From the IMG/VR virus record IMGVR_UViG_2744054675_000008, positions 1 through 10,577 of that record: 10,577 bases of DNA. One strand, given 5' to 3'. How positions within the stretch are numbered: position 1 is the stretch's first letter; every line of letters begins with the position of its first letter. The translations under genes and the position numbers were made by a program. This DNA is from a virus (lineage: Duplodnaviria; Heunggongvirae; Uroviricota; Caudoviricetes). The notes beneath the pieces were generated by a model that did no database searches, was not told the origin of the DNA, and saw nothing but the letters and a program-made list of their open reading frames with translations. Of this stretch, positions 1 through 10,577 are shown one piece after another.

Positions 1-195
1 TTAATAGTTCTGCTGATTTTCTTCCATCTCTGCTTCTGCTGCCAGTGATTCAATTTTATCTGCGAATATTGCTGACAGTGTTGCAAATTCAGCATCAGTG
101 ACAGCGGGAATTGGAACAAACCTGATCCCGCTGTGTGCAAGCATGTTTGCAGTTTCAAGGCATTTCCTTAAATCTGCTGGTGATGCCCTGTTCAT
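1..195 (-). CDS. Hypothetical small phage protein (64 aa), last gene of the leftward operon in this window
   Basis: Complete ORF (ATG at 195-193, TAA at 3-1). Its ATG overlaps the TGA of the upstream methyltransferase gene (ATGA overlap), suggesting translational coupling. No family recognised. Confidence 0.45.
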   Translation of the reverse strand: MNRASPADLRKCLETANMLAHSGIRFVPIPAVTDAEFATLSAIFADKIESLAAEAEMEENQQNY

Positions 196-842
196 GCTGC
201 ACGCTCCCGTCCCTGGTTGTCTGTTGGTGACAGCGGAGAATTGCTGAATGCATTTGTTAATCCGCCAATATCCAACGCGTATCCGGGGTGTAGTTGCACT
301 GCCGGGTCTTCACACTGATTACCCCAAACATCGAAGCCATGAGACGTCTGGCGGGCGAACAGTTCAATGCGAGAAACATCGCCTAACAATTGCACAAGTT
401 TTTCACGAACGATATCTGGTTTTCTTGAATGCTCAAGCCGCGGTGCGGTAAATGACTGAACGATCCCTGCATTAATGCGCGTAGGTAGTTTTCCCTTTAC
501 CGCAAACAGGCAATCTTCACTATTGGCGCGAGTCATGTGTCCCATACCCATAACCAGTTTATCTGGTTGTCGACTACCACATTTTATCCACGTGAAGCCA
601 TTCATGGTCATCAGACGGAATCCCCAGGCTTCAACAACTTTTAGTGCTTCGAGTGGTTGTGTTGGCACCCACCACATGGCCAACAGACAGTTTTCAGCGG
701 TCAAATCCCACACAGGAAGGCGGCAGATATCCAGCACACTCATAACTGGATATTTAAAACAGGCACCGCGATTACCATCTGCGGCTTTGTCCCGGTATAC
801 CCAGGGTGGATCTGCATAGATTAGTGTGTATTTCTTAGTCAT
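192..842 (-). CDS. MT-A70 family DNA N6-adenine methyltransferase (orphan, phage Dam-like)
   Basis: N-terminal MTKKYTLIYADPPWVY contains the DPPW catalytic motif near the N-terminus, as in MT-A70-type phage adenine methyltransferases; EHSRKP segment later. ATG at 842-840 overlaps the upstream ORF stop (ATGACTAA). The ORF track begins at an in-frame GTG at 854; ATG at 842 preferred. No restriction endonuclease partner in the window. Confidence 0.8.
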   Translation of the reverse strand: MTKKYTLIYADPPWVYRDKAADGNRGACFKYPVMSVLDICRLPVWDLTAENCLLAMWWVPTQPLEALKVVEAWGFRLMTMNGFTWIKCGSRQPDKLVMGMGHMTRANSEDCLFAVKGKLPTRINAGIVQSFTAPRLEHSRKPDIVREKLVQLLGDVSRIELFARQTSHGFDVWGNQCEDPAVQLHPGYALDIGGLTNAFSNSPLSPTDNQGRERAA

Positions 843-1134
843 AAACCACCCCACAACATCCTATGCCGCTATAGTCGCCACGGCGAAGGCCGTTACCTTT
901 TGTGATACATTGGTCCCTGCGAACCGCGATCCTTGCACGTTCAACATCACCAGAAGCAACATCCATACACTGAAGCCAAAGGTGAGCGGCAATGCGGAAT
1001 TGCCCTTTTTTCTCTCTTTCAATCGCGCGTTTTTCGATCTCTATCGCCGCAGGAGTAACGGCGACAATCTTTGACGGACTGCGCATTGAAACCTTATTCA
1101 TGTGATATTTTTCAAGTCGGCTTAACTTTCTCAC
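835..1134 (-). CDS. Hypothetical phage protein (83-99 aa depending on start)
   Basis: ORF whose stop overlaps the methyltransferase start. Start uncertain: GTG at 1134 preceded by GAGAGGG, or ATG at 1086 preceded by AAGG. No family recognised. Confidence 0.4.
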   Translation of the reverse strand: MRKLSRLEKYHMNKVSMRSPSKIVAVTPAAIEIEKRAIEREKKGQFRIAAHLWLQCMDVASGDVERARIAVRRDQCITKGNGLRRGDYSGIGCCGVVYD

Positions 1135-1243
1135 TTAATCCAACCCTCTCTGAAAATTAATGCCAGCAGATAAAGCCATGCTGAAACAGAGGCCAGGAAT
1201 AAGTACCAGCCTGACCATTTGCTCCAGTGCCTTAGCAGCGCAC

Positions 1244-1492
1244 TCATGCAGCGTTGCTCACAGGACGATATACACGTTGCTGAACAGGAGGTTTTTTACC
1301 CTGGAACTCTGCCGGGCTTGCTGCCTGACGTTCATCAAGCCAACGCTCAACTTCATCACGGTTCCATGCGCAGCGTTTGTCAGTGATATACCAGCGTTTA
1401 GGAAATTCCCCTGCGCGCTCCATACGGTCGATAGTGCTCCATGACAGTGGCACCACCGCCAGGAGTTCCTTCTTACCTAATGCACCTTTCAT
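1244..1492 (-). CDS. AlpA/Xis-family helix-turn-helix DNA-binding protein (phage transcriptional regulator or excisionase-like)
   Basis: 82 aa; segment LLAVVPLSWSTIDRMERAGEFPKRWYITDKRCAWNRDEVERWLDER matches the AlpA/excisionase-type winged-HTH pattern (S-x-S/T-I-x-R, FPKP-like, W-x-x-x-E-V-x-x-W). Shine-Dalgarno AGAGAGG upstream of the ATG. Confidence 0.65.
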   Translation of the reverse strand: MKGALGKKELLAVVPLSWSTIDRMERAGEFPKRWYITDKRCAWNRDEVERWLDERQAASPAEFQGKKPPVQQRVYRPVSNAA

Positions 1493-1514
1493 AAATACCT
1501 CTCTTGGTTGCAGT

Positions 1515-1533
1515 GCGGCGCGCGTGGCGCCGC
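1515..1533. other. GC-rich perfect hairpin (7-bp stem GCGGCGC / GCGCCGC, 5-nt loop) between the annealing-protein gene and the AlpA-like gene; no U-tract on either strand
   Basis: Inverted repeat read directly: GCGGCGC gcgtg GCGCCGC at 1515-1533. Confidence 0.5.
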
Positions 1534-1541
1534 GGTGGTGG

Positions 1542-2423
1542 TTACATAGATGTTTCGTTTAATTCTTCCCGACGAACGCTGTAAACGTCGGTGGCTTTTG
1601 CCAGCAGTTCTTCATCATCTGAAAGTTTTTGTGCAATGTATTTGTAAGCCTTATCCAGTTCGGAGACAGTGCTGTAATTCATCGCTGCGCTGGTAAAGGC
1701 CATCAGCATTTCTTCTGGATCACGGCTATCCGCTTTACGCGTTTGCTCATCAGGCTTTTTCGCTGGTTTAGCGTTGATCAGACTGTTCATTCCCGCAGCA
1801 GTGGTCGTTTGCGGAGTAATGTCTCGCTCAACGCGCGGTGCCGTTTCCTGTAATTCGTCAGGGGTGTAAACACCGAGAAGTACATCAGGAGCGTGCAGGC
1901 GAGCCCATCGTTTCGTGCAAAGATAGGCAAGCTGCTGGCGCGGATCCTGTTCCCACAATGGAGAGTTACGCACTCCGGCTTGCGCCATACTGATGGTAAG
2001 CTCACGGGGTTCTGCTTCTCCTTTAAGAACTGCTGACACAGTTACCGTCAGATTCGGTGATTTATCTGTTTTGCCGTTAACATTCGACCAGTCACCGCTC
2101 CAGCGATAATTCAGGCGTGTCGCTAGCAGGCTGGAAGAGGATACGACCGCGTTTACCAACTGTGCTTCGTAGCCTAACGTTCCGTTTACCACATGCGTTT
2201 TCTGCGCCACGGCGAAAGGATTCATTCCCCACTGTGCCGCCTGCATGGTCACCGCCAGACAATCGGCAGGTTTGCCTTCAAGATGTTTCGGTACAGTCGC
2301 TTTGCTTTGTGACATCAACTCCGCGAAACGCACCAGTTGATTCATGCCCTCCGGGCTGAAGATTGCCGCAGCAGTACCTACAGTTGCGCCTGGTTGTGAT
2401 GTGATTGCGATATCATTGCTCAT
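1542..2423 (-). CDS. Phage single-strand annealing protein, Red-beta (Bet) family recombinase
   Basis: 293 aa. C-terminal region matches lambda Bet as I recall it (…ARL…Y…DE…ERDITP motif) and an N-terminal segment resembles the Bet core. ATGA overlap with the upstream exonuclease gene, AGGA Shine-Dalgarno. Family assignment from memory, not from a search. Confidence 0.7.
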   Translation of the reverse strand: MSNDIAITSQPGATVGTAAAIFSPEGMNQLVRFAELMSQSKATVPKHLEGKPADCLAVTMQAAQWGMNPFAVAQKTHVVNGTLGYEAQLVNAVVSSSSLLATRLNYRWSGDWSNVNGKTDKSPNLTVTVSAVLKGEAEPRELTISMAQAGVRNSPLWEQDPRQQLAYLCTKRWARLHAPDVLLGVYTPDELQETAPRVERDITPQTTTAAGMNSLINAKPAKKPDEQTRKADSRDPEEMLMAFTSAAMNYSTVSELDKAYKYIAQKLSDDEELLAKATDVYSVRREELNETSM

Positions 2424-3241
2424 ACGTACATATCCTGTTTACGTGCCCAGTCAGGGCGTTTAATAATTTCCACTCCGCCCCACTCATCGTTGATGCGGCA
2501 TTCGTGATAGGTATTCAGATCCCGGCGGAACAGAGCGTGCCCGGCATCGACATCCGGCGCATCCAGCTCGAACACGCGTACCGGATACCGACCACAATCA
2601 ATGCTTTCGCTCACGGCAAGAAAGAAAAAACCATGCGGCTGACCAGTAACCTTCATTGCGCCTTCGCGGTACATTGCGTCCTGCACGTGGTAGCGGAATT
2701 CCTCGATGTGGCGTGCAAAACGGTCCATATCTGCAACCTTTTTCACGTCGACGATCACGTTGTGCTCGTTCAGCCATTTGTCTGGACGAATGCGGCACAA
2801 CTCACCAGTCTCTTCATCGTTCCAGTACATTGATGCTTCGCAGTAACCAGGTGCTTCCAGCATCCAGCGTGCAGCCGGGTGAGCCATTGCGCTATCACGC
2901 ATCAGCTCCAGTTTTCGCCACTGCTCGACATCAAGTACCGTAATACCCATATCCGCCACATCACGAAGAAATGCTTCTTCGTCAGCTTTACCTTGTTTTG
3001 TCCGACGATCGAATTTCGGTGAAACAATGAAGCGTTTGTCGAACTCTCCAGGCTCCAGAAGCAGACAGTGCAATGCGGTTCCCATATCCAGTGCAGACTT
3101 TTTCTCTTCGTCTTCTGGTGCTGCCTGAACCCATTTAAGAAGCGCCGGATTCTTGGCAACCATGTCCAGTTGCGACTTACTCACGCCGTCACCGGCGTGG
3201 TAGTCTTCGTTGCTGATGTCGAAATAAATTCCCGGTTTCAT
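2420..3241 (-). CDS. RecB-family PD-(D/E)XK exonuclease (RecE C-terminal-domain-like phage exonuclease)
   Basis: 273 aa. Motifs in order: RPD (Asp), IVDVKKV (D-x-K) and QDAMY (QxxxY) characteristic of RecB-like nucleases. Sits immediately upstream of and overlaps the annealing-protein gene, the classic exo/annealase pair. GAGGGA Shine-Dalgarno. Confidence 0.7.
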   Translation of the reverse strand: MKPGIYFDISNEDYHAGDGVSKSQLDMVAKNPALLKWVQAAPEDEEKKSALDMGTALHCLLLEPGEFDKRFIVSPKFDRRTKQGKADEEAFLRDVADMGITVLDVEQWRKLELMRDSAMAHPAARWMLEAPGYCEASMYWNDEETGELCRIRPDKWLNEHNVIVDVKKVADMDRFARHIEEFRYHVQDAMYREGAMKVTGQPHGFFFLAVSESIDCGRYPVRVFELDAPDVDAGHALFRRDLNTYHECRINDEWGGVEIIKRPDWARKQDMYV

Positions 3242-3537
3242 GCCGCGTCCCTCTGTCCATCAAGCTGATCCGCCAGATCCCAGCGGGCGATAATTGCCAT
3301 TGCCTCTCGCCGATAGGCATCCATCAGTTCTTCGAACTCAGGGCTGTCTTTAGCAGCCTCCAGTACTTCCTGACGAACGCCTTTGCCTGTTACAACGTCG
3401 AAAGTTGAGGACAGTTGATGAAGTCGGATGCTCTCAATCAGTTCAACTTGTCGGTCATATAGCTGTTCTGACAGGCGGTAGTCCTTGTCGAATGCCAGCA
3501 TGATTTTTTGAAGATTTTTCTGCTGATTAACGTTCAT
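3238..3537 (-). CDS. Hypothetical phage protein (99 aa from the ATG at 3537), upstream of the exonuclease gene
   Basis: In-frame ATGs at 3552 and 3537; the one at 3537 is preceded by GGGAGGG at ideal spacing. Stop overlaps the exonuclease start (ATGA). No family recognised; position is where Gam/Kil-type accessory genes sit in lambdoid phages. Confidence 0.5.
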   Translation of the reverse strand: MNVNQQKNLQKIMLAFDKDYRLSEQLYDRQVELIESIRLHQLSSTFDVVTGKGVRQEVLEAAKDSPEFEELMDAYRREAMAIIARWDLADQLDGQRDAA

Positions 3538-3539
3538 TA

Positions 3540-3692
3540 TCAGCCCTCCCATATCTCGTTATCGTTGGCCACATCGCGAGCTTCTTTGCTGACGAAAGCC
3601 CACTTAATGCCTTCCTGTAAGGTGCGGAACTTCCAGCTCATGAATCCGCATGCAGTAACGCAGTACCAACCGTTGATGATTTTCCACTGCAT
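3540..3692 (-). CDS. Small ORF (50 aa, MQWKIINGWYCVTACGFMSWKFRTLQEGIKWAFVSKEARDVANDNEIWEG), first gene downstream of the predicted PL; not in the supplied ORF track
   Basis: ATG at 3692-3690 preceded by GAGGT with 8-nt spacing; stop TGA at 3542-3540 overlaps the start region of the next gene. Translation verified codon by codon. Trp/Cys rich, not Arg rich. Confidence 0.5.
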   Translation of the reverse strand: MQWKIINGWYCVTACGFMSWKFRTLQEGIKWAFVSKEARDVANDNEIWEG

Positions 3693-3710
3693 AACTTGTT
3701 ACCTCGGTCT

Positions 3711-3727
3711 GTTACCGTTTAGGTAAT
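3711..3727. promoter_or_regulatory. Operator site OL-a (GTTACC gttta GGTAAT), overlapping -10/+1 of predicted PL
   Basis: 17-bp inverted repeat of the RTTACC-N5-GGTAAY family, seen 7 times in three intergenic clusters. Confidence 0.6.
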
Positions 3728-3754
3728 AATTATGCGTATTTGGTTTGATGTCAA
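3726..3754 (-). promoter_or_regulatory. Predicted leftward early promoter (PL-like): -35 TTGACA, 17-bp spacer, -10 AATTAT
   Basis: Consensus -35 hexamer read on minus strand (plus 3754-3749) and a -10 with the conserved A and T positions (plus 3731-3726); flanked by two operators. Confidence 0.5.
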
Positions 3755-3772
3755 TAGATATGAGTTAAAAAA

Positions 3773-3789
3773 ATTACCCATTAGGTAAT
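3773..3789. promoter_or_regulatory. Operator site OL-b (ATTACC catta GGTAAT), perfect palindrome upstream of the PL -35
   Basis: Perfect 6-bp inverted arms with 5-bp spacer; centre is 62 bp from the OL-a centre. Confidence 0.6.
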
Positions 3790-3795
3790 AGTATA

Positions 3796-3826
3796 GGCAA
3801 TAAAAAAGCCGCCAGAAGGCGGCTTA
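3796..3826 (-). terminator. Rho-independent terminator of the repressor gene
   Basis: On the minus strand: stem AAGCCGCC / GGCGGCUU with UUCU loop followed by UUUUUUAUU; the repressor stop codon lies in the stem. Confidence 0.7.
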
Positions 3827-4429
3827 CTTACTGAAAAGTATTATTTTATTGTTTGTTTTTTCGTTCTGGTTGATGACAAATTCACTGTAACTTTCGATCT
3901 TTGCTTTCTCGGTTTCAGGTAACAATGCGTAGCGCGAGCGGTCATAGTTGATAGTTGCAGGGTCGTGCGGGTGAATCAGTAGTTCATATCCGTGACGCCC
4001 GAATGCAGATGCAACATTCTCCAGGGTGGAAATGGAAACGCTGACCTCATTGTTTAACAGGCGGCTGATTGTCACCTGGGCGACGCCGGATGCGCGGTGA
4101 AGTTTTCCCTGTGTTGAAAGGTCGCGGCTTTCGCTCATCCAGCGTTCCAGGTTGTGAGCCGCCAGCTGACCAATGTCGCTTGGGCCGACAGGCTGAAAAC
4201 CTTCCTGAGAAAGCGAGCGATCGATATCAAGCCAGTTACGGGGTTTATTGGCGGCAGCTTCAATTTTTCGCGCAACCTGGTCGCCGATAACCTTCTTGCC
4301 AAGAGCCCAGCGGTTTACCAGATTTGCCTGAGTTCCAAGTTTTTCAGCCATCCGCGTCTGAACACCATTGAATTCACGGTCGATCAAGTCGTTGAGATTT
4401 TGCCTGCGGACGTCCTGGATACTTTTCAT
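3824..4429 (-). CDS. Prophage repressor (CI-functional analogue) with two HTH_XRE-like domains and no LexA-like peptidase domain
   Basis: 201 aa. N-terminal segment GVQTRMAEKLGTQANLVNRWALGKKVIGDQVARKIE and C-terminal segment ASGVAQVTISRLLNNEVSVSISTLENVASAFG both fit the XRE-type HTH pattern. No GDSM-type Ser/Lys autocleavage motifs. Divergent from the Cro-like gene, flanked by operator clusters and followed by a terminator. No obvious Shine-Dalgarno. Confidence 0.7.
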   Translation of the reverse strand: MKSIQDVRRQNLNDLIDREFNGVQTRMAEKLGTQANLVNRWALGKKVIGDQVARKIEAAANKPRNWLDIDRSLSQEGFQPVGPSDIGQLAAHNLERWMSESRDLSTQGKLHRASGVAQVTISRLLNNEVSVSISTLENVASAFGRHGYELLIHPHDPATINYDRSRYALLPETEKAKIESYSEFVINQNEKTNNKIILFSK

Positions 4430-4483
4430 TTTCTGGAAAATCGCCTCATATATGAATCAGTAGATGATTCAATTTAAAGCAAT

Positions 4484-4500
4484 ATTACCCAATAGGTAAA
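4484..4500. promoter_or_regulatory. Operator site OR-1 (ATTACC caata GGTAAA)
   Basis: Member of the 17-bp inverted-repeat family in the repressor/Cro intergenic region. Confidence 0.55.
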
Positions 4501-4517
4501 TGCACCCCATAGGTAAC
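4501..4517. promoter_or_regulatory. Operator site OR-2, degenerate (tgcACC ccata GGTAAC), abutting OR-1
   Basis: One perfect half-site (GGTAAC) and a partial one; centre 17 bp from the OR-1 centre. Confidence 0.4.
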
Positions 4518-4522
4518 TATCC

Positions 4523-4558
4523 TTGATTTTTGTTACCTTATGGGTGAATATTTATTAT
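4523..4558 (+). promoter_or_regulatory. Predicted rightward early promoter (PR-like) for the Cro-like gene; exact hexamers ambiguous
   Basis: Candidates: -35 TTGTTA (4530-4535) with -10 TATTAT (4553-4558) at 17-bp spacing, or -35 TTGATT (4523-4528) with -10 GAATAT. Both overlap operator OR-3. Confidence 0.45.
4532..4548. promoter_or_regulatory. Operator site OR-3 (GTTACC ttatg GGTGAA), overlapping PR
   Basis: Perfect left half-site, partial right half-site; mirror image of OR-2. Confidence 0.5.
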
Positions 4559-4583
4559 CTGAAATAAATATCAGGCAATAGCT

Positions 4584-4814
4584 ATGAGCGATAACGGACA
4601 TTTCGATTTCAAAAAGCACTGGCTTGCACTTACTCCGGATGAGCGTGAAGCCTTCGCACAGGAAGCCGGAACGACGAGTCATTATATCCAGACTCACTTA
4701 ACAGGTAAGCGCAAAATGCCAGGTAAAGTATTGATGAATGGGCTTTTTAAAGCCTGTAAAACAAGACAATGGCTGCGCTCAAAAGCAGAACTGGCATACT
4801 TCTTCTACTCATGA
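4584..4814 (+). CDS. Cro-like small HTH regulator (76 aa), divergent from the repressor gene
   Basis: Position (first gene of the rightward operon) and a central HTH-like segment FAQEAGTTSHYIQTHLTGKRKMPGKVL. Family not identified beyond Cro/YdaS-like resemblance. Confidence 0.55.
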   Translation: MSDNGHFDFKKHWLALTPDEREAFAQEAGTTSHYIQTHLTGKRKMPGKVLMNGLFKACKTRQWLRSKAELAYFFYS

Positions 4815-4836
4815 TATCCAGCTACAACCCTCTGTA

Positions 4837-4860
4837 GACCGCCACCCGGCGGTCTTTTCA
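4837..4860 (+). terminator. Rho-independent terminator just downstream of the Cro-like gene (tR1-like position)
   Basis: Stem GACCGCC / GGCGGTC (7 bp, perfect) with ACCC loop followed by TTTTCATAT; preceded by a second small stem-loop CTACA accctc TGTAG (4822-4837). Confidence 0.7.
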
Positions 4861-4963
4861 TATCTATTCGTACCTCAAAGGTAATAAAAAACCAAATGTG
4901 GTTGATCTTTTTTTTGTGTCAGCACAAAATGACCGTAATCCCAATACCAATAACAGGGCTTAC

Positions 4964-5165
4964 CATGGAAATCATTACACGTATTGATGCCGCAAAGCGC
5001 GGACTTAAACGCTACTACACCGGAAAAACATGTAAGCACGGACATGACAGTGAACGCTGGGTTTACAACGGACACTGTGTTGAGTGCACCATGGAATCAA
5101 ACCGTCGTATCAGGGCAGAGATTAAGCAGATCATGATTAATTCCTCCCCACAACATTCAAGCTGA
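4964..5165 (+). CDS. Small zinc-ribbon-like protein (66 aa) at the cII position; function unknown
   Basis: ATG at 4964 preceded by AGGG at 6-nt spacing (the ORF track's longer 4896 start lacks a Shine-Dalgarno). Sequence TGKTCKHGHDSERWVYNGHCVECT carries C-x2-H-x-H and H-C-x2-C, suggestive of metal binding. Confidence 0.5.
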
Positions 5166-5180
5166 TAGCGGAGATTAATC

Positions 5181-10577: not shown

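Follow-up and report, generated by a model that had tools for sequence, protein, structure and literature searches.

The closest described counterparts of the locus analysed here are found in the temperate podoviruses phiV10 and epsilon15 (Uetakevirus). Genes p34-p33-p32 of phiV10, and gp31 and gp29 of epsilon15, share with it their gene order, strand and convergent P4-type integrase, and in both phages the same repressor operators bracket the promoter. Epsilon15 differs in that a 35-aa gene lies between the PerC and methyltransferase genes, and in that a serotype-conversion gene replaces the DUF1382 gene in the slot after the methyltransferase. Among adenine methyltransferases, M.EcoGI and M.EcoGII of E. 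coli O104:H4 are likewise orphan, beta-class (the catalytic motif precedes the SAM motif), prophage-borne enzymes without a nuclease partner; they are non-specific, stay silent in lysogens and presumably guard the phage DNA in lytic growth (PMC5778455). They differ from the enzyme described below in having a DPPY motif, a length of ~349 aa and a central TRD, and in lying outside the MT-A70 family, and their activity was established by experiment whereas that of the present enzyme is derived from its sequence. The eukaryotic assemblies METTL3-METTL14 and MTA1-MTA9-p1-p2 belong to the same Pfam family and share the fold, the DPPW motif and the C-terminal SAM-binding motif. However, these are heteromeric complexes with extra domains that act on mRNA or on ApT in DNA, whereas the phage protein is a bare core, 20-24% identical to them, with no conserved partner gene. 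For the two small proteins, the relevant precedents are PerC of EPEC and Pch of EHEC prophages, of which Pch relieves H-NS silencing by displacing H-NS from silenced promoters such as LEE1 (PMC4764244), and Orf63 of lambda and Stx phages, which is dimeric and pro-lytic (PMC10869804).

Here we analysed a stretch of 10,577 nucleotides of viral DNA (the window). Its bases 1-1134 probably form the far end of the early-left operon in a temperate podovirus prophage of E. coli that is of the phiV10/epsilon15 type (Uetakevirus), with gene products that most likely act independently of each other. At the nucleotide level the window and phage phiV10 are 98.4% identical, and the three terminal genes of the window correspond to phiV10 p32-p34. 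The three genes were already known: they are annotated in the phiV10 and epsilon15 reference genomes, and about one tenth of complete E. coli genomes (559 of 5426) carry matching DNA with the same annotation of all three. In the closest complete genome, the DUF1382 gene is followed by a convergent int and then by guaA. By position, and partly by content, the region would be the counterpart of the lambda exo-xis accessory region. No structured RNAs or tRNAs were detected in the window. The genes of the operon are the following:

1..195, minus strand: Orf63/DUF1382 homologue, 64 aa, its TAA stop being window bases 1-3; last cistron of the early-left operon
192..842, minus strand: MT-A70 methyltransferase, 216 aa, ATG at 842, DPPW encoded at 801..812
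835..1134, minus strand: PerC/Pch-family small regulator, best read as 99 aa from GTG 1134
1131..1247, minus strand: 38-aa ORF, homologue of the phiV10 p35 / epsilon15 gp32 membrane protein
1244..1492, minus strand: AlpA-family regulator, probable excisionase (Pfam Phage_AlpA 3.1e-5; PHROG 66 2e-16)
1542..2423, minus strand: RecT (Pfam RecT 1.3e-31)
2420..3241, minus strand: RecE-like PD-(D/E)XK exonuclease (Pfam DUF3799 2e-21)
3238..3552 and 3540..3692, minus strand: two small ORFs, promoter-proximal in the same operon

The initial annotation had described three overlapping open reading frames around a DPPW methyltransferase, and these are all present on the minus strand, including the sizes given for the upstream (83-99 aa) and downstream (64 aa) frames. 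The PerC stop and the methyltransferase ATG overlap by 8 nt in ATGACTAA, read as GTT TAT GAC TAA in one frame and ATG ACT AAG in the other; the methyltransferase stop and the DUF1382 start share an ATGA (GCA GCA TGA and ATG AAC). The claim that the three genes form a unit stands only in part, since these overlaps are exact but the unit has no boundary: the chain runs on through the 38-aa ORF, whose TGA is overlapped by the PerC GTG at 1134 (GTGA), to the AlpA-like gene, whose stop overlaps the ATG of the 38-aa ORF (ATGA). Read directly, all four junctions have the stop/start overlap of coupled cistrons, and the methyltransferase and DUF1382 genes each have their own Shine-Dalgarno-like sequence (GGGAG, 8 nt upstream, for the Orf63 homologue). 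These cistrons may be coupled in translation. Seven of the eight junctions in the minus-strand operon overlap, and the overlaps are therefore the local norm and carry no special signal; tight, mostly overlapping cistrons would represent the usual packing of this operon. The epsilon15 gene order, gp33-gp32-gp31-(gp30)-gp29 methyltransferase-gp28-int, matches that of the window. Its gp33, the counterpart of the AlpA-like gene, is annotated as an excisionase and transcriptional regulator, and the gene at 1244..1492 is likely to be an excisionase. The 38-aa gene, for which a Pfam search gave no family, is also annotated in phiV10, Tyrion, SPC32H and epsilon15.

Transcription of the operon appears to be governed by the following elements, of which the promoter and operators were called from consensus and homology:

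3754..3726, minus strand: predicted early-left (PL-like) promoter, TTGACA-17-AATTAT, from a promoter scan
3712..3726 and 3774..3788: two predicted operators, exact TTACC-N5-GGTAA, bracketing the early-left promoter
3824..4429, minus strand: phage repressor (Pfam HTH_3 1.4e-9)
3825..3806: terminator of the repressor gene, from a terminator scan
4485..4547: three further operator copies in the repressor/cro intergenic region, from a repeat and operator search

The TTACC-N5-GGTAA pattern has 12 matches against 2.75 ± 1.57 expected, a count that none of 200 shuffles reached; the sites also include a pair at 6816/6878. The early-left promoter is a single minus-strand promoter-like site located just past the repressor-gene terminator, and from 3700 to 1 the scan detected neither a terminator-like site nor a further promoter-like site on the minus strand; an internal promoter or terminator setting the three genes apart was rejected on this basis. 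Plus-strand terminator-like matches at 880-893 and 988-1004 are at chance level (5 found versus 4.5 expected). The layout is the same in epsilon15, which has annotated repressor-binding sites at the corresponding positions. Operators bracketing the promoter would keep the operon off in the lysogen and allow it to be switched on upon infection or induction. One long transcript would then be expected to run from recE/recT through the AlpA/Xis-like gene, the 38-aa gene, PerC and the methyltransferase to the Orf63 homologue.

The methyltransferase matches Pfam MT-A70 (PF05063) over profile positions 1-172 of 172 (6.6e-22; 78.7 bits against a cut-off of 23.9) and the PADLOC model MTase_II for type II DNA methyltransferases at 1.6e-78, and is 77% identical to epsilon15 gp29. 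DPPW occupies residues 11-14 (GAT CCA CCC TGG), and the C-terminal SAM-binding motif, HSRKP...RIELFAR, aligns with QSQKP...LEIFAR of MTA1; both DPPW and HSxKP...ELFAR are kept across 32 homologues. The protein consists of a ~176-aa core followed by a variable C-terminal tail, with no separate target-recognition domain. In the PDB, its sequence matched ciliate MTA1 (3e-13) and METTL3 (2e-5). An AF2 model of moderate confidence (pLDDT 71.9, pTM 0.73), in which loops 19-22 and 95-106 are poor, retrieved METTL3 (E 2e-13, TM 0.64-0.68) and MTA1 (E 3e-12) with Foldseek, and superimposes on the METTL3 and MTA1 catalytic domains with TM 0.6-0.68. As judged from these motifs and the model, the enzyme is an MT-A70 beta-class N6-adenine methyltransferase with a predicted METTL3-like Rossmann fold. 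We found no experiment in the literature on the motif, substrate or activity of this enzyme or its close homologues, and a literature search for an experimentally determined motif of a phage MT-A70 enzyme also returned nothing.

The methyltransferase is an orphan. Among all window ORFs scanned, the only nuclease is an exonuclease for recombination, the RecE-like partner of RecT; no restriction endonuclease is encoded in the window or beyond the DUF1382 gene, where int and guaA lie, so that the initial annotation was right on this point. Among 33 upstream and 35 downstream neighbours of homologues there was no recognisable match to a restriction-enzyme family, and the nucleases flanking homologues are only of the phage types NinB, RusA, YbcO, HNH_3 and PDDEXK_5. 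A restriction-modification system, type II included, was therefore rejected, no endonuclease being encoded in the window or around the methyltransferase gene in relatives. Identity with the named E. coli enzymes M.EcoGIX, M.EcoGI and M.EcoGII was also rejected, as none of them is of the MT-A70 family; M.EcoGIX is plasmid-borne and single-strand-specific.

The two small proteins, first described as being of unknown function, in fact belong to the PerC/Pch and lambda Orf63/DUF1382 (8DSB) families. The upstream protein matches Pfam PerC (PF06069) over residues 35-80 (6e-7; 30.1 bits against a cut-off of 22.6) and PHROG 868, 'transcriptional activator', over residues 1-99 (5.7e-62); assignment to the ANR (AraC negative regulator) family, NF033650, was rejected (23.6 bits against a cut-off of 32). 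Its reading frame ends at 835 and could start at 1086 (83 aa), 1101 (88 aa) or 1134 (99 aa, GTG). Relatives have an ATG in place of GTG 1134 and conserve KLxRLEKYH, and the identity to epsilon15 gp31, 78%, extends over all 99 residues. From these comparisons, the start was probably mis-called in RefSeq/PGAP records, which give 83 or 88 aa where 99 aa is supported. Like PerC and Pch, the protein is small, helical, prophage-encoded and above the Pfam PerC cut-off, but only its central ~45 residues fit the family model, and its gene belongs to an early lytic operon in contrast to the lysogen-expressed virulence regulators. By analogy, it may be a small regulator of the type known to relieve H-NS silencing.

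The 64-aa protein matches Pfam DUF1382 (1.3e-30; 105.7 bits against a cut-off of 27) and, over residues 2-62, lambda Orf63 in PDB entry 8DSB (E 6e-13). It keeps V27, I29, E36, K47 and the dimer-forming strand GIRFVPIP, although the two proteins are only ~50% identical. Both are encoded in the same class of genomic position, between the recombination genes and int (PMC10869804), whereas lambda Orf63 sits between orf60a and orf61 without a methyltransferase. Entry 8DSB is labelled 'Xis (Excision72)', yet it is Orf63 of the lambda exo-xis region (PMC10869804), and a role of DUF1382 as the excisionase was rejected. The homologue could likewise act as a dimeric developmental modulator of the type that, in lambda and Stx phages, tips the balance towards lytic growth.

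With its DPPW and SAM-binding motifs intact, the MT-A70 enzyme would act probably as a homodimer, as expected for the beta class, and would place methyl groups on adenine N6 of phage (and host) DNA as it replicates in lytic growth; progeny genomes could thereby be shielded from the restriction systems of the next host. Methylation of phage DNA in lytic growth is the most likely role, DNA as opposed to RNA is the presumed substrate, and an anti-restriction purpose, or the anti-restriction or epigenetic role suggested at the outset, is a reasonable default. Prophage methyltransferases are silent in lysogens and presumed to protect phage DNA (PMC5778455, PMC4659465). A lysogen methylome would probably reveal no new motif, because the operon is repressed in lysogens. 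Its absence is therefore expected under repressor control and refutes nothing, which makes the refutation test proposed in the initial annotation a flawed one: comparisons of lysogen methylomes would miss the methyltransferase, and virion DNA or forced expression is needed.

It is also conceivable, if unlikely, that the methyltransferase is mainly regulatory and marks phage DNA for replication, packaging or the lysis-lysogeny choice, or reprogrammes host transcription in lytic growth. Its gene lies amid AlpA/Xis, PerC and Orf63 genes in the equivalent of the lambda exo-xis region, the products of which tune the lytic-lysogenic outcome (PMC10869804), and the orphan methyltransferases Dam and CcrM are regulators (PMC4659465, PMC7544214). 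An enzyme made after DNA entry comes too late to protect the infecting genome, a point that speaks for regulation and against anti-restriction. However, no target motif or regulated site is on record, and the gene is missing from many Uetakevirus and lambdoid phages. Moreover, its position varies freely among prophages, early-left in some and in the nin region in others, a pattern more in keeping with a self-contained accessory function than with a built-in regulatory circuit.

That the window copy is a decaying or hypomorphic gene without measurable effect in a resident prophage seems very unlikely. Relative to the phiV10/epsilon15 lineage, K81N and G28C belong to the window copy itself; K81N is private to it and affects a subfamily-invariant lysine, which all 82 close loci retain, as do the 31 remaining members of the 32-sequence alignment. 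Both substitutions could weaken the enzyme, and the region is degraded at other loci, in one of which DUF1382 is truncated (L070) and in another the phosphatase gene is IS-disrupted (L082). On the other hand, the reading frame is full length, its DPPW and SAM-binding motifs and the whole operon are intact, and across the wider MT-A70 family position 81 varies, a phmmer alignment to MTA1 pairing it with a non-conserved D beside a two-residue gap.

Little credence can be given to the view that the three genes work together as a module and that the PerC-like and/or the Orf63-like protein would target or regulate a methyltransferase devoid of a TRD in the manner of p1/p2, MTA9 or METTL14. What speaks for it, besides the exact start/stop overlaps, is that the methyltransferase is a bare ~176-aa core whose closest solved relatives work in multi-subunit complexes (PMC7544214); that these relatives need partner subunits (METTL14 for METTL3; MTA9/p1/p2 for MTA1) is also a point against the main reading. 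Rare in-frame PerC-methyltransferase fusions occur in assemblies (P0001, P0002), but these are single-contig variants and possibly assembly errors. The gene orders of relatives argue otherwise. In 80 near-identical loci, the methyltransferase gene is followed by DUF1382 in 53, by a Metallophos phosphatase in 21 and by an 82-aa ORF in 6; DUF1382 is thus swapped for unrelated cassettes in 27 of the 80, with the ATGA junction unchanged in every one. These viral-contig relatives (96-99%) are too close for a test of PerC linkage, which was therefore examined by scanning genomes at the species level. Only 10 of 39 diverse loci have PerC within 3 kb upstream of the methyltransferase, and ~29 lack it. 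In the nine clear Uetakevirus-like loci 148-1212 nt separate its end from the start of the methyltransferase gene, and the tenth (L110) is a weak match of 35% identity. One to three genes separate the pair in epsilon15, Tyrion, SPC32H and seven species-level relatives, and at no locus of the 39 outside the phiV10 lineage do the two abut. DUF1382 lies downstream of the methyltransferase in a single one of the 39 diverse loci and occurs without it in lambda, 434, DE3 and Stx1 phages; like DUF1382, PerC is widespread without a methyltransferase. In other Enterobacterales prophages the immediate neighbours of the methyltransferase come from many unrelated families (NinB, RusA, Q, NinH and others).

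The adjacency of methyltransferase and DUF1382 genes does recur in two lineages, Uetakevirus and the Stx2a phages, and a facultative link between the two genes thus retains some small probability. Between the window and Stx2 phages, however, the methyltransferases are 83% identical and the DUF1382 proteins only ~50%; the two genes therefore did not travel as one block. Conserved co-occurrence or adjacency of PerC, MT-A70 and DUF1382 was not found across relatives, and the suggestion that the small proteins are specificity or regulatory partners fails on synteny, with DUF1382 replaced and PerC separated or absent. As far as gene order can tell, the three genes are interchangeable neighbours and form no dedicated three-protein machine.

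The reading hardest to sustain holds that the enzyme places m6A on RNA, or on single strands specifically, with phage or host transcripts or intermediates of replication as its substrates; it draws on the METTL3 catalytic domain as the best fold match (the nearest solved relatives of the enzyme thus including an RNA methyltransferase, a point also against a DNA substrate), on the capacity of beta-class M.EcoGII and METTL3-14 to act on RNA and ssDNA (PMC7544214, PMC5778455) and on the label 'N6-adenosine-specific RNA methylase IME4' that some sources give to homologues, but that name is automatic, the closest solved sequence relative, MTA1, produces 6mA in DNA, the eukaryotic MT-A70 clade branches from within a prokaryotic radiation to which R-M DNA methyltransferases also belong (PMC4738411), and the PADLOC match is to a DNA methyltransferase model.

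Taken together, the arrangement favours independent products, with methylation of phage DNA in lytic growth as the most likely task of the enzyme. The significance of the finding is small as it stands, the genes being annotated and common. There is a very slim prospect that the bare-core MT-A70 subfamily, instead of working as an ordinary sequence-specific DNA methyltransferase, acts METTL3-like on RNA or single-stranded nucleic acid, or alternatively derives specificity from loops 86-98 and 125-131, two surface loops that co-vary, together with facultative Orf63/PerC partners; if this were true, the Orf63 link would provide a biochemical target for lambda's long-unexplained exo-xis proteins. 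This phage MT-A70 subfamily is very common (>2,000 protein clusters), none of its enzymes seems to have been characterised, and characterising one would fill a gap in the methylome annotation of E. coli and Salmonella.

The minus strand of the window ends in three overlapping genes, with two further overlapping ORFs directly upstream:

1..195, minus strand: 64-aa ORF (DUF1382), whose TAA stop is window bases 1-3
192..842, minus strand: MT-A70 methyltransferase of 216 aa, ATG at 842
801..812, minus strand: DPPW of the methyltransferase (residues 11-14)
835 to 1086, 1101 or 1134 (possible starts), minus strand: PerC-family ORF
1131..1247, minus strand: 38-aa ORF, its TGA overlapped by GTG 1134 of the PerC-family gene (GTGA)
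1244..1492, minus strand: AlpA-family gene, its stop overlapping the ATG of the 38-aa ORF by ATGA

Reading of the sequence gave the PerC/methyltransferase junction as GTT TAT GAC TAA over ATG ACT AAG (8 nt in common) and the methyltransferase/64-aa ORF junction as GCA GCA TGA over ATG AAC (ATGA). The two start/stop overlaps in the initial annotation are exact, and its sequence observation was accurate. The translational coupling that it read from them is compatible with the overlaps but is not proven by them, because each downstream gene has its own Shine-Dalgarno-like sequence: GGGGTGG ahead of the methyltransferase and GGGAG 8 nt ahead of the 64-aa ORF. Nor do the genes form a three-gene unit, since the overlaps go on upstream through the 38-aa ORF to the AlpA-family gene. 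RecT, a RecE-like exonuclease and two small ORFs follow further upstream in the same strand-run, in which seven of eight junctions overlap.

A promoter scan revealed a sole minus-strand promoter-like site in 1-4600 (TTGACA-17-AATTAT, 3754..3726), directly after the terminator of the repressor gene; scanning downstream of it found no minus-strand terminator. Exact TTACC-N5-GGTAA palindromes flank this promoter at 3712 and 3774 (span 3712-3788), and the repressor/cro intergenic region (4485-4547) holds a further three. The palindrome has 12 matches against 2.75 ± 1.57 expected, a number reached in none of 200 shuffles. Phage epsilon15 shares the operator-promoter-operator layout, annotated there as repressor-binding sites. 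Because repressor-operator palindromes bracket its promoter, the early-left operon should be silent in the lysogen and expressed upon infection or induction. A second pair of exact palindromes at 6816/6878 (6816-6892), spaced 62 nt start to start as at 3712/3774, has the replication P gene on one side and the DUF1064 gene (6896) on the other and suggests a third repressor-controlled promoter.

Over bases 1-1500 the window shares 98.4% identity with phage phiV10, whose counterparts of the three genes (PhiV10p34, p33 and p32) are annotated as transcriptional activator, DNA methyltransferase and DUF1382 protein. Of 5426 complete E. coli genomes, 559 carry matching DNA, and for 537 of these at least 80% of the query is matched. 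The three genes close the early operon of a common prophage and are ordinary and already annotated. In epsilon15, the type species of the genus, the order is gp33 (AlpA/excisionase), gp32, gp31 (99-aa activator), gp30, gp29 (methyltransferase), gp28 and int; gp29 and gp31 are 77% and 78% identical to the window methyltransferase and PerC-family protein. In the best-match genome, the DUF1382 gene faces a convergent P4-type integrase gene 3 bases away, which is followed by guaA. The two stop codons lie 3 bases apart with no terminator between them (locus L001, 5997-6001; closest complete genome L002, 9997-10001), so that early-left transcripts reading through would run antisense to int. The window itself ends exactly on the DUF1382 stop codon, as do several IMG/VR contigs. 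At 3238-3552 the window has a single 104-aa ORF where the closest genome has two genes (L002 13238-13740), encoding a 68-aa MarR-like protein and a 99-aa protein, a further mosaic difference within the same operon.

Both small proteins, initially annotated as of unknown function, belong to families. The PerC-family protein scores 30.1 bits against Pfam PerC (cut-off 22.6) and matches PHROG 868 'transcriptional activator' over all 99 residues (5.7e-62). Sequence comparison supports the 99-aa form from GTG 1134, because relatives carry an ATG at this position and conserve the KLxRLEKYH that follows, and conservation with epsilon15 gp31 points the same way; the public starts, giving 83 aa (PGAP) and 88 aa (phiV10 RefSeq), are probably mis-annotated and too short. 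The 64-aa protein matches DUF1382 (1.3e-30) and one solved structure, 8DSB (E 6e-13), labelled 'Xis (Excision72)' but identified in the paper as lambda Orf63, a dimer-forming protein of the exo-xis region that has a pro-lytic phenotype and for which no molecular partner is known (PMC10869804). It retains the Orf63 dimer strand GIRFVPIP and residues E36 and K47.

The proposal that these proteins are coupled partners of the methyltransferase is contradicted by comparison of related loci. Among 39 diverse loci (35 species-representative genomes and 4 phages), PerC lies within 3 kb upstream of the methyltransferase in just 10. In the nine clear Uetakevirus-like loci, 148-1212 nt separate the end of PerC from the start of the methyltransferase, and the intervening genes are DUF1317, winged-helix or DndB-like. 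The match in the tenth locus (L110) is weak, at 35% identity. The DndB-family (DNA-sulfur-modification-associated) gene overlaps the methyltransferase by 4 nt from directly upstream in Salmonella phage SPC32H (L085 937-2004) and a Citrobacter werkmanii prophage (L094 1937-3004). Of this set, the Stx2 phage alone has DUF1382 after the methyltransferase. Elsewhere the adjoining genes include NinB, RusA, Q, NinH, LexA-like and Dam-like ones, with 1-11 nt overlaps at about half of the junctions; such neighbours as NinB, RusA, Q and NinH place the methyltransferase gene in the nin region of many prophages. In many Enterobacterales prophages (L097-L116; Serratia, Rahnella, Erwinia and Pantoea-type), this methyltransferase subfamily has NinB upstream and RusA, NinH or Q downstream, and this nin region belongs to the early-right operon, not the early-left. 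DUF1382 occurs in 372 phage records, among them lambda, 434, DE3 and Stx1 phages, where it lacks a neighbouring methyltransferase. The two genes have not travelled as a block, because identity between the window and Stx2a phages is 83% for the methyltransferase and only ~50% for DUF1382.

In 80 close viral contigs (methyltransferase 96-99% identical), PerC is always kept, which is uninformative at such small distance. Next to the methyltransferase stop, 53 of them carry DUF1382, 21 a calcineurin-like Ser/Thr phosphatase and 6 an 82-aa ORF leading on to an AntA antirepressor; in epsilon15 a serotype-conversion gene fills this slot. The ATGA junction is kept in all 80. Since unrelated cassettes are joined via the same ATGA, the junction is a recombination seam and the slot a swap site. 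Two of the copies there are decayed, namely a truncated DUF1382 (contig L070) and an IS-disrupted phosphatase (contig L082). Rarely, a PerC-like ORF is fused in frame to the methyltransferase (P0001 and P0002, 263 and 297 aa, one contig each); these fusions may reflect either assembly errors or genuine small deletions within the 8-nt overlap.

The methyltransferase matches Pfam MT-A70 over the full domain (6.6e-22) and the PADLOC type II methyltransferase model (1.6e-78); its closest solved sequences are ciliate MTA1 (3e-13) and METTL3 (2e-5). An AlphaFold model from an alignment of 32 homologues (pLDDT 71.9, pTM 0.73) aligns with the METTL3 and MTA1 catalytic domains (TM 0.6-0.68). Because RNA enzymes and obligate heteromers are among these fold relatives, an RNA substrate and a partner requirement each keep a very slight probability. 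The conserved core of ~176 residues contains no separate recognition domain, and the last ~40 residues form a variable tail. The homologues divide into two allelic classes, told apart by co-varying segments at residues 86-98 and 125-131 (window about 548-587 and 450-470): ...KCGSRQPDKLVMGMGH... with ...AGIVQSF..., and ...KTNKHKGNSAI-GMGH... with ...ASICQHV.... The first segment overlaps the model's lowest-confidence loop, and the pair are candidate target-recognition elements of an enzyme without a separate TRD. Residue 81 is N in the window alone (K81N, 600-602), whereas all 82 close loci examined and the remaining 31 members of the 32-sequence alignment have K; C28 (G28C, 759-761) stands where most others have G. 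Both could be sequencing errors, neutral variants or marks of a weakened enzyme. The subfamily comprises 2238 protein clusters at E<=1e-5, every one generically named, and literature searches found no experimental work on it.

The methyltransferase is an orphan, as initially annotated, and the anti-restriction or epigenetic role that the annotation named as common for such enzymes stands as the default reading. The analysis shows the gene identities, the operon structure, the operators, the orphan status and the variable synteny; the enzyme's substrate, motif and purpose and any translational coupling are inferred. Analogous prophage orphan methyltransferases are silent in lysogens and active once expressed (PMC5778455, PMC4659465). 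A methylome comparison of lysogen against cured strain would probably reveal no new motif because the early-left operon is repressed in the lysogen; such an absence would therefore not refute activity. Upon infection or induction, the early-left transcript most likely yields three products acting independently of each other. The PerC-type protein probably modulates transcription, by analogy with Pch, which acts via displacement of H-NS (PMC4764244), and the Orf63 homologue would tilt development toward lysis (PMC10869804). The MT-A70 enzyme, working as a dimer as expected of the beta class (PMC7544214), would, like other prophage orphan methyltransferases, methylate adenines in replicating phage DNA, and methylated progeny may thereby be protected against restriction in later hosts.

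Follow-up and report, generated by a model that had tools for sequence, protein, structure and literature searches.

The closest described counterparts of the locus analysed here are found in phages lambda and P22 and in the Rac prophage, whose leftward operons encode proteins of about 50 residues. Several of these small early proteins have known partners: CIII acts on FtsH, Kil acts on FtsZ and Arf works with Erf. Lambda CIII and P22 C3 (52-54 aa) are FtsH inhibitors whose genes, cIII and c3, lie just before kil and the recombination genes, and CIII acts via a central amphipathic helix. Lambda Kil (47 aa), an inhibitor of FtsZ, and P22 Kil are likewise early proteins of the PL operon, encoded before, and overlapping with, gam or other recombination genes (in lambda, the kil slot precedes gam-bet-exo), and Kil genes are dispensable accessory genes. 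P22 Arf (47 aa), an annealing cofactor of Erf, is encoded immediately upstream of recombination genes, with which its gene overlaps. Rac, a RecET prophage, encodes YdaF (DUF1391, 51 aa) near the start of its repressor-proximal leftward operon. Here, we describe a gene of similar size and position in a different phage lineage, the evidence that it encodes a conserved protein under predicted control of the prophage repressor, and the functions that can be proposed for its product.

The gene is a small open reading frame (ORF) at 3540..3692 (minus strand, including the stop codon) in a stretch of phage DNA of 10,577 nucleotides, which was analysed as a whole and is referred to below as the window. 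The 700 bases around the small ORF are 99.1% identical to Escherichia phage vB_EcoP_ZX5 (ZX5) and 98.3% identical to phiV10, and the window contains the same genes as the annotated records of these two phages; by sequence comparison, it is identified as the immunity region of a Uetakevirus (epsilon15-like podoviruses) of the phiV10/ZX5 type. In the phiV10 and ZX5 records, the leftward genes run, from the integrase end inwards, through an AlpA-type Xis, RecT, a RecE-like exonuclease, a 99-aa protein and a 50-aa protein to an intergenic region and a repressor with two helix-turn-helix (HTH) domains, and the rightward genes comprise a Cro-like 76-aa gene, a terminator and the replication genes. 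In the window, the small ORF is followed on the minus strand by a cistron for a 99-aa protein of family PHROG 856 (3238..3537) and by further cistrons of the leftward operon for the RecE-like exonuclease (2420..3241) and RecT (1542..2423). On its other side lies the two-HTH prophage repressor of the SPC32H/epsilon15 Rep type, also on the minus strand, which was called by the ORF finder as a protein of 201 aa (3824..4429). The repressor gene is annotated as 585 nt in phiV10 and ZX5, which places its start at 4408.

The product of the small ORF is MQWKIINGWYCVTACGFMSWKFRTLQEGIKWAFVSKEARDVANDNEIWEG, a protein of 50 aa. Its ATG (3692-3690) is preceded by the Shine-Dalgarno sequence GAGGT (3701..3705, minus strand) with a spacer of 8 nt (3700-3693), and its TGA stop codon (3542-3540) lies 2 nt ahead of the ATG of the next gene (3537-3535), so that the ORF and its signals are as an earlier reading of the window (the sequence-only reading) had described them. 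The ribosome-binding site of the next gene, GGGAGGG at 3550-3544, falls within the final three codons of the small ORF. The C-terminal tail of the small protein is variable and its end codons (…WEG, …IWG, …GVSK) encode this G-rich site, which explains one of the five tryptophans in the protein. With 29 ORFs of 30 aa or more in the 2.5 kb at this locus, a length of 50 codons is, by itself, not above chance; the small ORF is judged to be real because it is conserved. The sense frame is open in all of 17 related loci, each of which has a Shine-Dalgarno-like purine run and a repressor operator upstream of the ATG; the Shine-Dalgarno sequence is GAGGT in 11/11 close relatives and GGAG, GAGGG or AAGAG in distant ones. 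Pairwise dN/dS values (Nei-Gojobori) range from 0.05 to 0.33, with synonymous sites near saturation (pS 0.56-0.95), and over codons 1-19 of a codon alignment of 11 phages, 3, 0 and 7 sites vary at codon positions 1, 2 and 3, respectively. The protein matches PHROG 898 over its full length (residues 1-50 on profile positions 1-50 of 50, E = 1.9e-38). The conservation of the reading frame among relatives, to which the sequence-only reading had attached its proposal, is thus found, and comparative evidence identifies the small ORF as a genuine protein-coding gene.

The same DNA also contains an ORF on the opposite strand (3508..3726, plus strand), and the record of Enterobacter phage Tyrion annotates this antisense ORF in place of the small ORF. 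Frame arithmetic shows that the third codon positions of the sense and antisense frames coincide, so a third-position bias alone cannot tell the strands apart, and hence both frames were checked for stop codons. One to three stops interrupt the antisense frame in phiv142-3 and in each of the distant loci, those of Serratia and Hafnia included, whereas the sense frame is never broken, and the antisense ORF is rejected as the true gene on this ground. It would, in addition, be read against the leftward promoter, and the search for promoter-like sites yielded none for it. A related view is that the peptide is irrelevant and that its ORF is a mere translational entry ramp for the next gene. The stop codon does overlap or abut the following start in all loci, but strong purifying selection acts on the amino-acid sequence, for which a fold is predicted. 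We regard the ramp and the antisense gene, taken together, as scarcely credible. An RNA element in the leader or in the 5′ part of the ORF was also considered and dropped, with no Rfam family matching at threshold and a fold z-score of -0.63. Several over-long gene calls at this locus translate the operator itself, as ‘...YYQIGN...’.

Transcription of the small gene is predicted to start from a leftward early promoter, PL (3726..3754, minus strand), with a -35 hexamer TTGACA (3754-3749) and a -10 hexamer AATTAT (3731-3726) separated by a 17-nt spacer. With 10/12 matches, it is the top-scoring sigma-70-like site of the whole window, and the layout TTGAC(A/T)-N17-AATTAT is kept in the relatives L004, L006, L010, L018, L020 and L021. 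The predicted start at ~3719 lies about 27 nt 5′ of the ATG, in good agreement with the distance of about 28 nt given by the sequence-only reading. The promoter is bracketed by candidate operators. The pattern TTACCnnnnnGGTAA has 17 strand-matches in the window, compared with 1.06 expected by chance, and two of the palindromes flank PL: the predicted operator OL1, TTACCGTTTAGGTAA (3712..3726), which shares base 3726 with the -10 hexamer and spans the predicted start, and the predicted operator OL2, TTACCCATTAGGTAA (3774..3788), which is located upstream of the -35 hexamer at a distance of 62 bp from OL1. Three further palindromes of this type are present at the divergent promoter region (4485-4547), and the sites equivalent to OL1 and OL2 are annotated as repressor binding sites in the epsilon15 record. 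The repressor gene ends before PL in an intrinsic terminator (3806..3825, minus strand), composed of an 8-bp stem with 6 GC pairs and a following T run and annotated as a terminator in phiV10, which is predicted to insulate PL from the repressor transcript.

With PL and its operators on the 5′ side, the repressor gene set apart by its terminator and the stop codon adjoining the next start, the small ORF would be the first cistron of a repressor-controlled leftward early operon, the place assigned to it by the earlier reading. As PL lies between repressor operators and is insulated by the terminator, the small gene should be silent in a lysogen and be made first on derepression. A role in superinfection exclusion, which had been suggested from the position of the gene, is unlikely because its expression is expected to be repressed in lysogens. 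No intrinsic terminator is present within the leftward operon in the window, and an antiterminator is therefore not called for. In a study of ZX5, which did not address the small gene, overexpression of the repressor shut off lytic transcription (PMC9782041).

The sequence-only reading had called the ORF unannotated, but it was absent only from the gene track available to that reading. The gene is already known as an annotated hypothetical gene in public phage and E. coli records and belongs to an orphan family. The protein is 100% identical to phiV10 gp39 (PhiV10p39, YP_512294.1) and to ZX5 QTH80030.1, has a homologue of equal length with 79% identity in epsilon15 (gp37, NP_848245.1), and is also annotated in TL-2011b and in O157 typing phages. 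All phage records call the product a hypothetical protein, and PHROG 898 is listed as function unknown. The gene is universal in phages of the phiV10/epsilon15 type and is found in roughly a tenth of complete E. coli genomes (the locus is present in 558/5,426), in which the RefSeq features under the match are, again, hypothetical proteins. Two protein searches yielded some 64 clusters, every one of them from the order Enterobacterales (Escherichia, Salmonella, Klebsiella, Enterobacter, Raoultella, Kluyvera, Scandinavium, Hafnia and Serratia); where the gene is called correctly, members have 45-54 residues, and all lack both a name and a Pfam domain. An exhaustive HMMER search of 1.84 billion representatives returned 19 hits, which are family members but for P0030, a repetitive protein of 1,929 aa that we take to be a spurious hit. 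Sequence searches of Pfam, NCBIfam and the PDB with the small protein gave nothing above threshold, and a literature search on the gene found no experiment or functional study.

The position of the gene is as constant as its sequence. All phage records and contigs inspected have the Cro-like gene, the repressor, the operators and the small ORF in this order, and in every locus the stop codon of the small ORF overlaps or abuts the following start (ATGA, GTGA or a few bases apart), with an overlap in most relatives and the 2-nt gap in the window. The gene that follows, on the other hand, varies. It encodes the PHROG 856 protein in the window; a 348-aa protein, followed by PHROG 856, in the Serratia loci and phiv142-3; a 550-aa RecE-like protein directly in the relative L015; and a bona fide Gam protein (PF06064, 46.8 bits) in L016. 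When aligned with the Gam protein of L016, which occupies the same slot, the PHROG 856 protein gave an hhalign probability of 78% (E = 1.7e-5), and the product of the next cistron is, on this profile match, probably a diverged Gam-type nuclease inhibitor. The small ORF is retained although epsilon15 has another type of exonuclease and RecT and L024 another replication module, and it is present in 35/35 enterobacterial phage records with the Cro-like gene. It is therefore regarded as a core gene of the immunity/early-left module and not as an optional accessory. Across Salmonella, Enterobacter and Klebsiella phages, the identity of the small protein is 79-85%, in the range of RecE and AlpA, whereas the most divergent repressors (epsilon15 and a Klebsiella phage) are only 40-43% identical, far below the value for the small protein.

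A structural model of the small protein was obtained with AlphaFold2 from an alignment of 30 sequences that includes the Serratia/Hafnia branch. It contains strands at residues 2-6, 9-14 and 18-22 and a helix at 25-48, with a mean pLDDT of 73, a confidence that is only moderate; an earlier run with 15 close sequences gave an all-helical model with a pLDDT of 54, which was unusable. The small protein is thus modelled as a soluble three-strand-plus-helix mini-domain with a variable, often acidic tail. Residues G8, T13 and W31 are invariant in the 30-member family, and W3, G16, S19, F22, A32 and F33 are nearly so; in our judgement, these residues look structural (turn and core) and not catalytic. 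The net charge varies from -4 to +4 among family members, and the protein is not consistently basic. In a Foldseek search with the model, nothing significant was found in the PDB or among predicted viral structures; all structural scores are at the level of a generic small fold. The three-strand-plus-helix folds considered for comparison are AP2-like, HicB-like and dsRBD-like.

These data bear on the structural idea of the sequence-only reading, according to which the segment WYCVTACGF marks a small membrane or metal-binding protein. The copy in the window has two cysteines with CxxxC spacing and a moderately hydrophobic N-terminal half, a profile search matched a transmembrane segment of mucolipin-2 at chance level (E = 0.18), and there are hits to Pfam Phage_zn_bind_5, which are, however, sub-threshold (best score 17.1 bits, compared with a cut-off of 27). 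Across the family, the idea does not hold. The maximum Kyte-Doolittle hydropathy over 19 residues is 0.13-1.45 in the 30 members, all below the usual membrane cut-off of 1.6, and Lys, Arg, His and Gln occur inside the segment in distant homologues (...SATGKRREF, MVFKKNHQGKY...; charged residues are found in P0039 and P0041). C11 is replaced in 7/30 members and C15, by Ser, in 8/30, and five members have no cysteine. The model, moreover, places WYCVTACGF in a β-hairpin. Both the transmembrane and the zinc readings were dismissed on hydropathy and cysteine conservation; the idea as a whole is largely refuted and retains almost no probability.

A homology search against small phage proteins, which the sequence-only reading had advised, succeeded insofar as it returned the full-length match to PHROG 898, but revealed no relation to Kil, CIII, Arf or YdaF. 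Compared with lambda CIII and Kil, P22 C3, Kil, Arf, Abc1 and Abc2, Rac YdaG, YdaF, YdaE, KilR, RacC and RcbA, and DUF1391, the family shows no similarity, with all hhalign probabilities below 1%. Two likenesses that are apparent by eye did not survive this comparison. The N-terminus resembles that of lambda CIII (MQYAIAGW compared with MQWKIINGW, or MQ[YW].I..GW in common, with a further L.[DE]G.K in the middle of the protein), but homology to CIII was rejected at an hhalign probability of 0.6%. A common spacing F-[KR]-T-x3-A-x2-W is shared with YdaF, and kinship with YdaF/DUF1391 was likewise discarded when the 30-sequence family alignment was compared with a 14-sequence DUF1391 alignment (probability 0.55%). 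YdaF, whose function is likewise not known, is also second in its operon, whereas the small gene is first. For P22 Arf, Abc1 and Abc2, hmmsearch and hhalign against the family gave nothing (probabilities of at most 0.4%), and, as a difference from Arf, the small ORF persists where these recombination genes, for the exonuclease and the annealing protein, are of another type (epsilon15 and L015).

Several proposals for the function of the protein can be compared. The sequence-only reading had named Kil-type inhibitors of host cell division among the possibilities; a small early peptide of this type would block assembly of the FtsZ ring once the phage is induced. In its position immediately ahead of a Gam-like gene, to which it is coupled, with genes for an exonuclease and an annealing protein next in line, the gene corresponds to the kil slot of lambda; the protein is similar in size to lambda Kil; and its N-terminal half is almost invariant in phages of Escherichia, Salmonella, Klebsiella and Enterobacter, which would suit a very conserved host target. 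This parallel of position is not matched by one of sequence: similarity is lacking to lambda Kil (hhalign 0.18%), to P22 Kil and to Pfam Lambda_Kil (no match for the 30 members at E up to 10), and an unfiltered hmmsearch with the profile of the family did not list Rac KilR. The small gene also differs from the dispensable kil genes in being universal in its lineage and, in comparison with lambda and P22 kil, first in the operon, and its product has another predicted fold, of strands and a helix. Taken together, we consider a Kil-type function improbable. A role in the choice between lysis and lysogeny has more in its favour but is still unlikely. Such a regulator could be a competitive FtsH inhibitor similar to CIII, which protects an unstable establishment factor, or an antagonist of the phage's own repressor similar to P1 Coi, which locks in lytic growth once PL has fired. 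As would be expected of a core regulator, the small gene adjoins the repressor gene, is directly controlled by the repressor and is present in 35/35 phage records with this immunity region, staying with the repressor and the Cro-like gene when the exonuclease and RecT genes (epsilon15 and L015) or the replication genes (L024) are exchanged, and lambda cIII and P22 c3 provide a precedent for a gene of this size in the same operon. Against a CIII-like role, besides the low hhalign value for lambda CIII, Pfam Lambda_CIII gave no hit, comparison with P22 C3 gave nothing, no CII-like partner is known from these phages, and the conserved part of the small protein is a β-sheet with a helix, compared with the amphipathic helix through which CIII acts. 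An antagonist of the repressor, in turn, would not be expected to be almost invariant over residues 1-25 between phages with repressors that are only 40-43% identical.

A third proposal is that of a small nucleic-acid-binding protein, in which the sheet contacts DNA, as in AP2 and integrase arm-binding domains, or RNA, as in dsRBDs, and which serves as a cofactor of transcription or of recombination directionality. The structural neighbours of the model in BFVD include the N-terminal part of HNH homing endonucleases and a DUF2188 protein, Trp, Lys and Arg residues are located on the strands (W3, K4, W9, W20, K21 and R23), and the motif F-x-T-x-x-E-A at the strand-helix junction is one that we take to resemble AP2-like domains. 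Against this, none of the structural scores rises above those of a generic small fold, the variable net charge is not that of a consistently basic protein, and distant members have A, T, Q or S in place of R23. The phage, furthermore, already has AlpA-type Xis and Cro-like proteins, and the variant in which the protein is an antiterminator is opposed by the lack of a terminator in the leftward operon. We rate nucleic-acid binding as improbable.

The explanation that we prefer, and in which we have middling confidence, is that the small ORF is a genuine immediate-early first cistron whose product is a protein-binding modulator with a host or a phage partner. A soluble 50-residue domain with a structural core, a variable charge and no catalytic-looking residues would most plausibly bind another macromolecule stoichiometrically, and a protein-binding modulator is favoured by the precedent of CIII, Kil and Arf, proteins of 47-62 residues that precede the recombination genes in lambda and P22. 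We infer that the protein acts by protein binding and that the target is in the host rather than in the phage. Within the protein-binding explanation, a host-directed effector and a lysis-lysogeny regulator cannot be separated: a conserved host target is favoured by the N-terminal half, which hardly varies between genera, and a regulatory role by the unbroken association with the immunity module. On the side of caution, the predicted fold also fits nucleic-acid binding (AP2 and dsRBD). The gene, for its part, always travels with the immunity module when recombination or replication modules are swapped, an observation that regulation or simple linkage to PL would explain just as well as a host-directed role.

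In the proposed model for the protein-binding modulator, the two-HTH repressor would leave OL1 and OL2, and transcription would begin ~27 nt 5′ of the ATG of the small ORF, the strong GAGGT site of which would load ribosomes. Ribosomes that end the small ORF may be passed straight to the next gene, a direct hand-over suggested by the distance of 2 nt between stop and start and by their overlap in most relatives, and translation would then proceed into the Gam-like, RecE and RecT genes. The small protein itself is proposed to bind a conserved protein partner stoichiometrically in the first minutes after derepression. More tentatively, and in our view somewhat doubtfully, it could represent an uncharacterised class of effector, an immediate-early domain whose binding turns off either a conserved piece of host machinery or the repressor of the phage itself, in a way not related to those of Kil, CIII, Arf and Gam.

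As a sequence feature, the small gene is nothing new, and its value lies in being a well-defined experimental target among unannotated small phage proteins. [quoted passage not shown] Naming the partner of the small protein would fill a gap in our understanding of how phages that are N-less and induced by antirepressors start lytic growth.

The conserved small open reading frame (ORF) that forms the first cistron of the leftward operon is omitted or miscalled in several public records. In the Enterobacter phage Tyrion (NC_031077; L004, 2405-2617), an antisense ORF, BI095_gp39, has been annotated and the conserved 49-aa gene left out, and the gene is also missing from the annotation of VB_ST_E15 and several other records. 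Other database proteins of the family (P0043, P0048, P0058, P0061 and P0063) are over-long calls, which are translated through the operator ('YYQIGN'). In some relatives, a gene for a 344-348-aa protein (e.g. L010, 2659-3693, in phiv142-3; L012, 5150-6196, in Serratia) is coupled to the stop of the small ORF and inserted between it and the PHROG 856 gene; a Pfam search with this protein gave no above-threshold match.

In the window, the next cistron after the small ORF is the PHROG 856 gene itself (3238-3537, minus strand), which encodes a 99-aa protein labelled hypothetical in all records. In the related locus L016, the equivalent slot is occupied by a true Gam protein (PF06064), to which a PHROG 856 alignment of eight sequences could be matched over 62 columns (probability 78%, E = 1.7e-5). 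The match to lambda GamS is weak (probability 4%), yet collinear, with an EF[QE]E motif in common. Based on these sequence comparisons, the PHROG 856 protein probably represents a divergent RecBCD inhibitor of the Gam type. RecE and RecT are encoded further along the operon by separate genes with a 4-nt overlap, both in the window (1542..3241) and in its close relative ZX5, whereas in phiV10 (NC_007804; L001, 2282-4042) they are annotated as a single fused protein of 586 aa, reflecting either a real fusion or a frameshift error in the record.

Nothing in the window's leftward operon was recognised as an N-like antiterminator. On the rightward side, a strong intrinsic terminator (4836-4855, plus strand), similar in position to tR1, lies immediately 3' of the Cro-like gene (4584..4814), and a weaker operator-like site with two mismatches is found past it (4870-4884). 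Within the DnaT-like replication initiator gene (5181..5996), six iteron-like direct repeats (5435-5587; consensus about CCCAAAAACGGGA) are spaced 18-45 bp apart and probably constitute the phage replication origin, a placement resembling that of the lambda ori inside gene O. Finally, a third pair of repressor-operator palindromes (6816-6830 and 6878-6892), one perfect and the other with a single mismatch, is located in the interval that separates the lambda-P-like replication gene, which ends at 6778, from the DUF1064 gene (6896..7240). Their separation of 62 bp is the same as that of the pair at the leftward early promoter PL, and the palindromes suggest a third repressor-controlled promoter.

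Follow-up and report, generated by a model that had tools for sequence, protein, structure and literature searches.

Palindromic sites, probably operators of a Rep-family lysogeny repressor, in the early region of a phiV10-like prophage of Escherichia coli

Results

Genes and promoters of the early region

We analysed the early region of an E. coli prophage of the phiV10/epsilon15-like (Uetakevirus) type, a stretch of 10,577 nucleotides (the window) with ~98% identity to phiV10. Its immunity region was found in 562 of 5426 complete E. coli genomes (~10%). The genes of a repressor and of a Cro-like regulator lie in divergent orientation. A leftward promoter, PL, serves an operon comprising ORFs of 50 and 104 aa, an exonuclease and RecT, and a third early promoter precedes a DUF1064 gene. 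The Rfam search of the window returned zero RNA families. The genes, promoters and terminators are the following:

3726..3754, minus strand: PL promoter, TTGACA-17-AATTAT, from the promoter scan; its -35 (GTCAATAG on the plus strand) is invariant among relatives
3806..3825, minus strand: intrinsic terminator 3' of the repressor gene, from the terminator scan; annotated in phiV10
3824..4429, minus strand: repressor gene, 201 aa, homologue of SPC32H Rep and epsilon15 gp38
4530..4558, plus strand: PR promoter for the Cro-like gene, TTGTTA-17-TATTAT, from the promoter scan; region invariant in 78 relatives
4584..4814, plus strand: gene of the Cro-like regulator, 76 aa, homologue of epsilon15 gp39 (PHROG 35 'transcriptional repressor', E 5.6e-13; synteny)
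4836..4855, plus strand: intrinsic terminator 3' of the Cro-like gene, from the scan; annotated in phiV10
4901..4929, plus strand: candidate promoter of the replication operon, TTGATC (4901-4906)-17-CAAAAT (4924-4929), read by eye from the sequence
6850..6878, plus strand: third early promoter, TTGATT (6850-6855)-17-TTAATT (6873-6878), read by eye from the sequence
6896..7240, plus strand: DUF1064 gene, Holliday-junction-resolvase-like, first of the third unit (Pfam PF06356; PHROG 190)

Pfam gave zero matches for the 76-aa Cro-like protein. The third promoter stayed below the threshold of the promoter scanner; its -35 (TATTGA) and its -10 region are kept in all relatives. For the repressor gene, a promoter was sought in 4430-4500, where the scanner gave none and the best hand reading had 7 of 12 matches.

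A family of 17-bp palindromes between the genes

Eight 17-bp sites of a common form, all intergenic by the ORF map, are predicted to be operators; they are listed without a strand, and the scores are those of the weight matrix described below:

3711..3727: OL proximal operator, GTTACCGTTTAGGTAAT; exact core, 20.7 bits, arms kept in all relatives
3773..3789: OL distal operator, ATTACCCATTAGGTAAT; perfect 6-bp arms, 23.9 bits
4484..4500: OR3-like operator, closest to the repressor gene, ATTACCCAATAGGTAAA; exact core, 21.8 bits, kept in all relatives
4501..4517: OR2-like degenerate operator, TGCACCCCATAGGTAAC; two core mismatches, 3.7 bits alone
4532..4548: OR1-like operator, overlapping the -35 and spacer of PR, GTTACCTTATGGGTGAA; one core mismatch, 12.6 bits
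4869..4885: auxiliary or weak operator, CGTACCTCAAAGGTAAT; one core mismatch, 13.2 bits
6815..6831: third-promoter distal operator, GTTACCTATTGGGTAAC; perfect 6-bp arms, 18.0 bits
6877..6893: third-promoter proximal operator, ATTACCTTAGAGGTAAA; exact core, 22.8 bits

Seven of these sites, and 4869-4885 as an eighth, weaker one, had been listed in an earlier sequence-only reading of the window, and in our check all eight had the sequences described and the intergenic positions claimed. The consensus RTTACC-N5-GGTAAY, which had been given for all seven, fits only three of them (3711-3727, 3773-3789 and 6815-6831; 0 matches expected in the window). Because the strict consensus gave three matches, we replaced it with a 10-base core, TTACC-N5-GGTAA, and a weight matrix trained exclusively on the sites of relatives, with a cut-off of at least 12 bits. 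The core has five exact matches in the window against 0 expected, adding 4484-4500 and 6877-6893 to the strict three, and none arose in 200 shuffles. With up to two core mismatches there are 12 matches against 2.75 expected; the matches inside genes number four, each with two mismatches, as expected by chance. At or above the cut-off the matrix finds seven sites (0.04 expected), namely the five exact ones, 4869-4885 and 4532-4548. The site called weaker in the first reading therefore scores as well as one of those listed in full, and in place of the three perfect palindromes counted there, two sites have perfect 6-bp arms (3773 and 6815) and five have perfect 5-bp arms.

We confirmed the spacings that had been reported, with centres 62 bp apart at 3719/3781 and at 6823/6885, and steps of 17 and 31 bp within OR. 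That the sites accompany promoters was borne out by the scan at PL and PR, whereas at the third promoter it follows from the hand reading, in a region conserved in relatives. The OL proximal operator is centred at about +1 of PL and covers the last 2 nt of the -10 hexamer; the distal one is centred 62 bp farther upstream, and the PL -35 lies 19 nt downstream of it. The third promoter shows the same operator register as PL: 6877-6893 shares bases with the -10, with the expected +1 and with the DUF1064 ribosome-binding site, and its partner 6815-6831 lies directly past the terminator 3' of the P gene, at a position whose homologue in epsilon15 is annotated 'protein_bind repressor'.

Within OR, 4501-4517 abuts the OR3-like site (centres 17 bp apart) and combines a perfect right half-site with GCACC on the left. 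It is not significant alone, and it is credible only because epsilon15, SPC32H and a Klebsiella phage have a perfect site at that position. The GCACC variant is kept in Tyrion and BUCT554, and its arms are invariant in 78 relatives. The OR1-like site is imperfect in every relative, with either half affected. For a simple cooperative model, abutting sites with a 17-bp step are awkward, because they face almost opposite sides of the helix.

The start that the candidate promoter at 4901-4929 would give lies ~60 bp downstream of the centre of 4869-4885, and OR1 is 337 bp away from this centre. The site has a counterpart at equal distance in phiV10 and Tyrion, and among close relatives its right half is invariant while the left half reads GTACC, GCACC or TCACC. 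A partner sought 62 bp downstream amounted to a TGACC half-site only, so that the site is unpaired. The 27 nt at 4871-4897 are 89% complementary to 6865-6891, which had prompted the idea of a leftward promoter at this site, antisense to the cro-like gene. We rejected it, since that strand has no -35-like hexamer at the proper distance; the resemblance is due to the operator plus an A/T run.

Sites in whole phage genomes

The first reading had described a regulon of seven sites, but the whole genomes of relatives carry 14-16, some of them before terS, the head genes, ant/tailspike, the lysis genes and int, and those in the late regions are often single. In phiV10, 12 of 14 sites fall in intergenic DNA, which by annotation makes up 6.5% of the genome (P = 4.5e-13). 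Ten exact sites were found in the 39-kb prophage and none in ~60 kb of host chromosome. The E. coli members have no operators annotated in either RefSeq or GenBank.

Conservation and population footprint

The layout (a PL pair 62 bp apart, an OR triplet and a third-promoter pair 62 bp apart) is kept in 11 relatives, with repressor identities of 40-99%. These are phiV10, Tyrion, BUCT554, ST512-KPC3phi13.3, epsilon15, SPC32H and, from genome contigs, five prophages, and they span Escherichia, Enterobacter, Klebsiella, Salmonella, Citrobacter, Erwinia and Superficieibacter. A distance of 62 bp recurs in 21 of 22 pairs: at the third promoter in 11 of 11 relatives and at OL in 10 of 11, the Klebsiella type having 63 bp. 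Across the relatives the arms are invariant and the spacers variable.

A scan of IMG/VR with the repressor alignment yielded only near-identical (~99%) relatives, which were used for a population footprint and not for distant co-variation. Among ~78 of them the arms are constrained like codon positions 1 and 2 and the spacers vary freely (diversity pi 0.008 in arms, 0.17 in spacers and 0.06 at 4-fold degenerate sites); the distal site 6815-6831, for example, occurs with 32 distinct spacers between invariant arms. Operator spacers are thus ~3x as diverse as 4-fold degenerate codon sites among near-identical phages.

The unconstrained DNA round the sites is unusually diverse beside 4-fold degenerate sites, as recombination junctions would be expected to be, and this would suit the view that the repeats bind no protein and are either chance AT-rich promoter sequence or 'linker' homologies for the exchange of phage modules. 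We consider this highly improbable, given the empty shuffles, the strict dyad-symmetric conservation with invariant arms and free spacers, and the fixed register to the -10 elements. A Providencia clade (11 loci) also speaks against it: zero exact TTACC-N5-GGTAA were found there, and the promoters equivalent to the operator-bearing ones carry TTAACC-N5-GGTTAA, so that both half-sites are altered symmetrically.

The repressor and its co-variation with the motif

The 201-aa repressor matches SPC32H Rep (PDB 5D50_A) over residues 1-190 in a phmmer search against PDB (E 3.9e-41). SPC32H Rep is a tetrameric repressor that lacks a self-cleaving domain and is inactivated by an antirepressor. It binds DNA with its N-terminal domain, dimerises through the middle domain and uses the C-terminal one for tetramerisation and Ant binding, and F187 and F190 are residues of its tetramer interface (PMC9986798). 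The C-terminus of the window repressor aligns with the tetramerisation domain and has Y and F at these two positions. Pfam reports HTH_3 at 106-147 and a weak YdaS-like match at 21-61; a Peptidase_S24 self-cleavage domain was sought in the repressor with Pfam and is absent. Having no LexA-like cleavage domain, the protein does not belong to a switch of the lambda CI type. Overexpression of the near-identical ZX5 repressor blocked the lytic cycle (PMC9782041).

In an alignment of six homologous repressors the mean column identity is 66% and NLVNRW is invariant. The motif follows this N-terminal helix, because repressors with NLVNRW go with TTACC and those of the Providencia clade, with NVISRY, go without it. 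Such tracking argues against the palindromes being mainly the targets of another regulator (the 76-aa Cro-like protein, or AlpA/PerC-like proteins) rather than of the 201-aa repressor, as do the curators of epsilon15, who ascribe the motif to the repressor, and the late, lysis and int sites, which suit a prophage-wide silencer better than Cro. We regard another main regulator as unlikely, even though PHROG annotates the Cro-like protein as a transcriptional repressor, Cro and CI share operators in lambdoid phages, and two distinct palindrome families adjoin at the same promoters in the Providencia clade, which suggests that at least two DNA-binding proteins act there. At some sites the Cro-like protein could be the main binder.

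Discussion

The palindrome family is genuine. The analysis demonstrates a statistically significant and conserved motif that co-varies with the repressor, and a repressor homologous to Rep. Its members (consensus ATTACC-N5-GGTAAT, core TTACC-N5-GGTAA) are very probably the operators of the lysogeny repressor, a protein of the SPC32H Rep/epsilon15 gp38 family. The assignment of the sites to the product of 3824-4429, made in the first reading, is thus supported at the level of sequence by four independent lines, namely Rep homology, syntenic sites, the arm footprint and helix co-variation. This is not a new kind of system, since motif and repressor family have already been described for epsilon15 and SPC32H; the window is the E. 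coli case.

The GenBank record of epsilon15 (AY150271.2; repressor gp38) marks ATTACC-N5-GGTAAT as 'protein_bind: repressor' at OL, at the third promoter and in the late regions. Both phages have this 17-bp motif, the same gene order, PL sites with 62-bp spacing downstream of the repressor gene, and a site upstream of the first gene past the replication genes. However, OL of epsilon15 comprises three sites (spacings 62 and 76 bp) as against two in the window phage, the middle OR site of epsilon15 is perfect instead of GCACC-degenerate, 4869-4885 has no counterpart there at one mismatch or fewer, the record leaves its own OR sites unannotated, and the repressors are just 41-42% identical. A Rep-Ant lytic switch of Salmonella phage SPC32H/SPN1S has reportedly been described by Kim & Ryu in 2013 and Kim et al. 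in 2016, with structures PDB 5D50 and 5D4Z. The window shares with it a full-length homologous repressor of three domains, and the SPC32H genome contains the motif and the layout. It differs in its host, E. coli, in a 7-residue frameshifted tail at the C-terminal end of the repressor, and in that ant lies outside the window.

In the mechanism that we propose, the N-terminal helix-turn-helix with the invariant NLVNRW helix would read each TTACC half-site, and one palindrome would be occupied by a pair of N-terminal DNA-binding domains. Rep is a tetramer in which the paired DNA-binding domains come from different dimers, and it is reported to bind DNA in this form, dimers binding weakly (PMC9638917). 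As a tetramer (a dimer of dimers), one Rep molecule could bind a pair of palindromes. PL and the third promoter each have one site, centred at about +1, that overlaps the -10, with its partner exactly 62 bp upstream, and since 62 bp correspond to ~5.9 helical turns both would lie on the same DNA face. A bridging tetramer, or two cooperating ones, might then enclose the promoter and block RNA polymerase. Cooperative binding over 62 bp would fit the invariant spacing and the published tetrameric Rep, and SPC32H Rep has been assigned a 'TetDloop' fold for which it was proposed that recognition sites are bound cooperatively over a loop (PMC9986798). At OR, the weak site over PR, 31 bp from the abutting pair by the repressor gene, may provide for repression of PR and autoregulation of the repressor.

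We put forward only tentatively that Rep may repress two early promoters by a fixed 62-bp micro-loop (sites at +1 and -62) round the whole promoter. With single or abutting sites also placed ahead of nearly all other transcription units, one repressor could then silence the prophage by direct repression, with no need of an antitermination cascade. The spacer diversity could, on the same tentative footing, reflect selection that retunes the strength of operators, or else a hot spot of mutation or recombination where the repressor occupies the DNA. It is also conceivable, if somewhat doubtful, that domain pairs bind each operator independently, with neither bridging nor looping, and that the 62 bp reflect promoter geometry, one site blocking the -10 and +1 and the other an upstream element or an activator site. 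The ~210 Å of straight 62-bp DNA far exceed the ~100 Å that separate the paired middle domains in the Rep tetramer (PMC9986798), so that bridging would need sharp DNA bending or long linkers, and the frequently single sites in the late regions of relatives suggest that single sites are sufficient there. Independent binding is, however, difficult to reconcile with a spacing retained in 21 of 22 pairs although repressors are just 40% identical and the intervening DNA diverges, and with the weak binding reported for dimers.

The arrangement resembles the CI-Cro regions of lambda, 434 and P22 in the divergent repressor and cro-like genes round a three-site OR, with one operator over PR, and in the 17-bp dyad-symmetric operators with a non-contacted central spacer. 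Switches of the lambda CI type carry evenly spaced operators, three each at OL and OR, ~2.3 turns apart. In the window, by contrast, OR is spaced by 17 and 31 bp rather than ~23-24 bp, the promoter at OL is bracketed by two sites at a distance of 62 bp, and the repressor has no S24 self-cleavage domain and is presumed to be induced by an antirepressor. In place of a purely N/Q antitermination cascade there would be a third early promoter under operator control, along with the late, lysis and int sites of relatives. Rco of plasmid pLS20 also combines an N-terminal HTH with a C-terminal p53-like tetramerisation domain, but it forms longer loops with many sites and several tetramers, whereas the candidate loop of the window is a fixed 62 bp round one promoter.

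This immunity region is carried by phiV10-type phages used in the detection of O157. The operator map offers a testable model of promoter shutdown by a tetrameric, antirepressor-controlled repressor, and may help to design reporters and induction-proof or virulent derivatives. It also bears on the prediction of cross-immunity, because the operator core is common to members from E. coli, Enterobacter, Klebsiella and Salmonella, with repressors just 40% identical.

Induction would not involve self-cleavage of the repressor; instead, a small LexA-controlled antirepressor (Ant), encoded beyond the 10.6-kb window, in which ant is absent, is expected to pull the tetramer apart. The Ant homologue of phiV10, the 98% relative, is 88% identical to SPC32H Ant, and a perfect LexA box (CTGTATAAATACACAG) lies immediately upstream of its gene. 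In the EC1722-1 prophage, the position equivalent to phiV10 ant is taken by a gene of 85 aa.

Genomic context of the early region

Positions 3500-7300 of the window align over their full length, at 97.6-98.2% identity, with the Escherichia phages phiV10, vB_EcoP_PAS61, phiv142-3 and others, all members of the genus Uetakevirus, i.e., epsilon15-like temperate podophages, and the gene order is that of phiV10. We found the immunity region in 562 of 5426 complete E. coli genomes, the closest copy being part of a 39-kb prophage integrated at guaA. The genes and promoters concerned are:

leftward operon, minus strand: two small ORFs, PD-(D/E)XK exonuclease, RecT (Pfam/PHROG, phiV10 synteny)
3824-4429, leftward: repressor gene, adjoining the leftward operon
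4584-4814, rightward: Cro-like gene, 76 aa
3' of the Cro-like gene, rightward: 66-aa ORF, DnaT-like initiator, lambda-P-like protein
DUF1064 gene: start of a further rightward block
3754..3726, minus strand: PL, the leftward early promoter, TTGACA-17-AATTAT (promoter scan)
4530..4558: PR, the rightward early promoter, TTGTTA-17-TATTAT (promoter scan)
6850-6855 and 6873-6878: third promoter, TTGATT, 17 bp, TTAATT (read from sequence)

At 1542-3241, RecT (293 aa) and the exonuclease (273 aa) are encoded by two separate genes that overlap, as in the prophage of E. coli EC1722-1; in the phiV10 record the annotation gives one CDS, a 'recET fusion'. The DnaT-like gene contains, at 5435-5587, four to six imperfect direct repeats of 18-24 bp (families D1-D3; e.g., GAATGATCCCAAAAACGGGATGTT) that specify an Asn/Gly-rich repeat; they resemble origin iterons lying within an initiator gene, as in lambda O.

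Palindromes and promoters in the window

The sequence-only reading had described seven 17-bp operators in three clusters, OL (sites 3711 and 3773), OR (4484, 4501 and 4532) and the third promoter (6815 and 6877). All coordinates carry the sequences described, all sites are intergenic according to the ORF map, and the spacings (62, 62, 17 and 31 bp) were confirmed. The consensus RTTACC-N5-GGTAAY, however, fits only 3711, 3773 and 6815 as written, and perfect 6-bp arms occur at two sites, not three. Overlap with promoters was recovered by promoter scan for PL and PR, but the third promoter was only read from the sequence.

The core TTACC-N5-GGTAA has five exact sites in the window, with one mismatch at 4532 and at 4869 and two at 4501, and no exact match appeared across 200 dinucleotide-preserving shuffles. 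Allowing up to two mismatches, there were 12 matches versus 2.75 expected; the four within genes all have two mismatches, as chance predicts. A weight matrix trained solely on sites of other phages placed seven window sites at or above the cut-off of 12 bits (0.04 expected). The match at 4869-4885, previously called weaker, does carry one mismatch, but its score (13.2 bits) equals that of 4532-4548 (12.6 bits), and 4501-4517 reaches only 3.7 bits. The top sub-threshold match (8.9 bits; about 0.15 expected by chance) is another near-palindrome with ATCAC...GTGAT arms, ATTATCACTTTGGTGAT at 9598-9614, directly 3' of the stop codon of the 8670-9590 ORF.

The operator register is the same at PL and the third promoter, the last two bases of the -10 hexamer being the first two of the 17-mer, so that the proximal sites would be centred near +1 and their partners near -62. 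Terminators at 4836-4855 and about 6786-6803 divide the early-right region into three units, with one or more sites ahead of each; this points to direct repression of all three.

Three further elements were observed. The 4869 site with its A-rich flank (4871-4897) is 89% complementary over 27 nt to 6865-6891, the -10/operator region of the third promoter (pair I2); a -35 box for a leftward promoter at 4871-4897 was looked for and not found. A perfect palindrome with 7-bp arms, TGAATCA-GTAGA-TGATTCA (4453-4471), is located between the start codon of the repressor gene and the OR sites; it is present once in the window, nearly invariant in 78 close relatives and retained only in part by Tyrion and BUCT554. 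The corresponding position in epsilon15 carries a predicted IHF site. The palindrome may belong to the promoter or leader of the repressor gene, or be bound by a second factor. Just 3' of the PR -10, within the leader of the cro-like gene, a single-copy element CTGAAATAAATATCAG (4559-4574; CTGA-N8-TCAG) resembles a degenerate LexA box with CTGA instead of CTGT; it is kept in the phiV10/Tyrion/BUCT554 group and not conserved in epsilon15 and SPC32H.

The repressor and assignment of the motif

Residues 1-190 of the 201-aa protein align with Rep, the repressor of the Salmonella phage SPC32H (PDB 5D50, E 3.9e-41; C-terminal fragment 5D4Z). Secondary sources describe an N-terminal DNA-binding, a middle dimerisation and a C-terminal tetramerisation/antirepressor-binding domain, a tetramer that binds palindromic sites through pairs of DNA-binding domains from different dimers, and inactivation by a tetrameric antirepressor (Ant), not by cleavage (PMC9638917; PMC9986798; PMC7380047). 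Pfam detected no S24 peptidase domain in the window repressor, consistent with inactivation by an antirepressor instead of cleavage. Its strongest Pfam match, HTH_3 (residues 106-147), corresponds to the middle dimerisation domain of the structure papers and not to the N-terminal reader, which has a weak YdaS-like match; domain scans alone would therefore indicate the wrong DNA reader in this protein.

At the 3' end of the gene (3856-3861), a 1-bp homopolymer deletion on the coding strand (A6 versus A7 in phiV10 and EC1722-1) shifts the final codons, and the repressor ends in ...NEKTNNKIILFSK (201 aa) versus ...NEKNKQ (194 aa), with its stop codon inside the terminator stem. A few IMG/VR contigs (L016, L051, L052, L078) likewise align across residues 1-200 of the longer form, so that the allele is probably real, as opposed to an error of sequencing.

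In GenBank, the record of epsilon15, whose repressor is 41-42% identical to that of the window, carries 'protein_bind, repressor, lysogeny' features with the sequence ATTACC-N5-GGTAAT: three belong to OL, another precedes the gene that follows the replication genes, and late regions hold three more. The operator of this repressor family had thus been assigned before, and the window motif is that operator; the earlier interpretation of the palindromes as operators of the 3824-4429 repressor is supported and essentially right in substance. Much is already known, as the repressor family is structurally characterised and the motif is annotated for the type phage of the genus; in E. coli phiV10-type members the operators are unannotated in the records and unmapped in the study of phage ZX5 (PMC9782041). 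Three points are mildly new: a strictly conserved +1/-62 bracket that recurs at two promoters, how far the regulon extends, and the hypervariability of the spacers.

Operator-like sites in whole genomes

The motif does not define a seven-site regulon, as had been proposed, because whole genomes carry sites beyond the early region. In phiV10, where annotated intergenic DNA makes up 6.5% of the genome, 12 of the 14 sites at up to one mismatch are intergenic (binomial P = 4.5e-13). Sites 86-102 and 104-120, the remaining two, are annotated inside terS and precede an in-frame Met-Met at about nt 119; they are probably upstream of the true start, and the annotated TTG start (nt 41) is probably too far upstream. 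The EC1722-1 guaA prophage has 16 sites at up to one mismatch, 10 of them exact, in about 39 kb, and about 60 kb of the EC1722-1 chromosome has three one-mismatch matches and no exact one, close to chance. A comparable density in coding sequence or host, which the sequence-only reading had named as speaking against the operators, was thus not seen; sites were enriched in intergenic and prophage DNA instead. Further operator-like sites are:

phiV10: 86-120, 3251, 20496, 20876, 24691, 26869
EC1722-1 prophage: 4716, 15875, 15893, 19442, 36974, 38034, 38127, 39247

In related whole genomes, sites precede terS, head genes, the lysis cassette and int, and two flank the ant homologue, one downstream and one in the ant/tail-fibre intergenic region.

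Conservation of layout and diversity of spacers

The same layout occurs in phiV10, Enterobacter phages Tyrion and BUCT554, Klebsiella phage ST512-KPC3phi13.3, epsilon15 and SPC32H, and in prophages of Superficieibacter, Erwinia dacicola, K. pneumoniae and two Citrobacter species. The OL pair has a spacing of 62 bp, or 63 bp in the Klebsiella type; the three OR sites are spaced at 17 and 30/31 bp, and the third-promoter pair is again 62 bp apart. Arms, -35 boxes and terminators are invariant in the aligned relatives, whereas spacers and other intergenic bases diverge. The position of 4501-4517 is a perfect site in epsilon15 and SPC32H, and no phage compared has a perfect site over PR, the affected half differing between them.

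Among 80 IMG/VR contigs (L016-L095; 78 distinct sequences) with repressors about 99% identical, nucleotide diversity of the arms was 0.008, the same as at codon positions 1+2, versus 0.17 in the spacers, 0.034 in other intergenic DNA and 0.06 at 4-fold degenerate sites. Third-codon positions drawn at random 20,000 times never reached the spacer value; site 6815 alone has 32 central pentamers (6821-6825) and site 3773 has 13, with unchanging arms. Unconstrained intergenic neighbours (e.g., 3790-3797 and 6805-6814) show similar diversity. The hypervariability may reflect a relaxation of constraint, selection that tunes how strong the operators are, or junctions of recombination.

Co-variation with the recognition helix

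All repressors accompanying the TTACC motif have an invariant N-terminal helix, NLVNRW. In a Providencia alcalifaciens prophage and ten related IMG/VR contigs the homologue is 33% identical with the helix NVISRY, and no exact TTACC-N5-GGTAA was found in them. The homologous PL, third-promoter and OR positions carry TTAACC-N5-GGTTAA, both half-sites being changed symmetrically, with conserved arms and variable spacers, which ties the motif to the repressor lineage. A second palindrome, ATAAACA-N3-TGTTTAT, occurs at the same promoters, at the third promoter only 1 bp from the first family, which shows that at least two DNA-binding proteins can act there. Providencia-type palindromes are:

Providencia prophage (L014): 1171-1205, 4153-4169, 4226-4242, 4397-4413
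related IMG/VR contigs: L098-L107

Proposed repression and induction

In the most likely model for the lysogen, Rep tetramers would sit on these sites. Occupancy of the +1 site would block open-complex formation at PL and the third promoter, and the -62 site, being in phase (62/10.5 = 5.9 turns), might supply cooperative or bridging contacts. At OR, the weak PR site and the middle site, 31 bp apart (2.95 turns), share a helical phase, and the abutting pair (17 bp) adjoining the repressor gene might serve in autoregulation. That Rep binds here, that it loops the DNA and what each OR site does are inferred. The paired middle domains of the tetramer lie about 100 A apart in the crystal (PMC9986798), versus about 210 A for 62 bp of straight DNA, so bridging would need strong bending.

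Overexpression of the near-identical ZX5 repressor blocked lytic growth, and the ZX5 antirepressor promotes it (PMC9782041). Induction would be expected via a LexA-controlled Ant, encoded outside the window: phiV10 Ant is 88% identical to SPC32H Ant, and a perfect LexA box lies upstream of its gene.

Follow-up and report, generated by a model that had tools for sequence, protein, structure and literature searches.

Relatives of the repressor analysed here include those of the Salmonella phage SPC32H and of phage epsilon15. In SPC32H, the lysogenic switch consists of Rep, Ant and LexA (Kim & Ryu 2013; Kim et al. 2016; PDB 5D50 and 5D4Z). The domain roles and the mechanism used below follow the summaries of PMC9638917, PMC9986798, PMC7380047 and a bioRxiv preprint. 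According to these, the N-terminal helix-turn-helix (HTH) domain of SPC32H Rep is the DNA-binding domain (DBD), the middle HTH-like domain (MDD) dimerises, and the C-terminal domain (CAD) tetramerises the protein and binds Ant. The same summaries describe Rep as inactivated by the antirepressor Ant, and not by RecA-stimulated self-cleavage.

Other phages use comparable logic. As summarised from Lemire et al. (2011), Gifsy-1, -2 and -3 combine a non-cleavable repressor with a small LexA-controlled antirepressor, which is encoded outside the immunity region and can act in trans; both partners of this interaction appear to be dimeric, in contrast to the tetramers described for SPC32H Rep and Ant. 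Summaries of coliphage 186 (CI/Tum) and P22 (c2/Ant) also report inactivation of the repressor by antirepressor binding, with Tum under LexA control and P22 remaining SOS-inducible without its ant. The 186 and P22 proteins were unrelated to Rep and Ant by the searches made.

Identity and neighbourhood of the repressor gene

We analysed a 10,577-nt stretch of DNA, referred to as the window. Its minus-strand ORF of 201 aa (Table 1), which a first-pass annotation had read as a repressor gene from the raw sequence, is real. With a probability of about 85%, we assign it as Rep, the lysogeny repressor of a phiV10-like E. coli prophage (genus Uetakevirus, epsilon15-like), resembling SPC32H Rep in mechanism. 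The protein shares 99.5% identity with phiV10p40 (191 aa) and likewise with ORF21 of vB_EcoP_ZX5 (ZX5; 191 residues), and 41% identity with SPC32H Rep over its full length (BLASTP, 196 columns). In a phmmer search against the PDB, chain 5D50_A (“Repressor”, SPC32H Rep) matched residues 1–190 with an E-value of 3.9e-41; the epsilon15 gp38 record already cites 5d50_A. The tblastn matches to Rep at E ≤ 1e-5 among 50,697 phage records came only from Uetakevirus-type phages and one Pseudomonas phage, and no Gifsy record appeared among them, in a set that may lack Gifsy; the search thus offers no sign of close relatedness to the Gifsy repressors (GfoR, GfhR, GtgR). NCBIfam searches with Rep, Ant and the products of the cro-like and xis-like genes yielded no informative family. 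In ZX5, overexpression of ORF21 abolished free phage, lowered lysis-gene mRNA by > 99.9% and blocked the lytic cycle.

The rep gene is placed between a leftward RecET operon and a rightward operon with cro-like and replication genes, and ATTACC-N5-GGTAAT operators lie on either side. This synteny is common to SPC32H, phiV10 and epsilon15, and the cro-like gene occupies the position of phiV10p41 and SPC32H_042. The likeness to SPC32H thus covers the three-part build of the protein, the gene neighbourhood, the TTACC-N5-GGTAA operators and their spacings.

Table 1. Features of the window around rep and at the prophage junction.
Feature	Coordinates	Strand	Basis or remark
rep, 201-aa lysogeny repressor, SPC32H-Rep type	3824..4429	minus	ORF and homology
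N-terminal HTH DNA-binding domain, residues 1–70 (HTH: helices 24–31 and 35–43)	4220..4429	minus	model helices, Pfam, homology
Second XRE-HTH-like five-helix domain, residues 85–152, putative equivalent of SPC32H Rep MDD	3974..4177	minus	Pfam, model, 5D4Z
Putative CAD equivalent (Ant binding/tetramerisation), residues 153–201, with frameshifted 10-residue tail	3827..3973	minus	SPC32H CAD alignment
Homopolymer, A6 on the coding strand (A7 in phiV10)	3856..3861	minus	DNA and protein comparison
Intrinsic terminator directly 3′ of rep	3806..3825	minus	terminator also annotated in phiV10
O_L, two perfect TTACC-N5-GGTAA palindromes, 62 bp apart	3712–3726, 3774–3788		motif scan
Leftward early promoter between the O_L palindromes	TTGACA 3754–3749, AATTAT 3731–3726	minus	promoter scan
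O_R, three sites	4485..4547		4485–4499 perfect; 4502–4516, 2 mismatches; 4533–4547, 1 mismatch
Rightward promoter	TTGTTA 4530 ... TATTAT 4558	plus	−35/spacer overlapped by operator 4533–4547
Cro-like first gene of rightward operon, 76 aa	4584..4814	plus	PHROG 35 “transcriptional repressor”, E 5.6e-13
Extra operator-like site, 1 mismatch	4870..4884		directly after terminator 4836–4855
Third operator pair, both perfect, 62 bp apart	6816–6830, 6878–6892		before DUF1064 gene
Probable rightward promoter inside third operator pair	TTGATT 6851 ... TTTAAT 6879		read by eye; no call in scan
Crossover zone within DUF551 gene	9033..9409	plus	BLAST of window vs both prophage types

Domain organisation and predicted fold of Rep

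The AlphaFold model of Rep was all-helical (pLDDT 79). It comprised a bundle at residues 4–59, a disordered linker at 61–84, a second bundle at 85–151 and C-terminal helices at 164–199. Pfam HTH_3 matched two stretches of the protein, the better one at residues 106–147 (E 1.4e-9), and an HTH of the YdaS type was matched at residues 21–61. The two HTH-like segments of the first-pass annotation correspond to both profile matches and model bundles, and the RefSeq record of phiV10 also notes “two helix-turn-helix motifs” on the orthologue. A Foldseek search against the PDB returned Rep chains of 5D50 and 5D4Z as all of the top 12 matches, followed by generic XRE-HTH proteins; the 5D4Z match spanned residues 89–190.

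The N-terminal domain carries positive charge and the highest conservation in the Rep family. Its identity to the SPC32H Rep counterpart is 54%, and NLVNRW in the recognition helix is shared by both. Conservation is lower in the second HTH domain, which is slightly acidic. Identity to SPC32H Rep in the dimerisation and Ant-binding parts amounts to 34–45%, with ~ 45% in the Ant-binding domain. In the CAD region, 17 of 38 residues are identical to the SPC32H CAD, and the motif I-x-YD-x3-Y-x2-LP-x2-EK is kept. By homology, residues 85–152 would form the dimerisation domain, and residues 153–201 would mediate CAD-type Ant binding and tetramerisation. BLASTP found no pairwise similarity between the two HTH halves, and a recent duplication was rejected on this ground. 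The description of the HTHs as “tandem” thus holds for fold and profile, and not for recent duplication.

Absence of self-cleavage features

The first-pass annotation had found no S24 peptidase motifs, and our searches agree. No Pfam match to Peptidase_S24 was obtained for Rep at E ≤ 1. The S24 fold was absent from the significant Foldseek PDB matches of the model. The 201-aa protein contains neither an Ala-Gly nor a Cys-Gly dipeptide, and no Cys either. Rep resembles lambda CI and the LexA-family S24 repressors in role, genome position, divergent promoters and several operators on each side. It differs from them in lacking an S24 domain or cleavage site, in its all-helical C-terminal half and in an induction that would be indirect, through LexA and Ant. 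Rep carries no protease domain and, by analogy with SPC32H, would stay uncleaved during induction.

Proteolysis of Rep after all, at a cryptic self-cleavage site or by a partner metalloprotease of the ImmA/IrrE type, is very improbable in our view. XRE-type repressors such as DdrO do occur among the weak fold matches. However, besides the missing S24 domain and dipeptides and the all-helical fold, no protease-like gene was present among the scanned window ORFs, and the homologous SPC32H system is summarised as using antirepression.

The antirepressor gene and its LexA control

In all seven related phages checked, an ant gene of 85–86 aa adjoins the tail-fibre gene and is preceded by a LexA box, located ~ 37 nt before the ant ATG and perfect in six of the phages. 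The Ant proteins of phiV10 (phiV10p24) and SPC32H are 88% identical, and Ant is far better conserved than Rep. The two proteins co-occur in 35 of the 36 Rep records and in all 35 Ant records of the 50,697-record set.

No perfect CTGT-N8-ACAG was found in the window, as the first-pass annotation had stated, and the five matches with one mismatch are at chance level (3.6 expected). Neither the window nor the examined 20.6 kb of its source contig contained ant, a Bro-N gene or a LexA box; we attribute the absence of the expected inducer from those 20.6 kb to the apparent split of the prophage described below. The expectation of an inducer outside the window agrees with the position of ant beside the tail-fibre gene in the relatives. 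Antirepressor-dependent SOS induction is likewise supported, through homology to SPC32H Rep and its inactivation by Ant, and Ant would be expected to act on phiV10-type Rep in the same way.

Unlike SPC32H, phiV10-type phages encode a second Ant-domain protein, fused to Bro-N. In ZX5 this is ORF4 (“anti-repressor”), with p23/p22 as its phiV10 counterpart. Residues 150–226 of ORF4 show homology to SPC32H Ant (5D50_E, E 1e-13), and this part shares 42% identity with the small Ant. With ORF4 overexpressed, the prophage titre was 1e6 instead of 1e9, a 1000-fold loss of lysogeny, and rep mRNA decreased by 75%; the Bro-N-Ant fusion explains this “anti-repressor” result. The overexpression effect, the Ant-homologous domain and the location of the fusion gene, which directly follows ant on its strand, all speak for the fusion (ZX5 ORF4; phiV10p23/p22) as the main inducer of phiV10-type phages in place of the 85-aa Ant, or for both acting together. 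We regard this as unlikely, since SPC32H lacks the fusion gene, as do the regions around ant in epsilon15 and BUCT554, while the phiV10 copy is frameshifted next to an intact small ant and separated from it by an annotated terminator. Moreover, the LexA box is found immediately before the small ant.

Operators, promoters and translation start

The operator motif, allowing ≤ 2 mismatches, occurs at 12 sites in the window against 2.75 expected, and none of 200 shuffles reached 12. It is also enriched phage-wide, with 14 sites in phiV10 (0.64 expected) and 18 in SPC32H (0.66 expected), and the epsilon15 record marks it as repressor sites throughout the genome, including the place equivalent to O_L. 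The 62-bp O_L pair and the third operator pair are present in phiV10, SPC32H and epsilon15 as well. The O_R spacing of 17 and 30/31 bp recurs in SPC32H and epsilon15, and the extra site downstream of the cro-like gene is conserved in phiV10 (33112).

According to the first-pass annotation, the operators have one perfect and one degenerate half-site, and the tandem HTH build might explain this. The first part applies to three of the eight operator-like sites in the window; the other five are perfect palindromes, which also form the majority of sites in phiV10, SPC32H and epsilon15. The explanation fails, as tandem HTHs are not needed for operator asymmetry when most operators are perfect palindromes and the second domain of the homologue dimerises. 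With half-sites of 5 bp spaced by one helical turn, the palindromes agree with two identical domains.

A model in which both HTHs contact DNA, so that one monomer reads two unlike half-sites and yields perfect/degenerate operators, could draw on the asymmetric sites and on the second domain scoring as a bona fide HTH_3. Many single-HTH proteins correspond to the second domain plus the C-terminal motif alone, and therefore their HTH presumably binds DNA. Nevertheless, we consider this model highly unlikely given the predominance of perfect palindromes, the lower conservation and slightly acidic character of the second domain, and the summarised structure of the homologue, with an N-terminal DBD and a middle dimerisation domain.

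The reported lack of a Shine-Dalgarno sequence was borne out: the only candidate before rep is a GAGG 14 nt upstream of the ATG, outside the normal distance, and SPC32H rep is likewise without one. Leaderless translation, suggested in the first-pass annotation alongside low-level translation, is unsupported, as no promoter is positioned to start transcription at the ATG. The promoter scan found none for rep on the minus strand at 4430–4583, and no -10-like hexamer was visible by eye ~ 7 nt before the ATG.

The probable prophage split and the C-terminal frameshift

The source of the window is a 47.7-kb draft contig (assembly GCA_001620375.1). The left 9.4 kb are collinear with complete phiV10-like prophages, which reside at guaA, and the right 1.5 kb with the terminal part, the distal P_L operon, of a common lambdoid prophage at sbcB. 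The crossover falls in a 377-bp stretch common to both prophage types. The window appears to join the two prophages, as an inversion of ~ 0.55 Mb would, and for this reason no ant or late genes lie nearby. In this respect the locus differs from those of phiV10 and ZX5. Two other origins were rejected. A satellite or PICI-like element (~ 13 kb with two integrases) does not agree with the collinearity with two prophages and the crossover in shared sequence; a simple deletion does not agree with the ~ 0.55 Mb between sbcB and guaA in K-12 and the flipped sbcB side.

The window copy also differs from SPC32H Rep in its C-terminus. Relative to phiV10p40 and ZX5 ORF21, the loss of 1 nt in a homopolymer shifts the frame of the last three codons (...EKNKQ* to ...EKTNNKIILFSK*), and a ten-residue tail replaces them. 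The frameshift accounts for the length of 201 aa, compared with the 193–196 aa usual in the family, and the exact 201-aa protein was seen on one contig only. We also note that the frameshifted tail adjoins the Ant-binding domain.

We tentatively interpret rep as a functioning immunity gene in a “half prophage” left by the guaA/sbcB inversion, which would respond in trans only, or be uninducible if ant has been lost. This is a possibility and falls short of a probable assignment. It is doubtful, though worth weighing, whether the gene is instead a leftover without a working induction circuit, either in a defective or mis-assembled element (a chimera at the prophage-shared repeat) or in a decaying remnant. 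The position of the junction inside the shared 377 bp of a draft contig, its occurrence in 0 of 5,426 complete E. coli genomes, the frameshift private to the source contig and the layout with two integrases and no late genes are compatible with such a leftover. On the other hand, the gene strands on both sides all fit one sbcB–guaA inversion, the early-region ORFs are all intact and 97–99% identical to those of functional phages, and the frameshift changes the last three codons only.

Proposed mechanism and implications

In the proposed mechanism, the N-terminal HTH of Rep would bind 17-bp ATTACC-N5-GGTAAT palindromes overlapping or bracketing the leftward, rightward and third early promoters. 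The second HTH-like domain would dimerise Rep and the C-terminal domain would tetramerise it, and as a tetramer Rep could hold two operators at once. Upon DNA damage, LexA would leave the box before ant, the 85-aa gene beside the tail-fibre gene. Ant would then bind the C-terminal domain and split Rep tetramers into weakly binding dimers, turning on the early operons. Any ant that persists in this genome would act in trans over a distance of ~ 0.55 Mb. Our analysis shows the homology, the fold, the operators and the conserved placing of LexA box and ant in relatives; the oligomeric states of Rep, Ant binding and non-cleavage are predicted from homology to SPC32H.

The first-pass annotation compared the locus with Gifsy prophages. 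The induction logic is indeed alike; however, the closest precedent is SPC32H/epsilon15, of the same virus genus, and not the Gifsy prophages. The phage family as a whole shares the Gifsy strategy of induction, which does not prove common descent. A non-cleavable repressor with a LexA-controlled antirepressor elsewhere was deduced correctly from raw sequence, which is informative for calibration. This core inference is right but already known, as summaries of the work on SPC32H, a phage of the same genus, place the genetic and structural establishment of this mechanism in 2013–2016.

The assignment has value for annotation, as databases label Rep copies mostly “helix-turn-helix domain-containing protein” and list the small ant as “hypothetical protein”. 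The split-prophage context, the Bro-N-Ant fusion and the stronger conservation of Ant than of Rep may interest phage biologists; the last hints at cross-induction between related prophages. If the half prophage is real and responds in trans, the source of Ant would be its other half or another Uetakevirus, either co-resident or superinfecting. SOS would then activate RecET together with O/P replication in situ at guaA, yielding no virions.

Relatives of the repressor

The window corresponds to the early region of a prophage of the phiV10 type (genus Uetakevirus, epsilon15 group); across positions 3500-5200, identity to phiV10, the O157 typing phages 9 and 10, PAS61, ZX5 and others was 97-98%. 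Left of the rep ORF (201 codons, minus strand, 4429 to 3824) lay RecT and a RecE-like nuclease; to its right came a cro-like gene and genes for a DnaT-like initiator and a lambda-P-like loader. The RecT and RecE-like reading frames (1542-3241) were separate with a 4-base overlap; phiV10p37 is annotated as a RecE-RecT fusion, and the homology between the window and phiV10 was broken at 1920-2146.

Rep was 99.5% identical to the ZX5 repressor and, across 191 residues, to phiV10p40; 'two helix-turn-helix motifs' are already mentioned in the RefSeq note on phiV10p40. The repressor of the Salmonella phage SPC32H (33739-34335 of its genome against 3824-4429) aligned across the whole length with 41% identity. 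A PDB sequence search returned 5D50 chain A, 'Repressor' (E 3.9e-41, residues 1-190), and also 5D4Z, a C-terminal fragment. The basic N-terminal domain was the most conserved part of the family, and the NLVNRW recognition helix of SPC32H Rep was retained. Full-length relatives comprised only ~16 cluster representatives among 1.84 billion, all of ~190-200 aa. A word-indexed search gave 85 close relatives; the named ones all came from Enterobacterales genera, mainly Enterobacteriaceae plus Serratia, and nearly all 85 were labelled merely 'helix-turn-helix domain-containing protein'.

Many proteins of 100-175 aa consisted of the second HTH and the C-terminal INYD..Y..LP..EK motif alone, often with a basic tail (P0102, P0103, P0108, P0111, P0116 and P0123; some match Pfam BetR). 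Other relatives had only the N-terminal domain in common. Rep looks like a single-HTH regulator that acquired an extra N-terminal HTH.

Domain architecture and translation of rep

The factual part of the first-pass annotation of rep is confirmed. The product has two HTH-type segments (two Pfam HTH_3 stretches, the best at 106-147 with E 1.4e-9; residues 21-61 match the HTH-type model YdaS). It lacks S24 motifs, with no Pfam match to Peptidase_S24 even at E ≤ 1. The window contains no perfect CTGT-N8-ACAG LexA core, five one-mismatch matches being at chance level, and no Shine-Dalgarno stands at the usual distance, the sole GAGG upstream of the ATG being 14 nt away.

The AlphaFold2 model, built from 50 homologues, was all helical with a mean pLDDT of 79 (Table). 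The best 12 fold matches were all chains of 5D50 ('Rep-Ant complex from Salmonella-temperate phage') and 5D4Z, followed by ordinary XRE-HTH proteins. No S24 fold was among the matches, so the cryptic LexA-like fold sought in the C-terminal half was absent. The 201-aa protein also lacked cysteine and the dipeptides Ala-Gly and Cys-Gly. No pairwise similarity was detected between the two HTH halves; 'tandem HTH' therefore applies at the level of fold and profile, and is not a sign of recent duplication.

Rep relatives measured 193-196 aa, compared to 201 aa in the window. The homopolymer A7 of phiV10 was A6 at 3856-3861 (coding strand), and this 1-nt loss shifted the frame of the last three codons (NKQ to TNNKIILFSK), directly after the Ant-binding helix. 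The exact 201-aa protein was on record from a single contig only; either a sequencing error in the homopolymer or a private mutation could account for the frameshift. The start codon was consistent with the N-terminus of the crystallised protein, and the SPC32H orthologue likewise lacked a canonical Shine-Dalgarno. Leaderless translation, which had been proposed for rep, is unsupported, since a promoter scan of the rep strand in the upstream intergenic region found nothing and no -10-like hexamer occurred ~7 nt before the ATG.

Operators and the role of the second HTH

Five copies of the palindrome TTACC-N5-GGTAA were perfect (3712, 3774, 4485, 6816 and 6878); those at 4533 and 4870 had one mismatch, and the copy at 4502 had two. 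At up to two mismatches the window held 12 sites against 2.75 expected, a count reached in 0 of 200 shuffles. The Rep palindromes formed three groups (Table).

Table. Operator groups in the window and segments of the AlphaFold2 model of Rep
Feature	Position	Description
Operator pair	3712-3788	62 bp apart; brackets strong leftward promoter just downstream of rep
Three operators	between rep and cro-like gene	last overlaps rightward promoter
Operator pair	6816-6892	62 bp apart; brackets probable promoter ahead of DUF1064 gene
Four-helix bundle	Rep residues 4-59	AlphaFold2 model
Disordered linker	Rep residues 61-84	AlphaFold2 model
Five-helix bundle	Rep residues 85-151	AlphaFold2 model
C-terminal helices	Rep residues 164-168 and 172-199	AlphaFold2 model

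In phiV10, SPC32H and epsilon15 the same motif was found phage-wide at nearly every operon boundary, including sites that adjoin ant and the tail-fibre gene, precede int or lie close to the terminase gene, and the 62-bp and 17+30-bp spacings were common to these phages and the window. The consensus from 54 sites was A-TTACC-(A/T-rich)5-GGTAA-T. In the GenBank entry for epsilon15, seven such sites are already annotated as 'repressor, lysogeny', with 5d50_A cited for the repressor; the Rep operators are thus not new.

Papers that summarise the SPC32H work assign DNA binding to the N-terminal domain of its Rep and dimerisation to the middle domain; the C-terminal domain is described as mediating tetramer formation and also as binding the small antirepressor Ant. 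In these summaries SPC32H Rep binds DNA as a tetramer, the dimer binds only weakly, and the two DNA-binding domains that occupy one palindrome are proposed to belong to different dimers.

The tandem HTH had been suggested as an explanation for operators with one perfect and one degenerate half-site, which would require the second HTH to contact DNA as well. That HTH presumably binds DNA in the many single-HTH proteins that carry it with the C-terminal motif, but such contact in Rep is at odds with the roles assigned to the homologue's domains. Moreover, the half-sites are mostly perfectly symmetric and one helical turn apart, and the N-terminal domain is basic and conserved, so this explanation is not needed, and it is unlikely. 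Two identical N-terminal domains reading the symmetric half-sites fit the data.

After the cro-like gene, a terminator (4836-4855) was followed at once by an operator-like site, GTACCTCAAAGGTAA, ending at 4884, and by a small conserved ORF at 4896-5165 (PHROG 1081; 66 aa in the annotation of relatives). The arrangement at 4836-5165 suggests that entry into the replication genes is under separate control.

A probable antirepressor circuit

In the SOS response, as described for SPC32H, LexA self-cleavage allows Ant to be made, and Ant inhibits the repressor by protein-protein contact. By homology, the window Rep would have the same domain roles, bind DNA as a tetramer and be inhibited by Ant after LexA self-cleavage.

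In SPC32H, ant adjoins the tailspike gene ~14 kb from rep, with a perfect LexA box before it. At the equivalent position, phiV10p24 (20543-20800) was 88% identical to Ant (19676-19936 in SPC32H) and its LexA box was TACTGTGTATTTATACAGT. Seven phages of Escherichia, Salmonella, Enterobacter and Klebsiella had one fixed layout, in which a Rep-type palindrome was followed after 54 bp (53 bp in the phage from Klebsiella) by the LexA core, and the LexA core after ~37 nt by the ant start codon. The core was perfect in six of the seven. Among 50,697 phage records, 36 had a full-length Rep homologue and 35 had Ant; Rep was present in all 35 Ant records, and Ant was missing from just one of the 36 Rep records, BP9 (PP488543.1). 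This record (138 kb) and PH444 (PP350014.1, 115 kb) are unusually long 'phage' records containing the immunity region, and may be composite assemblies.

With the ZX5 repressor overexpressed, free phage reportedly fell to zero, and mRNA for holin and endolysin dropped by 99.97-99.99%; overexpressed ORF4, the ZX5 'anti-repressor', brought the prophage titre down from 1e9 to 1e6. The authors described ORF4 as a Bro-N protein, nothing more. We found that residues 150-226 share homology with the Ant of SPC32H (5D50 chain E, E 1e-13) and are 42% identical to the small ZX5 Ant. Judged by these alignments, ORF4 (179-874 of the ZX5 stretch) is a Bro-N domain fused to a C-terminal Ant-homologous domain; the ZX5 experiment thus pitted an Ant-fold protein against this Rep. 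With the fusion gene alongside the small ant, phiV10-type phages have two Ant-domain proteins; the phiV10 counterpart of ORF4 (p23/p22, 19551-20230) was split by a frameshift.

Antirepressor-dependent induction, as the first-pass annotation proposed, is supported by the strong homology, the conserved architecture of genes and sites, and the experiments on near-identical and related proteins.

A probable split prophage

The exact Rep protein was encoded on contig LSZR01000189.1 of NCBI assembly GCA_001620375.1, where the window (14429-3853 of the contig stretch analysed) was exactly the DNA between two integrase genes. One flank carried integrase 1, guaA, guaB and xseA. The guaA side is the normal attachment site of the phage group, reported also for ZX5 and occupied by a complete prophage in strain GPEC1186. 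The other flank carried a xis-like gene, integrase 2, sbcB and plaP. The match to complete phiV10-like prophages ended at 9409, and from 9033 on the window matched the distal P_L operon of a lambdoid prophage; this common prophage adjoins sbcB in 217 complete genomes and encodes a LexA-family cI of its own. The crossover zone (9033-9409) lay inside the DUF551 gene, in sequence shared by both prophages.

In K-12, sbcB(+)/plaP(-) are ~0.55 Mb from guaA(-)/guaB(-)/xseA(+). The sbcB side of the source contig was flipped relative to K-12, and every strand matched one inversion. A junction from a ~0.55-Mb inversion with endpoints in the common DUF551-gene segment fits these data; a draft-assembly chimera at the shared DUF551 repeat is an alternative, and the same junction occurred in none of 5,426 complete genomes.

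The 20.6 kb of the source contig analysed contained neither a LexA core nor any gene for terminase, head, tail or lysis proteins, Ant or Bro-N. The expectation that the inducer lies outside the window holds for the phage family; in the source genome, it does not lie in the contiguous element.

Significance

The Rep-Ant system is already known: SPC32H supplied the genetics (2013) and the structure (2016), epsilon15 and phiV10 were annotated, and ZX5 was tested in 2022. New, though minor, are the apparent split of the prophage, the frameshift in the homopolymer, the fusion of Bro-N with Ant, and an Ant far more conserved between phiV10 and SPC32H (88%) than Rep (41%; ~45% in the Ant-binding domain). 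With operator half-sites and recognition helix the same in both, phiV10- and SPC32H-type phages might cross-induce each other and even be cross-immune.

Follow-up and report, generated by a model that had tools for sequence, protein, structure and literature searches.

A terminator hairpin and a candidate replication promoter behind the cro-like gene of a phiV10-type prophage

Gene layout of the early region

The window, by which we mean the whole stretch of 10,577 nucleotides that was analysed, carries the genes and signals listed in Table 1. The leftward operon contains two small ORFs and the genes for a RecE-like nuclease, RecT, an AlpA-like protein, a PerC-like protein and a methylase. To the right of the Cro-like gene lie a zinc-ribbon gene, the genes of an O-like initiator and a lambda P-family protein, a DUF1064 gene and more rightward genes. 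When megablast was run against phage records, phiV10 and several sibling phages were about 98% identical to positions 3400–5400 over the full length, and the gene order of the window is that of phiV10 p32–p48. On sequence, the window is assigned as the early region of a phiV10/epsilon15-type prophage, genus Uetakevirus (the epsilon15 group). Its immunity module was found in 541 of 5,426 complete E. coli genomes.

The prophage repressor is a full-length homologue of Rep from Salmonella phage SPC32H. Rep of SPC32H is a tetramer, and its tetramerization domain forms loops (PMC9986798). The epsilon15 repressor is reported to be 42% homologous to the phiV10-type repressor, and repressor loss in the genus via an antirepressor was shown for ZX5 by overexpression (PMC9782041). 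The Cro-like protein gave no match in Pfam or PDB, and its gene most likely stands alone in the PR transcription unit. At the head of the leftward operon, the 50-aa and 104-aa products matched only PHROGs 898 and 856, both of unknown function.

Table 1. Genes and regulatory features of the early region, in window coordinates.
Feature	Position	Strand	Remarks
First leftward ORF, 50 aa	3540–3692		Leftward operon; 5 Trp and 2 Cys
PL region (predicted)	3712–3788	−	Perfect operators 3712–3726 and 3774–3788, flanking TTGACA (3754–3749) and AATTAT (3731–3726)
Repressor-gene terminator (predicted)	3806–3825	−	z = −4.98; also in the phiV10 annotation; mirrors the cro terminator
Prophage repressor, 201 aa	3824–4429	−	PDB 5d50, E = 3.9e-41; Pfam HTH_3
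OR/PR region (predicted)	4485–4558	.	Operators 4485–4499, 4502–4516 and 4533–4547; PR candidate TTGTTA-17-TATTAT (4530–4558)
Cro-like gene, 76 aa	4584–4814	+	PHROG 35 'transcriptional repressor', E = 5.6e-13; 100% identical to phiV10 p41
Spacer, cro stop to hairpin	4815–4835	+	C-rich and G-poor (8 C, 2 G); holds a weak, non-conserved stem-loop at 4822–4837
Putative intrinsic terminator of the cro unit	4836–4865	+	Stem 4836–4843/4848–4855, loop ACCC, tail TTTCATATCT
Upstream imperfect operator (predicted)	4870–4884	.	GTACCTCAAAGGTAA; one mismatch to TTACC-N5-GGTAA; right half GGTAA invariant
−35 hexamer of proposed Prep, TTGATC	4902–4907	+	GGTTGAT (4900–4906) invariant in 15 lineages
−10 hexamer of proposed Prep, CAAAAT	4925–4930	+	AAAAT (4926–4930) invariant in 15 lineages; spacer 17 bp
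Degenerate downstream operator (predicted)	4930–4944	.	TGACCGTAATCCCAA; four mismatches; left half a perfect TTACC in 9 of 15 lineages
Zinc-ribbon gene, 66 aa	4965–5165	+	PHROG 1081 (no assigned function); equals phiV10 p42; first gene of the replication unit
Replication genes (O-like initiator and lambda P-family protein)	5181–6778	+	Domain matches
O-like initiator	5181–5996	+	HTH_36 and DnaT domains; internal iteron-like repeats
Lambda P-family protein	5978–6778	+	
Terminator and promoter junction after gene P (predicted)	6784–6892	+	Short hairpin and T7 (6784–6803), then P3
P3 with its two operators, ahead of the DUF1064 gene (predicted)	6816–6892	+	Perfect operators 6816–6830 and 6878–6892; TTGATT (6850–6855), TTTAAT (6873–6878)

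The hairpin downstream of the cro-like gene

The hairpin has the sequence AGACCGCC-ACCC-GGCGGTCT followed by TTTC (4836–4859), with six G-C pairs in its 8-bp stem, and begins 21 nt past the TGA of the Cro-like gene. Folded in isolation, it gave −15.0 kcal/mol compared with −5.1 ± 2.1 for shuffled sequences (z = −4.74), and none of 200 shuffles equalled it. The terminator scan picked up here the defining elements of an intrinsic terminator, a GC-rich stem-loop and directly behind it a T-tract, located past a stop codon and on the sense strand. The same element, in the same position, is already labelled 'putative rho-independent terminator' in phiV10 (DQ126339.2 / NC_007804.2, 33078–33100, between p41 and p42); one loop base differs (ATCC in phiV10, ACCC in the window) within a region of about 98% identity. 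The hairpin is real and already known as a putative terminator from the phiV10 annotation, and it would be expected to end transcription in vivo.

The initial annotation had described a strong terminator directly after the Cro-like gene, at the position that tR1 occupies in lambda. The hairpin does lie there, directly after cro and ahead of the replication genes, but calling it strong goes too far. We ranked the terminators with a hairpin-energy/T-tract discriminant in the manner of d'Aubenton-Carafa 1990, combined with modern energies, in which only the ranking is meaningful: the cro terminator scored about +17, well below the repressor-gene terminator (3806–3825, +45) and the one at 9922–9941 (+39). 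Because the T run behind the hairpin is only four uninterrupted bases long (4855–4858), the terminator is moderate, and its efficiency is probably partial. A second stem-loop at 4822–4837 had been described as well. Its arms exist (CTACA at 4822–4826, TGTAG at 4833–4837), but with only 4–5 bp and no conservation it was not retained as a feature: part of it coincides with the terminator stem, phiV10 and many E. coli variants carry CCACA, which breaks the pairing, and other genera lack the structure. Also rejected was a minus-strand promoter-like site at 4838–4811 (TCTACA-16-TATCAT), whose frequency is that expected by chance and which Tyrion and other relatives do not conserve.

The region after cro was compared in the GenBank phages Tyrion, BUCT554, epsilon15, SPC32H, two Klebsiella phages and ZX5, in prophages from eight further species and in 80 IMG/VR contigs. 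A GC hairpin was found 18–28 nt after the stop codon of the cro-like gene in 16 of 16 lineages, drawn from E. coli, Enterobacter, Erwinia, Pseudocitrobacter, Buttiauxella, Scandinavium, Kluyvera, Salmonella, Citrobacter and Klebsiella. The loops differ freely in sequence and measure 3–7 nt (ACCC, ATCC, TTCT, GCCT, TCAT, TCATT, CACTGT, TCCCC, ACCCCAA and others). Substitutions in the stem preserve pairing, with A-T, G.T or G-C at one pair and a change from G-C to A-T in Scandinavium. The stems were tabulated directly, MAFFT having misaligned the arms around loops of unequal length, which made the RNAalifold pair counts unusable.

The T-tract is less constant than the hairpin. A run of T follows the hairpin in the elements of E. 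coli, Enterobacter, Erwinia, Pseudocitrobacter, Buttiauxella and Scandinavium; in Pseudocitrobacter a C breaks it right after the stem, and the hairpin/T-tract score there is slightly negative (−7.6). TCCTTCC or TCCTGCC stands in place of the T-tract in Salmonella, Citrobacter and Klebsiella, with strongly negative scores, and Kluyvera has TCTGCATTTC in that place, also with a negative score. The post-cro hairpin of epsilon15 and SPC32H has no T-tract, and neither phage carries a terminator annotation there.

The hairpin is kept even where no canonical intrinsic terminator is possible, so termination may not be its sole or original role.

Like lambda tR1, whose hairpin is flanked by C-rich tracts in the arrangement rutA-boxB-rutB, the element of the window lies in C-rich surroundings. 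The unpaired parts (spacer, loop and tail) are rich in C and poor in G in each of the 16 lineages, with 247 C and 40 G in total, although the sequences diverge, and the 60-nt segment starting at 4815 ranks 19th of 10,518 plus-strand segments of the window for C minus G (top 0.2%). This composition, together with the retention of the hairpin where the T-tract is absent, raises the alternative that the hairpin belongs to a Rho-utilisation-like region, chiefly as part of a Rho-dependent terminator or as a stabiliser of the mRNA 3' end, and that the T-tract was added later in the E. coli/Enterobacter branch. We consider this distinctly unlikely. The C-rich stretch is short against typical rut sites (about 20 nt before the hairpin and 10–15 nt after it), composition alone does not prove Rho dependence, and the hairpin with TTTT in the window fits an intrinsic terminator. 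Moreover, such a role would alter how the PR transcript ends and not how the replication genes are expressed.

Search for antitermination features

In lambda, tR1 depends on Rho, and N that has been loaded at boxA/boxB overrides it. The element of the window differs: its hairpin is of intrinsic type, with a T-tract and a loop that varies, boxA and an N-like protein were not found, and a conserved candidate promoter follows downstream. Neither the Arg-rich early protein nor the boxA with a conserved-loop boxB of the lambda N/nut system was present in the window. No protein of the window matched the N or Q antiterminator families in Pfam or PHROG, nor did phiV10 p55, p54 and p24, which lie outside the window. 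At least five Arg in any 12 residues were not present in any window protein, and the first product from PL has two Arg in 50 aa. This agrees with the initial annotation, which had noted that the first leftward ORF encodes a 50-aa Trp/Cys-rich protein and not an Arg-rich N-like one. It had also reported no evident nut-like boxA/boxB pair, and boxA was indeed matched at chance level in the window (7 matches, 7.9 expected), never near PL or PR. Unlike a protein-binding boxB, the single hairpin after cro differs among relatives in both the sequence and the length of its loop.

HK022 put is a two-stem-loop RNA of about 65–70 nt that is encoded upstream of terminators, and HK022 likewise has a terminator system in the lambdoid position that works without N. 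An HK022-style RNA mechanism had been one of three ways out offered by the initial annotation, beside readthrough of the terminator and a promoter downstream of it. It found no support in the window, which has neither room nor a stable structure for put. The PR and PL leaders measure about 20–30 nt, and the gap from the cro stop to the hairpin is 21 nt long. The promoter-proximal transcripts did not outdo shuffled sequences in folding (z = +0.11 for the PR transcript, 4565–4835, and z = −0.38 for the PL transcript). An Rfam search of the whole window with E up to 10 returned sub-threshold chance matches only, mostly generic terminator look-alikes at the repressor terminator; this null result bears on put only as far as Rfam contains a put model. 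No recognisable N, Q, nut or put feature was thus found.

Terminator-like sites were found neither in the leftward operon (1–3700, minus strand) nor in the stretch 6896–9590 (plus strand), so nothing else in these two stretches calls for antitermination. The only terminators that would need passage are that of cro and the weaker one after gene P (6784–6803), which is also annotated in phiV10.

Another kind of antitermination would make transcription from PR terminator-resistant by a put-like RNA acting in cis or by an unrecognised protein, with the 50-aa or 104-aa leftward product, the Cro-like protein or the PerC/AlpA-like regulators as candidates. Several small early proteins have no known function, and antiterminators are diverse and often undetectable by sequence. 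We nevertheless regard this mechanism as extremely improbable: besides the missing family match, Arg-rich motif and boxA and the Rfam result with its reservation on put, the hairpin loop varies between close relatives, the leaders and the 21-nt gap are short, the proximal transcripts show no unusual structure, and the operons contain no further terminators that would call for it. The 50-aa and 104-aa proteins (PHROGs 898 and 856) may still conceivably act as regulators.

Operators and the candidate promoter Prep

The 15-bp palindrome TTACC-N5-GGTAA occurs at 12 sites in the window with up to two mismatches, compared with 2.75 expected. Apart from the sites in Table 1, two-mismatch matches without a promoter assignment begin at 3189, 4694, 7661 and 9599. 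The complete phiV10 genome has 14 sites with up to one mismatch, compared with 0.64 expected. Nearly all of these are intergenic and precede transcription units, among them those of the terminase, head, tail-fibre, lysis and integrase regions; the sites at 87–101 and 105–119 are within the annotated 5' end of the small terminase gene, just upstream of the start of its epsilon15 homologue. The RefSeq record of epsilon15 carries seven 'protein_bind: repressor' features with the same sequence, spread across the genome. SPC32H and epsilon15 have a homologous repressor and the same operator core, with repressor sites scattered over the genome. As all lineages share the core TTACC-N5-GGTAA, there is no repressor/operator co-variation to compare.

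In every lineage, PL, P3 and the proposed promoter ahead of the replication genes (Prep) have a common layout: an operator, 17–20 nt, a −35 hexamer of TTGAC or TTGAT type, 16–17 nt and a −10 hexamer, the last T of which is the first base of a second operator. The starts of the two operators are 62 bp apart at PL and at P3, after the replication genes, in all lineages including SPC32H and epsilon15 (63 bp at PL in Klebsiella), and 59–60 bp apart at Prep. A separation of about six helical turns between paired sites would fit a tetrameric, loop-forming repressor. The immunity region is nearly mirror-symmetric: on one side the repressor gene is followed by its terminator and then by PL with an operator pair, and on the other the cro-like gene is followed by its own terminator and by Prep with a weaker operator pair. 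Both immunity genes would then be one-gene units closed by terminators, with outward promoters bracketed by operators just beyond, and the same kind of junction recurs after gene P.

The arrangement appears to be that of one repressor with operators at many separately transcribed units, and not a cascade of lambda type. P1 C1 has many dispersed operators, and mycobacteriophage L5 gp71 has 'stoperators', which act on elongation inside transcription units. The likeness to both lies in one repressor whose many sites are scattered over the genome, at or close to transcription-unit starts, in place of the lambda-type antitermination cascade. The sites of the window are 15-bp palindromes, usually paired around a promoter, whereas those of P1 and L5 are asymmetric. 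This is an ordinary multi-operon, multi-operator design that would not surprise a phage specialist, and the value of the analysis is mainly in the annotation and regulatory logic of a very common prophage, in a group that includes phiV10, epsilon15 and SPC32H.

The hexamers TTGATC-17-CAAAAT (4902–4930) had been pointed out in the initial annotation as a weak promoter candidate, with an operator-like site at 4869–4885. Both are present as described, the operator-like site spanning 4870–4884 with one mismatch, and the cores of the hexamers are invariant in 15 lineages. The intergenic alignment (A2) of these lineages has a mean column identity of 62% and only three invariant blocks longer than one base, namely the operator half GGTAA (4880–4884) and the blocks at the −35 and the −10 (Table 1). 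Compared with the consensus, Prep matches at 4/6 and 4/6 positions, which is under the cut-off of the promoter scan (9/12); its spacer falls within the 16–18 bp of sigma-70 promoters, and its −10 has the A expected as second base and the T expected as sixth. For TTGAT-N17-19-AAAAT the window has a single match, compared with 0.12 expected. Nothing else in the region is as well conserved as candidate Prep, which is found alongside hairpins that can terminate as well as those that cannot. Since Prep is kept in every lineage while the T-tract is lost in some, the promoter would be the constant route to the replication genes. Of the three ways out, a downstream promoter is thus the one that the invariant hexamers back.

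The upstream operator of Prep starts 14 nt after the terminator, and its left half is degenerate in every lineage. The downstream operator (4930–4944) shares its first base with the end of the −10, the register that PL and P3 also show. In both, the promoter-proximal half is kept (GGTAA upstream, TTACC downstream in 9 of 15 lineages) and the outer half is degenerate everywhere. Because both operators are imperfect in every lineage, control of Prep by the repressor is the least secure part of our proposal. No annotation of Prep with its half-strength operators was found: the phiV10 record has no promoter or operator beside the terminator, and the imperfect sites are likewise unannotated in epsilon15 and SPC32H. 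There is no LexA box near the region. Control by Dam through the GATC in the −35 was rejected, several E. coli variants and an Erwinia prophage having TTGATA.

We propose that PR-cro is a monocistronic unit bounded by the terminator and that transcription of the replication genes probably comes from their own repressor-controlled promoter, without any N-type factor. PR would give a short cro transcript that ends at the hairpin (4836–4855). The zinc-ribbon, O-like and P genes would be read from the sigma-70 promoter Prep, with no antitermination from PR; a transcript start near position 4937 is expected, which makes Prep a concrete testable prediction. In the lysogen, a tetrameric SPC32H-type repressor would bind these sites and shut Prep, PL, PR and P3. 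Once the repressor is inactivated, all units would fire in parallel, and an N-type factor would therefore not be needed. The terminator would serve as insulation, which separates the level of cro from that of the replication genes and keeps PR traffic off the downstream operators and promoter. The initial annotation had seen a puzzle in a terminator at the tR1 position without N. The terminator is present and N and nut are absent, as it stated, but the implied paradox dissolves because the phage does not appear to be a lambda-type cascade, its transcription units each carrying repressor operators.

Some readthrough from PR is likely, because the T-tract is short, and it could contribute to expression of the replication genes or, in some relatives, dominate it. 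It can coexist with the promoter and is less likely as the sole route. In its full form, this alternative holds that the terminator is leaky, that passive readthrough from PR supplies the replication proteins and that the TTGAT...AAAAT block serves another purpose. The T run of four bases followed by an interruption and the score clearly below that of the repressor-gene terminator speak for it, as do the hairpins of Salmonella, Citrobacter and Klebsiella, through which PR transcripts probably run in the absence of a T-tract; in lambda, too, some expression of O and P takes place without N. However, a leaky terminator leaves unexplained why the −35 and −10 are invariant islands at 16–17 bp, why operator-like sites stand in the register of PL and P3, and why each replication module has its own well-placed −10. 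We therefore rate it as unlikely.

A further reading starts from the genus-wide conservation of the hairpin, its C-rich, G-poor flanks and its retention where the T-tract is absent. It places a regulated terminator at the tR1 position with the hairpin as its core, dependent on Rho or assisted by a roadblock of repressor bound 14 nt downstream, and an unrecognised phage factor, such as one of the conserved small early proteins, would tune readthrough. This is very improbable in our judgement; if true, it would be a form of antitermination or attenuation unrelated to N, Q or put, alongside an internal promoter.

A mosaic junction falls inside the proposed promoter Prep. Among loci in IMG/VR and GenBank that encode an identical Cro protein, there are two alternative replication modules, the alternative one being of ZX5 type, and homology between the loci ends exactly after TTGATC, at 4907. 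Each replication module supplies its own CAAAAT at the right distance. The −35 and the upstream operator go with the immunity module and the −10 with the replication module, and such a junction is as expected if recombination joins modules at a conserved functional promoter.

Operator palindromes and the immunity cassette

The repressor palindrome TTACC-N5-GGTAA (15 bp) is strongly enriched in the window, where 12 sites with up to two mismatches were observed against 2.75 expected; the whole phiV10 genome has 14 sites with at most one mismatch against 0.64 expected. In the usual case a promoter is flanked by a pair of operators spaced exactly 62 bp apart. The TTACC-N5-GGTAA core is common to all lineages examined, even though the ZX5 paper (PMC9782041) reports only 42% homology between the repressors of the epsilon15 and phiV10 types. 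Candidate determinants of immunity specificity, if there are any, are the central N5 and the flanks.

As shown in the table, similar GCCGCC...GGCGGC hairpin terminators end both the repressor gene and the Cro-like gene. Past each of them, at a distance of 14-17 nt, lies an operator and then a promoter facing outward, so that the immunity cassette is nearly mirror-symmetric. The same junction occurs again after the replication gene P, with ~13 nt between terminator and operator.

Unpaired bases around the hairpin that follows the Cro-like gene, summed over 4815-4870 and the equivalents in the relatives L002-L018, comprise 247 C and 40 G. Every lineage is C-rich and G-poor in the unpaired parts there, although the sequence itself is divergent. 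This rut-like composition recalls the rutA-boxB-rutB arrangement of lambda tR1.

The elements stand in a different order upstream of the Bro-N antirepressor gene of phiV10 (20394-20511). Along the minus strand, small gene p24 comes first, then the perfect operator at 20497-20511; the terminator annotated at 20394-20415 lies between this operator and the antirepressor, an order which suggests that the antirepressor forms a separately controlled, terminator-gated unit.

Features located in the window
Feature	Position	Strand	Remark
Operator palindromes	3712-3726, 3774-3788, 4870-4884, 6816-6830, 6878-6892
Operator cluster	4485-4547
Terminator, repressor gene	3806-3825		GCCGCC...GGCGGC
Terminator, Cro-like gene	4836-4855		GCCGCC...GGCGGC
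Junction after gene P	6784-6830		terminator, operator
Mosaic junction	4907		end of TTGATC
Inverted repeat	4912-4929		TTTTGTG-TCAG-CACAAAA
Tandem arrays (three), O-like gene (5181-5996)	5478-5617		18 bp x 3.1; 24 bp x 2.6 (100% identity); 12 bp x 2.4
Terminator-like hairpins (four)	9694, 9726, 9922, 10345	+	bracket two small genes

The proposed replication promoter

The proposed promoter ahead of the replication genes (TTGATC, CAAAAT) spans a mosaic junction, homology being lost exactly past its -35 hexamer in ZX5, as well as in some 20 members of the IMG/VR set L019-L098. Among loci with an identical Cro protein, one or other of two unrelated replication modules is present, with a correctly spaced CAAAAT of its own in either case. 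A perfect 7-bp inverted repeat spans the spacer and -10 of the promoter. Its conservation does not extend outside the E. coli type; the repeat might serve as a binding site, or the T run might match the A-rich -10 by chance.

Repeats in the O-like gene and the right end

Three adjoining tandem-repeat arrays within the O-like gene code for the repeated peptide NGN.../PKNGMLND. They are probably origin iterons embedded in the coding sequence of the initiator, an arrangement known from lambda O.

The right end of the window (9560-10577) is unlike phiV10. It shares 96-97% identity with lambdoid Stx-converting phages, at their DUF551/hypothetical/AlpA-xis/integrase end, and over its full length it matches Escherichia phage E212. 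The prophage is thus mosaic, combining the early region of a Uetakevirus with an integration module of lambdoid type. Four terminator-like hairpins are found in this right end.
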